This document shows positions 1 to 64,000 of a DNA stretch of 64,000 bases, piece after piece. Source of the stretch: an uncultured delta proteobacterium. GTDB lineage: Bacteria; Desulfobacterota; Desulfobacteria; Desulfobacterales; QNYZ01. Both the position numbers and the translations under genes were made by a program. The notes below the pieces were generated by a model. That model worked only from the letters and a program-made list of their open reading frames with translations, had not been told where the DNA came from and did no database searches. The stretch covers positions 38,251 to 102,250 of the forward strand of contig CAWANO010000012.1 of NCBI GenBank assembly GCA_963783425.1. Direction: 5' to 3'. Numbering within the stretch: the stretch's first letter is position 1; every line of letters starts with the position of its first letter.

Positions 1-109
1 GTTTCGTGCCGCTCGATCGTGCGCCAGAAACCGGTGACGATACTGCAGCGGCAATTGTAGATGTGAATGGTTTGTTTGAGATGTAACAGGTATAGAACAG
101 GAAAATCAC

Positions 110-790
110 ATGCGTTACCTTTTTGGACTCCTATTGCTATCAAGTGTTTTAGCCACTGCTGGGTTATTGCATTTTTTCCAAGCGGCGCCAGCCGTGACGG
201 TCGCCGGCGCGGATGATGCCGACAACAGTGATGCGCTGGTGATTGTGGCCATAGGCGACAGCCTGACCGAAGGGTTGGGCGTGCCCGAAGCCGAGGCCTA
301 CCCGGCGCGCTTGGAACAGATGCTTCGCGCTGATGGTCATCATGTGCGGGTGATTAACGCCGGCATCAGCGGCGAGACCAGCAGCGGCGCCTTGAGCCGG
401 GTTGCCTGGACCATGCGGCTCGAGCCAGACATCGTGGTACTGGCCACCGGCGCCAACGACGGCCTGCGGGCGCTCCAAACCGATCTGCTGGCCGATAATC
501 TCGATCAGATCGTAGGGCACTTTAAAGCCCACGGGGTTGTGGTGGTGCTTGCCGGCATGAAAGCCCTGCAGAATATGGGGCCAGATTACATGCGGCGCTT
601 CGAACAGGTGTATCCGCGTGTGGCGGTCGACCATGATCTGGTCCTGATACCTTTTTTGCTTGAAGATATCGCTCTCAAGCCCCAATACACCCTGTCAGAC
701 GGCTTGCATCCCAACAGCGAGGGCTACCAGCTCATGGCCGAAAATCTCCACCCCTTCGTGGTCGAAGCCATCGCGCGGATACGGCCTTGA
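110..790 (+). CDS. Exported GDSL/SGNH arylesterase (TesA-like acyl-CoA thioesterase)
   Basis: N-terminal hydrophobic signal; GDSL block I (IGDSLT), NAGISGETS, GANDGLR block III, DGLHPN block V. Confidence 0.9.
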   Translation: MRYLFGLLLLSSVLATAGLLHFFQAAPAVTVAGADDADNSDALVIVAIGDSLTEGLGVPEAEAYPARLEQMLRADGHHVRVINAGISGETSSGALSRVAWTMRLEPDIVVLATGANDGLRALQTDLLADNLDQIVGHFKAHGVVVVLAGMKALQNMGPDYMRRFEQVYPRVAVDHDLVLIPFLLEDIALKPQYTLSDGLHPNSEGYQLMAENLHPFVVEAIARIRP

Positions 791-943
791 GGCAAGCCGT
801 TGGCGTGGAATTTCTCGTGAGGTCACGGCCTTTCTTGTGCCTCGCCGGCTTGAATATGGGGTCAGGCGTCCTATGTTACTGCCATAATGATGCTTCGATC
901 GGCCCCTGAGTTTTCACGGGCCACAAGCAAAGAGGGGTGAAAC

Positions 944-1267
944 ATGACAACCGTCAACATCGAAAAATACCTGATCGAGCCCGTGGATATCCATAGTGAC
1001 GACGTGGCCGCAAATCGCGGCGAAGCCCAGGGGCTTTCCACCCGCAAGGTGCGTGAAATCTATCCCGACGCCATGCTTTTGGCATGGTACGATCGCCACA
1101 GCGGCGAGTCGCGCCCCAAACTAGGCTGTGATTTCGGTGACAAGCCCGGCTGGATCGTCTTTGCCGAAACCCGCGGCGGCAACCTGAGCATCGTGGTCAA
1201 CGGTGGCGAGTTTATATTTATCTACGCCACCGACCCCACCCAAACAGGCAACACGCCGCAGCATTAG
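944..1267 (+). CDS. AF1514-like small protein of unknown function
   Basis: RBS GAGGGG; MLLAWYDR..G...P..C...KPGW...A..RGG pattern recalled from the AF1514 family. Confidence 0.7.
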   Translation: MTTVNIEKYLIEPVDIHSDDVAANRGEAQGLSTRKVREIYPDAMLLAWYDRHSGESRPKLGCDFGDKPGWIVFAETRGGNLSIVVNGGEFIFIYATDPTQTGNTPQH

Positions 1268-1401
1268 GTATTTTTTGGTAAAACGCCGTAAATGTTGACT
1301 TTATCGGCTTCGGCGGGTATCCCACACTGAAGTGGTTATCAATCGGCCACAGGGGCCGGTGTGGCCCTCTTTTCACGAGCACCCACATTGGGGACGAGAC
1401 T

Positions 1402-2094
1402 ATGACCATGGATAATGCGCCGTTAACGCCGTTGCAGCAACGCTCCTTCGGCTGGGGAAAGATGCTGCTTTTGCTGCTGGTTGTGATTGTGCTGACCGTT
1501 TTTGCCACGGTGTGGGTCATGACCCGCTACATCTTTCCCAGGCAATTTGAGCCAGTGCAGCTGAGCGCCAGTGAAGTACAAACCCTGAACGCCAAGCTGG
1601 CGCGCCTTGACCCCCTCAAACCTTCCACGCCCGAGACCGGCACGGCATCGGACCAGGATGGCGCAGGGCTGACCCCCGAACCCTACAGCGAAGTGGGCGC
1701 CAAACGCGAGATCATCTTTACCGAACGTGAACTCAACGGATTGTTGGCCAAGAATACCGACCTGGCCGATAAACTGGTCATCGATCTTTCCCAGGACATG
1801 GCCAGCGCCAAGCTGCTCGTTCCCCTCGATCCCGACTTTCCCTTTTTAGGTGGTAAGACCCTCAAGGTGAGCGCCGGTGTCGAGTTGCGTTACAGCGGGC
1901 AGAACCCCGTGGTCTCTCTGCGCGGAATCAGCCTGTGGGGAGTGCCCATCCCCAATGCCTGGATGGGCAACATCAAAAATATCGATCTGGTCGGCGAGTT
2001 CGGTGCCGGGCAGGGCTTCTGGCAGGCCTTTGCCGAGGGCGTGGAAGATATCAGGGTGGAGGAGGGGCGTCTTAAGATCACCCTTAAAGAGTAA
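1402..2094 (+). CDS. Membrane-anchored hypothetical protein
   Basis: 230-aa ORF with one N-terminal TM helix (LLLLLVVIVLTVFATVWV) then a soluble domain. Confidence 0.75.
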   Translation: MTMDNAPLTPLQQRSFGWGKMLLLLLVVIVLTVFATVWVMTRYIFPRQFEPVQLSASEVQTLNAKLARLDPLKPSTPETGTASDQDGAGLTPEPYSEVGAKREIIFTERELNGLLAKNTDLADKLVIDLSQDMASAKLLVPLDPDFPFLGGKTLKVSAGVELRYSGQNPVVSLRGISLWGVPIPNAWMGNIKNIDLVGEFGAGQGFWQAFAEGVEDIRVEEGRLKITLKE

Positions 2095-2239
2095 AAATGG
2101 TATGAAAAGTCGGAAACGACGAGACTGAGGGCCTCTTCAGGGTGTCAATTTTGTTTTTTGGCGGCCTGGAGTGCCTCGGCAGGCCCAAAGGGTGATATTG
2201 CGCTGGATTATGTAAATTTCTGGCGATTGTCTCCGGCCG

Positions 2240-2280
2240 AAAAAAAAGCCGCCTGCCCGAAACCGGGCAGGGGGCTTTTG
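2240..2280 (-). terminator. Intrinsic terminator of the acs operon, possibly bidirectional
   Basis: CTGCCCG-AAAC-CGGGCAG stem extended by AAAAGCC/GGCTTTT; T8 tail on the minus strand just after the acsE stop. Confidence 0.8.
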
Positions 2281-2305
2281 AGTTTCAAAGGGTGTATTTG
2301 TTTAC

Positions 2306-3199
2306 TTATAGATCCAGCCACGAATCGGAGTAGAGCGATTGGCCCAGAATAACTTTGGTGGTCTTGGCGTAATCCTGCAACTCCTTGGACAGGGAGCCCA
2401 TGTCCGGATCGTTACCGTCGATGATACCGTAGATCAGATCGACGATGTCCTGACGTTGACCCTTGGCGATGGCGATAAGCTGATCATCGCGCGGGTCGGC
2501 GATGCACGAATGCATGCCGCATTTTTCCAGCATCACCATGTAGGTCGCGTTCAGGATCGGACGAAGGTGCTCGGGTGGCCCGTTGGAGATGTTCGACAGG
2601 CCGCAGGTGCTTAGAGCGCCGGGGGCGATGTCGGGCATCATCTCCTGAAAGGTCATCAAACTGATGGCCTGGGGCTGCTGTATATTAACCGGCGTCACGA
2701 TGCCATCGACCCAGATCTTCTCGTTGGGAATTCCGGCCTCGTTGGCGAAATAAAGCAGCTCCACGCACAGGGCGGCCCGTTCGTTTTCATCACGGGGCAA
2801 TCCTTCCGGACCCCACATCAAGGCGATAAAGTCGGCGTTGTACTCGGCCGCAATGGGTACCATGCGTTCATAGCGTTCCGGGCGCACCATGATGGAGTTG
2901 ACGATGTGCGATTTGCCGGGTACCTCCTTGATTACCTTGAGGCTCGCCTCAATGGCATCGATGTTGGACGTGTCCAGCGCCAGGGGTACATCCGGTACCA
3001 CATCCTGGACCACCTCGACCACCCAGGGCATCAGTTCATGCCCGTCTTTTTTGGCGGGGCCCAGGTTGATGTCGATGTAGTCCATCTTCTTTTCCTTTTG
3101 AAATAACGCCTCTTCCTGGATCGGCTTTGCATCGCGCTCTTTGAAGGCGCGTCCGATCTTGGTGGAAATGACATTTAAACTTTCACCGATGAGTAGCAT
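2306..3199 (-). CDS. acsE: Methyltetrahydrofolate:corrinoid Fe-S protein methyltransferase
   Basis: Pterin-binding TIM barrel motifs (IGESLN, IDINLG, LDT, NSI, CGLSNISNG); GGAGGAGG before ATG 3199; follows acsC. Confidence 0.9.
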   Translation of the reverse strand: MLLIGESLNVISTKIGRAFKERDAKPIQEEALFQKEKKMDYIDINLGPAKKDGHELMPWVVEVVQDVVPDVPLALDTSNIDAIEASLKVIKEVPGKSHIVNSIMVRPERYERMVPIAAEYNADFIALMWGPEGLPRDENERAALCVELLYFANEAGIPNEKIWVDGIVTPVNIQQPQAISLMTFQEMMPDIAPGALSTCGLSNISNGPPEHLRPILNATYMVMLEKCGMHSCIADPRDDQLIAIAKGQRQDIVDLIYGIIDGNDPDMGSLSKELQDYAKTTKVILGQSLYSDSWLDL

Positions 3200-3287
3200 G
3201 CCTCCTCCATTCAACTGTTACGTTTGGCGACCCTCGTGATACTCCCACTGCGGGTCAAGGGGGGTTCCTGGTTCAGGGCCGGTCCTG

Positions 3288-4634
3288 CTATATGCCGGCG
3301 CGTTCCCGCAAGAAACCGGGTATGTGCGCCGCCTCACGGGGACCGACGGTGATTTTCCAACCGGGTAACTCCTCTTCCACATCCCCGGCAATGGAGGCCG
3401 CATAACCTGGAATGATCACCTCCTGGTTTTTGACCTTGTCGGCAATGCCGCTCTTTTTGATAAACATACCCACATCGTCGCCGGAGAACTTGCCCGCCGC
3501 CCAGGCGGTGAGCACCGACAGGCCCTCAGTGTCCTTGATGAGCAGATAGGAAGAGACCTTGCTGCCCTCGATCTCGGCCGAGACGATGAAGTAGGTCAGG
3601 GCGAAGTTGCTGGTGACCAGCACCGGGGAGTTTTCATCCGGGGTGCCGATTTCGTAGATACCCTCGGTAACGGTCATGGGCCGTTGCGGGTCGGTGTAGA
3701 TATTCAAACGTTCGAGCAGGAGCGGGAAAATGCTCTCACCGGTCAGATCGGACAATATAACAATGCCACCGTACTTGGCGACGTGGTTGGCCGCGATGAG
3801 CGTCTCCATCTCTAAGTTGCCGGCCATCTCACAGGGGAAGGTGATGGTGGGAAAGCCAACGGCGCGGTTACCGTTCTTGAGCGCGGCGCGGCGAATGGCG
3901 ATCTGATCGGCGTTGGCCTGCTTGATCTCGCGTGAACCCGGATCGATAACCAGATCCTTGATGCCCATTTCGGCCAGTTTCTCTGTCAGCGGCACCAGGG
4001 CCTCCACCGAATCGGCCTTGACGGCCAGGGGCAGGTCGTTGTCCTTGGCCAGGGCGCCGAAGGCCTCTATGTTGTCCTCGGTAGCGGCGTAGATCAGAGG
4101 ACGCTTGAAGGCGCAGGCCTCCACGGCGGCTTTCATGGCTGCTTCATCCTCGCTCATCAACACCAGGTTGAACTCCGAGGTCTCTGCGACCTTTTTAGCC
4201 ACAGCGGCAAAGGCGGCCGCTTCGCCGGCGTCCTTAACGGCCACCAATTCGGGCCTCAGGTTCAATCCTACCCGTTCAAACTGGAGCGCGTTCCAGCCCC
4301 TGAGCTTGGCCTCCAGGTCGGCCTCGGCAATATCGGAATTGACCAGGGCGCCCAGAATCGGGGGATTGTAAAAGGTTTTTTCATGGCGATACTGGACGGT
4401 TTCGCCGCCGGCGGTGCGCTCGCGAACCCCTTTGCCGATCTTTACGGGACGAATCGGCGGTGCCGAAGCTTCGGCCAGCTGTTCGCGGGCTTCGTCCGAC
4501 ACGTAAGGGCAGCTGTCCAATTCCGCTTTACCAGAGGCCAAGTTCATGGCAAACGCCAGGCAGGTGGGCACCCCGCACTCTTTACAGTTGGTCTTTGGCA
4601 GCAGTTTAAATATCTGAATACCGGTCAATGCCAT
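3288..4634 (-). CDS. acsC: Corrinoid Fe-S protein large (gamma) subunit
   Basis: MALTGIQIFKLLPKTNCKECGVPTCLAFA..CP Fe-S domain; NIYTDPQRP; GLSVLTAWAAGKF; GPREA. Confidence 0.97.
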   Translation of the reverse strand: MALTGIQIFKLLPKTNCKECGVPTCLAFAMNLASGKAELDSCPYVSDEAREQLAEASAPPIRPVKIGKGVRERTAGGETVQYRHEKTFYNPPILGALVNSDIAEADLEAKLRGWNALQFERVGLNLRPELVAVKDAGEAAAFAAVAKKVAETSEFNLVLMSEDEAAMKAAVEACAFKRPLIYAATEDNIEAFGALAKDNDLPLAVKADSVEALVPLTEKLAEMGIKDLVIDPGSREIKQANADQIAIRRAALKNGNRAVGFPTITFPCEMAGNLEMETLIAANHVAKYGGIVILSDLTGESIFPLLLERLNIYTDPQRPMTVTEGIYEIGTPDENSPVLVTSNFALTYFIVSAEIEGSKVSSYLLIKDTEGLSVLTAWAAGKFSGDDVGMFIKKSGIADKVKNQEVIIPGYAASIAGDVEEELPGWKITVGPREAAHIPGFLRERAGI

Positions 4635-4716
4635 ATGCGTTTCTCCTTTAAGTTCGCTATGTCTTTGAGGCGCTTCGGCATGGCATTGCCGAGCGCCCCA
4701 AATTTGAACGTGCGTC

Positions 4717-6930
4717 TTATCCGATCAGCGGATCCATATCCAGGGCCGGATGTTTCTTCTCCTGCAAGAAGGGTAGAATCTCCTCCTCGGTGATGCCCAC
4801 GGTTTCATCGGCGATGCGATCGACCAGGTCGGGCACCCCCATGGCTTCACCGCGCTGGATCAGACGTTCGCGGATCTCCTCCTTGAGGATTTTGGGCATC
4901 CACACCATGCGCAGCAGACCACCGTCACCAAGGATGAATTTACCCTGGGTGATATTGAACTTGGAGTGACCCACAAAGCCCGGTGAACTCTGGCCACCGC
5001 CCATGACACCGGCCAGGGTGGTGAACTTCATACCGCAGGGGGTTTCACCGGCATACTCGCGGTTGACCGTCATGACGCCATTACAGGCGGGTAGCATTGC
5101 GGCGATACACTCGCAGCAACCACAGGTGGTCATGGGGTCAATGACCATGGAGTAGAAATTGTAGTGGTCGATGGCGCCGCGGGAAGCTTTGGAGATGAAT
5201 TCGTTGACGCCCTTCCACTGGCCCAGTTTCGGATCGAGGCACTCGCCCTTTTCGATGGGCTGGTTGGGGCCGGTGGGATTGATCTCAAACGAGGCCTTGC
5301 AGTCCATCCAGTTGTAGGCGCCGCACAGGCCGGTACGTTCGGGACTGACCGTACAGACATGCGTGGGAGCGAAGGATTGGCACAGGGTGCAAGAGTAGTA
5401 GGTCTCCACATCCTCGTCGGTCATCTTGGAAACGCGCTCATCACGGGTCTTGTATTCACCGCGGGCCCGCTCGGTGAGTTTGTCCACATCTTCCTTCTTG
5501 GTGTAGAGGGTGACCTGAACCTTGTCCAAAATCTTGCCAAAGTCCTGATGGAACTTGGCATGCAGCACCACCCCGATATCCTTGAGGGTGAATCCTTTTT
5601 CAATGGCTGCCTTGCTGATGCGAATCCAGGCGATGTCGCGCTGGCCGATGTGCATGACGCCCTGGATGTAGTTGATCAAATGGTGGATCTGGCGCTCGAT
5701 GATGGGCTCGAAGTCGGTCTGGAACTCACGCCCGGCGACCTGTACATAGATGCCCAGCGGGAAGGTGCCGCCCTCTTTGAGTCCGTCGACGTCGGGTCCG
5801 ATGACATCGACCTTGCCGTCGTCGATTTCACTCATATCGGCCATCTTGACCAGCTCGGTGGCCTGGGTCTTGCCACCGCCGCACTGGGCGAAGAGATCGG
5901 CGCCGCGCACGCGCTCACCCTCGTAGGCCGGACCGAAAGCGCAAGGAATTTCAATGGTCGAAACGGTGGTTTTCAAGCCGCGCACTTCCACCGATTTTTC
6001 CACCATCTTGTCGTGGGGTACGTTGCCCACCACATGCTCATAGGTGCAGACGCCGGTGGGCAGGATTTCGGGAATGTCGGTGTCGGCCAGGGTCGGAAAG
6101 CCCCAGTTGACGGCACCGGCCGCGGTGGCGGCCCATTCGGCGTTGACATCGCCCAGGGCGTTGACGAAGGCGAAGATACGGTCTTTGTTGTAGAGCAGAA
6201 TCTTCTTGTAGTCGCCCGGCTTGACCCCGCCGAAAGCCATGGCGGCGCGGTTGGCGAAACCCAGGGCGAAGACGGCGGCGGAAATTTCGGGACCGAAGGG
6301 TACGATGCGGGTGCCCCAGCCGACCTGGACGCCGGCTTCGAGCAGCTGGTCGATGACCGTTGTGCCGTTCTGGTTGGCGGCGCAGAAGATGTAGAGGCTG
6401 CGGCGCTGGTACTCTTCAACAATCATTTTGGCGATTTCGGCATCGGGGGCCGCGCCGACGATGGCGGCAAAGCCCGGGGCCGAACCATCGACAAACTCCA
6501 CGCCGCGTTTGCGCATGACGGTGTCGTCGGCCGCACCCAGCCAGATTTTGCCGGCATCTTCGTCGATATCTTCCGAGGGATGATAGAAATCGGGGTTTTC
6601 GACATAGTTGAGTGCTTCGTCGACTTCATGGGCGAAAATGGCACCCATGCCCGCGTCGAGCAGTGAGCCCAGATAGGGCAGATGGTGTTTGCCCTTGATG
6701 TGCGGTGGCAGCAACTGGCGAGAGAACTGCATCGGTTGCAGCATGTCTTCGAGGGTCTCAACCTTAATGCCCAGCAATGAATAAATGACCGGCAGATAGT
6801 AAGCGGTGTTGGGAAAGCCCACCTGGGTGGACGCATCACGGCTTTCAAGGGCTCTCTTAAGGCGGCCTTCCACCTTGGATATAATATTGTACGCCCCCTG
6901 GATGCCTGCAAAAGCAACTAATCTCGACAT
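4717..6930 (-). CDS. acsB: Acetyl-CoA synthase (bacterial type, 737 aa)
   Basis: FPNTAYYLP N-domain; A-cluster ligands CTLCQSFAP, GLCGA, TTCGCCEC; RMVWMPK. Confidence 0.97.
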   Translation of the reverse strand: MSRLVAFAGIQGAYNIISKVEGRLKRALESRDASTQVGFPNTAYYLPVIYSLLGIKVETLEDMLQPMQFSRQLLPPHIKGKHHLPYLGSLLDAGMGAIFAHEVDEALNYVENPDFYHPSEDIDEDAGKIWLGAADDTVMRKRGVEFVDGSAPGFAAIVGAAPDAEIAKMIVEEYQRRSLYIFCAANQNGTTVIDQLLEAGVQVGWGTRIVPFGPEISAAVFALGFANRAAMAFGGVKPGDYKKILLYNKDRIFAFVNALGDVNAEWAATAAGAVNWGFPTLADTDIPEILPTGVCTYEHVVGNVPHDKMVEKSVEVRGLKTTVSTIEIPCAFGPAYEGERVRGADLFAQCGGGKTQATELVKMADMSEIDDGKVDVIGPDVDGLKEGGTFPLGIYVQVAGREFQTDFEPIIERQIHHLINYIQGVMHIGQRDIAWIRISKAAIEKGFTLKDIGVVLHAKFHQDFGKILDKVQVTLYTKKEDVDKLTERARGEYKTRDERVSKMTDEDVETYYSCTLCQSFAPTHVCTVSPERTGLCGAYNWMDCKASFEINPTGPNQPIEKGECLDPKLGQWKGVNEFISKASRGAIDHYNFYSMVIDPMTTCGCCECIAAMLPACNGVMTVNREYAGETPCGMKFTTLAGVMGGGQSSPGFVGHSKFNITQGKFILGDGGLLRMVWMPKILKEEIRERLIQRGEAMGVPDLVDRIADETVGITEEEILPFLQEKKHPALDMDPLIG

Positions 6931-7031
6931 AGCCTCCTCCTTCGTTGAGGAAATTTAAGTGAAAGTGACGATCGATTGAACAAATTGGTGCCCGCTCGGG
7001 CGGCCTGCAGCGACCTCGTGGCCGCGGACGA

Positions 7032-8591
7032 TTAGCGGTGAAACCGTTTGAGTTTATTGAGCATCTGATCCAATGAAGCCTCGCCCTTGATGGGCGCCTT
7101 GGCGGCCTCTTCAGCTTTTTTCTCCCCGGTTTTATTGGCGTAGCGTTTTTCGCGCTCTTTGGCGCGCGCTGCCAACATGGCCGCTTCGTCGGCCTCCTTC
7201 TTGGCCTTGGCCTCCTCGTCTGCCTTGGCTTTGGCTTCGGCCTCGGCTTTGGCCCTGGCTTCCGCTTCGGCCTTGGCCTTGGCCTCGGCTTCCTCTTTGG
7301 CTTTGGCTTCGGCCGCGGCCTTGGCTTCGGCATCGGCCTTGGCTTTGGCTTCAGCCTCTTGCTTGGCTTTGGCATCGGCTTCGGCCTCGGCCTTGGGGTC
7401 TTGCTCGGCTTTGGCTTCGGCCTTGGGGGCCGGTTTGGCTTCGGCTTTGGGCGCTTCCTTCTTGGGAGCAGCCGCTTTTTCAGGCTCAGCTTTGGCCGGT
7501 TTTTCGGAGGCCGGCTTGGCCGGGGCGGCCTTGGCTTTGGCCTTCTCCTCCTCGATGGTCAAGTCGGGCGTCGGCGCCAGGGCGGCATAATCGACATTGG
7601 CCTCGTCGAGCAGTTTGGCGATGGGGGCGACATCGGTCGCCGAACCGCCGTCGGCCAGCAGGTCGATGTAAGCTCGCACCAGCCTCACCGATTCGGGGTG
7701 GCGTAGAATCAGTAGGTCGGAACCGGCCAGCAGGTACGAAACCGCGCCCACGCACTCCATGAGGATGCCGCGGCGTTCGGGGTCGCCCAGGGTGGGTTCT
7801 TCGTCGGCGGTGAGTTTGGCCTCTTTGCTCTTCCAAATCTCATTGGCCAAGTTGTTGATGAGCGGCATCTGCAGTTTGTCGTCCCCTTGCTGCAAGGCTG
7901 CCATACGCAGTCTTTCCATGACCGAGTAGGAGTATTCCAACCCGTAGCCCAATCCGCCGGTGGTGGGATCGATGATGATCTTGTCCATGGAGACACCCAG
8001 GTTTTCTAGCAGAATGTTGACCTGTTTGGCGATGTTTACGTCGATGGGCGACGAGGAGATCAGGGTGTGGCCGTAACCCATGGCCGCGGCGCCGATGCCT
8101 TTGTGGTTTTTATCTTCCACGGGCCCCAGAATCAGATCCTTGCCCTGGCAGTCCTCGGCGATTTGCTTCAATACCGCTTCGTCTTTTTCCACATTGGCCG
8201 TACCCCAGACAGCCAGCGGCACGTCGATGGCCGCGAGCACTTTCTGGACGACTGCCGAAGCCTCCTTGGGTGAGGCGTTTTTCCCGTTGGGGTCGGTGCT
8301 TTTAAGCTGCAGCACGATCATGTCGGCCCCATACTCACTGGCACATTTTTTGGCCCAGGCGGCCGGGTCGGTGAGCACATCCTTAAAGGGAGCGGTGGCG
8401 CTTTCAGGCCACTCATCGGGCTCCATGTCCCAGACTTCCATGGCGATTTTGGGCTTATGCGGCATATCGCCCTCGAACTGGTAAAACGGATAGCACGTTT
8501 CACCACCGACGGTGATCGCCCTCTCTCCCTGGCCGAGTGTGATCTCCTTGATACTGCCGGAGTACGCTTCGTTATAGAACTCGAAAGCCAA
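7032..8591 (-). CDS. acsD: Corrinoid Fe-S protein small (delta) subunit with long Ala/Lys/Glu-rich C-terminal extension
   Basis: VGGETCYPFYQFEG, SPIDVNIAKQ, GLGYGLEYSYSVMERLR motifs; TTG start with AGGAGG RBS. Confidence 0.95.
   Translation of the reverse strand: MAFEFYNEAYSGSIKEITLGQGERAITVGGETCYPFYQFEGDMPHKPKIAMEVWDMEPDEWPESATAPFKDVLTDPAAWAKKCASEYGADMIVLQLKSTDPNGKNASPKEASAVVQKVLAAIDVPLAVWGTANVEKDEAVLKQIAEDCQGKDLILGPVEDKNHKGIGAAAMGYGHTLISSSPIDVNIAKQVNILLENLGVSMDKIIIDPTTGGLGYGLEYSYSVMERLRMAALQQGDDKLQMPLINNLANEIWKSKEAKLTADEEPTLGDPERRGILMECVGAVSYLLAGSDLLILRHPESVRLVRAYIDLLADGGSATDVAPIAKLLDEANVDYAALAPTPDLTIEEEKAKAKAAPAKPASEKPAKAEPEKAAAPKKEAPKAEAKPAPKAEAKAEQDPKAEAEADAKAKQEAEAKAKADAEAKAAAEAKAKEEAEAKAKAEAEARAKAEAEAKAKADEEAKAKKEADEAAMLAARAKEREKRYANKTGEKKAEEAAKAPIKGEASLDQMLNKLKRFHR
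7140..7550 (-). repeat. Coding low-complexity repeat (AEAKAK / EAEAKAKA units) in acsD
   Basis: Degenerate tandem TTGGCTTCGGC-type units on the + strand. Confidence 0.85.
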
Positions 8592-8821
8592 CGTTGCCTC
8601 CTTGTAATTAAGTAGGATTATTGGTTGCGTGTGAGCCTCTCACACCGTTCTTAGGGTGGGTTCGATCGTGGGATTTGTCGCTTATCCCGCGATGATGTTT
8701 AGGCGCCCTCCTTTCCTATAACATTTTGAAATTAATATATATTATATCTATCTCTGCCCGCTCTGCGGGGGTGTGTCCGGAGGTTGCTGGTTGCGTGTGA
8801 AACACACTGCAAGAAGAGAAA

Positions 8822-8850
8822 TTTTTATAATGTTGTCGGCCAGTTGTCAA
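8822..8850 (-). promoter_or_regulatory. Candidate sigma70 promoter upstream of acsD
   Basis: Minus strand TTGACA, 17 nt, TAAAAA within an AT-rich 376-bp intergenic region. Confidence 0.4.
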
Positions 8851-8967
8851 TAGATCAAAAGGTTGAAGCCCGTTTATTTTATTAGATAAGTTCATCGCCA
8901 AACAAACAACAACATATTGTGGTTTATAGATCGTATAGGCGGAATAATACCGACTGAATTGGTTGGA

Positions 8968-10935
8968 TTAAGACCCCTCTGTCTGGCCCTTGGCGGATAC
9001 CCGACCGGCCATTCTGTGGGCCAGTTTGGGGAAGAGTTTCAGATCGGTATGGGGCAGGAAGAGGGCGCTCACATAGTGGTCCATGAACGACGCGGTTTCC
9101 GAGAGTTCGAAGTTGGTCATCATGCGGGTGACGCGTACCACTTCGTGGCGGATGTGGTTGGTCAAGGCGCTCATGCGGGCGCCCGATAGGGAGCCGTTGC
9201 CGATGAAGGTGACTTTATCCGGTTCAATTTCAGGCAGCAGTCCGATGGTTATGGCTTTTTCCAGATCGATGTAGCTGCCAAAGCCGCCCGCTAAAATAAT
9301 ACGCTCAATGTCGCTCATCTGCATGCCGATCTCATCGAGCAGCGTCATACAGCCGCTGAAGATGGCCCCCTTGGCGCGGATCAGATTCTCGATGTCAATT
9401 TCGGTGAGCACGATGTCGCGTTCGACCTGGGTCTCGTCGGCCCAAGCCAGCACATATTCGTAGACGTTGTTGCGTTGGCGCAGGCGGGACGTATCGACGT
9501 TGCGATCGAATTTACCCTGTTGGTCGATCAACCCGGTTTCGAACATCTCCGCCACCATGATGATCAGTCCCGACCCGCAGATACCCTTGGGGCGGGCGTT
9601 GCCCACGGTGAGCAGCATGGGCTCCCAAGTGAGCGGATCGAGGGAGAAGTCCTCGATAGCGCCCTTGGCCGCACGCATGCCGAACTCGATGCCGCCGCCT
9701 TCGAAAGCGGGCCCGGCGCTGCAAGCGGCGCAGGCCATCCAATCCTTGTTGCCGATCACGATCTCGGCGTTGGTGCCGATGTCCATGAAAAGGGTGACCG
9801 TCTCCTCGAGGTACATGGCGCTGCCCATGACGCCGGCCACGATATCCCCACCCACGTAGCTGGAAACAGCCGGGTAGACCAGGGCCGTTGCGTGTTCAGC
9901 GAGCTCCAGGCCCAGCTCCGCGGCGCGCACCGGCGGAAACAGGGTGGCCGCGGGCACGTAAGGGGCGCGGCGGATGTAGCGCGGATCGATCTTGAGAAAG
10001 AGCTGGGTCATGGTGGTGTTGCCGGCCAGGGTGATGGAGGAAATGCTGTCGGTAGCGATCCCGGCGCGTCGGACGATGCGCGCTATGATGGCGTTGATGG
10101 TCTCGATGATCTTGTCGTGCAGGGTCGTTAGGCCGTCGGCCTTTTCGGCATAGACTATGCGGGTGATGACATCCTCGCCGTAGCTGATCTGCCCGTTGAA
10201 CTGGCCATATTGGGTGAGCACCTCGCCCGAGACCAGATCAATGAGCTGTCCGTAGACCGTGGTGGTGCCGATATCGATGGCAATGGCCAGGTTGGTTGCG
10301 GCAGTGTCCCCGGCTTCAACGTTAATGATGCGCGATTTGCCATCGCGGCGCACCGGGCGCGCCAAGGTGGTCGTAACCCGAAAATCCTTTTCCCGAAAAA
10401 CGGTCGGCGCCTTGCGGATTACCGACAGGTCGACTTCCAGGCGATGCTCCTTGTGGGCCATGGTAAGGTGACTGACCAGGCGGGTGATGTCGGGCAAGTG
10501 GTCCTGGGCATCGGGCGGCGGTAGTTCCAGGTAGACCTTTTCCAGCGGTGGAAAAAACCACCCCTCCTTCTTGAGGGTCTCGAAATCGAACTCCTGGATG
10601 CGGGCCGTGCGCCGGGGCGTGCTGAGGCGATTGAGCACGCTGGCATCCACCTCCGATTCAACCGGGATGCGCACGGTGACATCCTCGACCAGTCGGGCGC
10701 GGCAGGCCAATCGGTAGCCTTTGGCCACATCGGCGCTGCCGAGGCGGTCCGACAGGCCTTCTGCGACCTGGCCCGATTCGACCTTCACCCGGCATTTGGC
10801 GCAAACCCCCTCGCCGCCGCAGGAGGCATTGATGTGCACGCCGGCGGCCATGGCGGCCCGGATCAGTTTCTGGCCGGCTTCAACCTCGATGGTTTTGTCA
10901 TGGGGGAGAAAAGTGACACGGCAAGTGGGCTTCAT
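8968..10935 (-). CDS. ASKHA-domain reductive activator of corrinoid Fe-S protein (RACo/AcsV-like)
   Basis: N-terminal [2Fe-2S] CGGEGVCAKC..LAC; DIGTTT, YVGGDI, DIGTNAE, GPAFEG, GICGSG, AGGFG; start chosen at ATG 10935 after AAAGGA. Confidence 0.92.
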   Translation of the reverse strand: MKPTCRVTFLPHDKTIEVEAGQKLIRAAMAAGVHINASCGGEGVCAKCRVKVESGQVAEGLSDRLGSADVAKGYRLACRARLVEDVTVRIPVESEVDASVLNRLSTPRRTARIQEFDFETLKKEGWFFPPLEKVYLELPPPDAQDHLPDITRLVSHLTMAHKEHRLEVDLSVIRKAPTVFREKDFRVTTTLARPVRRDGKSRIINVEAGDTAATNLAIAIDIGTTTVYGQLIDLVSGEVLTQYGQFNGQISYGEDVITRIVYAEKADGLTTLHDKIIETINAIIARIVRRAGIATDSISSITLAGNTTMTQLFLKIDPRYIRRAPYVPAATLFPPVRAAELGLELAEHATALVYPAVSSYVGGDIVAGVMGSAMYLEETVTLFMDIGTNAEIVIGNKDWMACAACSAGPAFEGGGIEFGMRAAKGAIEDFSLDPLTWEPMLLTVGNARPKGICGSGLIIMVAEMFETGLIDQQGKFDRNVDTSRLRQRNNVYEYVLAWADETQVERDIVLTEIDIENLIRAKGAIFSGCMTLLDEIGMQMSDIERIILAGGFGSYIDLEKAITIGLLPEIEPDKVTFIGNGSLSGARMSALTNHIRHEVVRVTRMMTNFELSETASFMDHYVSALFLPHTDLKLFPKLAHRMAGRVSAKGQTEGS

Positions 10936-11243
10936 TTGAGCAATGGTCCTTTGCATTCTTCGGCGCCGCCCCTTTCGGTGGCGCGGTTGGGGCCGGGAAG
11001 GCAACTTATTCCATCATTAACGGTCACTGGTCGCCATGGTAAGCCCTGCTTCAAATGCTCTGGTAGCACATTTGTACCATGCTGTATAGCACCCCGTGGG
11101 GGCTATCCCACCATGTTTCGGCCACGTCCATTGCCGAAGCGGCATAAGCTGTTGACGCCAAAGCCGTTATCATGTACATGAAGGTCGCAAATATATCACC
11201 AGAATAACACCAGAATCGATCTTTGGCGTAAAGGTGGCGACCC

Positions 11244-11777
11244 TTGACCAAGGCCCTTTTAAAATTTTGTGACGTGATCGACGGCATCAACCGCTGGGTG
11301 GGTCAGGGCGTGGCCTGGGTGACCCTGCTGCTGGTAGTGGTGGTTTTTGTCGATGTCTGCATGCGCTATATCTTCAACACCAGCTTTGTCTTCGTCCAGG
11401 AGCTGGAGTGGCACCTGTTCGGCTTTATTTTTCTAGTCGGCGCCGGCTATACACTGCTGCACGACGGCCATGTGCGGGTGGACATCATCTACCAACGGCT
11501 GGGTCTTAAAGGGCGCGCCTGGGTGAACCTGATTGGCGTGATTTTCTTTCTGATTCCCGGCTGCCTTTTGGTGATTATCACCTCCTGGAAGTTCGTCCTC
11601 AACGCCTGGTTGATGATGGAAGGCTCGCCTGATCCGGGCGGCATTCCATTCCGCTATTTAATCAAAGGCACCATCCCGGTGGGATTTGCATTGATGTTGC
11701 TGCAAGGCATCGTTCTGGGCATCCACAGCCTGCTGCAGGTGCTGGGTATCGAAACAGCCGAGGAGGATCAACTCTGA
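11244..11777 (+). CDS. TRAP transporter small permease (DctQ)
   Basis: 4 TM helices, QELEWHLFG and HVRVDI motifs. Confidence 0.93.
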   Translation: MTKALLKFCDVIDGINRWVGQGVAWVTLLLVVVVFVDVCMRYIFNTSFVFVQELEWHLFGFIFLVGAGYTLLHDGHVRVDIIYQRLGLKGRAWVNLIGVIFFLIPGCLLVIITSWKFVLNAWLMMEGSPDPGGIPFRYLIKGTIPVGFALMLLQGIVLGIHSLLQVLGIETAEEDQL

Positions 11778-13102
11778 TGGAGTACTTACCGGCCTGGATG
11801 TTTCTGGCGCTGACGATCCTGCTCATGGCGGGTTTTCCCGTTACCTTCACCCTGTTGGGTACGGCGCTCTTTTTCGGTCTGATCGGTTTCGGCTGGTCCT
11901 TTTTCAACCTGCTGCCCCTGAGAATCTGGGGCGTAATCATCAACGTCACCCTGATGGCCGTGCCGCTTTTTGTTTTCATGGGGGTGATGCTTGAGCGCTC
12001 GGGCCTGGCCGAAGAGCTGCTCGACACCATGGGGATTCTCTTCGGGCGATTGCGCGGTGGGCTGGCCGTTTCGGTGGTGGTAGTGGGCGCCTTGCTGGGC
12101 GCTTCCACCGGTATTGTGGGTGCCACCGTGGTCACCATGGGCCTTTTGGCGGTGCCCACCATGTTGCGGCGCGGTTACCAGAAAGAAATAGCCTGTGGAA
12201 CGGTTTCCGCTTCGGGCACCCTGGGCCAGATCATCCCCCCCAGCATCGTGCTGGTGCTCATCGGCGATATTGTGGGCGTGTCGGTGGGCGATCTTTTCAT
12301 GGGGGCCGTCTTTCCCGGCTTGGTACTGGTAAGCCTTTATGTGATTTACATTTTGGCGGCCGCCTACCTGAGACCCAGCATCGCGCCGGCCATTCCCAAA
12401 GAGGAGCTGGACGCCATTTCCAAAGGGCAGCTGTTGAAGCGGGTGGGGCGGGCGCTGGTGCCACCCCTGGCGCTGATGGTGGCCGTGCTGGGCTCGATTT
12501 TCGCCGGCATCGCCTCGCCCACCGAAGCTGCCGCGGTGGGGGCGGTGGGGGCCACTCTGTTGACGGTTGCCAACGGCAAGTTCAACATGAAGATCCTCAA
12601 TGAGGTCATGACCACCACGGTGAAGCTGACCTGCATGGTCTTTATCATTCTGTGCGGTGCGGCGGCTTTCGGCCTGGTGTTTCGCGGCCTAGGGGGCGAC
12701 ACCCTGGTGCGCGAGTTTTTGGGCGGCCTGGCCGATGTTTACAGCGCCCACGTAGTGTTAGCGATTGTTATGGGCCTGATCTTCGTGATCGGGTTTTTTC
12801 TGGACTTCATCGAGATCACCTTCATTCACGTGCCCGTGCTTGCGCCGATCATGCTCGAATTTGGCTTCGATCCGGTCTGGTTCTGCATTCTGTTGGCCGT
12901 CAATTTGCAGACCTCGTTTATGACGCCACCCTTCGGTTTTTCCCTGTTTTATCTCAAGGCGGTGACGCCGCCTGAGGTCTCCACCGGCCACATCTATCGC
13001 GGCATCATCCCTTTCGTTATTTTTCAATTGATCGGTCTGGCGATCGTGGTCATGTATCCGCAGTTGGCCACCTGGCTACCCGATGTTGTCTTTGGCGATT
13101 GA
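11777..13102 (+). CDS. TRAP transporter large permease (DctM)
   Basis: AVPLFVFMG, SGTLGQIIPPS, SPTEAAAVG, TSFMTPPFG; TGATG coupling with dctQ. Confidence 0.95.
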   Translation: MEYLPAWMFLALTILLMAGFPVTFTLLGTALFFGLIGFGWSFFNLLPLRIWGVIINVTLMAVPLFVFMGVMLERSGLAEELLDTMGILFGRLRGGLAVSVVVVGALLGASTGIVGATVVTMGLLAVPTMLRRGYQKEIACGTVSASGTLGQIIPPSIVLVLIGDIVGVSVGDLFMGAVFPGLVLVSLYVIYILAAAYLRPSIAPAIPKEELDAISKGQLLKRVGRALVPPLALMVAVLGSIFAGIASPTEAAAVGAVGATLLTVANGKFNMKILNEVMTTTVKLTCMVFIILCGAAAFGLVFRGLGGDTLVREFLGGLADVYSAHVVLAIVMGLIFVIGFFLDFIEITFIHVPVLAPIMLEFGFDPVWFCILLAVNLQTSFMTPPFGFSLFYLKAVTPPEVSTGHIYRGIIPFVIFQLIGLAIVVMYPQLATWLPDVVFGD

Positions 13103-13270
13103 TGCGGGCTAAAACCCATCACCATCTTTTGTCGGTTCAGGGTGATAAAAGCCTGCGCTGCCGAAAGCGGTAGTTAGGGCAATCCGTTGACTTATTTCCA
13201 TTATGGGGCGTATAAAGACAATTTGATCCCCGTGTTTCTTGTTTTTCATCCCAACGCAAGGAGGAGTATG

Positions 13271-14371
13271 ATGAAGCGACGTGATTTTCTGAAAAAAGCT
13301 GGCATCGGGGCGGCAGCGGTTGCAGCGACAACGGTTAAGGCGCCTGCCGTTCTCGCTCAAAAAACGTACAACTGGAAGATGGTCACCACCTGGCCGCCAA
13401 AGTTCCCTGTTTTACAAATTGGCGCCGAGCGTTTCGCGCAACGCGTGGAAGAGGCCACCGAAGGCCGTATTAAGATTCAGGTTTTCGCTGCCGGTGAACT
13501 GGTACCGCCCCTGGGCGTGTTCGATGCGGTTTCCGAGGGCACCGTGGAAGTCGGCAGCGGCGCCTCTTACTACTGGGCCGGCAAGGTGCCTGCGGCGCAG
13601 TGGTTTGCGGCGGTTCCCTTCGGTTTGAACCCCCAGGGCATCAACTCCTGGTTTTACAGCGGCGGCGGCTTGCAGCTGTGGGAAGAGGTCTATGCCCCCT
13701 ACAACCTGGTGCCGCGCCCCCAGGGCAACACCGGTGTTCAGATGGGCGGCTGGTTCAACAAGCAGATCAATACGATCGACGATTTCAAGGGCCTTAAAAT
13801 GCGCATTCCCGGTCTGGGGGGCAAAGTATTGGCCAAAGCCGGCGGCACGGTGGTGTTGACCGCGGGCGGTGAAATTTTCACCAACCTGGAGCGTGGCGTC
13901 ATCGATGCCACCGAGTGGGTGGGCCCCTACCATGATCTTCGTCTGGGCCTCTATCAGGCCGCCAAGTACTACTACTATCCCGGCTGGCATGAGCCCGGCA
14001 CCTGCCTGGAGGTGATGTTCAATAAAAAAGCCTATGACTCCCTGTCCAACGACCTCAAGGTGATTGTGGACGCCGTGGCGGCCGAGACCAATATGTGGAG
14101 CCTGAGTGAATTCGAGGCCAACAACGGAGCGGCGCTGGAAGAGCTGATCACCAAGCATAAGGTGGAACTGCTTAAGTTCCCCGATGAAGTGATCGAGGCC
14201 CTACGCCCGCTGGCCGCAGAAGTGCTGGAAGAAGAGGCGGCCAAGGATCCCATGTCGGCCAAAGTGCACGAAGCCTTCAAGAAGTTCCAAAAGGTGATCG
14301 GCACCTGGGGCACCGTGTCGGAGAAGGCCTACTACGACGTGATTGTGGAGAAATTTAAGCTCACAGCGTAA
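13271..14371 (+). CDS. TRAP substrate-binding protein, TakP-like (monocarboxylate/2-oxoacid), Tat-exported
   Basis: KRRDFLK Tat motif; GNTGVQMGGWF, KMRIPG, EWVGPYHD, PGWHEP; AGGAGG RBS. Confidence 0.92.
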   Translation: MKRRDFLKKAGIGAAAVAATTVKAPAVLAQKTYNWKMVTTWPPKFPVLQIGAERFAQRVEEATEGRIKIQVFAAGELVPPLGVFDAVSEGTVEVGSGASYYWAGKVPAAQWFAAVPFGLNPQGINSWFYSGGGLQLWEEVYAPYNLVPRPQGNTGVQMGGWFNKQINTIDDFKGLKMRIPGLGGKVLAKAGGTVVLTAGGEIFTNLERGVIDATEWVGPYHDLRLGLYQAAKYYYYPGWHEPGTCLEVMFNKKAYDSLSNDLKVIVDAVAAETNMWSLSEFEANNGAALEELITKHKVELLKFPDEVIEALRPLAAEVLEEEAAKDPMSAKVHEAFKKFQKVIGTWGTVSEKAYYDVIVEKFKLTA

Positions 14372-14392
14372 TCGAGAAAACAAAATAGAGAC

Positions 14393-14429
14393 AAAAAAGC
14401 GGCCGCTTCAGAGAAGCGGCCGCTTTTTG
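14393..14429. terminator. Bidirectional intrinsic terminator between the TRAP and rnf operons
   Basis: AAAAAAGCGGCCGCTTC-AGA-GAAGCGGCCGCTTTTT perfect hairpin between convergent genes. Confidence 0.92.
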
Positions 14430-14445
14430 TTTGGGATTTTACGAA

Positions 14446-16590
14446 TCAGGTGGTGGCTTCTTCCACAGCCGGTTGCTCGGATACGGCTTCCTTAATGGCC
14501 ACCTCGACCAGGCGGTCGGGGTCGGGATTGTAACAGAGCCGGCAGCAGTTGAGACAGCGGTTGGATTCGTATTTGGCGTCCTCTTCGCTGATGACCAAAT
14601 CAGCCTCATCGAAAGATTTGATACGCTCGGCCACTTCCATTTCGGGCATGGGGGTGCGTTTTTTGGCCGCAACCCCCGTTACCGTCTTGAAGAGCGACTC
14701 GGGGATGTGTTTTTTCTGCAACGAATTGGGCACTGGCGAGGGGGGCTCTTCGTTGAGATACTGGTGGATGGCGCGGGCCGCCCGCCGTCCGCCGCCGATG
14801 GCCGTGACCACCAGTGAGGCGCCGGTGTAGGCATCGCCGGCGGCGAAAATATTGGGGATGCTGCACTGCAGGATCTCCGGGTCAGCCTCGAAGGTTTGCC
14901 AACGGGTCAGTTCCAGCCCCTCGAGGGATTTGTCTTTCTGGGTGAAGGAAACATCGGGGCCCTGGCCGATGGCCGTGACCAGCATGTCGATCTCCATCAC
15001 CGTCTCTGAGCCTTCGATGGGCACCGGCCGGCGGCGTCCGCTGGCGTCGGGCTCACCCAGTTCCATCTTGAGATATTCGAGCCCGGTGACCGTGCCTGTT
15101 TCATCGCCGATCACCCGGGTGGGCGCGGCCAGAAAGTGGAACTGAACGCCTTCATGCTCGGCAGCCACGATCTCCACCTCGTTGGCGGGCATCTCCTTGC
15201 GGGTACGGCGGTAGACAATGGCGACGTTCTCAGCCCCCAGACGTACCAGGGTGCGCACGCAGTCGATAGCGGTGTTGCCGCCACCGATTACGGCACAGTT
15301 TTTACCGACATAGGGTTTCTCGATATCACCAACTTGCTGCCAGCGGGCGAAGCGAGTGAGAAAATCGATACCGGTGTAACACCCTTTGAGGTTCTCGCCC
15401 TCCACACCCAGGGTATAGTCGCGCCAAGCACCCACGCCCAGAAAGATGGCGTCGTAGCCCTCTTCGACCAGCGATGGAATGGTGAAGTCCTCACCCAGTT
15501 TGACGTTGTTTTTCCACTCGATGCCCAGGTCCAAAATGCCGTCAATCTCCCATTTGAGCACTTCCTTGGGCAGGCGGTACTCGGGAATGCCGTAGCGAAT
15601 CATGCCGCCGGCTTCGGGCATCATGTCAAAGATGGTGACGGCATGGCCCACCCGGCGCAGAAAGTAAGCGCAACTCAAGCCGGCCGGGCCGGCTCCGATT
15701 ACGGCTACCTGTTTGCCGCTCTCCGGGGCGCACTTGATCGGCAAACGCTGCCCAGAATTCATCTCATAGTCGGCCACAAAGCGTTTGAGCTGGTTGATGG
15801 AGACCGGCTCGTCCTCTATGCCGCGCCGACAGTAATCCTCGCAGGGGTGCGGGCAGACGCGACCACACGACAGCAGCAGGGGGTTGCGCTCGCGGATGGT
15901 GTTGACGGCGCCGGCGAAATCGCCCTTGCGGATCTGATCGATATAGCGTGGGATATTAATTTCAGCCGGGCAGGTCTGGGCGCAGGGTGCCAGGGGGTCT
16001 TCGAATTGGTTAAAGTGCAGCAGCCGTTGGGTCATGGTGCGTACAGTAAGGATGCCTTTGGGGCAGGCGCGTTCGCAGGCACCACAACCGACGCAATTGT
16101 CGTTGACTACCGGGTAGCCGTCAGGACCCATGTCGATAGCGTTGAAGAGACATGAGGTAATGCAGTCGCCCAATCCCAGGCAGCCGATGGCGCAGAGGCG
16201 CTTGCCGCCGAACTGAGCGGCCATCGCCCGGCAGCTGTTGATACCCATGTAGTGAAAGCGGTTTTCGGCCCGATCGCCCCCCAAACAATCGTTGAGCGAG
16301 AGTAAGGGTTCGGCGGCGCCAGGGTCAACCCCCATGATGCGGGCCACGTTTTCGGTGGTTTCCGGTCCCGATACCACGCACACGCTGGGTGGCGCCTTGC
16401 CGTTGACCACGGCCACGGCAGCCGCCGAGCACCCGGCAAAGCCGCAGCCGCCGCAGTTGGCCCCGGATAGGAAGTACTCCACCTGGGCGATGCGGGGATC
16501 CTCATACACGTAGAACACCCGGGATGCGATGCCGAGGATGGACCCGCAGGTCGCGCCGATTGCCATTAGCACCAGAACCGCTTCGAGCAC
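14446..16590 (-). CDS. rnfB: RnfB fused to a GltD/NfnB-like FAD/NAD(P)H oxidoreductase domain
   Basis: TM anchor, ANCGGCGFAGC, ferredoxin motifs, then CGRVCPHPCEDYC, GAGPAGL, GGGNTAID..YRR, FAAGD; GTG start with AGGAGG. Confidence 0.92.
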   Translation of the reverse strand: MLEAVLVLMAIGATCGSILGIASRVFYVYEDPRIAQVEYFLSGANCGGCGFAGCSAAAVAVVNGKAPPSVCVVSGPETTENVARIMGVDPGAAEPLLSLNDCLGGDRAENRFHYMGINSCRAMAAQFGGKRLCAIGCLGLGDCITSCLFNAIDMGPDGYPVVNDNCVGCGACERACPKGILTVRTMTQRLLHFNQFEDPLAPCAQTCPAEINIPRYIDQIRKGDFAGAVNTIRERNPLLLSCGRVCPHPCEDYCRRGIEDEPVSINQLKRFVADYEMNSGQRLPIKCAPESGKQVAVIGAGPAGLSCAYFLRRVGHAVTIFDMMPEAGGMIRYGIPEYRLPKEVLKWEIDGILDLGIEWKNNVKLGEDFTIPSLVEEGYDAIFLGVGAWRDYTLGVEGENLKGCYTGIDFLTRFARWQQVGDIEKPYVGKNCAVIGGGNTAIDCVRTLVRLGAENVAIVYRRTRKEMPANEVEIVAAEHEGVQFHFLAAPTRVIGDETGTVTGLEYLKMELGEPDASGRRRPVPIEGSETVMEIDMLVTAIGQGPDVSFTQKDKSLEGLELTRWQTFEADPEILQCSIPNIFAAGDAYTGASLVVTAIGGGRRAARAIHQYLNEEPPSPVPNSLQKKHIPESLFKTVTGVAAKKRTPMPEMEVAERIKSFDEADLVISEEDAKYESNRCLNCCRLCYNPDPDRLVEVAIKEAVSEQPAVEEATT

Positions 16591-16778
16591 CTAACTCCTC
16601 CTTAGCTTCTTGAGAAAAAACCTTTGGAAACAGCGCCTTCCATTACGTCGAGGGGAGGACGAAATACCTGTTTGCAAAGGTTTTTAGGGCAATCCGTTTT
16701 CAATCATTTGGTTCAACAAAAGCCGCAAGGGCGGTAGCTCCTGATCGCCTTTTAAATCAAACAGTGTACTTGGGCCTC

Positions 16779-17354
16779 CTACACCATGCCCTTGAAGGCA
16801 AAAAAAGTCAGTGAGAGCACACCGGCTGTCACCAAGGCGATGGAGGTGTCCTGAAACGGTTTGGGTACACGCGCTAACAGTGTTTTTTCGCGCACACCCG
16901 CAAAGAGAATCAAGGCCAGCCCAAAGCCCACGGCGTAACTGAAAGAGGCCACCAAAGCCTCCATGAAATTGTACTCTTCGTTGATGTTGATCAGGCAGGC
17001 GCCCATGACGGCACAGTTGGTGGTGATGAGTGGCAGGAAGATACCCAGCCCGGCGTAGAGGGCGGGGATGCTTTTTTTCAGAAACATCTCCACGAACTGC
17101 ACCAGCGAGGCGATCACCAGAATAAAGGCGATGGTGCGCAGATAGGCCAGCTCGAACTTCACCAGGATGAAACGGTCCACCACCCAGGTGATCATGCCCG
17201 CCATCACCAGTACAAAGACCACGGCAAAGGCCATGCCGACGGCCGTCTCCATCTTCTTTGAGGTGCCCAGAAAAGGGCAGTTGCCAAGGTATTGGGCCAG
17301 CAGAATGTTGTTGATCAGGATGCAGCTGATGGCCAGTACCACATAGTCGCCCAT
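16779..17354 (-). CDS. rnfA: Rnf complex subunit A
   Basis: LGNCPFLG and LPLITTNCAVMG motifs. Confidence 0.96.
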   Translation of the reverse strand: MGDYVVLAISCILINNILLAQYLGNCPFLGTSKKMETAVGMAFAVVFVLVMAGMITWVVDRFILVKFELAYLRTIAFILVIASLVQFVEMFLKKSIPALYAGLGIFLPLITTNCAVMGACLININEEYNFMEALVASFSYAVGFGLALILFAGVREKTLLARVPKPFQDTSIALVTAGVLSLTFFAFKGMV

Positions 17355-17364
17355 GGTTGTCTCC

Positions 17365-18024
17365 CTATTTCTTGCCCAGCAAGTTCATGATACAGAGCAT
17401 CAGCCCCAAACAGACGAAGGCCCCCGGCGCTTCCACCATGAAGGTGAAAGGCTTGAAGGCTTCGCCGAACACCACCATCGAGCTTTCCCACAGTTCCAGC
17501 GTGCCGACACCCAGGGAACTGAGCGCATAGCCCATGACCGTGCCTAGGGTGAAGGTGCCCGCGCCCAGGACCTCGCGAAAAGCGCCCAGAGCGGCCAGGG
17601 AAAGGGTGAAGCCGATGCCCATGCCCAAACCGTCGGCCAGGGAGTGGAAGACGCCGTTTTTGGATGCGAAGGCTTCGGCGCGTCCCAAGACGATACAGTT
17701 GACCACGATCAGCGGGATGAAGATGCCCAGCTTAAGAAAAAGCGGATAGGCAAAGGCCTGCATGGCCAACTCCACCACCGTAACGAAGGTGGCAATGATT
17801 ATGATGAAGCAGGCGATACGTACCTTGGCCGGGATCACCTTGCGCAGCATGGACACCAGCACGTTGGAACAGACCAGTACGAAGGTGGTGGCCAGTCCCA
17901 TGCCAATGCCGTTTTCCACCGTCTTGGTTACCGCTAGCACCGGGCAGAGGCCCAGCACCAGCCTGAAGGGGGGAATCTCGGCCCATAAGCCTTTGACAAA
18001 TTCGTGCCCGATTGATTTGGCCAT
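17365..18024 (-). CDS. rnfE: Rnf complex subunit E
   Basis: LGLCPVLAVT, IPLIVVNCIVLGRAEAFA, APGAF. Confidence 0.96.
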   Translation of the reverse strand: MAKSIGHEFVKGLWAEIPPFRLVLGLCPVLAVTKTVENGIGMGLATTFVLVCSNVLVSMLRKVIPAKVRIACFIIIIATFVTVVELAMQAFAYPLFLKLGIFIPLIVVNCIVLGRAEAFASKNGVFHSLADGLGMGIGFTLSLAALGAFREVLGAGTFTLGTVMGYALSSLGVGTLELWESSMVVFGEAFKPFTFMVEAPGAFVCLGLMLCIMNLLGKK

Positions 18025-18035
18025 AAAAATCTCCG

Positions 18036-18626
18036 CTACTGGATTGCGTTGGCTTGTTCTTGGATCTGCGCCTTGAGCCGGTTAAAGATCTCGGCGGCCT
18101 CGGTGGTGGCGTTGCTCACGGCGCGTGACGTGATGGTGGCGCCGGAGATGGCGTTGATCTTTCCACCGTCGAGCGATACCTTGAAGGGTTGGTCGGTGGC
18201 CATGCCCTTAAACTGGGCCGCAAAGTGGGGTTCGTCCTTGGCCCGCGCGCCCATGCCCGGTGTTTCGGCATGGGTGGTCACGCCAACGCCAAGCAAAGTG
18301 CCGTCTTCCACGTTGATACCGACCATTACACCCACATCACCACCGTAGCCCTTACCGTAGGTCTCCAAGGCCACCGCCTTGCGGTCTCCATCGAATTTTC
18401 CGACGAAAAGGGTGCGCTCCAGCTCACCGTCTGTGATCTTGAAACGATCGGCGATGGGATCGTTAACCGCCCCTTGCATGATCTCCTTGATGGCCGGCCC
18501 CTTGACGAATTGAAGCTGCTGTATCTCAATTTGTTCGGCCGTGTTGTCGCGAATGTAGGCCAAAAGGCCTCCCGAAAATGAACTGAGAATCGTCAGCACG
18601 ACGATCATTTTGATCATTTCCATCAT
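18036..18626 (-). CDS. rnfG: Rnf complex subunit G
   Basis: TM anchor, GYGG, ETPGMG, covalent FMN motif ISGATITS. Confidence 0.95.
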   Translation of the reverse strand: MMEMIKMIVVLTILSSFSGGLLAYIRDNTAEQIEIQQLQFVKGPAIKEIMQGAVNDPIADRFKITDGELERTLFVGKFDGDRKAVALETYGKGYGGDVGVMVGINVEDGTLLGVGVTTHAETPGMGARAKDEPHFAAQFKGMATDQPFKVSLDGGKINAISGATITSRAVSNATTEAAEIFNRLKAQIQEQANAIQ

Positions 18627-18627
18627 A

Positions 18628-19587
18628 TCAGGCCACCTTTCCGAGCGCTTTGGGTCTGATTTTGTCGAGCAAGGGATTGAGGGTATTGATCAGCAGAATC
18701 GCCAGAATGACCCCATCGACCCAGGCACCGATATTGCGGATCAGAACGGTCATTATGCCGCCGGCGGCACCGTAAATCAGCATGGGTACAAAATGAACCG
18801 GTGACGAGGAGTCCTCGGTGGCCAGGAAAAAGGCCCCGATCAGGGTGTATCCGGTGAACAGGTGAAAGAGCGGGTTGGCGTAGTGTTGTGGGTCGACACC
18901 GTAAAAAACCATGGCGGTAATGAAAACGCCCGCCAGAAACGACAAGGCAATCTCCCAGCGGATGTAGGCGCGCAGCATCAGATAGATGCCGCCCACGATC
19001 AACCCCAACCCGAAGGTGGCGCCGATACCGCCTACCTGCTGTCCCAACAGCAGCTGGCCGGTATGATAGGGCTCGATGGCCTCAACGCCCATATATTTGA
19101 GCTGGGCCAGTGGGTAGAGGGCCGCAAAGCCGAAGTCGTAGTTGACCAGCATGGCGTCGAAATCGAGGTAGCCGCTCCATGAGACCGTTAAAATGGCCAC
19201 CGACAGGGCCACCGGGTTGAAGGGGTTGCTGCCGATACCGCCGAAAATCATTTTACCGATCACGATGGCGATGAAGGTGCCCGTCAGCACGAACCACCAT
19301 GGCACCGTGGCTGGCAGCAGCATGGCAAAGAGCAGGCCGATGAGCGCCGCGCTGCCGTCACCGATGGTGACCGGCCGTTTCATCAGGCGGTTCATCAGCC
19401 ATTCCCATCCGATTGCGGTGGCGATGGAGAGCGATATCACCCCCACGGCGGGCATGCCGAATTGAAAGCATCCGAAAATAGCCGCCGGCAGGGCCGCCAG
19501 GAAAATTTGATAGTGTCGCTCAACGAGGTTGGCGCCGTTATGCCAAAACGGGGCGTTGGATACGATTAGTTTCTTGGGGCTATTCAT
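18628..19587 (-). CDS. rnfD: Rnf complex subunit D
   Basis: KMIFGGIGSNPFNP, GAFFLATE..SSP, PLLDK; operon position. Confidence 0.93.
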   Translation of the reverse strand: MNSPKKLIVSNAPFWHNGANLVERHYQIFLAALPAAIFGCFQFGMPAVGVISLSIATAIGWEWLMNRLMKRPVTIGDGSAALIGLLFAMLLPATVPWWFVLTGTFIAIVIGKMIFGGIGSNPFNPVALSVAILTVSWSGYLDFDAMLVNYDFGFAALYPLAQLKYMGVEAIEPYHTGQLLLGQQVGGIGATFGLGLIVGGIYLMLRAYIRWEIALSFLAGVFITAMVFYGVDPQHYANPLFHLFTGYTLIGAFFLATEDSSSPVHFVPMLIYGAAGGIMTVLIRNIGAWVDGVILAILLINTLNPLLDKIRPKALGKVA

Positions 19588-20881
19588 CGGTTTCCTTTGC
19601 TTCTTCTTCTTCTTGGGCTTCGGAACTCAGCCGCTTCAGTTCGTATTTTCCCAACTGGATATATTGAAGAATCGGAATCTTGGAGACGCACACGGCGCTG
19701 CACAGACCACAATCCAGGCACGAGAGCAGATCATACAGGTCCACGGCGTCCTGATACTGCCCGGCTTCGAGCAGCCGCACCAGCATGTTGACGGAAATGT
19801 TGGCTGGGCAGACCGGGATGCATTCGCCGCAGTTGATGCAAGGGTAATCGGTGGTGTAGGGGATGTCGCCCGTATCCTGGACCATGATGGCGTCGGTATC
19901 GGCCTGGACGGGATAGCGCGGGGTGTAGATGGCCTTGCCGCGCATGGGGCCGCCCAAAACCAGGCGGTCTTTTTCGTTGAGGGTGACGCCGAAGGCCTTG
20001 AGAACATCGCCCACGGCGGTGCCCAGGCGCACTGAGACCAACCGGCAGGTGCCTTGTTTATCGATAAACGTGAGGGTTTTCATGGTGGGCACGGCACTGG
20101 ACGCATAGGCTTTGCCCAGGGACACCACGGCTTCGGCGCTGAAAAAGCTGACACCCTCATCCTGCCAGGGTTTTCCGGCCGGCAGGTCGATTCCCAACAC
20201 ATTACGCACCACCAACTCGGGTGCCGCTGCGGGATATTGTTGATCCACGGCCATCACTTCGGCATCGATGTGGCCGAAGTTCTGGACACTGTCGCGCAGC
20301 ACTACCAGCACCACGCGTTCAATATCGGTCAGCTGCCGCAGGGCGACAATGCCTTTTTGGAGCGCCTTGAACTCGGTCTGCATCACGTATTGCTGGGTGC
20401 CGACCAGAAGATCCTGGTCCACGCCCAATACGACTACGGTGTGAATGGGCACCTCGGGGTCGGCCAGCTCGCCCAGTGGGGGTAGGCCGGGGATATGCGA
20501 CAGGTAGTGCCTGGCCGTTTCTAAATCGGGTGATTCTGTGGTGGCGGCGAAGGCGTCGTCGACCGGATCGTCGATGTCCACATCGATGGTTACAGCCGTG
20601 TAGCTGCGGCCGAAATCGCCCTGAAAATCGGTCACCGCCGATATCGCACCGGCCACCGTGCTAGTGCGGTTGGCCCCGGGATCGTCGACCAATTCAAGCC
20701 ACTGCCCGGTTTTGACCTGATCCCCGGGTTTCAAGTGAACCGCGCCGGTGTGGGTAAAAGGGGTGTCGAAAAAGAGGGTGGCCTGTTGGGGAAGGGCAAT
20801 TTGGCGGATCTGATCAGGTTTCGGTAGCGCTGTGTAGCGTATCCAGGGCTTTGTTAAACCAATAAAAGGTCGTTTCAGCAT
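19580..20881 (-). CDS. rnfC: Rnf complex subunit C (divergent)
   Basis: N-terminal barrel-sandwich region, YPAA, GGPMRG, CINCGECIPVCP and CLDCGLCSAVC. Confidence 0.88.
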   Translation of the reverse strand: MLKRPFIGLTKPWIRYTALPKPDQIRQIALPQQATLFFDTPFTHTGAVHLKPGDQVKTGQWLELVDDPGANRTSTVAGAISAVTDFQGDFGRSYTAVTIDVDIDDPVDDAFAATTESPDLETARHYLSHIPGLPPLGELADPEVPIHTVVVLGVDQDLLVGTQQYVMQTEFKALQKGIVALRQLTDIERVVLVVLRDSVQNFGHIDAEVMAVDQQYPAAAPELVVRNVLGIDLPAGKPWQDEGVSFFSAEAVVSLGKAYASSAVPTMKTLTFIDKQGTCRLVSVRLGTAVGDVLKAFGVTLNEKDRLVLGGPMRGKAIYTPRYPVQADTDAIMVQDTGDIPYTTDYPCINCGECIPVCPANISVNMLVRLLEAGQYQDAVDLYDLLSCLDCGLCSAVCVSKIPILQYIQLGKYELKRLSSEAQEEEEAKETDE

Positions 20882-20985
20882 TCCGTTTCCTTTTTGCCTT
20901 TACCTGATGTTGCCGGTCACCAGGTGCGGTGCACTATGCGTATCAGCGGTGTCGCTCATCTCCATTGAAATCGAACATCGGTGCT

Positions 20986-21414
20986 TTAAAGCACATGGCA
21001 CTGCGCGCAATCCAGGGGACCGGCACCGAACTCCTTGTGGCATACAATACACTGACCGTGGAAGGCGTCGCCGCGCTTGATCATCTCGAAATCCTCGACT
21101 TCGGATTCATCGTGACAGTCCAAACAGGTTTCCGGCACGGGATCGGTGTCGCCAGGGGTGTGACAATCGCCGCAGGCGACATATTGATCGGTATCCGGGG
21201 GGTGGTGATGACAATCGTTACATGAAAGGGCGTAGCCAGTGTCAGCCGTATGGGTTTTATGATCGAAGAGCACTTTGCCGGCGGTGGTGTGGAGCATCAT
21301 GCGCACGGGAACATCGGGCTTTTGGTTGGAGAAAAAGGCATAGGCGCCGACGCCGACAAAGAGGAGGTATACGGCCAAGCCAATGGCGATCTTGATCTGC
21401 AGTTTCGAAGCCAT
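20986..21414 (-). CDS. Membrane-anchored cytochrome c3-like multiheme cytochrome (5 CxxCH)
   Basis: N-terminal TM helix; VLFDHKTH; CNDCH, CGDCH, CLDCH, CIVCH, CAQCH; first gene of the rnf operon. Confidence 0.92.
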   Translation of the reverse strand: MASKLQIKIAIGLAVYLLFVGVGAYAFFSNQKPDVPVRMMLHTTAGKVLFDHKTHTADTGYALSCNDCHHHPPDTDQYVACGDCHTPGDTDPVPETCLDCHDESEVEDFEMIKRGDAFHGQCIVCHKEFGAGPLDCAQCHVL

Positions 21415-21560
21415 TCGTTTTGCAGTCCTTTCAATAAATCAGGTCAAGAGCCGAACAAATGACGGCCCCGGTAAGTGTCGGGGCCTGATCAGCGCGGCGT
21501 CGCAGACGTTCGCTGGGTGCCATCAGCCGCTTCGGCCGAATTCCACCCCAATGTAAGTAA

Positions 21561-21576
21561 AGCTACGTGCGTGCCA
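21561..21576 (-). promoter_or_regulatory. Candidate sigma54 (-24/-12) promoter of the cytochrome-rnf operon
   Basis: Minus strand TGGCACGCACGTAGCT has GG-N10-GC spacing, ~150 bp upstream of the cytochrome start. Confidence 0.55.
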
Positions 21577-21899
21577 CGATGATTGCGGTTGGGACTTCAA
21601 ATCAATCACAGCATTGATCCCAGATTTTGCCCAACCCGAAGAATGACGGCGATGTAAACGCTCAAAGGCGGTTTGCGGTCTTGCTTTTGAGACCGGTGCG
21701 CCGTGGTTACAACCCGGAGCATACCTTCTTTACAGAGGCCGTCAAGGTTAACTTTGCTAACACAATGCGATGGGGCTTTCAAGGATTTTTTAGGCGCCCA
21801 TTTTATGGAAGAATTGCACCCTTGGTCCCATTGGGCGAGTGCCGTGAGTGCTTTGGTCGTGCCAGGCCAAACGCGGGTGGCAGATCAGCGGGGGTTGGA

Positions 21900-23570
21900 T
21901 CAGATTTCCATGGCGCGCTGGTATTCCCTAACCAACAGACTCTTTTTGACCCCTGTGTCGATAAAATCCCATGGCAGCCGTTCATCCAGCGCGCGGGGCC
22001 GGGTGGTGTAGAAGGCGGCCCGGGCGCTGGCGTATTGCCCCAGGTGGCGCCAGTTGCCGCTGGTGGTGACGGTCTGATCGAGAAGGTCAGCCAGTCGGCG
22101 ATCACCGCGCGCCAACAGGGCCTGATAGGCCGCTTCGCGCTGGCTGCCGGCCAGCAACTGGAGGTTGGGCACCGGCGCCAACGACTTTTTAACATGGGAG
22201 ATTCTCTGCTTAAGCTCAGAGGCGGTGGCCATACCCACCCATTGAAAGGGGGTGGCCGGTTTGGGGACGAAACAGTTGAGGCTGATGGTAATCGTGCCCA
22301 TGCGTCCCTGTGGGCGGCTGGCTGCCACGAACACCTCGCGGATGGCCAAGGTCAGCTCAATGATCGCATCAACATCGGCCATGGTCTCGGTGGGCAGCCC
22401 TACCATATAATATAGGCGCAGGTTTAACACTCCGGCGGTGATCAACGATTCCGCGGCTGATAGGATCTGGGCTTCGGTGAGCCCTTTTTTGATCACCCGG
22501 CGCATACGCTCGGAGCCCGCATCGGGGGCTATGGTGGCGGTTTTGGTGCCGCTGGCGGCGATGGTTGCGGCCAGGCGTGGCGTGAGGGCATCGGCCCGAA
22601 GCGAGCTGAAGGCCAGGGAGATGTGTTGCCCGTCGGCCAAGTTGCAGAGGCTTTCAAGATTGGGCAGGTCGGTTACGGCCGCGCCCACCAACCCGATGCG
22701 ACGGGTCAGGCGGGCGCCTTCGCGCAGGCATTGTGCGAGCAGGTCGGGGTCGCGAAAACGAACCGGCCGGTAGATGTAGCCGGCGCTGCAAAAGCGACAG
22801 CCATGGGGGCAGCCGCGCCCCACCTCCACCAGATAGGCGCTGTCAAATGCGGTCTGGCCGGACACCACCGTGGTGCAGGTGGGTTGCCGGGCGATGTCGG
22901 AGGCCTTGACCAGCGTGATGCGCGGGGGCACATCGGCCATCGCCTCAAAGCCCGTCAGGCACCCATCGCTGTCGTATGCAGGCTGGTAGGCGTCCGGTAC
23001 ATAAACCCCCGCCACGTGGCGCGCAAGGGATTGCAAATGGCGCCGGCGCGGGGTGTGGGGATCGTAGCGCGCCATGAAAGCGGGCAGCATCTGTTCGGCC
23101 TCGCCCAGCAAAAAACAGTCGATGAAGGCGGCCAGGGGCTCTGGATTCAAAAAGCAGGCCACCCCACCTGCCATCACGAGGGGGTGGGGGGCCTCTCGTT
23201 GGGCGGTGCGCAGGGGGATGCCTGCTTTTTGTAAAACGAAAAGAAGGTTCAGATAATCGTTTTCAAATGAGACCGAAAAGGCGACGATGTCAAACTGGCG
23301 CAATGACCGGCCGCTTTCCATGGAAACCAGCGGGGGCTCTTGCTTGGGGTCGTAAAAAAAGCGTTCACACAGCACCCCTGGTAAATCGTTGAGCAGACGG
23401 TACACCGTTTGAAATCCCAAATTGGCCATTCCCGCGACATAGGTATTGGGGTAGACCAGAGCGACGCGTCGCCGCCCACGCCACTGCTTGCGCACAACGC
23501 CGTGTTCGCGGGTGGGGGTATGCGAACCCGGCGAGTGACTTCGACCTCGAAAGGGGCGGTTTGGGGTCAT
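21900..23570 (-). CDS. Radical SAM protein with N-terminal B12-binding-like domain
   Basis: EVGRGCPHGCRFC (CxxxCxxC); YPNTY..GM.NLGF; NPEP; FVPKPATPFQW. Confidence 0.88.
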   Translation of the reverse strand: MTPNRPFRGRSHSPGSHTPTREHGVVRKQWRGRRRVALVYPNTYVAGMANLGFQTVYRLLNDLPGVLCERFFYDPKQEPPLVSMESGRSLRQFDIVAFSVSFENDYLNLLFVLQKAGIPLRTAQREAPHPLVMAGGVACFLNPEPLAAFIDCFLLGEAEQMLPAFMARYDPHTPRRRHLQSLARHVAGVYVPDAYQPAYDSDGCLTGFEAMADVPPRITLVKASDIARQPTCTTVVSGQTAFDSAYLVEVGRGCPHGCRFCSAGYIYRPVRFRDPDLLAQCLREGARLTRRIGLVGAAVTDLPNLESLCNLADGQHISLAFSSLRADALTPRLAATIAASGTKTATIAPDAGSERMRRVIKKGLTEAQILSAAESLITAGVLNLRLYYMVGLPTETMADVDAIIELTLAIREVFVAASRPQGRMGTITISLNCFVPKPATPFQWVGMATASELKQRISHVKKSLAPVPNLQLLAGSQREAAYQALLARGDRRLADLLDQTVTTSGNWRHLGQYASARAAFYTTRPRALDERLPWDFIDTGVKKSLLVREYQRAMEI

Positions 23571-23685
23571 GGTCGCGACTTTTCGTGTCGGTCAATGGTG
23601 ACAGCATGACGGTCTACGCCTACGATTGCAGCTCGATCGCTAATTGACAGAAACAAAACCGATCAACGCTTGCCAAACGCGCCAA

Positions 23686-24903
23686 TCAATCGGCACCACG
23701 ACGCAGAAAGGTAGGGATTTCAAGATCCTCCTGGTCGACCACCAAGCCTTTGTGGCGAATGATACGGCCATCTTCGGCACGCTCGTTTTTCGGTTCGTGC
23801 TTGAACATGTCGGGCTCGTTGGCCTGCCGGCTGTTGCGGATATCCTCATCGGTGATGTCGCGCAACGTGCCGCGTGGTTCGAACTGGCGCACCTTGAAGC
23901 TGGTCTCTATATCCAACGGATTGTTCGCTTCCTGACAGTTGGCGCCGATGCCAGTAGCGATCACCGTCACCCGCAGCTCGTCGCCCAGGCTGTCGTCGAT
24001 GGCCGTGCCCCAGAAGATTTCAGCGTCGTCGCCCACCTCATCGTGGATGCGGTCGGATGCGTCGGCCGCTTCTTCCATGGTCAGGTCGCTGTTGCTGGCG
24101 ATATTGAGCAACACGCCCTTGGCGCCCGATATCGAGCAATCTTCCAGCAGCGGGTGCGAGATGGCCTTGGCGGCTGCATCCACGGCTCGGTTTTCGCCGC
24201 TGGAAACACCGATGCCCATGATGGCCATGCCAGCTTTACTCATAGCGGTCTTGATGTCGGCGAAATCGAGGTTGACCAAACCGGGCATCATGATCAGGTC
24301 AGTGATTCCGCGCACCGAGTTTAGTAGAATCTCATCGGCGCGTTTGAACATGTCGATCAAACGAGCGTTTTTGGGTGCCAGACCGCGCAGCCGGTCGTTG
24401 GGTATGGTAATGACCGTATCGCAGACCTGTTTGAGTTCTTCGATGCCCTTTTCGGCCATTTTCATGCGGCGCGCGCCTTCGAAGGAGAAGGGCTTGGAAA
24501 CCACCGCAACCGTCAAAGCTCCCAGGTCGCGGCTGGCTTCGGCCACCACCGGCGCCGCGCCGGTGCCTGTGCCGCCGCCGAATCCGGCCGTGATAAAGAC
24601 CATGTGGCTGTCCTGAAGCGTGGTCTTGATCTCCTCGAAACTCTCCAGGGCCGCCTCGCGTCCCATTTCGGGATTGGCGCCGGCGCCCAACCCCTCGGTC
24701 AACTGGCGTCCCATCTGAATCTTCACCGACGCCTGAGAGGTTTGGAGGGCCTGTGAATCGGTGTTGGCTGCGATGAACTGGACCCCGTGCAACTGCTGGT
24801 CGATCATGTTGTTGATGGCGTTCCCGCCGGCGCCGCCCACACCGATAACTTTGATCTTAGCCCCGGCTTCGGTATCAACATTCTGGATTAATGTAAATGC
24901 CAT
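23686..24903 (-). CDS. ftsZ: Cell division protein FtsZ
   Basis: GVGGAGGNA, GGGTGTG tubulin signature, NLDFAD, C-terminal LEIPTFLRR; ATG 24903 after GGAGG. Confidence 0.98.
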   Translation of the reverse strand: MAFTLIQNVDTEAGAKIKVIGVGGAGGNAINNMIDQQLHGVQFIAANTDSQALQTSQASVKIQMGRQLTEGLGAGANPEMGREAALESFEEIKTTLQDSHMVFITAGFGGGTGTGAAPVVAEASRDLGALTVAVVSKPFSFEGARRMKMAEKGIEELKQVCDTVITIPNDRLRGLAPKNARLIDMFKRADEILLNSVRGITDLIMMPGLVNLDFADIKTAMSKAGMAIMGIGVSSGENRAVDAAAKAISHPLLEDCSISGAKGVLLNIASNSDLTMEEAADASDRIHDEVGDDAEIFWGTAIDDSLGDELRVTVIATGIGANCQEANNPLDIETSFKVRQFEPRGTLRDITDEDIRNSRQANEPDMFKHEPKNERAEDGRIIRHKGLVVDQEDLEIPTFLRRGAD

Positions 24904-24965
24904 TTCCCCACCTCCTTGAGTCATTAAATGTGTTTTGGTTGATCCCCTGATGTGGTCCTTGCCTG

Positions 24966-26204
24966 CTAAACGACCTCCTTGAACCACTTTTTCATCTGCG
25001 CCATGACACGATAGAAGATGTTTTTATCATGCGCCCGGAACCGTTTGGCGCCGATGCTGCGCTGCTGCTGCGCCCCATAGGTCACCAGCCCCACGCCAGT
25101 GGCATACATGGGGTGATTGACGATGTCCGACAAACCAGAGATTCTCACGGGTTTGCCCAGCCGGGCGGGCATCTTGAACACCGCCTCGGCCACGTCGGTG
25201 GCGCCTTCGAGCATGGCGCCGCCGCCGGTAAGTACCACCCCCGAGCCGATTACATGTTCCAACTGGCGCTGCTGGATCTCCTGATGGATGAGCGCCAGTA
25301 CCTCCTCCATGCGCGGCTGCAAAATCTCGCCCAGGATTTGACGGGGCAGCTTGCGCGGTGGCCGGCCGCCCAAGCCCGGTACCTCGATGTTCTCGTCGGG
25401 GTGGATGCGATCGGTCAAACAGCAACCGAAGCGTTCTTTTAGGCGTTCGGCCTCGGCCAGCGGGGCGCGCAGGCCGATGGCGATATCGTTGGTGAAATTG
25501 CTGCCGCCAAGAGCCAGCACGAAGGTGTACTTGATGTGGTTGCCCGAGAAAATGGCCAGGTCGGTGGTGCCGCCGCCGATGTCGATCAGGGCCACGCCCA
25601 GGGCCTTTTCCTCCTCGGTCAGTACGGCTCGTCCCGACGCCAGAGACTCGAGCGCGATTTCGCAGACGTCCAGTCCGGCCCGATTGGCGCACTTGACGAT
25701 GTTACGGGCCGAGGTCACCGCCCCTGTGACGATGTGGATCTTGGCCTCCAGGCGGATGCCCGACATGCCCACCGGGTTCTGAATGCCGTCCTGATCGTCG
25801 ACGATAAACTCCTGGGGCAGAACATGGATTACCTCGCGGTCCATGGGGATAGAGACGGCTCGCGCTGCCTCGATGACGCGGTTCACATCGTGTTGGGTGA
25901 TTTCGTTGCCTTTGACTGCAATTATACCTCGGCTGTTGATACTGGTGATATGGCCACCAGCGATGCCGGCGTAGACCGAAGAGATTTCGACCCCGGCCAT
26001 CATTTCGGCTTCTTCCACAGCTTTTTTGATCGACTCGACGGTCGATTCAATATTGACAACCACGCCCTTGCGCAGGCCAATGGAGGGGTGGGTGCCGATA
26101 CCGATGATGTTGATGTCCCGGCCGTAGATCTCACCCACGATACAACCGATTTTGGTTGTGCCGATGTCGAGCCCAACGATAATGTCTCCACGACCCTCCA
26201 TCAT
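24966..26204 (-). CDS. ftsA: Cell division protein FtsA
   Basis: GLDIGTTK, DIGGGTTD, VLTGGGA, YATGVGL, C-terminal amphipathic helix. Confidence 0.98.
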   Translation of the reverse strand: MMEGRGDIIVGLDIGTTKIGCIVGEIYGRDINIIGIGTHPSIGLRKGVVVNIESTVESIKKAVEEAEMMAGVEISSVYAGIAGGHITSINSRGIIAVKGNEITQHDVNRVIEAARAVSIPMDREVIHVLPQEFIVDDQDGIQNPVGMSGIRLEAKIHIVTGAVTSARNIVKCANRAGLDVCEIALESLASGRAVLTEEEKALGVALIDIGGGTTDLAIFSGNHIKYTFVLALGGSNFTNDIAIGLRAPLAEAERLKERFGCCLTDRIHPDENIEVPGLGGRPPRKLPRQILGEILQPRMEEVLALIHQEIQQRQLEHVIGSGVVLTGGGAMLEGATDVAEAVFKMPARLGKPVRISGLSDIVNHPMYATGVGLVTYGAQQQRSIGAKRFRAHDKNIFYRVMAQMKKWFKEVV

Positions 26205-27046
26205 TAGGCCTCCTTGCTTTCATCTGCAGGCTCCGCCGACAAGGGATTGACCACGATCCTTTCGGTGTCGTTAAGGTCGATCCACTCGATGCCGGGAACC
26301 GATTCATTGAGTGTCAAATAGTCGATTACCTGGACCAACCGCCGATACTTGAGGGGGTAGTCGTCGTAACCCAGCCGAATCACCAGATTGCGGTCAAACG
26401 CCAGCAGGCTAAGACCCATGTCCGTGTCCACGGCCACATGTTTGAGCTGGTTGTTGGGCAACGGGCTGTCAGGAGAGCGCCCCAGCGTGAGCACCGCCTG
26501 TACGGCCTGGTAGGCGCGGCTGGTGGTCTGGCCCTCTACGGGCAGGTCGGCATAGGCTAGACCGCTGACCAACGGCAACCCCTGAGGATCGTCGGCGCCG
26601 AATTTTTTAAATATCTCTCCCGCGGTGTTGATGAGAAATCTATCGCCCATTTCAAAGACAGCCAGGGGCTGATGCTCCTCGATGGTCACGATGATGGTAT
26701 CGGGAAACTCGCGGCGCACACGCGCCTCCGATATCCAGGGGTGCGCCAGTAGCCGCTTGCGTACCAGGGGGAGGTTGACGGCCAGAATATTCTTGTTGAG
26801 CCGCAGTTGCCCCTGGGCCAGCAGTTCGGTGTGCGAAACGCGCTCGGTGCCGCTGATTTTGATCTCCCGGGCGTCGAAATAGGCCCACTGGGTGAAGAAG
26901 TCGTGGACGAACATGCCCAGAATGCTCAGTACCCCCAGAAACAGCAGCGCGGCAACGCCAAGCGTGGTCAGTCGTATCTGCCGGTAGAGGACTACCCGTC
27001 GCTTTTTGCCCTTCTTTATAAAATGATTCTTACGCATGACGCTCAT
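26204..27046 (-). CDS. ftsQ: Cell division protein FtsQ/DivIB
   Basis: Basic N-tail, one TM helix, POTRA (HPWI..A.VRREFPDTI), dcw position. Confidence 0.92.
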   Translation of the reverse strand: MSVMRKNHFIKKGKKRRVVLYRQIRLTTLGVAALLFLGVLSILGMFVHDFFTQWAYFDAREIKISGTERVSHTELLAQGQLRLNKNILAVNLPLVRKRLLAHPWISEARVRREFPDTIIVTIEEHQPLAVFEMGDRFLINTAGEIFKKFGADDPQGLPLVSGLAYADLPVEGQTTSRAYQAVQAVLTLGRSPDSPLPNNQLKHVAVDTDMGLSLLAFDRNLVIRLGYDDYPLKYRRLVQVIDYLTLNESVPGIEWIDLNDTERIVVNPLSAEPADESKEA

Positions 27047-27974
27047 CTCCCAGGATCACCACTTCGGGTTCAAGCTCTACGCCGAACCGTTCGGCCACGG
27101 TGGTTTCGATCAGCCGTTTTAGGGCCAGGACGTCGTCGGCGCTGGCCCCGCCTCGGTTGAGAATGAAATTGGCATGCTGTCCGCTGATCTCGGCTTGGCC
27201 GATGCGTTTGCCTTTGAGGCCGGCTTGGTCGATCAAACGACCGGCCGGCGTCTGGGACGACGGATTTTTGAAAAAGCAGCCGGCGCTGGCCGCGGTTGGC
27301 TGGCGACGCTTGCGAACCAGCACCCATTGCCGGGCGGCGCGCTTCAGGTTTTCTTTATCCGTCGTTTGCAATCTGAATGTTCCTTCCACGATGATACTGT
27401 CCTTGGGCCAATGGGTGCGGCGATAGTTCCAAGGGATGCTGCCGGCCGCGATGGTCAAGCGTTGGGCCTGCCGATCGAGCAGGGTCACCTTGCGCACCAC
27501 TTCGGCCATGCAGCCTCCGGCGCTGCCGGCATTCATGCGAATGGCGCCGCCCACGTTGCCGGGAATACCCAGCGCGAAGTTCAGGCCGCCCCAGCCGTTA
27601 GCCAGGGCCAGCCGGCACAGGGCCGGCAGGGGCAATCCCGCCTGGGCCGTCACCGTGACGGCGCCCGCCGGTTCATCCGCCCCGATGGCGACCTTGCGCA
27701 TGTGCGGCCCAAGGCTGATGACGATGCCGCGAATACCGCCATCTCGAACCAGGAGGTTGCTGCCGTTGCCCACGATTGTCCATGGCAAGCCGCGTCGGTT
27801 GGCCCCTTGGACCAGAAGGCTCAGCTCATCAAGGCCGGCAACCATGGCGTAGGCATCCGCTGGTCCACCGATCCGGAAAGTGGTGCGGCGCCGCATTGGT
27901 TCATCGAAGTGAACCCTTGCGCCCAGAAGATGCCGCAGCCAGCTTCCATCGTCAGCACTGATGAGAGACATCAT
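27030..27974 (-). CDS. murB: UDP-N-acetylmuramate dehydrogenase
   Basis: TTFRIGGPA, GNGSNLLVRD, GIPGNVGGAIRMNAG, SAGCFFKNP, HANFI. Confidence 0.96.
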   Translation of the reverse strand: MMSLISADDGSWLRHLLGARVHFDEPMRRRTTFRIGGPADAYAMVAGLDELSLLVQGANRRGLPWTIVGNGSNLLVRDGGIRGIVISLGPHMRKVAIGADEPAGAVTVTAQAGLPLPALCRLALANGWGGLNFALGIPGNVGGAIRMNAGSAGGCMAEVVRKVTLLDRQAQRLTIAAGSIPWNYRRTHWPKDSIIVEGTFRLQTTDKENLKRAARQWVLVRKRRQPTAASAGCFFKNPSSQTPAGRLIDQAGLKGKRIGQAEISGQHANFILNRGGASADDVLALKRLIETTVAERFGVELEPEVVILGDERHA

Positions 27975-28001
27975 GTAAAAGATCCGTTTTCGTTTGCCGC
28001 G

Positions 28002-29396
28002 CTATCGCCGCACCACGGTGCCGCTACCGAAGCGATCCACCAGATCTTCGCCCACCTTGTAAACATCCCCGGCGCCCAGTGTCAGCACCATATCGCCCTG
28101 GGCGACGGTGTCGAGCAGCGTGGCAATGACGGCGTCGGCGTCGTTGGCGTAGCGTACATCTTTGTGACCGTGCTCTTTGATGCCTTCGTAGAGGCGTTGG
28201 CCGCTCACGCCCGCGATGGGGGCTTCGCTGGCCGGATAGATGGGCATCACCACCAGGATGTCGCACTGGTAAAAAGCCCGCGTGAACTCGTCGAACAGGG
28301 CCTGGGTGCGCGTGAAACGATGGGGCTGGAACACTACCACAATGCGCCGGCTGGGCCAGCTGTTGCGCAAGGCTTCCAGAGTGCTTTTGATCTCGGTGGG
28401 GTGGTGGCCATAGTCGTCGATCACGGTAATGCCGTCCACTTCAGCCTTGATTTCCAGGCGGCGCTGCACCCCTTTGACCGATGCCAGGGCCGTGCCGATA
28501 GCCTCAAAATTGACCCCCAACTCCAACCCCACGGCCACGCTGGCCAGGGCGTTATAGACGTTGTGCAGCCCTGGGCGGTTGAGAACGATTTGCCCCAGGT
28601 CGCCGTGGAAGCTGCTGCGCACGTTAAAGTGCGACTGCAGCTGCCGAAAGGTGATGGCGGTGGCGCGCAGATCGGCTTGGGCGCTCAAGCCGTAAGTGAC
28701 ATGACGCCGTTTGACCTTGGGTAGCAGTTCCTGAACCGGTTCATTGTCAAGGCATAATACCGCCAGGCCGTAGAAGGGGATGCGGTCGATGAATTCCAGA
28801 AAAACCGATTTGATATGATCCATGTTGCGGTAAAAATCGAGGTGCTCGCGATCGATATTGGTCACCACGGCGATGGCTGGGGAGAATTTTAAAAAGGAGC
28901 CGTCGCTCTCGTCGGCTTCGGCCACGATAAACTCGCCCTTGCCCAAAACGGCGTTGGTGCCGATGCCCATCAGCTTGCCGCCAATGACCACGGTGGGATC
29001 CAGTTTGCCTGCGGCCAATACCGAAGCCACCAGTGAGGTGGTGGAGGTTTTTCCATGGGCACCGGCGATGGCGATACTGTATTTGAGGCGCATCAGTTCA
29101 GCCAGCATCTCGGCCCGGGGTATGACCGGCAGGCCCGCGTCCTGGGCCGCTCGGGTTTCGGGATTGCCGGGATCGATGGCCGACGACACGACCACGACGT
29201 CGGCATCGCTGATATGCTCGGCAGCGTGGCCCACGTAGACCGTGCCGCCCAGGCGCGTCAGGTTCTCGGTGATCTCGCTTCGAACCAGGTCCGATCCGGA
29301 AACCGTATAGCCCAGGTTGAGCAGCAATTCGGCGATGCCGCTCATGCCGATGCCGCCGATGCCCACAAAGTGAATATGATAGCGGTTTTGATACAT
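28002..29396 (-). CDS. murC: UDP-N-acetylmuramate--L-alanine ligase
   Basis: IGGIGMSGIA, GAHGKTSTT, EADESDGSF, DDYGHHPTE, FQPHR. Confidence 0.98.
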   Translation of the reverse strand: MYQNRYHIHFVGIGGIGMSGIAELLLNLGYTVSGSDLVRSEITENLTRLGGTVYVGHAAEHISDADVVVVSSAIDPGNPETRAAQDAGLPVIPRAEMLAELMRLKYSIAIAGAHGKTSTTSLVASVLAAGKLDPTVVIGGKLMGIGTNAVLGKGEFIVAEADESDGSFLKFSPAIAVVTNIDREHLDFYRNMDHIKSVFLEFIDRIPFYGLAVLCLDNEPVQELLPKVKRRHVTYGLSAQADLRATAITFRQLQSHFNVRSSFHGDLGQIVLNRPGLHNVYNALASVAVGLELGVNFEAIGTALASVKGVQRRLEIKAEVDGITVIDDYGHHPTEIKSTLEALRNSWPSRRIVVVFQPHRFTRTQALFDEFTRAFYQCDILVVMPIYPASEAPIAGVSGQRLYEGIKEHGHKDVRYANDADAVIATLLDTVAQGDMVLTLGAGDVYKVGEDLVDRFGSGTVVRR

Positions 29397-29451
29397 CGTT
29401 TCTCGTTAGTGTTCGTGTTTATATTTACCGTTGGGGCCGATTTTCATCGTG

Positions 29452-30566
29452 TCACGCCTGTCGCCTGCGATCGTTTTGTGCCAATAGGGCGCAACAGTCC
29501 TCGACGATGTCGCCGTGCCGCTTGGCGGTTGCCCAGTTGACCGCTGCGCCGCGCCATCCGCGCCAGGCGCTGCCGGTCATCACGAGCGGCCGTCAGATAG
29601 CTCCGCCAGGCGCTGGCCGCTCAATTCGGACTCCAAAATCATCTGGGCGGCCCCCCGGTCGACTAGGGCGCGGGCGTTTTTGGCCTGATGATCGTTGGTG
29701 GCCGCGGCAAAGGGGATAAAAATAGCCGCCTTGCCCAGGGCCGTCACCTCGGCGATGGTGGTCGCGCCGGCGCGACACACCAGCAGGTCGGCCTGGCGGT
29801 ACCGGCGACCCATGTCGTGGAAAAACGCACCCACTTCGGCGTGAAGGCGCTGTTCCCGGTAGGCCTTTTCCACCCAGGCGGCGTCCTTTGGTCCGGTTTG
29901 GTGCACAAACTGAAACCGCTGCGGCTGGTTCAAATGAGGCAGCATCTCCACCACGGCGGTGTTGATGGCATGGGCCCCCTGGCTGCCGCCGACAATCAAT
30001 ACGGCCATGCTGTGCGCTCCGTCGGCCGGAATCGTCTCGGTTGCCGGCGGATTTTCTTCCAAAACCTCACGTCGAACGGGATTGCCAAGGGTGCGCAGCT
30101 TGGCGGGAGAGACCGTCAGGCGGGTTCTTTCGAAAGAGAGGTAGATACGCCGCGCCAGCGGCGCCAGGAGGCGATTGGTGAGGCCGGCGATGCTGTTTTG
30201 TTCGTGCAGCACGATGGGAATGCCCTGCAAAAAGGCCGCTACGGCGACCGGGCCGGCCGAGTATCCCCCAACGCCCACCACCAGATCGGGGTTGAAGCGG
30301 TGCAGGTGGCGCGTCGCCTGCCACAACCCCACGGGTAAAGCTGCCATCGCCCGAAGTTGTTTTAACGCCCCCAAGCCTTTAATGCCCGTTACCGTCAACG
30401 CTTCATGGTCGAAGCCCGAGCGTGACAAAATGTCGCGCTCGAAGGGCCGGTCGGTGCCGATGAAGAGCACCCGGCAGTGGGTGTGGCGCGCCAAAAAGGC
30501 CTCGGCGATGGCGATGCCGGGAAAAAGATGGCCTCCCGTGCCGCCACCGGCAATGACCAAGGCCAC
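29452..30566 (-). CDS. murG: Lipid II GlcNAc transferase; start uncertain, 3' end frameshifted twice
   Basis: GGGTGGHLFPG, GGYSAGP, HEQN, GNPVR, GGSQGA, RAGATT; the C-terminal helices continue in other frames (YLTAARDDRQRLARMA... then DIVEDCCALL...*) after shifts at ~29598 and ~29512. Confidence 0.88.
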
Positions 30567-30610
30567 GCCACGCGGCGTGCCACAGGGGTCGGCCGAGGCG
30601 CAAAAAAGCG

Positions 30611-31765
30611 TTATGATCGACGTGAAAGCGATAGCGTACTCCCGATATTCATTAAAATACCCATCGAACACATGGTGATCAGCAACGAGGTGCCCCCGTA
30701 GCTGAGCAGCGGCAGCGGCAACCCCTTGGGCGGCAGCAGGCCTACGGTGACGGCCATGTTGATGCAGACCTGCATGATGAGCGCCGTGGTGATGCCCACG
30801 GCGATCAGCGCGCCGAACAGATCCTTGCAAGCGCGGGCGATGTTAATGCCGCGCCACAGCAGTACGCCGTAGAGCGATAAAATCACCACCACGCCCACCA
30901 GCCCCAGCTCCTCGCCGATAACCGAAAAGATAAAATCGGTGTGCGGCTCGGGCAGGTAAAAGAGCTTCTGGTAGCTTTGGCCCAGGCCGGTGCCGATCCA
31001 ACCGCCGGTGCCGAAGGCCATCTGGCTGTGGACCACCTGATAGCCCTTGTCGGCGGCATGAGCCCAGGGGTTGAGAAAGCTGGCCACCCGTTCCAGCCGG
31101 TAAGGCGCGCTGGCTAAAAAATAGCCCAACCCGACGATCACTATCGGCATTGGCGTCAGCAGGTGCAGCAGGCGCACCCCGCCGGCGAACATGATCACCC
31201 AGGTAATGGTGGTCAGGATGACCACCGAGCCGAAATCGGGCTCCAGGGCGATCAGCAGCGCCATGGCGCCCAGTACCACCACGTGGGGTAGGAAACCGAT
31301 GACGAACTGGTTCACCTGAGGCTCTTTTTTAGCCAACGAGTAGGCCAGATAGATCACCATGGCCAAGCGCCCGAACTCCGAAGGCTGAAACGAGAATCCG
31401 GCCAGGTGCAGCCAACGGGTCGAACCGCCGGCCGAGTGGCCCAGACCGGGGATTTGCAGCATGGCCAACAGCGCCATGGCCATGGCCAGCAGGGGGTAGG
31501 CCATCTGGCGGTAATAGCGGTAGGGGAAATGCCGGCAAACCACCAGGGCGACGATCCCGGCCAGGGCAAATACAGCTTGTCGCTTGAGGTAGTAGTAGCC
31601 GTGGCCGTATACTTTCAGTGAGAGTGCCGAGCTGGCGCTGTAGACCATCACGATCCCCAGGCCCACCAATAAAATGGTGGGAAAAAGCAGGGCCGAGTCG
31701 TACCGGCGGTGGCCGGCCGGCGTCCGTTCCGGCTTCGATTTTTGGGTGGGGCGCTTTCGGGTCAT
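30611..31765 (-). CDS. ftsW: Peptidoglycan polymerase FtsW
   Basis: MVYSAS, FQPSE, EPDFGS, LPEPHTDFIFSVIGEELG, LSYGGTS. Confidence 0.97.
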   Translation of the reverse strand: MTRKRPTQKSKPERTPAGHRRYDSALLFPTILLVGLGIVMVYSASSALSLKVYGHGYYYLKRQAVFALAGIVALVVCRHFPYRYYRQMAYPLLAMAMALLAMLQIPGLGHSAGGSTRWLHLAGFSFQPSEFGRLAMVIYLAYSLAKKEPQVNQFVIGFLPHVVVLGAMALLIALEPDFGSVVILTTITWVIMFAGGVRLLHLLTPMPIVIVGLGYFLASAPYRLERVASFLNPWAHAADKGYQVVHSQMAFGTGGWIGTGLGQSYQKLFYLPEPHTDFIFSVIGEELGLVGVVVILSLYGVLLWRGINIARACKDLFGALIAVGITTALIMQVCINMAVTVGLLPPKGLPLPLLSYGGTSLLITMCSMGILMNIGSTLSLSRRS

Positions 31766-33153
31766 TTTAGTCTACCCACCTGCTGTTTAAAGTCGTCGCC
31801 GCGTTGGGCGTAATTGTCGTACTGGTCGAAGCTGGCGCAGCCGGGCGAGAGCAGTACCACATCTCCAGGCTGGGCGTGTTGGCCGGCGAGCCTCAGGGCG
31901 GTGTTCATATCTGCCGCCGTGGCCACGGGGAGTGAATTCCTGAGTGCATCGGCAATGGTTTCAGCGGCCGCGCCCATGGCGATGAGCTGTTTGACCTTGC
32001 CGGCGGCCACAGGGGCTATGCGCTCGAATTGGTCGCCCTTGTCGAGCCCGCCCATCAGCAAGACGATGGGCGCGTCAAAGGCCTCCAGGGCGCGCAGCAC
32101 GGCGGCCACATTGGTGGCCTTGGAGTCGTTGATGTAGCGCACGCCGTCGACGTCGCCGGCCAACTCCATGCGATGGGCCATGCCTTCAAAGCGATCGATG
32201 GTGTCCTGAATGCCTGTGGCGTTAGCACCGGCGGCCAGTGCCGCCAGGGCGGCCGCGGCCAGGTTTTCACGGTTGTGCACGCCGATCAGAGGGGTGCGCG
32301 AGGTGTTGAAATCCAGCGTGGCGTCCTCTATGCGACAGTGCAGACGATCGCCGTCGATCCAGGCGCCGGCCAGGGGGGCGGGTGCACCGGGCGGTGGCGC
32401 ACCGTGGGTAAAGGGGCAGGGGCGGCTATTGACGGTGGCAACGATTGAGCGCACCCCGGCATCATCGGCGTTGTAAATGGCTAAATCGCGGGCGCCCTGG
32501 TTTTCGAAAATACGCGCCTTTGCGGCGCTGTAGGCCGCTATATCGTCGTAGCGGTCGAGATGGTCGGCGGCGATATTGAGCAGCACGGCCACCCGGGGGT
32601 GCAAGCGCTCCATGGTGTCGAGTTGAAAGCTGCTCACTTCGGCCACTACCACCTCGGCCGGCTGGCCGGCGGCTACGAAGCCGATCAGCGGCGCACCGAT
32701 ATTGCCGCCCGTAAAGACGCGCCGGCCCGAAGCGGCCAACATCTGGCCAATCAACGCCGTGGTGGTGGTTTTGCCGTTGGTGCCGGTCACGGCTACCAGG
32801 TCACGTTCGAGAAAGCGCGCGGCCCACTCCATCTCACCCCAAATGGGGACGCCACGACGGCGCAATCGCTGAAGCGGTGCGATGGTGTGAGGCACTCCCG
32901 GACTGAGACACACCAAGTCGGTATCGTCACAAAAATCGGCGCCGTGGCCACCCAACTCGACCGCCACCCCGCTACGGCGCAAGTTGGCTGCCTGGGCTTG
33001 CAGGGGGCCTGTGTCGGCCGCATCCGAAACCTTTACACGGGCGCCTCGGGCACCGAAAAACAGGGCACTGGCCGCGCCGGAGCGCCCCAGGCCCAGCACC
33101 AGAATGGTTTTGTTTTTCAAGTCCATGGTCATAAGCTCAGTTTCAGGCCGCAT
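31762..33153 (-). CDS. murD: UDP-MurNAc-L-Ala--D-glutamate ligase
   Basis: LGLGRSG, TGTNGKTTT, EVSSFQL, DHLDRY, NDSKATN, SPGCASFD; start at the TAATG overlap or a few codons downstream. Confidence 0.96.
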   Translation of the reverse strand: MRPETELMTMDLKNKTILVLGLGRSGAASALFFGARGARVKVSDAADTGPLQAQAANLRRSGVAVELGGHGADFCDDTDLVCLSPGVPHTIAPLQRLRRRGVPIWGEMEWAARFLERDLVAVTGTNGKTTTTALIGQMLAASGRRVFTGGNIGAPLIGFVAAGQPAEVVVAEVSSFQLDTMERLHPRVAVLLNIAADHLDRYDDIAAYSAAKARIFENQGARDLAIYNADDAGVRSIVATVNSRPCPFTHGAPPPGAPAPLAGAWIDGDRLHCRIEDATLDFNTSRTPLIGVHNRENLAAAALAALAAGANATGIQDTIDRFEGMAHRMELAGDVDGVRYINDSKATNVAAVLRALEAFDAPIVLLMGGLDKGDQFERIAPVAAGKVKQLIAMGAAAETIADALRNSLPVATAADMNTALRLAGQHAQPGDVVLLSPGCASFDQYDNYAQRGDDFKQQVGRLK

Positions 33154-34231
33154 TATCGAAGTTTCAGCGTGCTGAGTGAAATCAGCGCCAGGGCAATGGA
33201 GACGATCCAGAAGCGAACGATCACTTTCGGCTCGGCCCATCCCTTGAGTTCGAAGTGGTGATGCAGCGGGGCCATTTTGAAGATGCGCCGCCCGCCTGTG
33301 AGTTTGAAAAAACCGACCTGCAGGATCACCGACATGGCTTCAGCCACGAAAAGACCGCCGACCAGCACCAGTAAAAACTCCTGTTTGGTGACTACGGCCA
33401 CCGTCCCGATGGCGCCGCCCAGGGCCAGCGATCCGGTGTCACCCATAAAGACCTGGGCCGGGTAGGTGTTGAACCACAGAAAACCCAGACCGGCCCCGGC
33501 CAGTGCACCGCAAAAGACGGTCAGTTCCCCGCTGCCGGCAACGTAAGGCAGCTGCAGGTATTCGGCGATATTGACGTGGCCGGCCACATAGGCCAGTGCC
33601 ATGAAAGTGACGGCCGCCACGATGACCGGCCCGATGGCCAGCCCATCCAGGCCGTCGGTGAGGTTGACGGCGTTGGAGGCGCTGACGATCACCAGCACCA
33701 CGAAAAGGATGTAGCCCCAGCCGAGCTGAGGCGAAAAGGCCTTGAAAAAGGGCACGTTGACCATGGTTGAGTAGTTGCTCAGTCGATACAAGCAGATGCC
33801 GATGATCAGCGCGGTTACCACCTGCAGGCTCAGCTTTGAAATGGCCCGCAGGCCTTTGTTGCGCTTTTTGACCTGTTTGAGGTAGTCGTCGACAAACCCC
33901 ACTGGCCGAAGGATAAAATGGTCAAAAGGGCCAGCCACACGAAGGGGTTGGCCAGGTCGGCCCACAAGAGGGTCGACAGGGTCACGGCCATGATGATCAG
34001 GAACCCGCCCATGGTGGGCGTACCCGCCTTTTCCATGTGACGTGCGGGGCCGTCTTCCTGAATGTATTGACCCACCTGCCACAAGCGTAATTTTTCGATC
34101 ACCCAGGGGCCCAGGATAAAGCAGATCAAAAAGGCGGTGACCGTGGCGTAGATGGCCCGGAAGGTGATGTACCGAAAGACATTGAGGGCTGACCAGACGG
34201 TGTGCAGCGGATATAGCAGGTTATAGAGCAT
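33153..34231 (-). CDS. mraY: Phospho-MurNAc-pentapeptide transferase, split by a frameshift at ~33904
   Basis: N-half ([15 protein letters not shown]) in ORF 33830-34231; C-half ([32 protein letters not shown]) in ORF ending 33153. Confidence 0.93.
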
Positions 34232-34234
34232 CGT

Positions 34235-35678
34235 CTATGAGGCCTCGGTTTCGGTTGGGGTGTGCGCCCATTCCATAAGGGCCTTGAGCACGGTCTCCAT
34301 GGCCATACCGCGTGACCCTTTAATCAGCAAATAGTCACCGGGGTGCAGCCGGGCCTTGAGTTTTTGGGTCAGAACCGGCTTTTCAGCCGTCACCACCTGT
34401 TGGGCGGGCATGCCTTGGTCCAGGGCGCCGGCAGCCACCTCCTCGGCCATAGCGCCGGTCACAAAGAGGCCGTCCAGATGGGAGGCGGCGATTAGGGCGC
34501 CCACCTCGCGGTGCAATTCGCGCGCGCTTGCGCCCAATTCGAGCATATCCCCCAACACCATGAACTTGCGGCCGGCCGGGTCCAACTCCTTGAGGGTGGT
34601 CACGGCGGCGATCACCGATCCCGGGTTGGCGTTGTAGGTGTCGTCGATGAGGGTGACGCCGGCCGCGGTTGCGATGACCCGCAAACGTCCCTCAAGCGGT
34701 TCGAAGCGGCTGAGCGTTTCGGCAATGGCGGTAAGAGTGATGCCGGCCTGCCAGCCCACGGCGGCGGCGGCCAGAGCGTTTGAGACCATAAAGCGGCCCG
34801 GCGTTTGCAGCTGCACTTCGGCCTGCTGGCCAGGTGCGCAGAGGGTGAAACGAAAGCCTTGCGGGGTGGCGCGCACCTCCCGCGCTTGTATGGTGGCCGC
34901 GTCATCGAGGCCGAAGGTGACGACCGGGGTCGTGATCCGGGCGGCCAGGCCCTGGAGGTGTTGATCATCGGCGTTGAGCACCATCACGCCGCCAGATTTT
35001 AGGCCTTTTACGATTTCGGATTTGGCTTTCAAGACGCCGGCGATATCCCCCACGCCTTCCAGGTGACTGGGGGCGATGTTGGTGATGAGGCCGATATCGG
35101 GTTGGCAGATCTCGCTCAGGCGCGCGATTTCGCCGAAATGATTCATGCCGATTTCAACCACGGCCCACCGGTGGTGCGGTTGCAGGCTAAACAGAGTCAG
35201 CGGCAGACCGATATGGTTATTGAGGTTGCCGCTGGTGGCCAGGGTTGGAAAGCGGCGCCCATACCGCGGCGGTCATGCGGCGCGTGGTGGTTTTGCCGTT
35301 GGAGCCGGTGATGGCAACGACCTTGGCGGGCAGCAGGCGACGCTGATGGGCCGCCAGGTCGCCCAGGGCGCGGGTGGTGTCAGCCACGGCGATAAAAACC
35401 GTATCGCCCATGAGGCTGGGATCCGGGGAGCGTTCCTTGAACCAGTGCTCGGCCGCCACCACACCATTAGCCTCTTTAGCGATGGCATCGGGAATGTAGT
35501 CGTGCCCATCGAGTTTTTCGCCGACGATGGCTACAAAGAGGGCGCCACGCGGCAGGTTGCGGGAATCGATGGCCAAGGCGTCAAAATGGCCGCTCTCCTT
35601 GCCGTGCACCAACCAGCCCCCGGCGGCATCGATCACATCGCCCGGCGACCAGATGATTTTTTGGTCGGGGGTGATCAT
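34235..35678 (-). CDS. murF: UDP-MurNAc-tripeptide--D-Ala-D-Ala ligase, split by a frameshift at ~35261
   Basis: IDSR, DGHDY, ITGSNGKTTT in one frame; GNLNNHIGLP, EIGMNH, DDTYNANP, GDMLELG, KGSRGM in the next. Confidence 0.93.
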
Positions 35679-37231
35679 GCCGCCTCCTCATCCTGGTCGC
35701 GCCGGGCCAAGGCTGCGGCGGCCACCTTGCGGTCATCGAAATCGAGCCTCCGGCCGCCTACGATTTGATAGGTTTCGTGGCCCTTGCCGGCAATGAGCAC
35801 GGTATCACCGGCCGCGGCCGCGCGGATGGCAAGATCGATGGCCAGACCGCGATCAGGTTCCAGAACATAGCCCCGGGGCGCCTTATCCGGGTCGGTGTCG
35901 AGCAATTGCGCGGCGTTGAGGTGCCAGGCGCCGGTGGAGGCGATGCCGGTTACGATATCGTTGATGATGCTCTGGGGGGCCTCGTTGCGGGGATTGTCGG
36001 ATGTGACCACCACCAGGTCGCTCAAGCGCATGGCGATGCGGCCCATGAGCGACCGCTTGGTGCGGTCGCGGTCACCGCCGCAACCAAACACCACCAGTAT
36101 GCGTCGTTCGGTCAGCGATTTGAGGGCCTTAATGGCATTTTCCAGGGCGTCAGGAGTATGGGCGTAATCGACGTAGACATAAAACCCTTGCGATGGTACC
36201 CGTTCCAGGCGACCGGAGACGGTTTTAAGGGCCGTGACGCCTCGGGCGATGGTGGTCGCTTCGATGTCCATGGCCGCCGCCGCGCCTGCTGCGCAGAGTA
36301 TGTTTTCGAGATTATGGCCGCCGACCAAGCCAGTTTTGAAATCGACGGTCTTCTCGCCGACCGTCAAGCTGCCGATAATGCCTTCCTGGTCCAGCTGGAC
36401 ATCCTGGCAATGGACGAAGGCCGTGGCGTCGCCGCCGACGGTGGTTACCGGCAGACGCAACTCCTTGACCAGATCGGCACCGTGGCGGTTGGCGATGTTG
36501 ATTACCGCCTTGGCCTTACGGGCCTTGGGGCCTTCAACGAGCAGTTTGGTGAAGAGTTGTTTTTTAACGGCCCAGTAGTGTTCCATGTCGCCGTGAAAGT
36601 CGAGATGGTCCTGGGAGAGATTGGTGAAGACGCCGATGTCGATGGGGCATTGGGCTATGCGACCCTGGGCCAGGGCGTGGGAGGAGACCTCCATGACCAC
36701 ATGGGTGACCCCGGCATCGGCCATTTCGCGCAAGATGCGCTGCAGCCTCACGGCGTCGGGTGTTGTCACCGCCGCCGGGTGGCAGTGATTACCGTAGCGA
36801 TAGTTGACTGTGCCGATCACGCCCGGCGCGCGCCCGGCCGCCTTCAGGATGCTTTCGATCAAATAGGCCGTGGTGGTCTTGCCATTGGTGCCGGTGATGC
36901 CGATGACGGTCAATTCCAGTGCGGGGTGGTCAAAAAAGCAGCTGGCCAGCAAGGGCAAGGCCTGGCGGGTGTCGGCCGTACAAACCACTGGAACGGCGGT
37001 GGTGACCGGTCGTTGCGCCACCACGGCCACGGCGCCACGGGCCACGGCGTCATCGATAAACTCATGCCCATCGGCACTATAGCCGGCGATAGCCACAAAA
37101 AGGCCTCCCGGCCGCACCTCGGTGCTGCGGCAGTGCAGCGAAGAGATTGTGAGCGTTTCGGCAGCGGGGGCCTTGACCGGCCAGTGCTGCTCCAAAACCG
37201 CTATGGGTGCGATGAGCTGAGCCAGTTTCAT
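35675..37231 (-). CDS. murE: UDP-MurNAc-dipeptide--meso-DAP ligase
   Basis: TGTNGKTT, EVSSH, DHLDFH, DYAHTPD, GCGGDRD, DNPR (DAP-type), GKGHE. Confidence 0.97.
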   Translation of the reverse strand: MKLAQLIAPIAVLEQHWPVKAPAAETLTISSLHCRSTEVRPGGLFVAIAGYSADGHEFIDDAVARGAVAVVAQRPVTTAVPVVCTADTRQALPLLASCFFDHPALELTVIGITGTNGKTTTAYLIESILKAAGRAPGVIGTVNYRYGNHCHPAAVTTPDAVRLQRILREMADAGVTHVVMEVSSHALAQGRIAQCPIDIGVFTNLSQDHLDFHGDMEHYWAVKKQLFTKLLVEGPKARKAKAVINIANRHGADLVKELRLPVTTVGGDATAFVHCQDVQLDQEGIIGSLTVGEKTVDFKTGLVGGHNLENILCAAGAAAAMDIEATTIARGVTALKTVSGRLERVPSQGFYVYVDYAHTPDALENAIKALKSLTERRILVVFGCGGDRDRTKRSLMGRIAMRLSDLVVVTSDNPRNEAPQSIINDIVTGIASTGAWHLNAAQLLDTDPDKAPRGYVLEPDRGLAIDLAIRAAAAGDTVLIAGKGHETYQIVGGRRLDFDDRKVAAAALARRDQDEEAA

Positions 37232-38982
37232 AGCCGGGCCTTTTTGATCAGGGGGTTGGCGGCCTCGAGGCGCGGTCTGGGCAAGTTGGGCGGTACGTTC
37301 ATGTAGCCCAGGGTGTCCTGGGCGATCTTTTTGAAAGCGGGTGCGGCTACGGTGCCGCCGTAGTGGCGCTTGCGGGGCTCGTCGACCACCACCAGAACCA
37401 CGGTTTTGGGGTTGTCGGCCGGCGCGAAACCCACGAACGAAGAGACAAAGTCGCTACTCGAATAACGGCCGTCGGGACCGATTTTCTGGGCCGTACCGGT
37501 TTTGCCGCCTACCTTGTAGCCGCTGATGGCCGCATTGGTGCCGGTGCCGCCCTCTTCGACCACGGCAGCCATCATGAGGCGAAGGGCACGGGCCGTGTCG
37601 ACCGTCACGGCCCGGCGAATCGGCTGGGGTAGGGTTTTCTGCAACAAACGGCCGTTGGGCGCCGTGATGGCCTGAACGATGTAGGGCCGCATCATCACCC
37701 CGTCGTTGGCAATTGCCGCTACGGCGGTGGCCAACTGCATGGCGGTGACGGCGATGCCCTGGCCGAACGCCAGATTGGCGGCATCGATGGGTCGCCACAA
37801 GCGATGGTGGGCCAGCCGGCCGTCGACTTCGCCGGGGCAATCGATGCCGGTCAGTTCACCGAAACCGAAATTTTTGAGCTGGCGGTAGAAGACGTCGCGT
37901 CCCATGGTCTGCATGATTTTGGCGGCCCCGATGTTGCTCGAGTATTTCACGATCTCCGACACGGTGAGCCACTCGTATTCGTGGGTGTCGTGAATGGGAA
38001 TACGGCCGATACGGTAGAGGCCCTTTTCACAAAAAAAGACGCTACGATCCGAGACCGCCCTGGCCTCGATGGCGGCGGCGGCCGTGAAAATTTTCAGCGT
38101 CGAGCCAGGCTCGAAGGTGTCGGTGATGAGGCGGTTTCGCCAATGAAAGCGGCTGTAGCGGCTGAAGGTGTTGGGATCGAAAAGGGGGTATAGCGCCATG
38201 GCGTGGATGGCCCCGCTATTGGGGTCCATCACCAGCGCCATGCCCGACTTGGCCTCGAACTCTTCGACCGTGGCTGTGAGCGCCTGCTCGGCAATGCGCT
38301 GGATGTGGGCATCGATGGTCAGAATTACGTTGTTGCCAGTGGTTTCGTCGGCCAGCTGCCGCTCCAATTCAAAACCGCGCCCCATGCGGTCGCGCAGCAC
38401 GGTCATCTTGCCCTCATGGCCCCGCAACTGGGCATCATGATAAAACTCGATTCCCTCCAGCCCCTGGCCATCGATGCCCGTGAATCCCAACACCTGGCCG
38501 GCCAGCGTTTTGTGCGGATAATAGCGCCCCGGAGCCGGCTCGAGCACCGTGCCTTTCAGGTCGTGACTTTCCACCACCGCCTTGACGGCGGCGATCTGCT
38601 TGGGAGTGGCCTGACGCTCGAGCCATACGAAGGGCGCACTCGAGTTAAGTTTGGCCGAGATTTCCCGCGTGCTGATGCCGACCGCCTTGGCTAAACCGGC
38701 CGCCGCCGTGGTGTTGCTTTTTACCTTTTCGGGATGCATGCCGATGGCGGTCACCTCCACGGCCACGGCCATTTCACGGTGGGCCGCGTCGTAGATGGCC
38801 CCGCGCTTGCCCTGGGTCACCATCACTTGCCTGTAACTCGAAGCAGCCTTATCGGAGAGAAACGTGCGCTCCATGACCTGCAGCTGCACCGACTTAGCCA
38901 GAATCAGCGCCAGCGCCAAAGTAAACCCGGCGCCGATGACGCAGATTCTGCGGCGAAATTTTTTCTGGGCTTTGGCATTCAT
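37228..38982 (-). CDS. ftsI: Class B penicillin-binding protein (septal transpeptidase)
   Basis: TM anchor, RGAIYD, RYYP, GLEGIE; SxxK (GSTLK), SxN (SSN), KTGT. Confidence 0.95.
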   Translation of the reverse strand: MNAKAQKKFRRRICVIGAGFTLALALILAKSVQLQVMERTFLSDKAASSYRQVMVTQGKRGAIYDAAHREMAVAVEVTAIGMHPEKVKSNTTAAAGLAKAVGISTREISAKLNSSAPFVWLERQATPKQIAAVKAVVESHDLKGTVLEPAPGRYYPHKTLAGQVLGFTGIDGQGLEGIEFYHDAQLRGHEGKMTVLRDRMGRGFELERQLADETTGNNVILTIDAHIQRIAEQALTATVEEFEAKSGMALVMDPNSGAIHAMALYPLFDPNTFSRYSRFHWRNRLITDTFEPGSTLKIFTAAAAIEARAVSDRSVFFCEKGLYRIGRIPIHDTHEYEWLTVSEIVKYSSNIGAAKIMQTMGRDVFYRQLKNFGFGELTGIDCPGEVDGRLAHHRLWRPIDAANLAFGQGIAVTAMQLATAVAAIANDGVMMRPYIVQAITAPNGRLLQKTLPQPIRRAVTVDTARALRLMMAAVVEEGGTGTNAAISGYKVGGKTGTAQKIGPDGRYSSSDFVSSFVGFAPADNPKTVVLVVVDEPRKRHYGGTVAAPAFKKIAQDTLGYMNVPPNLPRPRLEAANPLIKKARL

Positions 38983-39290
38983 GGTAAGGCGCGTACCTGT
39001 TCTGGTTCGGGCATTTTAAGTCCCAGCTGCTCCCGTGCGATTTCGGCGATACGGGCCGGCGATCGCAAGCGGGCCAGCTCGATTTTCAATGCGTCTTTGC
39101 GTTCGAGCAGTGCCTGATTGCGCATGGTCAAGCGGCTGATGTCGTAACCGGTGCGGCGATACTCTTCGCGCACCCAGGTGAAGGCGAACAGATCAATGAT
39201 CAGCGCCACCAGGATAAGGGCCCAGGGCCAGGAGGCCCTTACGCGGGCCTTGGGCTTGTTAGGTTTGCGGTTTGTGGTGCCGTTGGCCAT
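38979..39290 (-). CDS. ftsL: Cell division protein FtsL
   Basis: TM helix plus leucine coiled coil, RIAEIAREQLGL..P; lies between rsmH and ftsI. Confidence 0.88.
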   Translation of the reverse strand: MANGTTNRKPNKPKARVRASWPWALILVALIIDLFAFTWVREEYRRTGYDISRLTMRNQALLERKDALKIELARLRSPARIAEIAREQLGLKMPEPEQVRALP

Positions 39291-39352
39291 GGGCGTCTAC
39301 TTCCACAATGTAGGAACAATGTAGGAAGTGGGTTGTCTGAGCCAGGTGGCCC

Positions 39353-40291
39353 TTAAAGCCACTCGATGGCCCGCAGGCGCGTACTGCGGGCCATGGGGTT
39401 GGCGGCTACTTCCGCATCGCCGGGGCGCACGACCCGGCCGGTAAGCCGGCGTGCGCGCGGTTTTTGACCGCAGCCGCAGACCGGCAGATCGGGTGGACAC
39501 TGACACCCCTTGATCCAGCCTGCAAAACGCTGCTTGACGATGCGGTCTTCCAGTGAGTGAAATGACAAGATGCATATCCGCCCCCCGGATCGCATCAGGC
39601 CGGGCAGTGCCTCCAGCACGCTTTCCAGCCGTTCCAGCTCGCGATTGACGGCGATGCGCAAGGCCATGAAAACCCGCGTGGCGGGATGGATTTTTGACTT
39701 TCGCCTGGCGGCCGCAGGCATGGCCGCTGCAACGATGGCGGCCAGTTGGCGGCTGTTGGCGATGGGTGTTTTTTCCCGTTCAAGGGTAATGCGCTGGGCA
39801 ATGCGCCGTGCATAGCGCTCTTCGCCCAAGCGGCTGAAGAGCGCCGCCAGTTTCGCCGGGGGCAGCGTGTTGACTATCTGTGCGGCCGTTATGGGGGTGG
39901 CCGTGTTCATGCGCATATCCAGGGGTTCGTCGGCGTTGAAGCTGAATCCGCGGCCACTGGCACGGATCTGGTCGAGCGAAATGCCCAGATCGAGCAGCAG
40001 CTTATCGATGGCTACGACTCCCAGCGGCGTCAGCAGTTGGGGCAGATCGGCAAAGTTGCCGTGCAGCAGGTGGATATCGGCGCCGCAGTTGGAGAGTGAT
40101 TCGCGTGCGTGAGCGACGGCGTCGCTGTCCTGATCGATGCCGATCAAAACGCCACCAGGAACGATGTGTTTGCATATTTGCCGGGCGTGCCCGGTACCGC
40201 CCAGCGTGGCGTCTACGCAGATGTCACCGGGTACGGGGTTGAGGTGGCGCAGTACCTCATCGACCATCACCGGTATGTGCCGATAGGCCAT
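39353..40291 (-). CDS. rsmH: 16S rRNA m4C1402 methyltransferase
   Basis: HIPVM, DATLGGTGH, DLGIS, LDMRM, HPATRVF.ALRIAVN, SFHSLEDR. Confidence 0.97.
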   Translation of the reverse strand: MAYRHIPVMVDEVLRHLNPVPGDICVDATLGGTGHARQICKHIVPGGVLIGIDQDSDAVAHARESLSNCGADIHLLHGNFADLPQLLTPLGVVAIDKLLLDLGISLDQIRASGRGFSFNADEPLDMRMNTATPITAAQIVNTLPPAKLAALFSRLGEERYARRIAQRITLEREKTPIANSRQLAAIVAAAMPAAARRKSKIHPATRVFMALRIAVNRELERLESVLEALPGLMRSGGRICILSFHSLEDRIVKQRFAGWIKGCQCPPDLPVCGCGQKPRARRLTGRVVRPGDAEVAANPMARSTRLRAIEWL

Positions 40292-40305
40292 GATGGCGCG
40301 GCCGG

Positions 40306-40767
40306 TTACAATGCGAGTTTGTCAATGAGCGGGCCCAACACGGGCGAGTCGATATCGGCTTCGAGCTGACCCTGGTCAGTCTCGTAACGATCCTTGGCCC
40401 ATATTTCAAAGTGCTTGAGTTGCCCTACCTGAACGACATCTTTTTCCAAACCGGCGTACTGCCGCAGCATGTGGGGGATGAGGAGTCGGTTTTGGCGGTC
40501 GCAACTGCATATGGTGGCCATGCCGATCAAGGCGCGTCTGAAACGGCGCATCTCGCGCGTGGTCTCACCCATCGCCAACACCTTGGCTTCCACTACGGCC
40601 CACTGGTCGGGTGTAAAGGCGTAAATGGCGCCATCCACGCCGGTGAGCACCACCTGGGCGCCCGAGGCGTCGATTAGCTCTCGAAAGCGTGCCGGGATGG
40701 CGATCCGCCCCTTGGGATCCATGGTGTTGTAGGTCGTGCCACGGAATCTGTTTTGCCAATTATCCAC
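40306..40767 (-). CDS. mraZ: dcw cluster transcriptional repressor MraZ
   Basis: FRG, DPKGRIAIP and DRQNRLLIP duplicated AbrB-like motifs, FEIW; GTG start. Confidence 0.93.
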   Translation of the reverse strand: MDNWQNRFRGTTYNTMDPKGRIAIPARFRELIDASGAQVVLTGVDGAIYAFTPDQWAVVEAKVLAMGETTREMRRFRRALIGMATICSCDRQNRLLIPHMLRQYAGLEKDVVQVGQLKHFEIWAKDRYETDQGQLEADIDSPVLGPLIDKLAL

Positions 40768-40816
40768 TTTTTTCCACCCTGTAGAGAAATAAAAGCCAAT
40801 TTAAGGTAAATGTCAA
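40760..40816 (-). promoter_or_regulatory. Candidate dcw promoter and MraZ operator (GTGG-N6-GTGG)
   Basis: TTGACA at 40816-40811, 17 nt, TTTATT, then GGGTGGAAAAAAGTGGATAA overlapping the mraZ start. Confidence 0.55.
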
Positions 40817-41218
40817 GAAAAATCTTACTATTTATAAATATTTTTTAAATAATTTATGTGAGTTATTGGATAATCGGTTCGGGTGGAAAAATGTGGATTA
40901 AATTAAATTTCGAATCGGCAAATGGCCGCTACTGGCGCTCGGCAGGTGAGATCTGTCCCTAAGGATTGACGAGTTGTCGAAGTGACCGTATCGCATTTTA
41001 CATTAAGTAAAATGTTAATTAATCGATATAATCGACTGATAATTATATTTTTAGGTCAATCTATCTGATCTGGAATGCCCGGTGGTCAATCCCTGCACGG
41101 CCCCCAGGCGACGCCCTGAGGCGGAACAGCGGGCCTGCTTGCCATTGGGCGCGGTTTGGTTTATAGGTGCGGGGGAATTTTTCAGAGATCCCCTGACGGC
41201 AACGATTGCGACCCGATT

Positions 41219-42352
41219 ATGACCCATCACCCCCCACTTTTGATGATCGCCGGTATCGAAGGCGCCATCGCCACAACCCTGACGGTGGCCATGGCGGCCC
41301 TAAAGAAAGGACAATCCGGGATCGCCGCATCCCTGACCACGGCAGATCGGTTTGCCCAGCTGGGCCCCCTGGCTGAAGCGCGGGTGGTGGGGTGGGACCG
41401 GCAACTGGCCGGTGTGCCGGCGGCGATCGAGCGCCACGGCGTGTTGGCTGCTGAGATCTGGTCGCCTTACCAGGGTGTCCTCGCGCAGGTACCGATCCAA
41501 AGCGCGCCGGACACCGCGCTAGGGTTGCGGGGGCAGGTTGAGAAAATTTCGCGCGATATGGCCCGCTTTCGCGAATCGTTTCCCGGCCATATGCCCGTGC
41601 TGATCAATCTGTTGCCGGCGGCGGTCAACTGCGACCTCGATCATTGCGCGGATGTCGAGAGCATACTGGCGGCTGGTGACGGCGAGGCCCTTCCCGATCT
41701 GGCCTACGTCATGGCAGCCATTGAAACGGGTGTGGCCGTGGTCAATTTCACCCCCAACCGGGTGGAGTTTCCGGCACTGCTCGAGCGGGCCGGTCAACAG
41801 CAGGTGCCGGTGTGTGGGCGCGACGGCAAAACCGGACAAACCTACCTGAAGGTGGTGTTGGCCTCGGCCCTCAAAGCCCGGGCCCTTGTGGTCGACGGCT
41901 GGTACAGCACCAACATTTTGGGCAACGCCGACGGCCGGAATCTTCAGGACCCGCGGCGGTCGGCCGGCAAGATTGAAAACAAGACCGACCTGCTCAACGG
42001 CATCTTGGGGTATCGGGTCGGTCAAAATTACGGCGAACCGGCCCACACGGTGCGTATCGACTACTATCCCCCTCGCGGAGACGCTAAGGAGGCCTGGGAC
42101 GTGATTGACTTCAAGGGGCTTTTCGGGCTGCCCATGAGCCTTCGTCTCAACTGGCAGGGGCGCGACTCGATTCTGGCGGCGCCCATGGTGCTGGATCTGG
42201 CGCGCTGGGCGGTGGCCCTTCAGCTGGCCGGGCGGGCAGGAGCGATCGCCGAGCTGGGATTTTTCTTCAAAAAGCCGGTGGGCGATGACCCGCCGCTGAC
42301 CTTCGAGGCGCAGCTGGCGGCGTTGGCGCGTTTGGAGCGCCAGTGCGGGTAA
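41219..42352 (+). CDS. Myo-inositol-1-phosphate synthase family protein
   Basis: VNFTP, GRDGKTGQT, WYSTNILGNADG, GDAKEAWD, DSILAAP, FFFKKP motifs. Confidence 0.88.
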   Translation: MTHHPPLLMIAGIEGAIATTLTVAMAALKKGQSGIAASLTTADRFAQLGPLAEARVVGWDRQLAGVPAAIERHGVLAAEIWSPYQGVLAQVPIQSAPDTALGLRGQVEKISRDMARFRESFPGHMPVLINLLPAAVNCDLDHCADVESILAAGDGEALPDLAYVMAAIETGVAVVNFTPNRVEFPALLERAGQQQVPVCGRDGKTGQTYLKVVLASALKARALVVDGWYSTNILGNADGRNLQDPRRSAGKIENKTDLLNGILGYRVGQNYGEPAHTVRIDYYPPRGDAKEAWDVIDFKGLFGLPMSLRLNWQGRDSILAAPMVLDLARWAVALQLAGRAGAIAELGFFFKKPVGDDPPLTFEAQLAALARLERQCG

Positions 42353-42421
42353 TGCCCTTTGTGGGCCAACTATAGGGCTGGGCGCGTGCCGCCCAATAAC
42401 CGGTTTCATGACTGAGGTGAT

Positions 42422-43267
42422 ATGGTCTTCGGATACAGTACCAATGCATTTGTAAAATACAACCTGTTCGAGGCGGTCGAGAAAATCGCCGCCTTGGGCT
42501 TTGCCGGCGTGGAGATTATGGCTGACCGCCCCCATCTCTACCCTCCCGATTTTGATGATGACCGCCTGGATCAGTTGACAACACTGCTCGGACAGACGGA
42601 TTTGACGGTGACCAATCTCAACAGCTTCACTCTCTTTGCCGTGGGCGACACTTATCTGCCCTCCTGGATCGAGCCGGATCCGTCGCGCCGCGAGATGCGT
42701 ATCGCCCATACCCGGCACTGCCTGCAACTGGCCAAGCGTTTGGGATGCGCCAATATCTCCGTGCCCCCCGGCGGCCCCCTGCCGCCGGGGATGGCGCGCG
42801 CGGAAGCCATGGCGCTTTTTTTACGTGGATTGGAAGCGGTGATCCCCCTGGCCGAGTCTCTGGATGTGCGCATCCTGGTCGAGCCCGAACCGGACCTTTT
42901 GATCGAACGCACCAGCGAGTTCAAGCCCTTTATCGAGACCGTCCAGTCACCCCAGGTGGGGCTCAATTTCGATATCGGACACTTTTTTTGCGCCGGCGAG
43001 GACCCGGCCGCGGCTTTTGAGGAGCTGTTCGAGTGGGTGGGGCATGTGCATTTGGAGGATATCGCCGCCAGTCGTGAGCACAATCACCTCATCACCGGCC
43101 ACGGTGCCATCGACTTCGACGCGGTGTTTGCAACCATGCAACAACTGGGTTACCGGGGCGATATCAGTCTCGAACTCTATCCGTACACCGATAGGCCCGA
43201 GGCGGCCGGACGGCAGAGCTTGGCGCATATCCGCCCGCTTTTTGAAGCCGCCGGTTTACCGATTTAG
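42422..43267 (+). CDS. Sugar phosphate isomerase/epimerase (xylose-isomerase-like TIM barrel)
   Basis: GFAGVEI, VEPEP, NFDIGH, HVHLEDI, G.GAIDF, SLELY metal ligands. Confidence 0.88.
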   Translation: MVFGYSTNAFVKYNLFEAVEKIAALGFAGVEIMADRPHLYPPDFDDDRLDQLTTLLGQTDLTVTNLNSFTLFAVGDTYLPSWIEPDPSRREMRIAHTRHCLQLAKRLGCANISVPPGGPLPPGMARAEAMALFLRGLEAVIPLAESLDVRILVEPEPDLLIERTSEFKPFIETVQSPQVGLNFDIGHFFCAGEDPAAAFEELFEWVGHVHLEDIAASREHNHLITGHGAIDFDAVFATMQQLGYRGDISLELYPYTDRPEAAGRQSLAHIRPLFEAAGLPI

Positions 43268-43275
43268 GGGAGTGC

Positions 43276-44091
43276 ATGAACTGGAAACTGCCATTGTGGC
43301 GGGGGAGATCAGGCCGTCAGCAAATGCTCGATGCCTACATCGACCACAGCCGACAGGCCACTTTCGGTTTCGAGAGCGTGCCGGCCGAAGAAAAAGTCAA
43401 TCGGGTTTGCGAGCACTTCAACAGTGTGGCCGAGCACTACGACTTCATGAACACGCTGCTCAGCTTCGGCGTGCATCATCTCTGGAAACGCAGCGCTGTC
43501 AATGCGCTCGATTTGCGTCCAGGAATGCGCGTTTTGGACGTGTGCGGCGGCACCGGCGATCTGGCCATCCTGGCCCGGCGCCGCGTGGGCTCTCGCGGCC
43601 AGGTGAGCATTTACGACATCAACCACGCCATGATGAGTGTGGGACGGCGCACCACCCGCCATGCCGCCATCCGCCGCAAGCTGGGCTACATCCAGGGCAA
43701 TGCCGAGCAGATCGCCTTTGGCGACGGCAGTTTCGATGCCGTCATGGTCGGTTTCGGCATCCGCAATGTCACCCACATGGTGCGTGCCTTCAAGGAGATG
43801 TACCGGGTTTTGAAACCCGGCGGGCGCCTGATGTGCCTGGAGTTTTCCAAGCCCACGGCGCCCGTGTTTCGCTGGCTCTACGATCTCTATTCGTTCAACG
43901 TGATGCCGGTCTTAGGCGGTCTGCTGGCCGGCTCGCAGCAAGCCTATCGTCACCTGCCCGAAACCATCCGGCTTTTTCCGCTGCCCGATGAACTGGCCGA
44001 TATCCTGGTCCGGATCGGTTTCCAGGCGGTGACCTATCGTCGCTTCACCAACGGTATAGCCGTGGTGCACAGCGCCACAAAACCCGCCTGA
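43276..44091 (+). CDS. UbiE/MenG-family C-methyltransferase
   Basis: YDFMNTLLSFG.H..WK, LDVCGGTGD, FGIRNV, RVLKPGG, LEFSKP. Confidence 0.9.
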   Translation: MNWKLPLWRGRSGRQQMLDAYIDHSRQATFGFESVPAEEKVNRVCEHFNSVAEHYDFMNTLLSFGVHHLWKRSAVNALDLRPGMRVLDVCGGTGDLAILARRRVGSRGQVSIYDINHAMMSVGRRTTRHAAIRRKLGYIQGNAEQIAFGDGSFDAVMVGFGIRNVTHMVRAFKEMYRVLKPGGRLMCLEFSKPTAPVFRWLYDLYSFNVMPVLGGLLAGSQQAYRHLPETIRLFPLPDELADILVRIGFQAVTYRRFTNGIAVVHSATKPA

Positions 44092-44132
44092 CCCGATTGT
44101 TCTCCAACAATTCAGAAGATTCAAACGCACCA

Positions 44133-44171
44133 CACCGGCACAGCCGTTACGGCCATGCCGGTGCGCGTTTT
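44133..44171. terminator. Hairpin between convergent ubiE-like and fadL-like genes
   Basis: CACCGGCA..GCCG-TTA-CGGC..TGCCGGTG followed by a short T run. Confidence 0.55.
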
Positions 44172-44194
44172 ACAGCGTTTCTCTTCGCCCCGCG

Positions 44195-45541
44195 TTAGAA
44201 TGAGTATTGGATCCCCGCCGCCACGAAGGGGATGTTCTTGTCGTATTTGACCTCAATATCCTGGCCCAGAGATGTGTCGATGTAGCTGTCGCATTCGTAA
44301 AAGACGTTGCCCACGGCGAAGTTAAGCACCAGTTGCGGCAGAACCGACCAGGCCGCGCCGGCGCCTATGGTATGGGCATCCAAGTCGGGCAGGAACTTGG
44401 AGCTGTACTGCGGGTCGACGCCCATGCTGGAGTAGAGATAACCGGCGCTGGCCTTGAGGGCGGGTGAGAAGGCGTACTCGAGACCCAGGCCGATCTCCCA
44501 GCTGTTGTCGATGTTCTCTTCGAGACCTTCGCGCAAGGTGGTGCCGCCGATATCGGCGCCCTTGTTGAAGTAGATGCTGCCGCCGATCTCCGTGCGCAGG
44601 GCCGGCGTGCATTGGTGGGATACGCCCAGGTTGATCTCGGCCGGCAGGTCGTCGCGAGCGCTGCCACCGTCGACAATACCCAGCTGGGAAAGGATATCGG
44701 CGCCCTTTTCAACCTCATAGTCGAAGTCGAGCTTGACGCGCGATTTGTACTGGAAGCCGATCACATTTTCTCGGTGGGAAACAAGATCCACGCCCAGGAC
44801 GCCGCCCCATCCGTCGCCATCGGCCTCGAAATCGATTTCATTGGTGATGTCCGGCACCGGCACCAGGGTCGAAGCGTTGGTGGCGCTGCCGCTCATTTCG
44901 ACGGTGGCGCTCACGTAGCGCAACCCCGCGGCCACCGACATGTAGGGGTTGATCTGATAAGATCCGCCAAGGGTGTAGGCCATGCCGATGCTTTCGGCTT
45001 CGATCGCATGGCTCTTGACCGAATTGTAGGGTCCGGCCAGCGGGTTGGGGAACATGGCCGCCAGCTGCGGGTTGTAGTAGGGCGAACCTGGCGTGATAAT
45101 GGCCTGGTTGGTGGCCGCGGCCACTTGCCGGCCAACGCTATAGGTGGTGAAGTTGCCATTTTCATAATCCACCTTGCCGCCGCCCAGGGGAATGTCGAAC
45201 CCGAAAAAGCCGGCCCAGTCGCCTTTGCCGTAAACGGCAAAGAATGATGGAATCAGCGACGGTTCGTCGGAGTCGTAGGAGCGGCCCAGAAATTCGTTTG
45301 AATAATCCTTTTCGATCAGGTACTGGGCCGAGAGGTTGAGGTGAGCCCCATCTTCCAGCTGCGTTGTGCCGGCTGGGTTGTAGGTGACGATGTCGGCGCT
45401 GTCGGTGGCGGCCGTGCGGGTCATCAACCGCATGAACTCGGTGCTGCGGTTACTTTTGTTGACGGCGCCGCCGGCCAGCACGGTGTGCGCCCCGGCACAA
45501 ATCAAACCGACCACTACTGCACAAACGAGCAATTTCTTCAT
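44195..45541 (-). CDS. OmpP1/FadL-family outer-membrane transporter
   Basis: Signal peptide, YNPAG hatch motif, amphipathic beta strands, terminal YSF; RBS AAGGGGGAG. Confidence 0.88.
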   Translation of the reverse strand: MKKLLVCAVVVGLICAGAHTVLAGGAVNKSNRSTEFMRLMTRTAATDSADIVTYNPAGTTQLEDGAHLNLSAQYLIEKDYSNEFLGRSYDSDEPSLIPSFFAVYGKGDWAGFFGFDIPLGGGKVDYENGNFTTYSVGRQVAAATNQAIITPGSPYYNPQLAAMFPNPLAGPYNSVKSHAIEAESIGMAYTLGGSYQINPYMSVAAGLRYVSATVEMSGSATNASTLVPVPDITNEIDFEADGDGWGGVLGVDLVSHRENVIGFQYKSRVKLDFDYEVEKGADILSQLGIVDGGSARDDLPAEINLGVSHQCTPALRTEIGGSIYFNKGADIGGTTLREGLEENIDNSWEIGLGLEYAFSPALKASAGYLYSSMGVDPQYSSKFLPDLDAHTIGAGAAWSVLPQLVLNFAVGNVFYECDSYIDTSLGQDIEVKYDKNIPFVAAGIQYSF

Positions 45542-45735
45542 GATCTCCCCCTTCAATGTGAATTTAGCACCAATCCCCTGCTGTCATTTGAAAAAACGCT
45601 TACCGGTGTCTATAGTTGAATCGGGCGACGTGGGTATGTCGCGACACCTATTCCTACATACGGCAAAGTCGTTTCGATTTCAATATTTTCTTAACTTAAC
45701 CTTAATATAATACGAGCGCCGGGAGGCGATTTGCG

Positions 45736-46767
45736 ATGAAAGCCATGGTTTTGGAGGGGACCTTCGATTTGCGCCATGAACATGAGCCACTGCGGCTGGT
45801 GGATCTGCCCGATCCGGTGGTCGGTCCGCAGGATGTGGTGATCGAAGTGACGGCCTGCGGGGTGTGTCACACCGAAATCGACGAGATCGAGGGGCGCACG
45901 CCGCCGCCGCGCTACCCGGTCGTGCCTGGACACCAGGTGGTGGGCCGTGTGATGGCGCGCGGCGATCAGGTCGAGCGTTTCGATGTGGGCGACCGGGTGG
46001 GGGTGGCGTGGATCTTTTCGGCCTGCGGACGCTGCCGCCTCTGCCGGCAAGGCCTGGAGAACTTGTGTGCGCAGTTCAAGGCCAGCGGTCGCGACGCGCA
46101 TGGCGGATATGCCGAACAGATGCGGGTGCCGGCCGATTTCGCTTACCCCATCCCGGAACGTTTTTCCGACGTTGAAGCGGCGCCGCTGTTGTGTGCCGGG
46201 GCCATCGGCTACCGCTCTTTGGCCCTGGCGGGGATCGAAAACGGCCAGTCCCTGGGGCTGACCGGTTTCGGCGCCTCGGCGCATCTGGTGCTGCAAATGG
46301 CGCGTCACCGCTATCCCGACAGCCCGGTGATGGTGTTTGCGCGCAGCCAACGCCAGCGTCGCTTTGCGCTGGAGCTGGGCGCGACGTGGGCGGGGGAGAC
46401 CGCCGCCGCGCCGCCGCGGCTGCTCGATGCCATTATCGACACCACCCCCGCCTGGCGGCCGGTGGTTGCCGCCATGGAATCACTGCTGCCGGGTGGACGC
46501 CTGGTGATCAACGCTATCCGCAAGGAATCCGCCGATCAGGAGGCCCTTTTAACGCTGGATTACACCGCCCACCTGTGGCTGGAGAAAGAGATCAAGAGCG
46601 TGGCCAACGTCACCCGCCACGACGTGGCGGCCTTTCTCGAACTGGCCAGCGAAATCCCCATTGTTCCTGAAACCTGCATCTACCCATTGGCCGATGCAAA
46701 TAAAGCCCTGGTGGATCTGAAAATGGGCGACGGCCGGGGCGCCAAAGTGCTCGGTATCGCGGCTTGA
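45736..46767 (+). CDS. Zinc-dependent alcohol dehydrogenase family protein
   Basis: CGVCHTE, GHQVVG, CGRCRLC..C structural Zn, LCAGAIGYR, GFGASA. Confidence 0.92.
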   Translation: MKAMVLEGTFDLRHEHEPLRLVDLPDPVVGPQDVVIEVTACGVCHTEIDEIEGRTPPPRYPVVPGHQVVGRVMARGDQVERFDVGDRVGVAWIFSACGRCRLCRQGLENLCAQFKASGRDAHGGYAEQMRVPADFAYPIPERFSDVEAAPLLCAGAIGYRSLALAGIENGQSLGLTGFGASAHLVLQMARHRYPDSPVMVFARSQRQRRFALELGATWAGETAAAPPRLLDAIIDTTPAWRPVVAAMESLLPGGRLVINAIRKESADQEALLTLDYTAHLWLEKEIKSVANVTRHDVAAFLELASEIPIVPETCIYPLADANKALVDLKMGDGRGAKVLGIAA

Positions 46768-46902
46768 AAAAGCATCGTGGATCGGCGGCGTCCCCCGCCT
46801 TGCAGTGGCTTGACAAGGGGCCGGGTAACCCTCATGTTTACGGCTTGGCTTCGCTGAAACACAACAGACCCGCGCCCCATAAGCGGGGAGGAGGAATATT
46901 TG

Positions 46903-47580
46903 ATGGCCATTGAAACCAAAGATCAGTATTTTGAACGCATCATCGCCAAGTCCAAACCCAAATGCAAGCACTGTGGGCAGGAGATGAGCCTGTGGGAGGT
47001 TCCGCCCATCAATTTTAGTGACGGGCTGGGTTGGGGCGTTCCCTATCTTTATGTCTGCTTCAACGACGAGTGTTCGCTCTACAAACAGGGCTGGGATCAT
47101 CTCCAGGAAAATTACGCTCAGGCAGCCTCTTATCGTGCCATTTGTTACCCAGACAGCGATAGCTTTGAGTGCATGCCTGTTTTCGGGCCCACCGGCGGCC
47201 ACGGGCAGGTGGTCGACGATGAGGTGGTTGCGATGGAAGAGGCCTTGAAGGAGAATATCAAACGTGGTTTCAGCGTGCTGGCCCACTGCTATTCTGAAAA
47301 GGATATGGTGCCGGCCTTGAGAATGCTGCTCGACCCCACCGAGCCGGCCCGGGTGCGCCTCAAAGCGGCCGAGATGATCGGCGATCTCGGCGAGCTGGAA
47401 GCCATCGATGCGCTAAGCAACCTCAAGGTGGGCAACGAGATTCTGCAGAAAACCATCGATGAGGCCGTGACCAAGATCCACGAGCGCTATTTCACCCGCG
47501 AGTGCCCCTTTTGCGCCGAGGTGATTAAAAAGCGTGCCAAGGTGTGCAAGCACTGCGGCAAAGAGGTGGCGGGCCAGTAG
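46903..47580 (+). CDS. Zinc-finger / HEAT-repeat / zinc-ribbon protein of unknown function
   Basis: CKHC..CFNDEC N-terminal, VRLKAAEMIG HEAT-like helices, CPFC..CKHC C-terminal; GGAGGAGG RBS; TTGACA-17-CATGTT at 46810-46838. Confidence 0.85.
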   Translation: MAIETKDQYFERIIAKSKPKCKHCGQEMSLWEVPPINFSDGLGWGVPYLYVCFNDECSLYKQGWDHLQENYAQAASYRAICYPDSDSFECMPVFGPTGGHGQVVDDEVVAMEEALKENIKRGFSVLAHCYSEKDMVPALRMLLDPTEPARVRLKAAEMIGDLGELEAIDALSNLKVGNEILQKTIDEAVTKIHERYFTRECPFCAEVIKKRAKVCKHCGKEVAGQ

Positions 47581-47647
47581 CGGTTCCGCTAAAAATATCA
47601 CGCGTGTGTTACACCTCAGGGCTAGGCGCGATCGTTTTTCAACCGCC

Positions 47648-48913
47648 TTAAAAGCGGGTGGGGCGCGTGCCGGCTAGATTCACACGGGGTGTGCGACCGG
47701 CAAGCAGATCGGCGATGGCTTCGCCCGTGGCGGGGCCCATGGAGATGCCCAGTTTTCCGTGGCCGCTGGCGATCCACATATTTTCAACGCCTGGCATTCG
47801 GCCGATGATGGGTAATTCATCATAGACCATGGGGCGTGGCCCGGCCCACGTTTCCGGTACAATGCCGCCGGGCAGCGGTCCCACGTAAGCGGCCATGGCC
47901 CGCCGCAGTTTCTCCAACGCGGCGGGCGTCAAGCGCTGGTCCATTCCCGCAAAATCCAACAGTCCCCCGATTCGAAAACCATTCTCAAATGGCGTGTAGA
48001 CCACCCCTGCTTCGACGAAAAAACAGGGCCGGTCGATGGGCGGCGCACAGCCGTCGAAGGTGAGGCTGTAACCTTTTCCCGGTTCGATGGGCAGCGAACA
48101 GCCCAGTTTGCGGCTGATTTCAGGGCTCCAGGCGCCGGCCGCCAGCACCACCTGCCGGGCATGGTAGGTTTTGTGGCCGACCCGAATGCGGGTGACGGCC
48201 CGGCCAGTCGTTTCGAAATCGGTCACCGGGCTGTTTTCGATGACATGCGCCCCGGAGCCATTCAACAAGCGTTTTAATTCGGCCAGCAGTTTGTCCGGCC
48301 GCAGATGGCGGTCGTCGGGATGAAACCAGGCACCGCTCACATCAGCAGCTAGTTTGGGTGCCATCTGTCGCAGGTGGTTTTGGTCGACAGTGCGGGTATA
48401 AACACCGTAGCGTTCGAGCAGTCCCCGGTGGGGCTCAATATCGTTAATGCGTTTGGCGTGCTTGTACACATGCAAAGCGCCTCTGCTGCCCTGGTCGCAT
48501 AACAGGCTATCGAGTTGCAAGAACTTGTCATAAAGCGCTATGGAGCGGGTAAGTAGAGCGTGCCGCACAGCGGCCGCGTGGCTCACATGGCGGGCGGTGC
48601 AGTGGCGGGCAAAGTCCAGAAGCCATTTATAGCGACGCGGCGTCAGGCCGGGGCGTATCATCAGGGCCGATTGCGGCTTGCCCATCATTGAAAGCGCACC
48701 GCCCACCGCGCCCGGTGCGCACAAGGGCACCACCGCGCTGGGCACCAGCAAACCGCAATTGCCGTGGGAGGCGCCCGCACCAACCCGTTCGCGCTCAAGC
48801 ACGCAAACGTCAAATCCCTCATTTTTGAGATAATAGGCGCAAAACAGGCCGATCACCCCACCGCCGATGATGGCGACGTCAAGGTGACGCGGGGGTGGTG
48901 TCGTTTGGGTCAT
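47648..48913 (-). CDS. FAD-dependent D-amino acid dehydrogenase family protein (DadA-like)
   Basis: IIGGGVIG, GASHGNCG, PGKGYS, WAGPRP...D.LPIIG, SGHGKLG. Confidence 0.88.
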   Translation of the reverse strand: MTQTTPPPRHLDVAIIGGGVIGLFCAYYLKNEGFDVCVLERERVGAGASHGNCGLLVPSAVVPLCAPGAVGGALSMMGKPQSALMIRPGLTPRRYKWLLDFARHCTARHVSHAAAVRHALLTRSIALYDKFLQLDSLLCDQGSRGALHVYKHAKRINDIEPHRGLLERYGVYTRTVDQNHLRQMAPKLAADVSGAWFHPDDRHLRPDKLLAELKRLLNGSGAHVIENSPVTDFETTGRAVTRIRVGHKTYHARQVVLAAGAWSPEISRKLGCSLPIEPGKGYSLTFDGCAPPIDRPCFFVEAGVVYTPFENGFRIGGLLDFAGMDQRLTPAALEKLRRAMAAYVGPLPGGIVPETWAGPRPMVYDELPIIGRMPGVENMWIASGHGKLGISMGPATGEAIADLLAGRTPRVNLAGTRPTRF

Positions 48914-48926
48914 CGGGTAAGGGGCC

Positions 48927-49313
48927 TCAACGGCTCAGGTGGGTTATCAGTTTGCGGGCCAGGGGAATATCGGCCGGCAGCAGATCGTAGGTGAGCAGGG
49001 ATTCGGGGTTCACCCAGGCGATGCGGTCGTGGTCGACGGGGGTGATGGTTCCCATACGTTGCACGAAATAAGCTTTCAGGCGCACCGGCCCGCGGTTGTA
49101 GTGATAGACGCTTTCGGCGAAAAGATCCCCGACCACGGCCTCGATGTTGAACTCTTCGCGCAGCTCCCGCGCCAGTCCCGCCTGGGGTGTTTCGCCGGGC
49201 TCGATCTTGCCGCCGGGGAACTCCCATTTGCCGGCATGCCGAATACCGGTTTTACGGCGACCCAGCAGAACCTGGCCGTTTTCAAGTAGCAGTGCGGCGG
49301 TGACCTGTATCAC
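48927..49313 (-). CDS. MutT/NudG-like NUDIX hydrolase
   Basis: WEFPGGKIEPGETPQAGLARELREEF Nudix box, LLPAD; GTG start at 49313 after GGGAG. Confidence 0.92.
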   Translation of the reverse strand: MIQVTAALLLENGQVLLGRRKTGIRHAGKWEFPGGKIEPGETPQAGLARELREEFNIEAVVGDLFAESVYHYNRGPVRLKAYFVQRMGTITPVDHDRIAWVNPESLLTYDLLPADIPLARKLITHLSR

Positions 49314-49451
49314 GGCTCTGCTCCCAACTCGGGGTGAAAAGCGGTGGCGTTGAAGCGTACTGCTACGGCGACCATAGCGCCGGCGTGCACTGCCGTCAAG
49401 AGTGGGTATTGCGATGGCCGCTTCGTGGCCAAAAGGGTATGTCAATTCATC

Positions 49452-49520
49452 CAAATCGAAATCGGTATCAACCTGGAACGAGTGGTAAACATTTTCGATT
49501 TCGATACCGATTTCGATTTG
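49452..49520. repeat. 18-bp perfect inverted repeat built of ATCGAA-like hexamers
   Basis: CAAATCGAAATCGGTATC (49452-49469) and GATACCGATTTCGATTTG (49503-49520), with extra TTTCGA units nearby. Confidence 0.85.
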
Positions 49521-49600
49521 AATTTCGATGGTTGGAGACACCCATCAGTTGTGCAACGCCTCCGGTTTCACACCATCCCGAACCTACCGATGGCCGCCGA

Positions 49601-50776
49601 TCAGGGGACGGCCGTCCGGGCCTTTTTCCAGAAGGGCGAGAGGTTGCGCAACTGCTCGATGATGGGCGGCAGGTGCTCGATGACGTAGTCGACCTCCTCG
49701 GCGGTGTTGTAGACGCTAAGGCTGAAGCGGATCGAGCCATGGGCGCGGGTAAAGGGCACGCCCATGGCACGCAGCACGTGCGACGGCTCCAGCGAGCCCG
49801 AGGTGCAGGCCGAACCCGATGAGGCGCAGATGCCAAGCTGATTCATTCTAAGCAGAACCGCCTCGCCCTCCACGGCCTCGAAGCCGATGCTGGTGGTGTT
49901 GGGCAGGCGCTGGTCGGGGACGCCGTTGACCTTGGCCTGGGGAATACGCTCGAGCAGGCTCTTTTCGAGGTGGTCGCGCAACTGCCGGACGCTGGTATTT
50001 TCGATTTCGATATGGTCCCCGGCCAGTTGGCAGGCTTTGCCCAGGGCCACGATGGAGGCGCTGTTTTCGGTGCCGCCGCGACGGCCCTTTTCCTGATGGC
50101 CGCCGATCAGAAAGGGTGCGAACTTCGTGCCCTTGCGCAGGTAGAGGGCGCCGATGCCCTTGGGGCCATGGAGCTTGTGGCCCGACAGCGAGAGCATGTC
50201 CACCGGCACGTTGTTTAAATCGATGGGGATCTTGCCCACGGCCTGGACGGCGTCGGTGTGAAATACGATGCCCAGGTCGTGCAGTTTTTCGGCGATCTCT
50301 TCGATGGGAAAGATCACGCCCGACTCGTTGTTGGCCCACATGACGCTCACGATGGCGGTGTCTGTGGTGAGGTGGTCGTAGAGATAGTCCAGATCGAGAA
50401 CGCCCTGACTGTCCACGGGCACAAAGCTGACCCGGTAGCCGTTCTTGCCCAGATGCTCGAAGAGGTTTTTCACCGCCGGGTGCTCCACGCGGGTGGTGAC
50501 GATGTGGCGTTTGCCGGGATTGGCCTTGATGGCGGCATTGATGGCGGTGCTGTCGCTTTCGGTGCCGCAGCTGGTGAAGATGATCTCGGCCGGAGAAGTG
50601 CCCAAAAGATTGGCCACCCGTTCACGGGCCTCGTCGATCTTCTTGCCCACGATCTCCGCAAACGAATACATGCTGGAGGGGTTGCCGTAGTATTCGGACA
50701 AAAAGGGCACCATCTCCTCGAGCACCTCGGGCGCCACGCGGGTGGTGGCGTTGTTGTCCATGTAGACGATTTTCAT
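49601..50776 (-). CDS. nifS: Cysteine desulfurase
   Basis: YMDNNATT, GNPSS, HTDAVQAVGK, SGHK (PLP lysine), SSGSACTS; ATGA overlap with nifU. Confidence 0.95.
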   Translation of the reverse strand: MKIVYMDNNATTRVAPEVLEEMVPFLSEYYGNPSSMYSFAEIVGKKIDEARERVANLLGTSPAEIIFTSCGTESDSTAINAAIKANPGKRHIVTTRVEHPAVKNLFEHLGKNGYRVSFVPVDSQGVLDLDYLYDHLTTDTAIVSVMWANNESGVIFPIEEIAEKLHDLGIVFHTDAVQAVGKIPIDLNNVPVDMLSLSGHKLHGPKGIGALYLRKGTKFAPFLIGGHQEKGRRGGTENSASIVALGKACQLAGDHIEIENTSVRQLRDHLEKSLLERIPQAKVNGVPDQRLPNTTSIGFEAVEGEAVLLRMNQLGICASSGSACTSGSLEPSHVLRAMGVPFTRAHGSIRFSLSVYNTAEEVDYVIEHLPPIIEQLRNLSPFWKKARTAVP

Positions 50777-51603
50777 TGCGAAACCTCCTCGACCACCAGC
50801 TCTGGGGTGACCAGCTCTTTGAGCTTGGTCTCCACATACTCCTTGAGGGTGACCTGCGACAGGCGGCAGGTGGCGCAGGTGCCGCGCAATTGTACCAGCA
50901 CCGTGTTGCCGTCCACGTCGATCAGTTCGATGTTGCCGCCGTCCTGTTCCAGAGCGGGGCGCACCTCGCGCTCCAGGGTTTCTTCGATGAGACGGATCTT
51001 TTGGATGTTGGTGAGCTGCTGGCGCTTGGGCTTGGGTACGGGGGTGATTCCGGTCACCGTATCGATGATCTCCTGGATGCGGCCGTGGCATTTTTCGCAA
51101 CCGCCGCCGGCCTTGACGTAGTCGGTCACATCTTCAATGGTGGTGAGGTGGTTTTCGGCCACCACGCGCTCGATCTGCTTGTCGGTCACCCCGAAACATT
51201 CACACACGATCTCGCCCTCGGCGGTCTCCACCTCGCGCCCTTCGAAATTGGCGATGGCCGCCTCCAGGGCTTCACGGCCCATCACCGAGCAGTGCATCTT
51301 CTCTTTGGGCAGGCCGCCCAGAAAATCGGCGATGTCGTCATTGGTGATCTGCTTGGCCTCTTCCAGGGTTTTGCCCATGAGCATCTCGGTCAAAGCCGAA
51401 GAGGAGGCGATGGCGCTGGCGCAGCCGAAGGTTTGAAACTTTACGTCCTTGATGCGCTTTTGGTCATCGAGTTTGAAATATAGGGTCAGGGCGTCGCCGC
51501 AGGCAATCGAACCCACCTCGCCGACGCCGTCAGCATCCTCGATGGTCCCCACGTTGCGGGGGTTTAAAAAGTGATCCTTTACCTTCTCCGTGTAATTCCA
51601 CAT
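50773..51603 (-). CDS. nifU: Three-domain Fe-S scaffold protein
   Basis: IscU domain (CGD, FGC, HCS), BFD-like CECF..GGGCEKC, C-terminal DGG..CATC. Confidence 0.95.
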   Translation of the reverse strand: MWNYTEKVKDHFLNPRNVGTIEDADGVGEVGSIACGDALTLYFKLDDQKRIKDVKFQTFGCASAIASSSALTEMLMGKTLEEAKQITNDDIADFLGGLPKEKMHCSVMGREALEAAIANFEGREVETAEGEIVCECFGVTDKQIERVVAENHLTTIEDVTDYVKAGGGCEKCHGRIQEIIDTVTGITPVPKPKRQQLTNIQKIRLIEETLEREVRPALEQDGGNIELIDVDGNTVLVQLRGTCATCRLSQVTLKEYVETKLKELVTPELVVEEVSQ

Positions 51604-51847
51604 GATTCCACCTCGTTGTTGTCGGACTTGTGGCGACCGGTGGGTCAGAGCCAATCGCGCTGTCGGCCAATCCGGTCGTCTAAAAATTTTAATCACGATT
51701 ACTCGAATAGCAAAGTGCCTCGCTGATATTTTTGGCGGACCTAGCCTAAACCCTGGAATTGTTGGAAACTATTGAAATCAAGATGGATTTTATGCCAAAC
51801 TTAATCAGCTAACCTGTTTTATGCCCCCAGGCAAGGAGGCTTGCATC

Positions 51848-52723
51848 ATGGAAATTCGCAAAACAACCTTCGCAGGCAGTTGGTACCCCGGCACGGCGGC
51901 CGCTTGCCGGGAGGAGATCGAATCGTTTTTTGACCAGGGATCGACCGCGGATCCGGGGCGCCGCTGTATGGGTGGCATCGTGCCCCATGCCGGCTGGTAT
52001 TACTCCGGGCAGGTGGCCTGCCAGGTGATCGAGCGCCTCAAGGGCGATAATATCGCCGGCCCCGCGCCGGACTTGATCGCCATTTTCGGTATGCACCTGC
52101 ACCCCGCTTCGCCCTGTTTTTTGCTCGACGCCGATCAGTTCGAAACGCCCCTGGGTCCTTTGGCGATCCACCGGGATCTGGTGGCTCAGCTGGCACGGCG
52201 TCTTGCGAAAGTGGCCGATTACCGCATGGAGACCGCCCGCGACTTTCAGCCGGACAACACCATCGAGCTGCAGCTGCCGTTCATCAAGTATTTCTTTCCC
52301 GAAAGCGCCATCGTCACCGTGGGTCTGCCGCCGACTGAAACGGCCGTGAAAGTGGGCGCGGCGGTGGTGGAGCTGGCCGCCGCCGCGAAACTATCGCTCA
52401 AGGTGCTCGGTTCCACTGATCTGACCCACTACGGATCCAATTACGGCTTTACACCTCGCGGCAGCGGCAGGGCCGCCGTGGCGTGGGCGCGCCAGGATAA
52501 CGACCGCCGCCTGATCGACGCTATCGGCAGTATGGACCCGATGGCGGTGATCCAGGAGGCCAGGTCCAACCACAACGCCTGCTGTGCCGGGGCCGTGGCC
52601 GGTGCCATGGCGGCCGCCGCGGCGCTGGGCGCTCGCCAGGCCGAGACCACCGTCTACGCCAGTAGCTACGACAAAAGCCCGGGCGACAGTTTCGTGGGCT
52701 ATGCGGGCGTACTGCTATTCTAA
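51848..52723 (+). CDS. Memo-family protein (AmmeMemoRadiSAM protein B-like)
   Basis: FAGSWYP, PHAGWYYSG, ETPLG, IELQLPF, STDLTHYG, SFVGYAG; AAGGAGG RBS. Confidence 0.9.
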   Translation: MEIRKTTFAGSWYPGTAAACREEIESFFDQGSTADPGRRCMGGIVPHAGWYYSGQVACQVIERLKGDNIAGPAPDLIAIFGMHLHPASPCFLLDADQFETPLGPLAIHRDLVAQLARRLAKVADYRMETARDFQPDNTIELQLPFIKYFFPESAIVTVGLPPTETAVKVGAAVVELAAAAKLSLKVLGSTDLTHYGSNYGFTPRGSGRAAVAWARQDNDRRLIDAIGSMDPMAVIQEARSNHNACCAGAVAGAMAAAAALGARQAETTVYASSYDKSPGDSFVGYAGVLLF

Positions 52724-52828
52724 GGGTGGGGATTCACCAGAGCCGCCTGGTCGACGGTCTCGCCCTTTTCATGATATGGAACCCTACGCATTCTTAGTCT
52801 GAACAGACGACATCATATCGGAGCTTTT

Positions 52829-54571
<1,743 letters not shown>

Positions 54572-54715
54572 CCGGCGGCCGCTCTTGTGCGCGCCCCTGG
54601 CTAATCATGGCGCGGGCTTTGTGAGAGGCCTTGCCACCCAAAGCGAGATCGCGTGGGGAGGGGTTGAAACCAAACGTAATATTTTCCGATGTGGCCATCA
54701 CGATGAGGATTGATC

Positions 54716-55433
54716 ATGAAACATGACAACAGCGGCGGCGCGCTGGTGATGGGTGTTTTGATTTGCGCGGGCCTGGGGCTTCTGGGATGGTTGGTGGCCG
54801 ACGGTCTGGCCAAATTCAGATCCCACGAACGAACGGTGGTGGTGAAGGGGCTGGCCGAGAAGTGAGCTGACGGCTGATGTCGTCATCTGGCCCATCAAGT
54901 TCAACGTGGTGGACAACGACCTCGATGCGCTTTTTGCCGCCATCGAAGAGAAGGCCGGCAAGATCGATCATTTCCTCAAGTCGCACGGTTTTGCCGAAAA
55001 TAATATCTCCCTGGGAGCCCCCAAAATCGTGGATCGCCAGGCGCAGACCTACAGCAAGGAGGCGCCGCTCTTCCGGTATGCCGCCCACGGCATCATCACC
55101 GTCTACACCAGCGAGATCGACCGCGTGCGTCAGGCCACGGCTGATCTTCTGGAGCTTGGCAAGAGCGGCGTGGCGCTGACCGGGCAGGATTACGACAGCC
55201 GCACCGAATACCTCTACACCAGGCTAAACGATATCAAGCCGGAGATGATCGCCGAAGCTACCCGCAACGCGCGCCAGGTGGCCGAAAAGTTCGCCCAGGA
55301 CTCCGACAGCCGGCTGGGAAAGATCAAACGCGCCCGCCAGGGGCAGTTTTCCATCGACGATCGCGACAGCAACACGCCCCACATCAAAAAGGTGCGCGTG
55401 GTGTCGACGGTTGAATATTACCTGGCCGATTGA
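54716..55433 (+). CDS. SIMPL-domain protein, frameshifted at ~54863
   Basis: ATG 54716, TM helix, ERTVVVKGLAE; one extra base, then ELTADVVIWP...LNDIKPEMIAEATRNAR...KKVRVVSTVEY. Confidence 0.82.
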
Positions 55434-55590
55434 GGTGTGTTTCGCTTCCGTGTGGTAGATGGCATCCGGTCGTTTAGGTGCCGGGTTTTCCGTATCTTCA
55501 GCAATCAGCGACTACCGTGCCGAGGTGGCATGAAGGTGAGGGCGACGGTAATGGTCGTTGAAATCAACAGGGGGCTGAGCGGGGCCGCAA

Positions 55591-57027
55591 TTATTTATCG
55601 GTTAGCAGGTTGGCGTCGCCCGATGCTGCCAGATCCTCATTGATCTGATCGTCCAACTGCCTGTCCGGTGAAAGATCCACGGTTTTAAGCTCTTGGGCTG
55701 CGCCGGGAGGTGCATCTGAATCCGACGCCGCGGACGGTCCGGGGCCGACCCGCTGGAACCGGATGGTTTGAGCCGGCTCAGGCATCTCCACCCCGGCTTT
55801 TTCGAGGGCCAGTTTCACCCGGCGAATCGCTTCGCCCCGGACCTTGGCGAAATCGGCGCTTCGCTGGTCGACCCAGCCAAAAAATCTTACCAGTACACTG
55901 AAGTCACCCAGGTCCTCGATAGTCATAAACGGCGCTGGTTCGTCCATCACGCCCGCCATTTCCCGCAAGGCGGTGCATCCCAGCGGCTGGACTTCGATCA
56001 GGTCTTCGTTCACCCCGACCCCGACCCCGAAATCGAACCGCCGGCGCGGGTTGATGCTGTAGTTGTAGATAATGCTTTTAAACACCGCCGCGTTGGGGAT
56101 TCGGACGTGGTTGCCGTCCAGGGTCATCAGAAATAGTTCGCTGGATGTCAGGCGGGTGACGCGGCCTTCATGGGATTCGATCCTCACCAGGTCATAGAGA
56201 TCAAAAGGCCGCCGGATGCTGAGCAGCAACCCGGCCAGGTAGTTTTCCACAATGTCCTTGAACGCAAAGCCGATCACCAGCCCGACCACTCCGGCGGTCC
56301 CGAGCACCGCGCCCACCAAGGTGGTGATGTCTAAAATGTCCAGGGCCAGCAGGATTCCCAGCAGGAAGATGCCTTTGCGTATAAATTGGCGGATCAGGTT
56401 CTGCAGCAGCCGGTTCCATCCCAACCGCTGAAAAAGCAGCTCCCAGCGGGTAACGACACGGGCGAACAACCAGGATATCACCACCACCGCCAGCGCCACC
56501 GCGATGGTGGGCAGGTTATGCATGGCACGAGTCAGGTACTCCCGTACCCGGGACAAGGCCGGCTTGACACGCGATTCGACGTCGGTCTCCACTGATATTT
56601 GGTTGTCAACGTAAACAACCCCTTCGAAACGCGAGACCATCGCGGCGGCCCTTTCGGAAGCTTCCATGCGGGCGGTCTTGCCTGACAGCCGCACGACGCC
56701 GTCATTGACATCGATCTTAACCTTTTTAAACGCTTCAATGTTGTCCATAACGGCGCGCAGGCGCGTTTCGATCGCCGAATCGGGGGCGACCGACAGGGGC
56801 AATGCGGGTGGTGGCGCCGCGTTGGGGTCTTGCGTGGCCGCGAACGCCAACCCGGGAGCACTCCAGCAAAGCAACGCAATCAGACCCCACCGGCCCCATC
56901 GCCCGCAGCAGGCGCGGAATCGTTTCAGGGGCAACGCAGCCCAGACGGTGAATCGACGGTTGCCGGTGCTTAGCCTGGTAAGCTGCCAATGCGTTTGAGA
57001 TTTTAGGTGTGGCTCGCTGGTCATCAC
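55591..57027 (-). CDS. BON-domain MscS mechanosensitive channel (start uncertain)
   Basis: GVVRLSG..GVVYVDNQI BON domain; IGFAFKDIVENYLAG, RPF, IPN, RRFDF MscS motifs. Confidence 0.88.
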   Translation of the reverse strand: MMTSEPHLKSQTHWQLTRLSTGNRRFTVWAALPLKRFRACCGRWGRWGLIALLCWSAPGLAFAATQDPNAAPPPALPLSVAPDSAIETRLRAVMDNIEAFKKVKIDVNDGVVRLSGKTARMEASERAAAMVSRFEGVVYVDNQISVETDVESRVKPALSRVREYLTRAMHNLPTIAVALAVVVISWLFARVVTRWELLFQRLGWNRLLQNLIRQFIRKGIFLLGILLALDILDITTLVGAVLGTAGVVGLVIGFAFKDIVENYLAGLLLSIRRPFDLYDLVRIESHEGRVTRLTSSELFLMTLDGNHVRIPNAAVFKSIIYNYSINPRRRFDFGVGVGVNEDLIEVQPLGCTALREMAGVMDEPAPFMTIEDLGDFSVLVRFFGWVDQRSADFAKVRGEAIRRVKLALEKAGVEMPEPAQTIRFQRVGPGPSAASDSDAPPGAAQELKTVDLSPDRQLDDQINEDLAASGDANLLTDK

Positions 57028-58363
57028 GCTTCACTTTTTTTAGCGGTTTTGACCGCCGCTTGGTAGCGTTGCTCAAGATCCTTGCGGTCGTCATCCGCTG
57101 TCAGGTTGGCGGTGCACCCATGCAACACCATTGCGGCGTGTCGCAAGAGGGTGTCACGATCTTGCGTTCGGTGTGTCTGCACCATGATGGTGGCAATGGT
57201 CTCCAGCAAACGGATCGACACGGCTGGCACGGCATAAGCGTTCTGCCGAATCATATTGAATGCCGCGCCCAGCATTCCTTCGAAGGTAAACGGTTTGTAG
57301 ATGACCCGCAGTCGGTTTTGCGCGTCGTAGCGGTGCGAGGCGGGCATCTTGCGATTGGCCAGTTGACAGAGGGTTACCCCCAGCCAGTCGATGCAAGTGA
57401 TTGCGGTAATCGGATCGTTGATGCCTGGCGAAAGGGCCCGCACGGCGATTTCCACCAGTTGGCTGATGGCAAACTCCACATCCTGTTCCAAGTTCCGTTC
57501 GGAACCCACGATAAAGATGGCGTTAAACTTTTTTTCGAGCCGCTCATCGATCTTCTCACCCGGCCAGACCGTCACCAGCGTGCCGCCTTGAGTGACAAAA
57601 TCGCCCGGACGGTGGCCGAGATGAACGAGCAGATCCGCTTCAACGGCAATGCGCATCAAGGCGTCGTCGTCCACCGCCTGAAGGTAGCCGCTTTGGACGG
57701 CTGCCACCTGGCAGAACTCGCTGCCGCAGGTGGTCGGGATGCATAATCTCGATGGATGGGTGTTTCGAAGAGACCGTCCGCTTGCCCGAGTTGCTCCGGG
57801 AAAATCCGATCCGTGGCCTTTTCCAGGTCGCGGCGCGCCCGCGCAATGATGGTTTCGGCCTGAATCGATTCCGAAATGTTGTGGATAAAGTAGATCAGCA
57901 GCCCCAGACTGACCAGCGACAGAAACACGCCGATCGTAATCGAGAGGCTGGGTGTAAAATGACCATCCTGGGGCGCATCGGCCCCGTGGAGCACGAGAAT
58001 GCAGTACATGAAGGTTGCCACAAAGATGCCCAGCACCGCCTGGTTGGCCCTGACGTCCATAAAATTTTTGATCAGACGAGGGCCGAACTGGGAGGAGGCC
58101 AGCGAGAGAACCACAATGGTGATCGAAAAAACCACGGCGGCCACCGTCATCATGGAGCCGGCAATCACCGAAAGCACCGTTCGTGCACCATCGGGCCCAC
58201 CACTGTAGAGCAACCACGGGGCGATGTGTTGCCGGTTGATAAAGACGTTGTCGATCGCGGTGGTCGTGAAAGAGAGCAAGATGGCCGCAATGGCTATAAG
58301 CGCGGGTATGAACCAGAAGTTTGCCCGGAAACGGTACCAGCGATTTTGAATTTTTATTGGCAT
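57024..58363 (-). CDS. DUF2254-like membrane protein, frameshifted at ~57741
   Basis: FWFIP, ASSQFGPRL, LIYFIH N-half in ORF 57656-58363; SGYLQ, QLVEIAVRALSPGINDP C-half in ORF ending 57024. Confidence 0.83.
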
Positions 58364-58928
58364 GGCCGGCTTTTGTCTTCCCTCGATTTAGTGGGCAGAT
58401 AAGCATCCTCGTGTGGGATGGCCCGATAAACCAGCCCCCGCTGGTCACGGCCATAAAACAATACATAATGCCTTTGGAACGGGTTGACAATACGGTTGCG
58501 GCAACAGGCAATATAGGGTTTTCAACCCATGATGTAGCCGATAGTCAGATCCTTGACCGTGTGAACCTACCAGAATGGGCAACCGTTTCGGGATTGGCCC
58601 TTCCCATGCGCGATGATTACAATCCCCCCCCCGGTCATTATGAGGTCGAACCAGCGGAGCTGACTACCAACAGCAAGGCGGCCAGGATAGCGTGGCCGCG
58701 GACGATGTTAGGCTACCTGCGTGTCCGGGAATTCGGCGACTACCGTGCCGAATTGGCAGGGTGGTTCAGAATCAGGCTTTGGGCGGTGAGTAAGACCGTG
58801 GGCCGGCCGAGTGTTGTCGAGGGTAAGTTTTTTTAATGGGCAATAGGGAATGTCGATATTTCACGGACCCTAAATATCCGGATACTCTGGGCGTCTATCC
58901 ATCCTGATGTCTAACAGCTATTTGCTTA

Positions 58929-59011
58929 GTGGTCCTGTTCGTAAAAACAGAGACGTAATGAGGGCGCCAATGCGCCGGGTTGACAAGGCGCGAAAAATAA
59001 AGAATATCGGG
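58929..59011 (+). mobile_element. Truncated left-half copy of the 161-bp fold-back element
   Basis: Preceded by CTTA; GTGGTCCTGTTCGTAAAAAC...AATATCGGG aligns to 60914-60996. Confidence 0.85.
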
Positions 59012-59063
59012 GTTGGCCGAAATAGAGGTGTCGGCCGGCGTGGTTATCTGGCTCACTTTTTTC

Positions 59064-59146
59064 AACAAGGTCGATTACGACGCAGATATTGTGGCCGAGG
59101 AAGCGGCAGGAGGAAAAAACTGAGTCAGTGGATTGCCGAAACACTA
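59064..59146 (+). pseudogene. Possible HicB-like antitoxin remnant
   Basis: KVDYDAD joined to AAGGK(N), a frameshift, then LSQWIAETL; resembles the HicB N-terminal strand and C-terminal RHH helix. Confidence 0.3.
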
Positions 59147-59282
59147 GTGGGTTCCAGTGGTCCCGGCTTGGCGATTCATACTCGATATGAGACCCTGGCA
59201 TTACACAGCTACCGATAACTGACAGATGATATCAACGGAAAAATTTTTAAACTGACTGTTGCCATAGAGATAAATAGCCCGT

Positions 59283-59489
59283 TTAACCAACGGCCTGTAT
59301 AGCCTCTTGGACATCTATGGGAAGTTGCACACGTACAAAATAAGATTCGGGATAAAGGTAGTCTTCGCCTGATTCATCAATGACCCTTAAATAGCCCTCT
59401 TTAGATGCACCTTCGTCAGGAAGTATTTGATATACTTTTCTTTTTTCCAAATCCTCACAATCTCTATTTTCGATACAAATTACGTACAT
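59283..59489 (-). CDS. Small acidic hypothetical protein, gene 2 of a two-gene module
   Basis: 68 aa; ICI.N...LE.RKVY...RVIDESGEDYLYP; low GC; starts 4 bp after the upstream stop. Confidence 0.8.
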   Translation of the reverse strand: MYVICIENRDCEDLEKRKVYQILPDEGASKEGYLRVIDESGEDYLYPESYFVRVQLPIDVQEAIQAVG

Positions 59490-59493
59490 TTTT

Positions 59494-59727
59494 CTAATCC
59501 ATAAAGCGTTTAATTTTCATTTTCTTTCGGCCGATCCCGTGGCTCTCGTACCAGTGGAGCTCCGCTTTGAGGATTCGGCCATTTTGAAGTCTTACTTTGG
59601 CCACCCCTTTGAGTTTACGCCACCTACCTTCGCCGTAATGTTTTCGAATCCGCATTATATCTCGGATTTTACCACCTACCGCAATGGTTTCTATATTTTC
59701 GATGTCATCGATTATTTCGAAATACAT
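59494..59727 (-). CDS. Small basic hypothetical protein, gene 1 of a two-gene module
   Basis: 77 aa; IETIAVG, YG.GRWRKLKG, AELHWYE.HGIG; low GC. Confidence 0.82.
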   Translation of the reverse strand: MYFEIIDDIENIETIAVGGKIRDIMRIRKHYGEGRWRKLKGVAKVRLQNGRILKAELHWYESHGIGRKKMKIKRFMD

Positions 59728-59972
59728 GATTAAGTATATGGAATCAACCTGTTAATTTCAAGGAGGGTCTTTCAAGATGATATGAATTGGCAGTGATTTC
59801 TTGAACCGTAAGGATTTTAATCAACACCCACAGCAGATCAATGACGCCGGTGACCCCAAATAGCATAGGCGCGAATCAACCTCTGATAATTGAAAAAATA
59901 TTTTTTACAAAATTGATGATCGTATGTTACCGTCTACCATGCGGCGTTCCATCCGTATGCCGGAGATTATTT

Positions 59973-60827
59973 TTAACCCAACAGCCTGATGATATTCAAA
60001 CGGAATACCTTGCATTTTTCCGAGTGATTAAAACCCACCTTGTCAAGCATGCTGTCGATTAGGCATATCTCCTTTTTATGACTAAACCAGGGCCAGTCCG
60101 TACCAAACAAGATGTGATCGGGTCCGTGCTCTTCCACAAGATCACAAAACTCTATGGTTGAGAGCGTATGGGCCGCATTTGAGGTATCCAGGTAGAGGTT
60201 GGGGCGGGCCGTTAAATGGCGGCGAATCTCATCGTACGGTGCGTCAAGGCCTCCCATATGGGCCCCTATAAAATTGATGCCCGGATAGCGGTCTGCCAGG
60301 TCGGCCAAGTGTTTGGGCGTGGTGTTGAATTCAGGAGGGGTGCCGAAATGGCGGTCGGCGGTGCGCAAGGTGTCCAAAACAACGGCAAAGGGCGCATCCG
60401 TCTTCTCATTGGCCGATTCGACGGCACGAAACATCCTGGCGGCGCTTGCCCCCTTTAACTCAAAGCCTTGGGAGAAAGAGCACAGTTTGACCAAGCGAAT
60501 GCGGTGTTGCCGTAGGTAGGCAACCTCGCGGTCCATATCGGGGTCGGCCGGATGCAGCGTACCGGCTGTTTTGATGAAGGGATAGGCCGTAGCGGTATTG
60601 ATGCAGGACCGATTGGTTCTTCTTACGTTAGAAACGCTGGCGGTGGGGAGCATCAGCGCGCCTTCGACACCGGCGCCCGCCAGTTCCGCTTTCAACTTTC
60701 CCGCGGAGGTTCGTTTTTCAGCCCCCTTGGTTTGTAATCTCAAACGCTGCACCATCCCCAATTTTTGCTGGACATTGCGGATGATTGTATCCGGGAAGAG
60801 ATGGACATGGCAGTCGAATATTTTCAT
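59973..60827 (-). CDS. Amidohydrolase-2 family metallohydrolase
   Basis: DCHVH, GTLHP, IGAHMGG, YLDTS, ILFGTDWPW. Confidence 0.88.
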   Translation of the reverse strand: MKIFDCHVHLFPDTIIRNVQQKLGMVQRLRLQTKGAEKRTSAGKLKAELAGAGVEGALMLPTASVSNVRRTNRSCINTATAYPFIKTAGTLHPADPDMDREVAYLRQHRIRLVKLCSFSQGFELKGASAARMFRAVESANEKTDAPFAVVLDTLRTADRHFGTPPEFNTTPKHLADLADRYPGINFIGAHMGGLDAPYDEIRRHLTARPNLYLDTSNAAHTLSTIEFCDLVEEHGPDHILFGTDWPWFSHKKEICLIDSMLDKVGFNHSEKCKVFRLNIIRLLG

Positions 60828-60913
60828 TATGCACCGGGCACTCTTATCACTCACTGTTGGGGTTCACATAAGAGGATATTGATGAAATGTGTCAAAATAG
60901 CCCTTCACCCTTA

Positions 60914-61074
60914 GTGCTCCTGTTCGTAAAAACGGTGACGTAATGAGGGCGTCAAGGCGCCGGGCTGACAAGGCGCGGAAAATAAGCAATATCGGGAATA
61001 TTGCGTTTTTTCGCAACGCCGTTAGCCCGGATGGATTGGCGGCCGAATGTCATCGTATTTGCGAATAGGTGCAC
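60914..61074 (+). mobile_element. 161-bp fold-back MITE-like element, copy A
   Basis: GTGC...GCAC ends, ~26-bp imperfect terminal IRs, flanked by TTA/TTA in C-TTA-G context. Confidence 0.88.
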
Positions 61075-61123
61075 TTAGTAAACCGTTCAGAACAACGTTG
61101 GCGTCAGACGTTCACTCGCCAAA

Positions 61124-61155
61124 ATCCCCCTTGATCCCCCTTTACAAAGGGGGAG
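61124..61155 (+). repeat. REP-like C-tract plus hairpin motif
   Basis: ATCCCCCTTGA then TCCCCCTTT-AC-AAAGGGGGA. Confidence 0.65.
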
Positions 61156-61317
61156 TTAGCATTTTGCCGCTTGTTTGCGGTCAGCAGCATGGCACTGGCA
61201 TGTCCAGCCATTGAGATTCCGAAATCAGCCTTGAGCTACCGATTGCCTCCGAGTGATCAAGCCGAATCTTCGTCTCGGCCACAACAAATGAATTTCCCCG
61301 TGGCAACAACAGACGAA

Positions 61318-61347
61318 TTCCACCCTTGAGGGGGGCTAGGGGGGTGT
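61318..61347 (-). repeat. Degenerate inverted copy of the C-tract plus hairpin motif
   Basis: Minus strand ACACCCCCCTAGCCCCCCTCAAGGGTGGAA. Confidence 0.5.
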
Positions 61348-61459
61348 TTTAGTTTCCAGTTGTCAGCTTCAACCATTGTTCGATTCAACCCCACCAATCC
61401 ATCGATTCAGGCTCAACAATACGCCTTCCATATTTCTTTTCACATCGACGTCCAGAAAC

Positions 61460-61820
61460 CTTCTGCCCGAAAAGCTGTCGAGCACCATGGCCAGCACGGT
61501 CACCCCTGGCGATAGCTCCATTTGAGTGTCCACGCTGGTCTCTACGGTGTCGACCAGGCCGATTCGCTTTGCAAATTGTTTGACAACAGGTAAATGTCAT
61601 ACGTCGGTGAAGGTAAGGTCCTTAGTGCATATATTCGCAAATACGATGACATTCGGCCGCCAATCCATCCGGGCTAACGGCGTTGCGAAAAAACGCAATA
61701 TTCCCGATATTGCTTATTTTCCGCGCCTTGTCAGCCCGGCGCCTTGACGCCCTCATTACGTCATCGTTTTTACGAACAGCAGCACTTAGTGGAAACACGC
61801 TCTTTAGGGGTATGAGTCAT
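61460..61820 (-). pseudogene. IS1634-like transposase N-terminal fragment interrupted by MITE copy B
   Basis: With the element removed it reads MTHTPKERVSTKDLTFTDV*HLPVVKQFAKRIGLVDTVETSVDTQMELSPGVTVLAMVLDSFSGR; internal stop, truncated; family by recall. Confidence 0.65.
61625..61785 (-). mobile_element. 161-bp fold-back MITE-like element, copy B (inverted)
   Basis: Reverse complement of copy A with 4 differences by manual alignment; flanked by TTA/TTA. Confidence 0.9.
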
Positions 61821-61843
61821 GGGAATTCGCTATTTGGGTCTAC

Positions 61844-62179
61844 TTAACTCACGATTGTTCTGATTTTGGCCAAAGCTTCAATAACAACATCTCTTGGTGC
61901 TTTTTCGGCAAAATGGATGCCCCTCGAATTAAAATTGATCATTTTAACTTGATGGCAGAGGACAGCCCCGGAAATCTTCTTTCCTGTCAAAGCAACTTCA
62001 AAGCCATGGCCACGTACCCTGCTGGTGATCGGCGCGACCATGGCCAGCATGATTGTTTTATTGAAGGGGTATTTTGAGAGAACAATGGCCGGTCTTTTCC
62101 CCATCTGTTCAATCCTGGCGGCAGGGTTAAAATCAGTCCAAACCAGATCACCACGTCTCGGAATATATTTCCTGGCCAT
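61844..62179 (-). CDS. PemK/MazF-family toxin
   Basis: YIPRRGDLVWTDFNP...EQMGKRPAIVLS...FN, APITS; TAATG coupling with the antitoxin stop. Confidence 0.9.
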   Translation of the reverse strand: MARKYIPRRGDLVWTDFNPAARIEQMGKRPAIVLSKYPFNKTIMLAMVAPITSRVRGHGFEVALTGKKISGAVLCHQVKMINFNSRGIHFAEKAPRDVVIEALAKIRTIVS

Positions 62180-62340
62180 TACCAAGCTTCCCTGCTAACC
62201 GGCGGATCATTGAGCCAATGGCGGTCTTCCTGGCTGATTTCCATTTTATCAGAATCGCATTGGTCAAGAAGTTCATCAAGGCTATATTCAATATTTCTCT
62301 TACAAGGGGAAATAATGATTTTTCCGTCAACAGATTCAAT
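62179..62340 (-). pseudogene. MazE/AbrB-type antitoxin, 5'-truncated by IS66
   Basis: IESVDGKIIISPCKRNIEYSLDELLDQCD...WLNDPPVSREAW*; no start codon; abuts the IS end at 62341. Confidence 0.85.
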
Positions 62341-63874
62341 GTACCTATTCAGGGGGTTCGATCATCCGCGATAACCCGCTGAAATCACAGTAAATCCTGG
62401 TTGTTTTGTAACCACCTGAAATAATTGAAAAAACCGCTAGATTTTCCGTTTTAACTATGTTATGCTTCCATCATGGAAGCCAAAAGACCACTGTCGGACC
62501 TCGATTGGGCGCTCACGCCACAGGCGGTAAAGCAGTATATTGTTGAGCTGGAAAATATCGTCCGCCAGCTTGCGCAACGACATGAGGCACTGGAAAAGCG
62601 CACCGACACACTCGAGATCCGCTTGAACCAGAATTCGCAAAACTCAAGCAAACCACCTTCATCGGATGGCCCGTTTAAAAAGCCCAAGCGCAAACGCAAA
62701 AAGGGTAAACGAAAACGCGGCGGTCAAAAGGGCCATAAAGGACACCGCCAACAGATGCTCGCGCCAACCGCGGTCAAAAATCTGCTGCCTAACAGGTGTC
62801 AGTGCGGCCAGCTGTTATTGGATCGCAAAAGCATCCTGCCGTATTACACCCACCAGCATATCGAGTTGCCCGAGATAAAGATGGATGTTACGCATTATAT
62901 TTTACACAAGGGCAGCTGCAACAGTTGCGGTAGAACTAAGGCTCGGTGCGAGGCAATTTTGCGGTGGCTACGGTCCGCGGCTATCGGCGGTAATCGCGAG
63001 CTGTCAGGCTCCACGGCGCAGCGATTGACGGTTCAGGATTTTTGCAATCGGTGTTGGGTGTGCCCATCTCACAGGTGGTATTCAGCGCATCATTGACGGG
63101 TGTCGGGAGCATTGAGCGATCATACGAAATTGGTAAAAGAGAAAAGGGCGGTAAATGGGGTGGATGAAATTGGGTGAGCGGGTAAGCTTAAGTGGTTATG
63201 GACGATGGTAAATGAAGCGGTGTCGTTTTTCATGATCCATAAAAACCGCTCGAAACAGGCCTTTGAGGAGCTGATTGCCGACTGGAAGGGCATTCTCATC
63301 AGCGACAACTACGGCGTATATGTCAATTGGGTCGATAAACGCCAAACCTGTCTTGCCCATCTCATCCGAAGGGCAAAGGCTCTGGCGGAAAGAAGTGATG
63401 AGTCCATTGGGCGTTTTGGGCAATCCATTCTAAAGGAGCTGCAACTGCTGTGTCATTGGGCCAGAAAGCCACCAACCCAACAAGAATGGACCGACTTTTA
63501 TTCTCGGCTCCTTGTGTTGCTGATGCTCTACGAAAATGCCGATAATGATGCCGGCCGCATGGCACGCTCGATTGCCAAGCAGATGGAGTCGCTGTGGCTG
63601 TTTGTCGATCAGCAGGGTGTGGAACCAACAAACAACCGCTCCGAACGAGCATTGCGCTTTGCCGTTCTGTGGCGCAAACGCAGCAATGGAACCCGCAGTG
63701 ACAAGGGAGATCGTTGGGTGGAGCGAATCCTTTCCTTAAAACAGACCTGTCGCATGAGATCGCTGCCGGTCTTTCCGATCCTGGTAAGTGCCATTGATGC
63801 TTTTTTCAAAGAACAAGAACCTGATATGACTTGGATCACGGCTAATCGTTAACGGGATACCCCTGAATACTTAC
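62341..63874 (+). mobile_element. IS66-family insertion sequence (single-ORF type, 1534 bp)
   Basis: Terminal IRs GTACCTATTCAGGGG / CCCCTGAATACTTAC (13/15 match); no matching flanking duplication. Confidence 0.88.
62473..63852 (+). pseudogene. IS66 transposase with frameshifts at ~62930-63200
   Basis: NSQNSSKPPSSD, GGQKGHKG, Zn-finger cysteines, ISDNY, QTCLAHLIR, EPTNNRSERALR, split across frames. Confidence 0.88.
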
Positions 63875-64000
63875 AGTAATGACAAGTTCTGGGGGGTGAC
63901 GATAAGGCCATTAAGAGGAATCGTTATATAGTTTGGCTTGCGCAGTAGCTGGATCTGATAAAAAAAGCGTATGGAAAAAATCGATAGGATGGTTTCCCTG

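Follow-up and report, generated by a model that had tools for sequence, protein, structure and literature searches.

The window, a stretch of 64,000 nucleotides from an uncultured delta proteobacterium, carries two full copies of a 161-bp repeat in inverted orientation and a half copy consisting of its left arm (Table 1). This arrangement is as set out in a preliminary description made from the sequence alone, including the four differences between copies A and B, which correspond to 97.5% identity over 161 nt. The half copy is 89% identical to the left half of copy A and stops at the central loop; it also gives a weak full-model match (29.4 bits) to covariance model R1 over positions 58929-59072. 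Copy A lies in the context C-TTA-GTGC...GCAC-TTA-G, with GTGC and GCAC as its two ends, and copy B has the equivalent flanks, as does the half copy on its left side, so that the C-TTA start and the TTA-G end described previously are seen at both full copies and the C-TTA also at the half copy. Copy B had been described as interrupting a transposase frame that is restored when the copy and one TTA are removed. Removal of these residues in a script does generate a minus-strand frame that runs across the junction, but the frame belongs to a short remnant that scores 20.6 bits (E = 6e-4) against DUF4277, for which the cut-off is 25.4 bits, and an in-frame TGA remains a few codons downstream of the junction. 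The transposase interrupted by copy B is a decayed fragment.

Table 1. Repeat copies, their flanks and the interrupted gene remnant, in positions of the window.
Feature	Position	Strand	Basis or remark
MITE copy A, 161 bp	60914..61074	+	Best-folding orientation; covariance model R1 172.7 bits
MITE copy B, 161 bp, inverted relative to A	61625..61785	-	4 differences; R1 163.8 bits
Left TTA of copy A target-site duplication, C before	60911..60913	.	Flank reading
Right TTA of copy A target-site duplication, then G	61075..61077	.	Flank reading and metagenome contigs
TTA flank of copy B	61622..61624	.	Flank reading
TTA flank of copy B, other side	61786..61788	.	Flank reading
Half copy, left arm alone, 83 nt, C-TTA before	58929..59011	+	Sequence comparison
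Core, element positions about 43-128	60956..61041	+	Identity in the order, alignment, pattern scan across phyla
Core layout: GGCGCC..CAAGGCGCG, central hairpin, GCAACGC, unpaired GGATGNAT, GGCG	60956..61041	+	
Central hairpin GCAATAT-CGGGA-ATATTGC	60986..61004	+	Covaries between subfamilies
Remnant, IS1634-like transposase N-terminus (DUF4277 below cut-off)	61372..61620	-	Copy B inside; in-frame TGA

A blastn search (E<1e-10) of the 4.09-Mb genome returns 56 matches, 53 of them full length, a copy number that places the element far beyond a chance repeat. It has amplified recently in this genome to these 53 full-length copies, 28 of which have 98% identity or more to copy A. The family is spread over 15 of the 19 contigs, chiefly in intergenic and repeat-rich stretches, a distribution that gives no support to the cassette-shuffling role or the specific association with toxin-antitoxin genes suggested earlier. 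A TWA trinucleotide is present on both sides of 46 of the full-length copies and is the same on both sides in 40; six copies are flanked by TTA at one end and by TAA at the other, which counts against the explanation favoured below. The complete C-TWA...TWA-G context is found at 42 of the 53, and CTWAG holds just 2.4% of the TWA sites in the genome. True insertion is supported by a paralogous empty site at which a single TTTAG corresponds to CTTA-MITE-TTAG at C1:1365-1525, the flanks being 98.6-99.3% identical. In sediment metagenomes, contigs with many different flanking sequences join the element and depart from it precisely at 60909-60913 and 61075-61079; none was found that skips copy A or copy B, and there are thus no empty alleles of either site among them.

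The repeat is short and non-coding (161 bp, its only frames being of 40-41 aa with a start that is not kept in a 158-bp sister subfamily), has terminal inverted repeats in which GTGCTCCTGTTCGTAAAAAC... pairs with ...GTATTTGCGAATAGGTGCAC, and combines a target-site duplication and an empty site with many dispersed copies. The 161-bp repeat is a real gene-less mobile element (MITE) that inserts at CTTAG or CTAAG and duplicates TTA or TAA. The mobile family targeting CTNAG that had been proposed is therefore confirmed in the form of CTWAG with duplication of TWA. As a MITE it is of an ordinary kind, and it belongs with the hairpin MITEs of roughly 160 bp, which are very widespread as a group.

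Copy A forms an end-to-end fold about GCAATAT-CGGGA-ATATTGC, the centre of the imperfect palindrome recognized in the preliminary description, with 64 pairs and a free energy of -89.5 kcal/mol (z = -10.45; 0 of 200 shuffles as stable) versus -56.5 for its complement. Within the terminal 26 positions there are G.U pairs at 9, 14 and 22 and unpaired positions at 5 and 18, which reproduces the count of three G.U pairs among five non-Watson-Crick sites. An alignment of 71 sequences from four subfamilies has 93.5% of its paired cells filled by pairs, versus 78.2% in shuffles and at most 45% in slid controls, and has changes on both sides in 34 of 44 pairs. None of 500 shuffles reaches any of five covariation measures, a result whose significance is overstated by the relatedness of the sequences. 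Internal helices 3 to 6 contain 9, 3, 5 and 4 double-change pairs, respectively. The consensus fold is also strand-specific (top strand -38.5 versus bottom -9.1), and the top strand is the more stable in 70 of the 71 relatives with RNA parameters and in all 71 with DNA parameters. When the arms are aligned in a strand-neutral manner, G.T mismatches outnumber A.C mismatches by 268:62, 207:82 and 111:49 in three subfamilies. The same strand folds better in 85 of 86 full-length elements from other phyla, with GC contents of 0.47-0.76. Some lineages have a weaker G.U excess or none, as in five elements from Gemmatimonadota (14:17) and in the copies of genome G239 (4:4, 2:3 and 2:3). The constraint extends over the full length of the element and its core: in several subfamilies and phyla, compensatory changes together with conserved G.U pairs preserve the ability of one strand only to fold. 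The central claim of the earlier work, that of a one-strand hairpin conserved through pair-keeping changes, is upheld by the covariation and by the agreement among relatives and more distant elements.

Between the ends lies a conserved core of roughly 80 nt that shares 75% identity with relatives from the order's other families and is found in at least eight phyla, in elements with TWA-type and elements with TA-type ends. A pattern scan across phyla detected it at no fewer than 122 loci, including one (L155) in the cultured species Desulfosarcina variabilis, and 29 of 86 core-bearing elements from other phyla have TA within CTAG at their ends. No core was detected with model R1 inside 33 loci of the ISAzo13 insertion-sequence family, the two matches obtained both lying in neighbouring small elements, and full-length ISAzo13 copies are without the core. 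No Rfam family matches at gathering score, the best being the plant miRNA hairpin MIR839 at 24.3 bits versus 200, and the central palindrome GRCGTAGCGCTGCTACGCC given in the legend of a published alignment is unlike the central hairpin of the 161-bp element. Absence from full-length elements, presence across phyla over a wide GC range, restriction of the fold to one strand and association with two kinds of ends make the core hard to explain as decay, and this pattern suggests a structure acting in cis to promote the propagation of non-autonomous elements. A further-reaching reading, to which we give slightly less than even odds, is that the core is a functional structured single-strand module, built of RNA or DNA, in which G.U pairs are conserved and GGATGNAT is unpaired, and which rides in MITEs of two or more end types across at least eight phyla and owes its retention to the boost it gives to the spread of gene-less elements; it would then be a new class of nucleic-acid element and not the leftover of an insertion sequence. 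The two kinds of ends meant are the TWA-type, ISAzo13-like ends and the TA-type ends in CTAG, and such a module could, for example, enhance transposition in cis or serve as the place where a universal host factor binds.

Foldability on one strand could instead be unselected, descending from a single asymmetric ancestor or arising from strand-biased mutation combined with pressure for the two ends to remain alike. All of the sequences share ancestry, the terminal repeats must co-vary given that a single transposase binds the two of them, the top strand is rich in G (GC skew +0.06 to +0.21) and, as noted, a few lineages have no G.U excess. We nevertheless regard this as unlikely, as the compensatory changes extend beyond the ends into internal helices, the excess of A over T on the top strand fits poorly with simple C-to-T decay, and the asymmetry holds at about 70% identity and across GC contents of 0.47 to 0.76. 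Nor are the copies in this genome oriented preferentially, relative either to genes, judged from flanking long open frames, or to replication, judged from GC skew, in a way that could bias mutation towards one strand.

Other bacterial MITEs, such as ERIC and Correia, act in RNA, and the core could likewise be an RNA that serves the host, for example as a terminator, mRNA stabiliser or small RNA, and is spread by the MITE. In copy A a T run does follow the central hairpin, but it is not kept in other subfamilies, and the one metatranscriptome contig that contains a related copy (4 differences) gives neither transcription nor strand. Based on rough gene calls from long open frames, copies near gene 3′ ends are oriented 25 sense to 20 antisense and those near 5′ ends 17:19. 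With these numbers, and without an Rfam match at gathering score, a host-serving RNA is decidedly improbable, and a fold that serves the host genes beside each copy is less likely than one that serves the element itself.

The mobiliser, which the preliminary description left unnamed, is most likely an ISAzo13-family DDE transposase rather than one of the IS5/Harbinger or REPIN/RAYT kind, as judged from the ends of a sister subfamily. Among the genomes sampled from the order, 110 of 401 carry this 158-bp subfamily, as do 57 of 174 genera; it has a core 72-78% identical to that of the 161-bp element, and the same TWA duplication in the same CTWAG context. Its right end is nearly identical to those of two ISAzo13 copies: about 27 of 32 positions, counted from printed ends, match a 1504-bp element of genome G077, which has a frameshifted PF07592 transposase and the flanks cTTA/TTAg, and 24 of 25 positions, followed by TAA-G, match a PF07592 element of genome G346. 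TWA flanks and terminal repeats of GGG/GGn...AAATAA type occur on ISAzo13 copies of the order, and others among them end in TWA followed by a GGnGCTGTnnCGnAAATAAC-like sequence that resembles the GTGCTCCTGTTCGTAAAAAC end. The GTGC-type ends of this genome share just a motif with ISAzo13 copies such as L107, and for them the suggested link rests on that motif together with the core and the duplication held in common, not on a matching autonomous copy. One report (PMC10045372) states that ISAzo13 (PF07592, DDE_Tnp_ISAZ013) and its eukaryotic relative Zator make 3-bp target duplications, and the 161-bp element duplicates 3 bp also. ISAzo13 elements are about 1.3-1.5 kb and encode a transposase, whereas the 161-bp element is gene-less and has a hairpin core that they lack. 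An end match to a catalogued insertion sequence, previously held to tell against the conserved hairpin if covariation were lacking, is thus present for the sister subfamily, and so is the covariation.

PF07592 has no match in this genome (G000, 94.5% complete) and is present in 87 of the 401 genomes of the order, among them relatives with intact transposase frames of 401-415 aa; by hand count, 21 genomes have both PF07592 and the 158-bp subfamily, with about 24 expected by chance, and the two thus give no sign of co-occurring. When this genome was searched with 20-mers from the two ends, allowing as many as 5 mismatches, for a longer element ending in the same way, only a 24-bp fragment was recovered, which adjoins a MITE copy at C1:1079808. 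Several candidate parents were rejected. The 1788-bp element at C2:453396-455183 has its end match internally, its true ends being GAGCCTGTCCGA; of 43 repeated units of the genome, none has MITE-like ends; and partial matches in relatives proved to be internally deleted or truncated MITEs, one with an IS66 fragment inside. An origin from IS630 was also set aside, as the copies duplicate 3 bp and not a 2-bp TA and in the IS630-like remnants of the genome the ends are different.

TTA or TAA duplications at a CTTAG-like target are typical of PIF/Harbinger and of some IS5 groups, and the eukaryotic Tourist-like MITEs of the PIF/Harbinger superfamily share both the TWA duplication and the CTTAG-like target with the 161-bp element, although their transposase is of another superfamily. 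A MITE of this type moved by an IS5-group transposase would be in keeping with the 32 DDE_Tnp_1 (PF01609) matches in this genome, but PF13340 and PF13359 are absent, leaving no Harbinger-like DDE_Tnp_4 gene. No PF01609 element or repeated insertion-sequence unit of the genome has MITE-like ends, IS5-like candidates (DDE_Tnp_1_2 and DDE_Tnp_4) in five near-complete relatives have no end match, and the sister subfamily ends match ISAzo13 copies instead, making this origin very improbable. REPINs, which are mobilised by RAYT, are also short, abundant, palindromic and long-lived in evolution, and are not known to have target duplications or terminal inverted repeats of the DDE kind. The REPIN-like character proposed earlier is accordingly withdrawn, and mobilisation in single-stranded form by a Y1 (HUH) transposase, in the manner of REPINs or IS200/IS605, is scarcely credible despite the strand-specific fold and ten Y1_Tnp matches in this genome, given the true 3-bp duplication with an empty site, the terminal inverted repeats, the sister subfamily ends in common with a DDE insertion sequence and, by comparison of coordinates, the location of none of the ten matches within a few kb of a copy.

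We therefore favour, with a probability of about 0.78, the explanation that the 161-bp element is a non-autonomous MITE moved in trans by an ISAzo13-family transposase and with a core, folded on one strand, that acts in cis. As a cut-and-paste DNA transposon, it would depend on a DDE transposase that, supplied in trans, cuts the target with a 3-nt stagger; the gene, absent from the assembly, may be unassembled, lost or on another replicon. The folded single strand, either DNA exposed in replication or a read-through transcript, most plausibly acts in cis for the spread of the element itself. The fold might join both ends or recruit a conserved host factor, and either would allow a gene-less element to compete better for transposase made elsewhere.

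Correia, ERIC and RUP elements make TA duplications. As portrayed in reviews, these elements, from Neisseria, Enterobacteriaceae and Streptococcus, respectively, together with Nezha from cyanobacteria and Chunjie from Geobacter, resemble the 161-bp element: they are small, non-coding and multicopy, their terminal inverted repeats are flanked by direct repeats, and their predicted RNA fold is stable; Chunjie differs in having direct repeats of 9 bp versus 3 bp here. The portions of the literature on bacterial hairpin MITEs that were consulted contain no link to ISAzo13 and no core common to several phyla, and no description of ISAzo13-derived MITEs was found in the parts searched. ISAzo13 is a little-studied insertion-sequence family, and bacteria of sediment and soil appear to contain MITEs derived from it in great abundance. 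The role of the core would bear on the success of MITEs in competition with their parent elements. In practical terms the family is also a nuisance that breaks assemblies and litters the intergenic regions of many metagenome-assembled genomes.

The window contains two full copies of the element, copy A and copy B, in inverted orientation and differing at 4 positions, together with a half copy; their number, positions and differences are as first described, as are the C-TTA that precedes all three pieces and the TTA-G directly after both full copies. Predicted as RNA, copy A forms an end-to-end fold of 64 pairs with an energy of -89.5 kcal/mol, a stability attained by none of 200 shuffled sequences (z = -10.45), its complement reaching only -56.5 kcal/mol. 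The count of G.U at 3 of the 5 sites without Watson-Crick pairing in the terminal 26 positions of copy A was correct. The interpretation offered in the preliminary description is supported in part. Deleting the element plus one TTA does let the frame regarded there as a transposase interrupted by copy B run across the junction, on the minus strand, but this frame is only a short remnant with an in-frame TGA. Its bit score of 20.6 for DUF4277, the domain at the N-terminus of IS1634-like transposases, is below the cut-off of 25.4. Truncated copies (L075, L076, L078 and the half copy in the window) tend to share their stop points, directly after GGTGACGTA or exactly at the central loop. The IS66 unit in the window has another copy in this genome (C12:100698-102125). 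The right flank of copy A (61086-61225, 61155-61316) belongs to a further repeat family with matches on contigs C10, C6, C4 and C2. In metagenome contigs, the 162 nt between 61154 and 61317 are missing, and position 61147 is also found joined to 61395; this neighbouring repeat may be a second small mobile element.

Element copies and neighbouring features in the window
Feature	Position	Strand	Remarks
Half copy	58929-59011		83 nt, left arm only, 89% identical; stops at palindrome centre
Two small adjacent frames	59283-59727	-	68 and 77 aa; without Pfam match; putative toxin-antitoxin-like pair
Amidohydrolase	59973-60854		
Copy A	60914-61074	+	161 nt
Copy B	61625-61785	-	161 nt
MazF/PemK-like gene	61844-62185		
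Broken IS66 transposase	62473-63852		two frames: DUF6444 and zf-IS66, then DDE_Tnp_IS66

The genome-wide blastn search suggested for copy number returned 56 matches at E<1e-10 from this genome (4.09 Mb, 19 contigs, 94.5% complete), 53 of them full length. Identity to copy A is 98% or higher for 28 of these 53, suggesting a recent burst. TTA or TAA (TWA) is present on both sides of 46 full-length copies, the triplet is identical on both sides of 40, and 42 have the full C-TWA...TWA-G context. As only 2.4% of the TWA triplets in the genome lie within CTWAG, target preference is strong, and the proposed CTNAG target with TTA duplication holds in the form of CTWAG with TWA duplication. In six of the 46, the two sides differ (TTA against TAA), as could happen if copies recombine or if the central base of a 3-nt overhang is left unrepaired. 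Insertion with a 3-bp duplication is directly supported by an empty site: a paralogue of the locus C1:1365-1525, with flanks 98.6-99.3% identical, has one TTTAG in place of the CTTA-element-TTAG of the filled locus. In contigs from sediment metagenomes, many different flanks enter or leave the element exactly at 60909-60913 and 61075-61079, giving the same boundaries, and none of these contigs skips copy A or copy B as an empty allele would.

Relatives in the order include a 158-bp subfamily that also duplicates TWA and has a core 72-78% identical over element positions ~36-128, but different ends, GGGTTCGCG...CGCGAGCCC. It is present in 110 of 401 sampled genomes and 57 of 174 genera. Genomes in which elements with GTGSTCCTGTTCG ends, as in the window's genome, are present in several copies include at least G077, G378, G239, G206, G271, G359 and G389, and G271 has one more subfamily. 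At one locus (L054, G378:C18:112000-114300), ~1 kb with a partial IS66-like transposase on the other strand interrupts the MITE between element positions 45 and 46.

For 71 elements aligned from four subfamilies (12 from the window's genome, 34 of the 158-bp type, 20 with GTGC-type ends from elsewhere and 5 from G271), the consensus fold has 44 pairs, 34 of which have pair-keeping changes on both sides. Pairing holds in 93.5% of cells, versus 78.2% with partners shuffled among sequences and at most 45% with partners slid by 1-3 columns; none of 500 shuffles reaches any of five measures, a test that overstates significance because the sequences are related. Terminal repeats must co-vary in any case, as both ends are bound by one transposase; in internal helices 3 to 6, double changes are found in 9, 3, 5 and 4 pairs, respectively. 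The central hairpin is GCAATAT/ATATTGC, GGAATAT/ATATTCC, GGCCTAT/ATAGGCC, GAATAC/GTATTC or GCATAC/GTATGC, according to lineage. The top strand, that of copy A, has a consensus energy of -38.5, the bottom strand -9.1, and 70 of the 71 elements with RNA parameters, and all 71 with DNA parameters, fold more stably on the top strand. When the arms of each element were aligned by Watson-Crick scoring only, which favours neither strand, top-strand transition mismatches were G.T rather than A.C by 268:62, 207:82 and 111:49 in three groups, with no such excess in three copies from G239. Certain G.U pairs are conserved as such, for example that of columns 46-122, which is G.U in 63 of the 71 sequences. 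The top strand is G-rich but also has more A than T, at odds with simple C-to-T decay of one strand. The strand-specific hairpin with pair-keeping changes, first proposed from the copies in the window, is borne out.

The ~80-nt core extends well beyond the order. Conserved positions of the core were combined into a pattern (GGCGCC-N7-CAAGGCGNG...CAACNC...GGATG) that matches 28 of the 71 aligned sequences; a scan with it of one genome per species found at least 122 loci. By record titles, the matches listed include Acidobacteriota (mostly Vicinamibacterales), Gemmatimonadota, Myxococcota, Desulfobacterales and other Thermodesulfobacteriota (including Desulfosarcina variabilis), Gammaproteobacteria, Elusimicrobiota, Latescibacterota and Planctomycetota. 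R1, a covariance model made from the 71-element alignment, was applied to 100 of these loci and matched most over its full length. Among the matches listed, element length is ~160 nt throughout at a GC content of 0.47 to 0.76, and the same strand folds better in 85 of 86 full-length elements analysed, with G.T to A.C at 331:197 overall and 14:17 in five Gemmatimonadota elements. The ends of these 86 listed elements show TWA duplication in 23 and TA in 29, 24 of these within CTAG, and are unclear by the rule used in 34; TA duplication in CTAG is the IS630 pattern. Loci in other phyla (L131-L252) include elements that combine the same core and length with other ends, such as GCAGCCCGTGGTG, GTGTCCCGTC and GTCCCCTGGAA, and CTA...TAG flanks. 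R1 finds no core inside ISAzo13 in 33 loci that hold this insertion sequence, its only two matches being in neighbouring small elements, which argues that the core is a module of small elements and not a parental leftover.

No longer element with the ends of the MITE is present in the window's assembly, and a 1788-bp element considered as an end-sharing parent was rejected, the match being internal and by chance. Domains PF13340 (typical of the IS427 and IS1031 groups of IS5) and PF13359 (Harbinger-like elements) are absent from this genome, and a search of it, at 94.5% completeness, likewise gave no match to PF07592, the domain of the ISAzo13 transposase. PF07592 is present in 87 of the 401 genomes of the order. 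In G077, a 1504-bp element with a frameshifted PF07592 transposase is flanked by cTTA and TTAg, and its right end agrees with that of the 158-bp MITE at ~27 of 32 positions, counted from the printed ends; in G346, agreement extends to 24 of 25 positions at the right end of another PF07592 element, beyond which lies TAA-G. Other ISAzo13 copies in the order have GGnGCTGTnnCGnAAATAAC-like terminal repeats next to TWA, and the GTGCTCCTGTTCGTAAAAAC end of the element studied here is similar. A passage in PMC10045372 gives 3-bp duplications for both ISAzo13 and its eukaryotic relative Zator, and one in PMC5718144 also pairs the two. From the right-end matches, the likeness of ends and the 3-bp duplication, the MITE superfamily is probably derived from ISAzo13, the end match being direct for the 158-bp sister subfamily only. 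This subfamily co-occurs with PF07592 in 21 of the 401 genomes by hand count, against ~24 expected by chance, a count that may be affected by insertion sequences dropped from the assemblies, most of which are fragmented.

Because the element makes a true target duplication and has ends of the DDE type, the REPIN-like reading in the preliminary description is rejected. The genome does have genes for Y1 transposases. As described in reviews, Correia, ERIC, RUP, Nezha and Chunjie are similar bacterial hairpin MITEs, although Chunjie has 9-bp repeats, unlike this element. A general survey of insertion sequences names both ISAzo13 and MITEs, and the openly accessible literature searched yielded no description of ISAzo13-derived MITEs or of the core. 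The instance documented here provides 53 full-length copies and quantified tests of structure.

Orientation relative to flanking genes, judged in this genome from long open frames only, shows no bias (25 sense and 20 antisense at 3′-ends, 17 and 19 at 5′-ends), nor is there bias relative to the GC-skew strand (28:18), and no Rfam family matches. A role tied to the host context of each copy is therefore disfavoured. A related copy occurs on one metatranscriptome contig, which shows neither transcription nor strand. The observations fit a constraint within the life cycle of the element itself, and we favour a fold that aids the element's own transposition. A folded single strand, DNA or RNA, would help an element without genes to exploit a transposing enzyme produced elsewhere, perhaps by drawing the element's two ends close to each other or through recruitment of a conserved host factor.

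Several distinct small-repeat families are clustered in this genome. Several MITE copies adjoin short repeats of other families, with dozens of genomic copies, for example at the left flank of C1:445739 and the flanks of C1:1065497, C1:1079644 and C10:295209.
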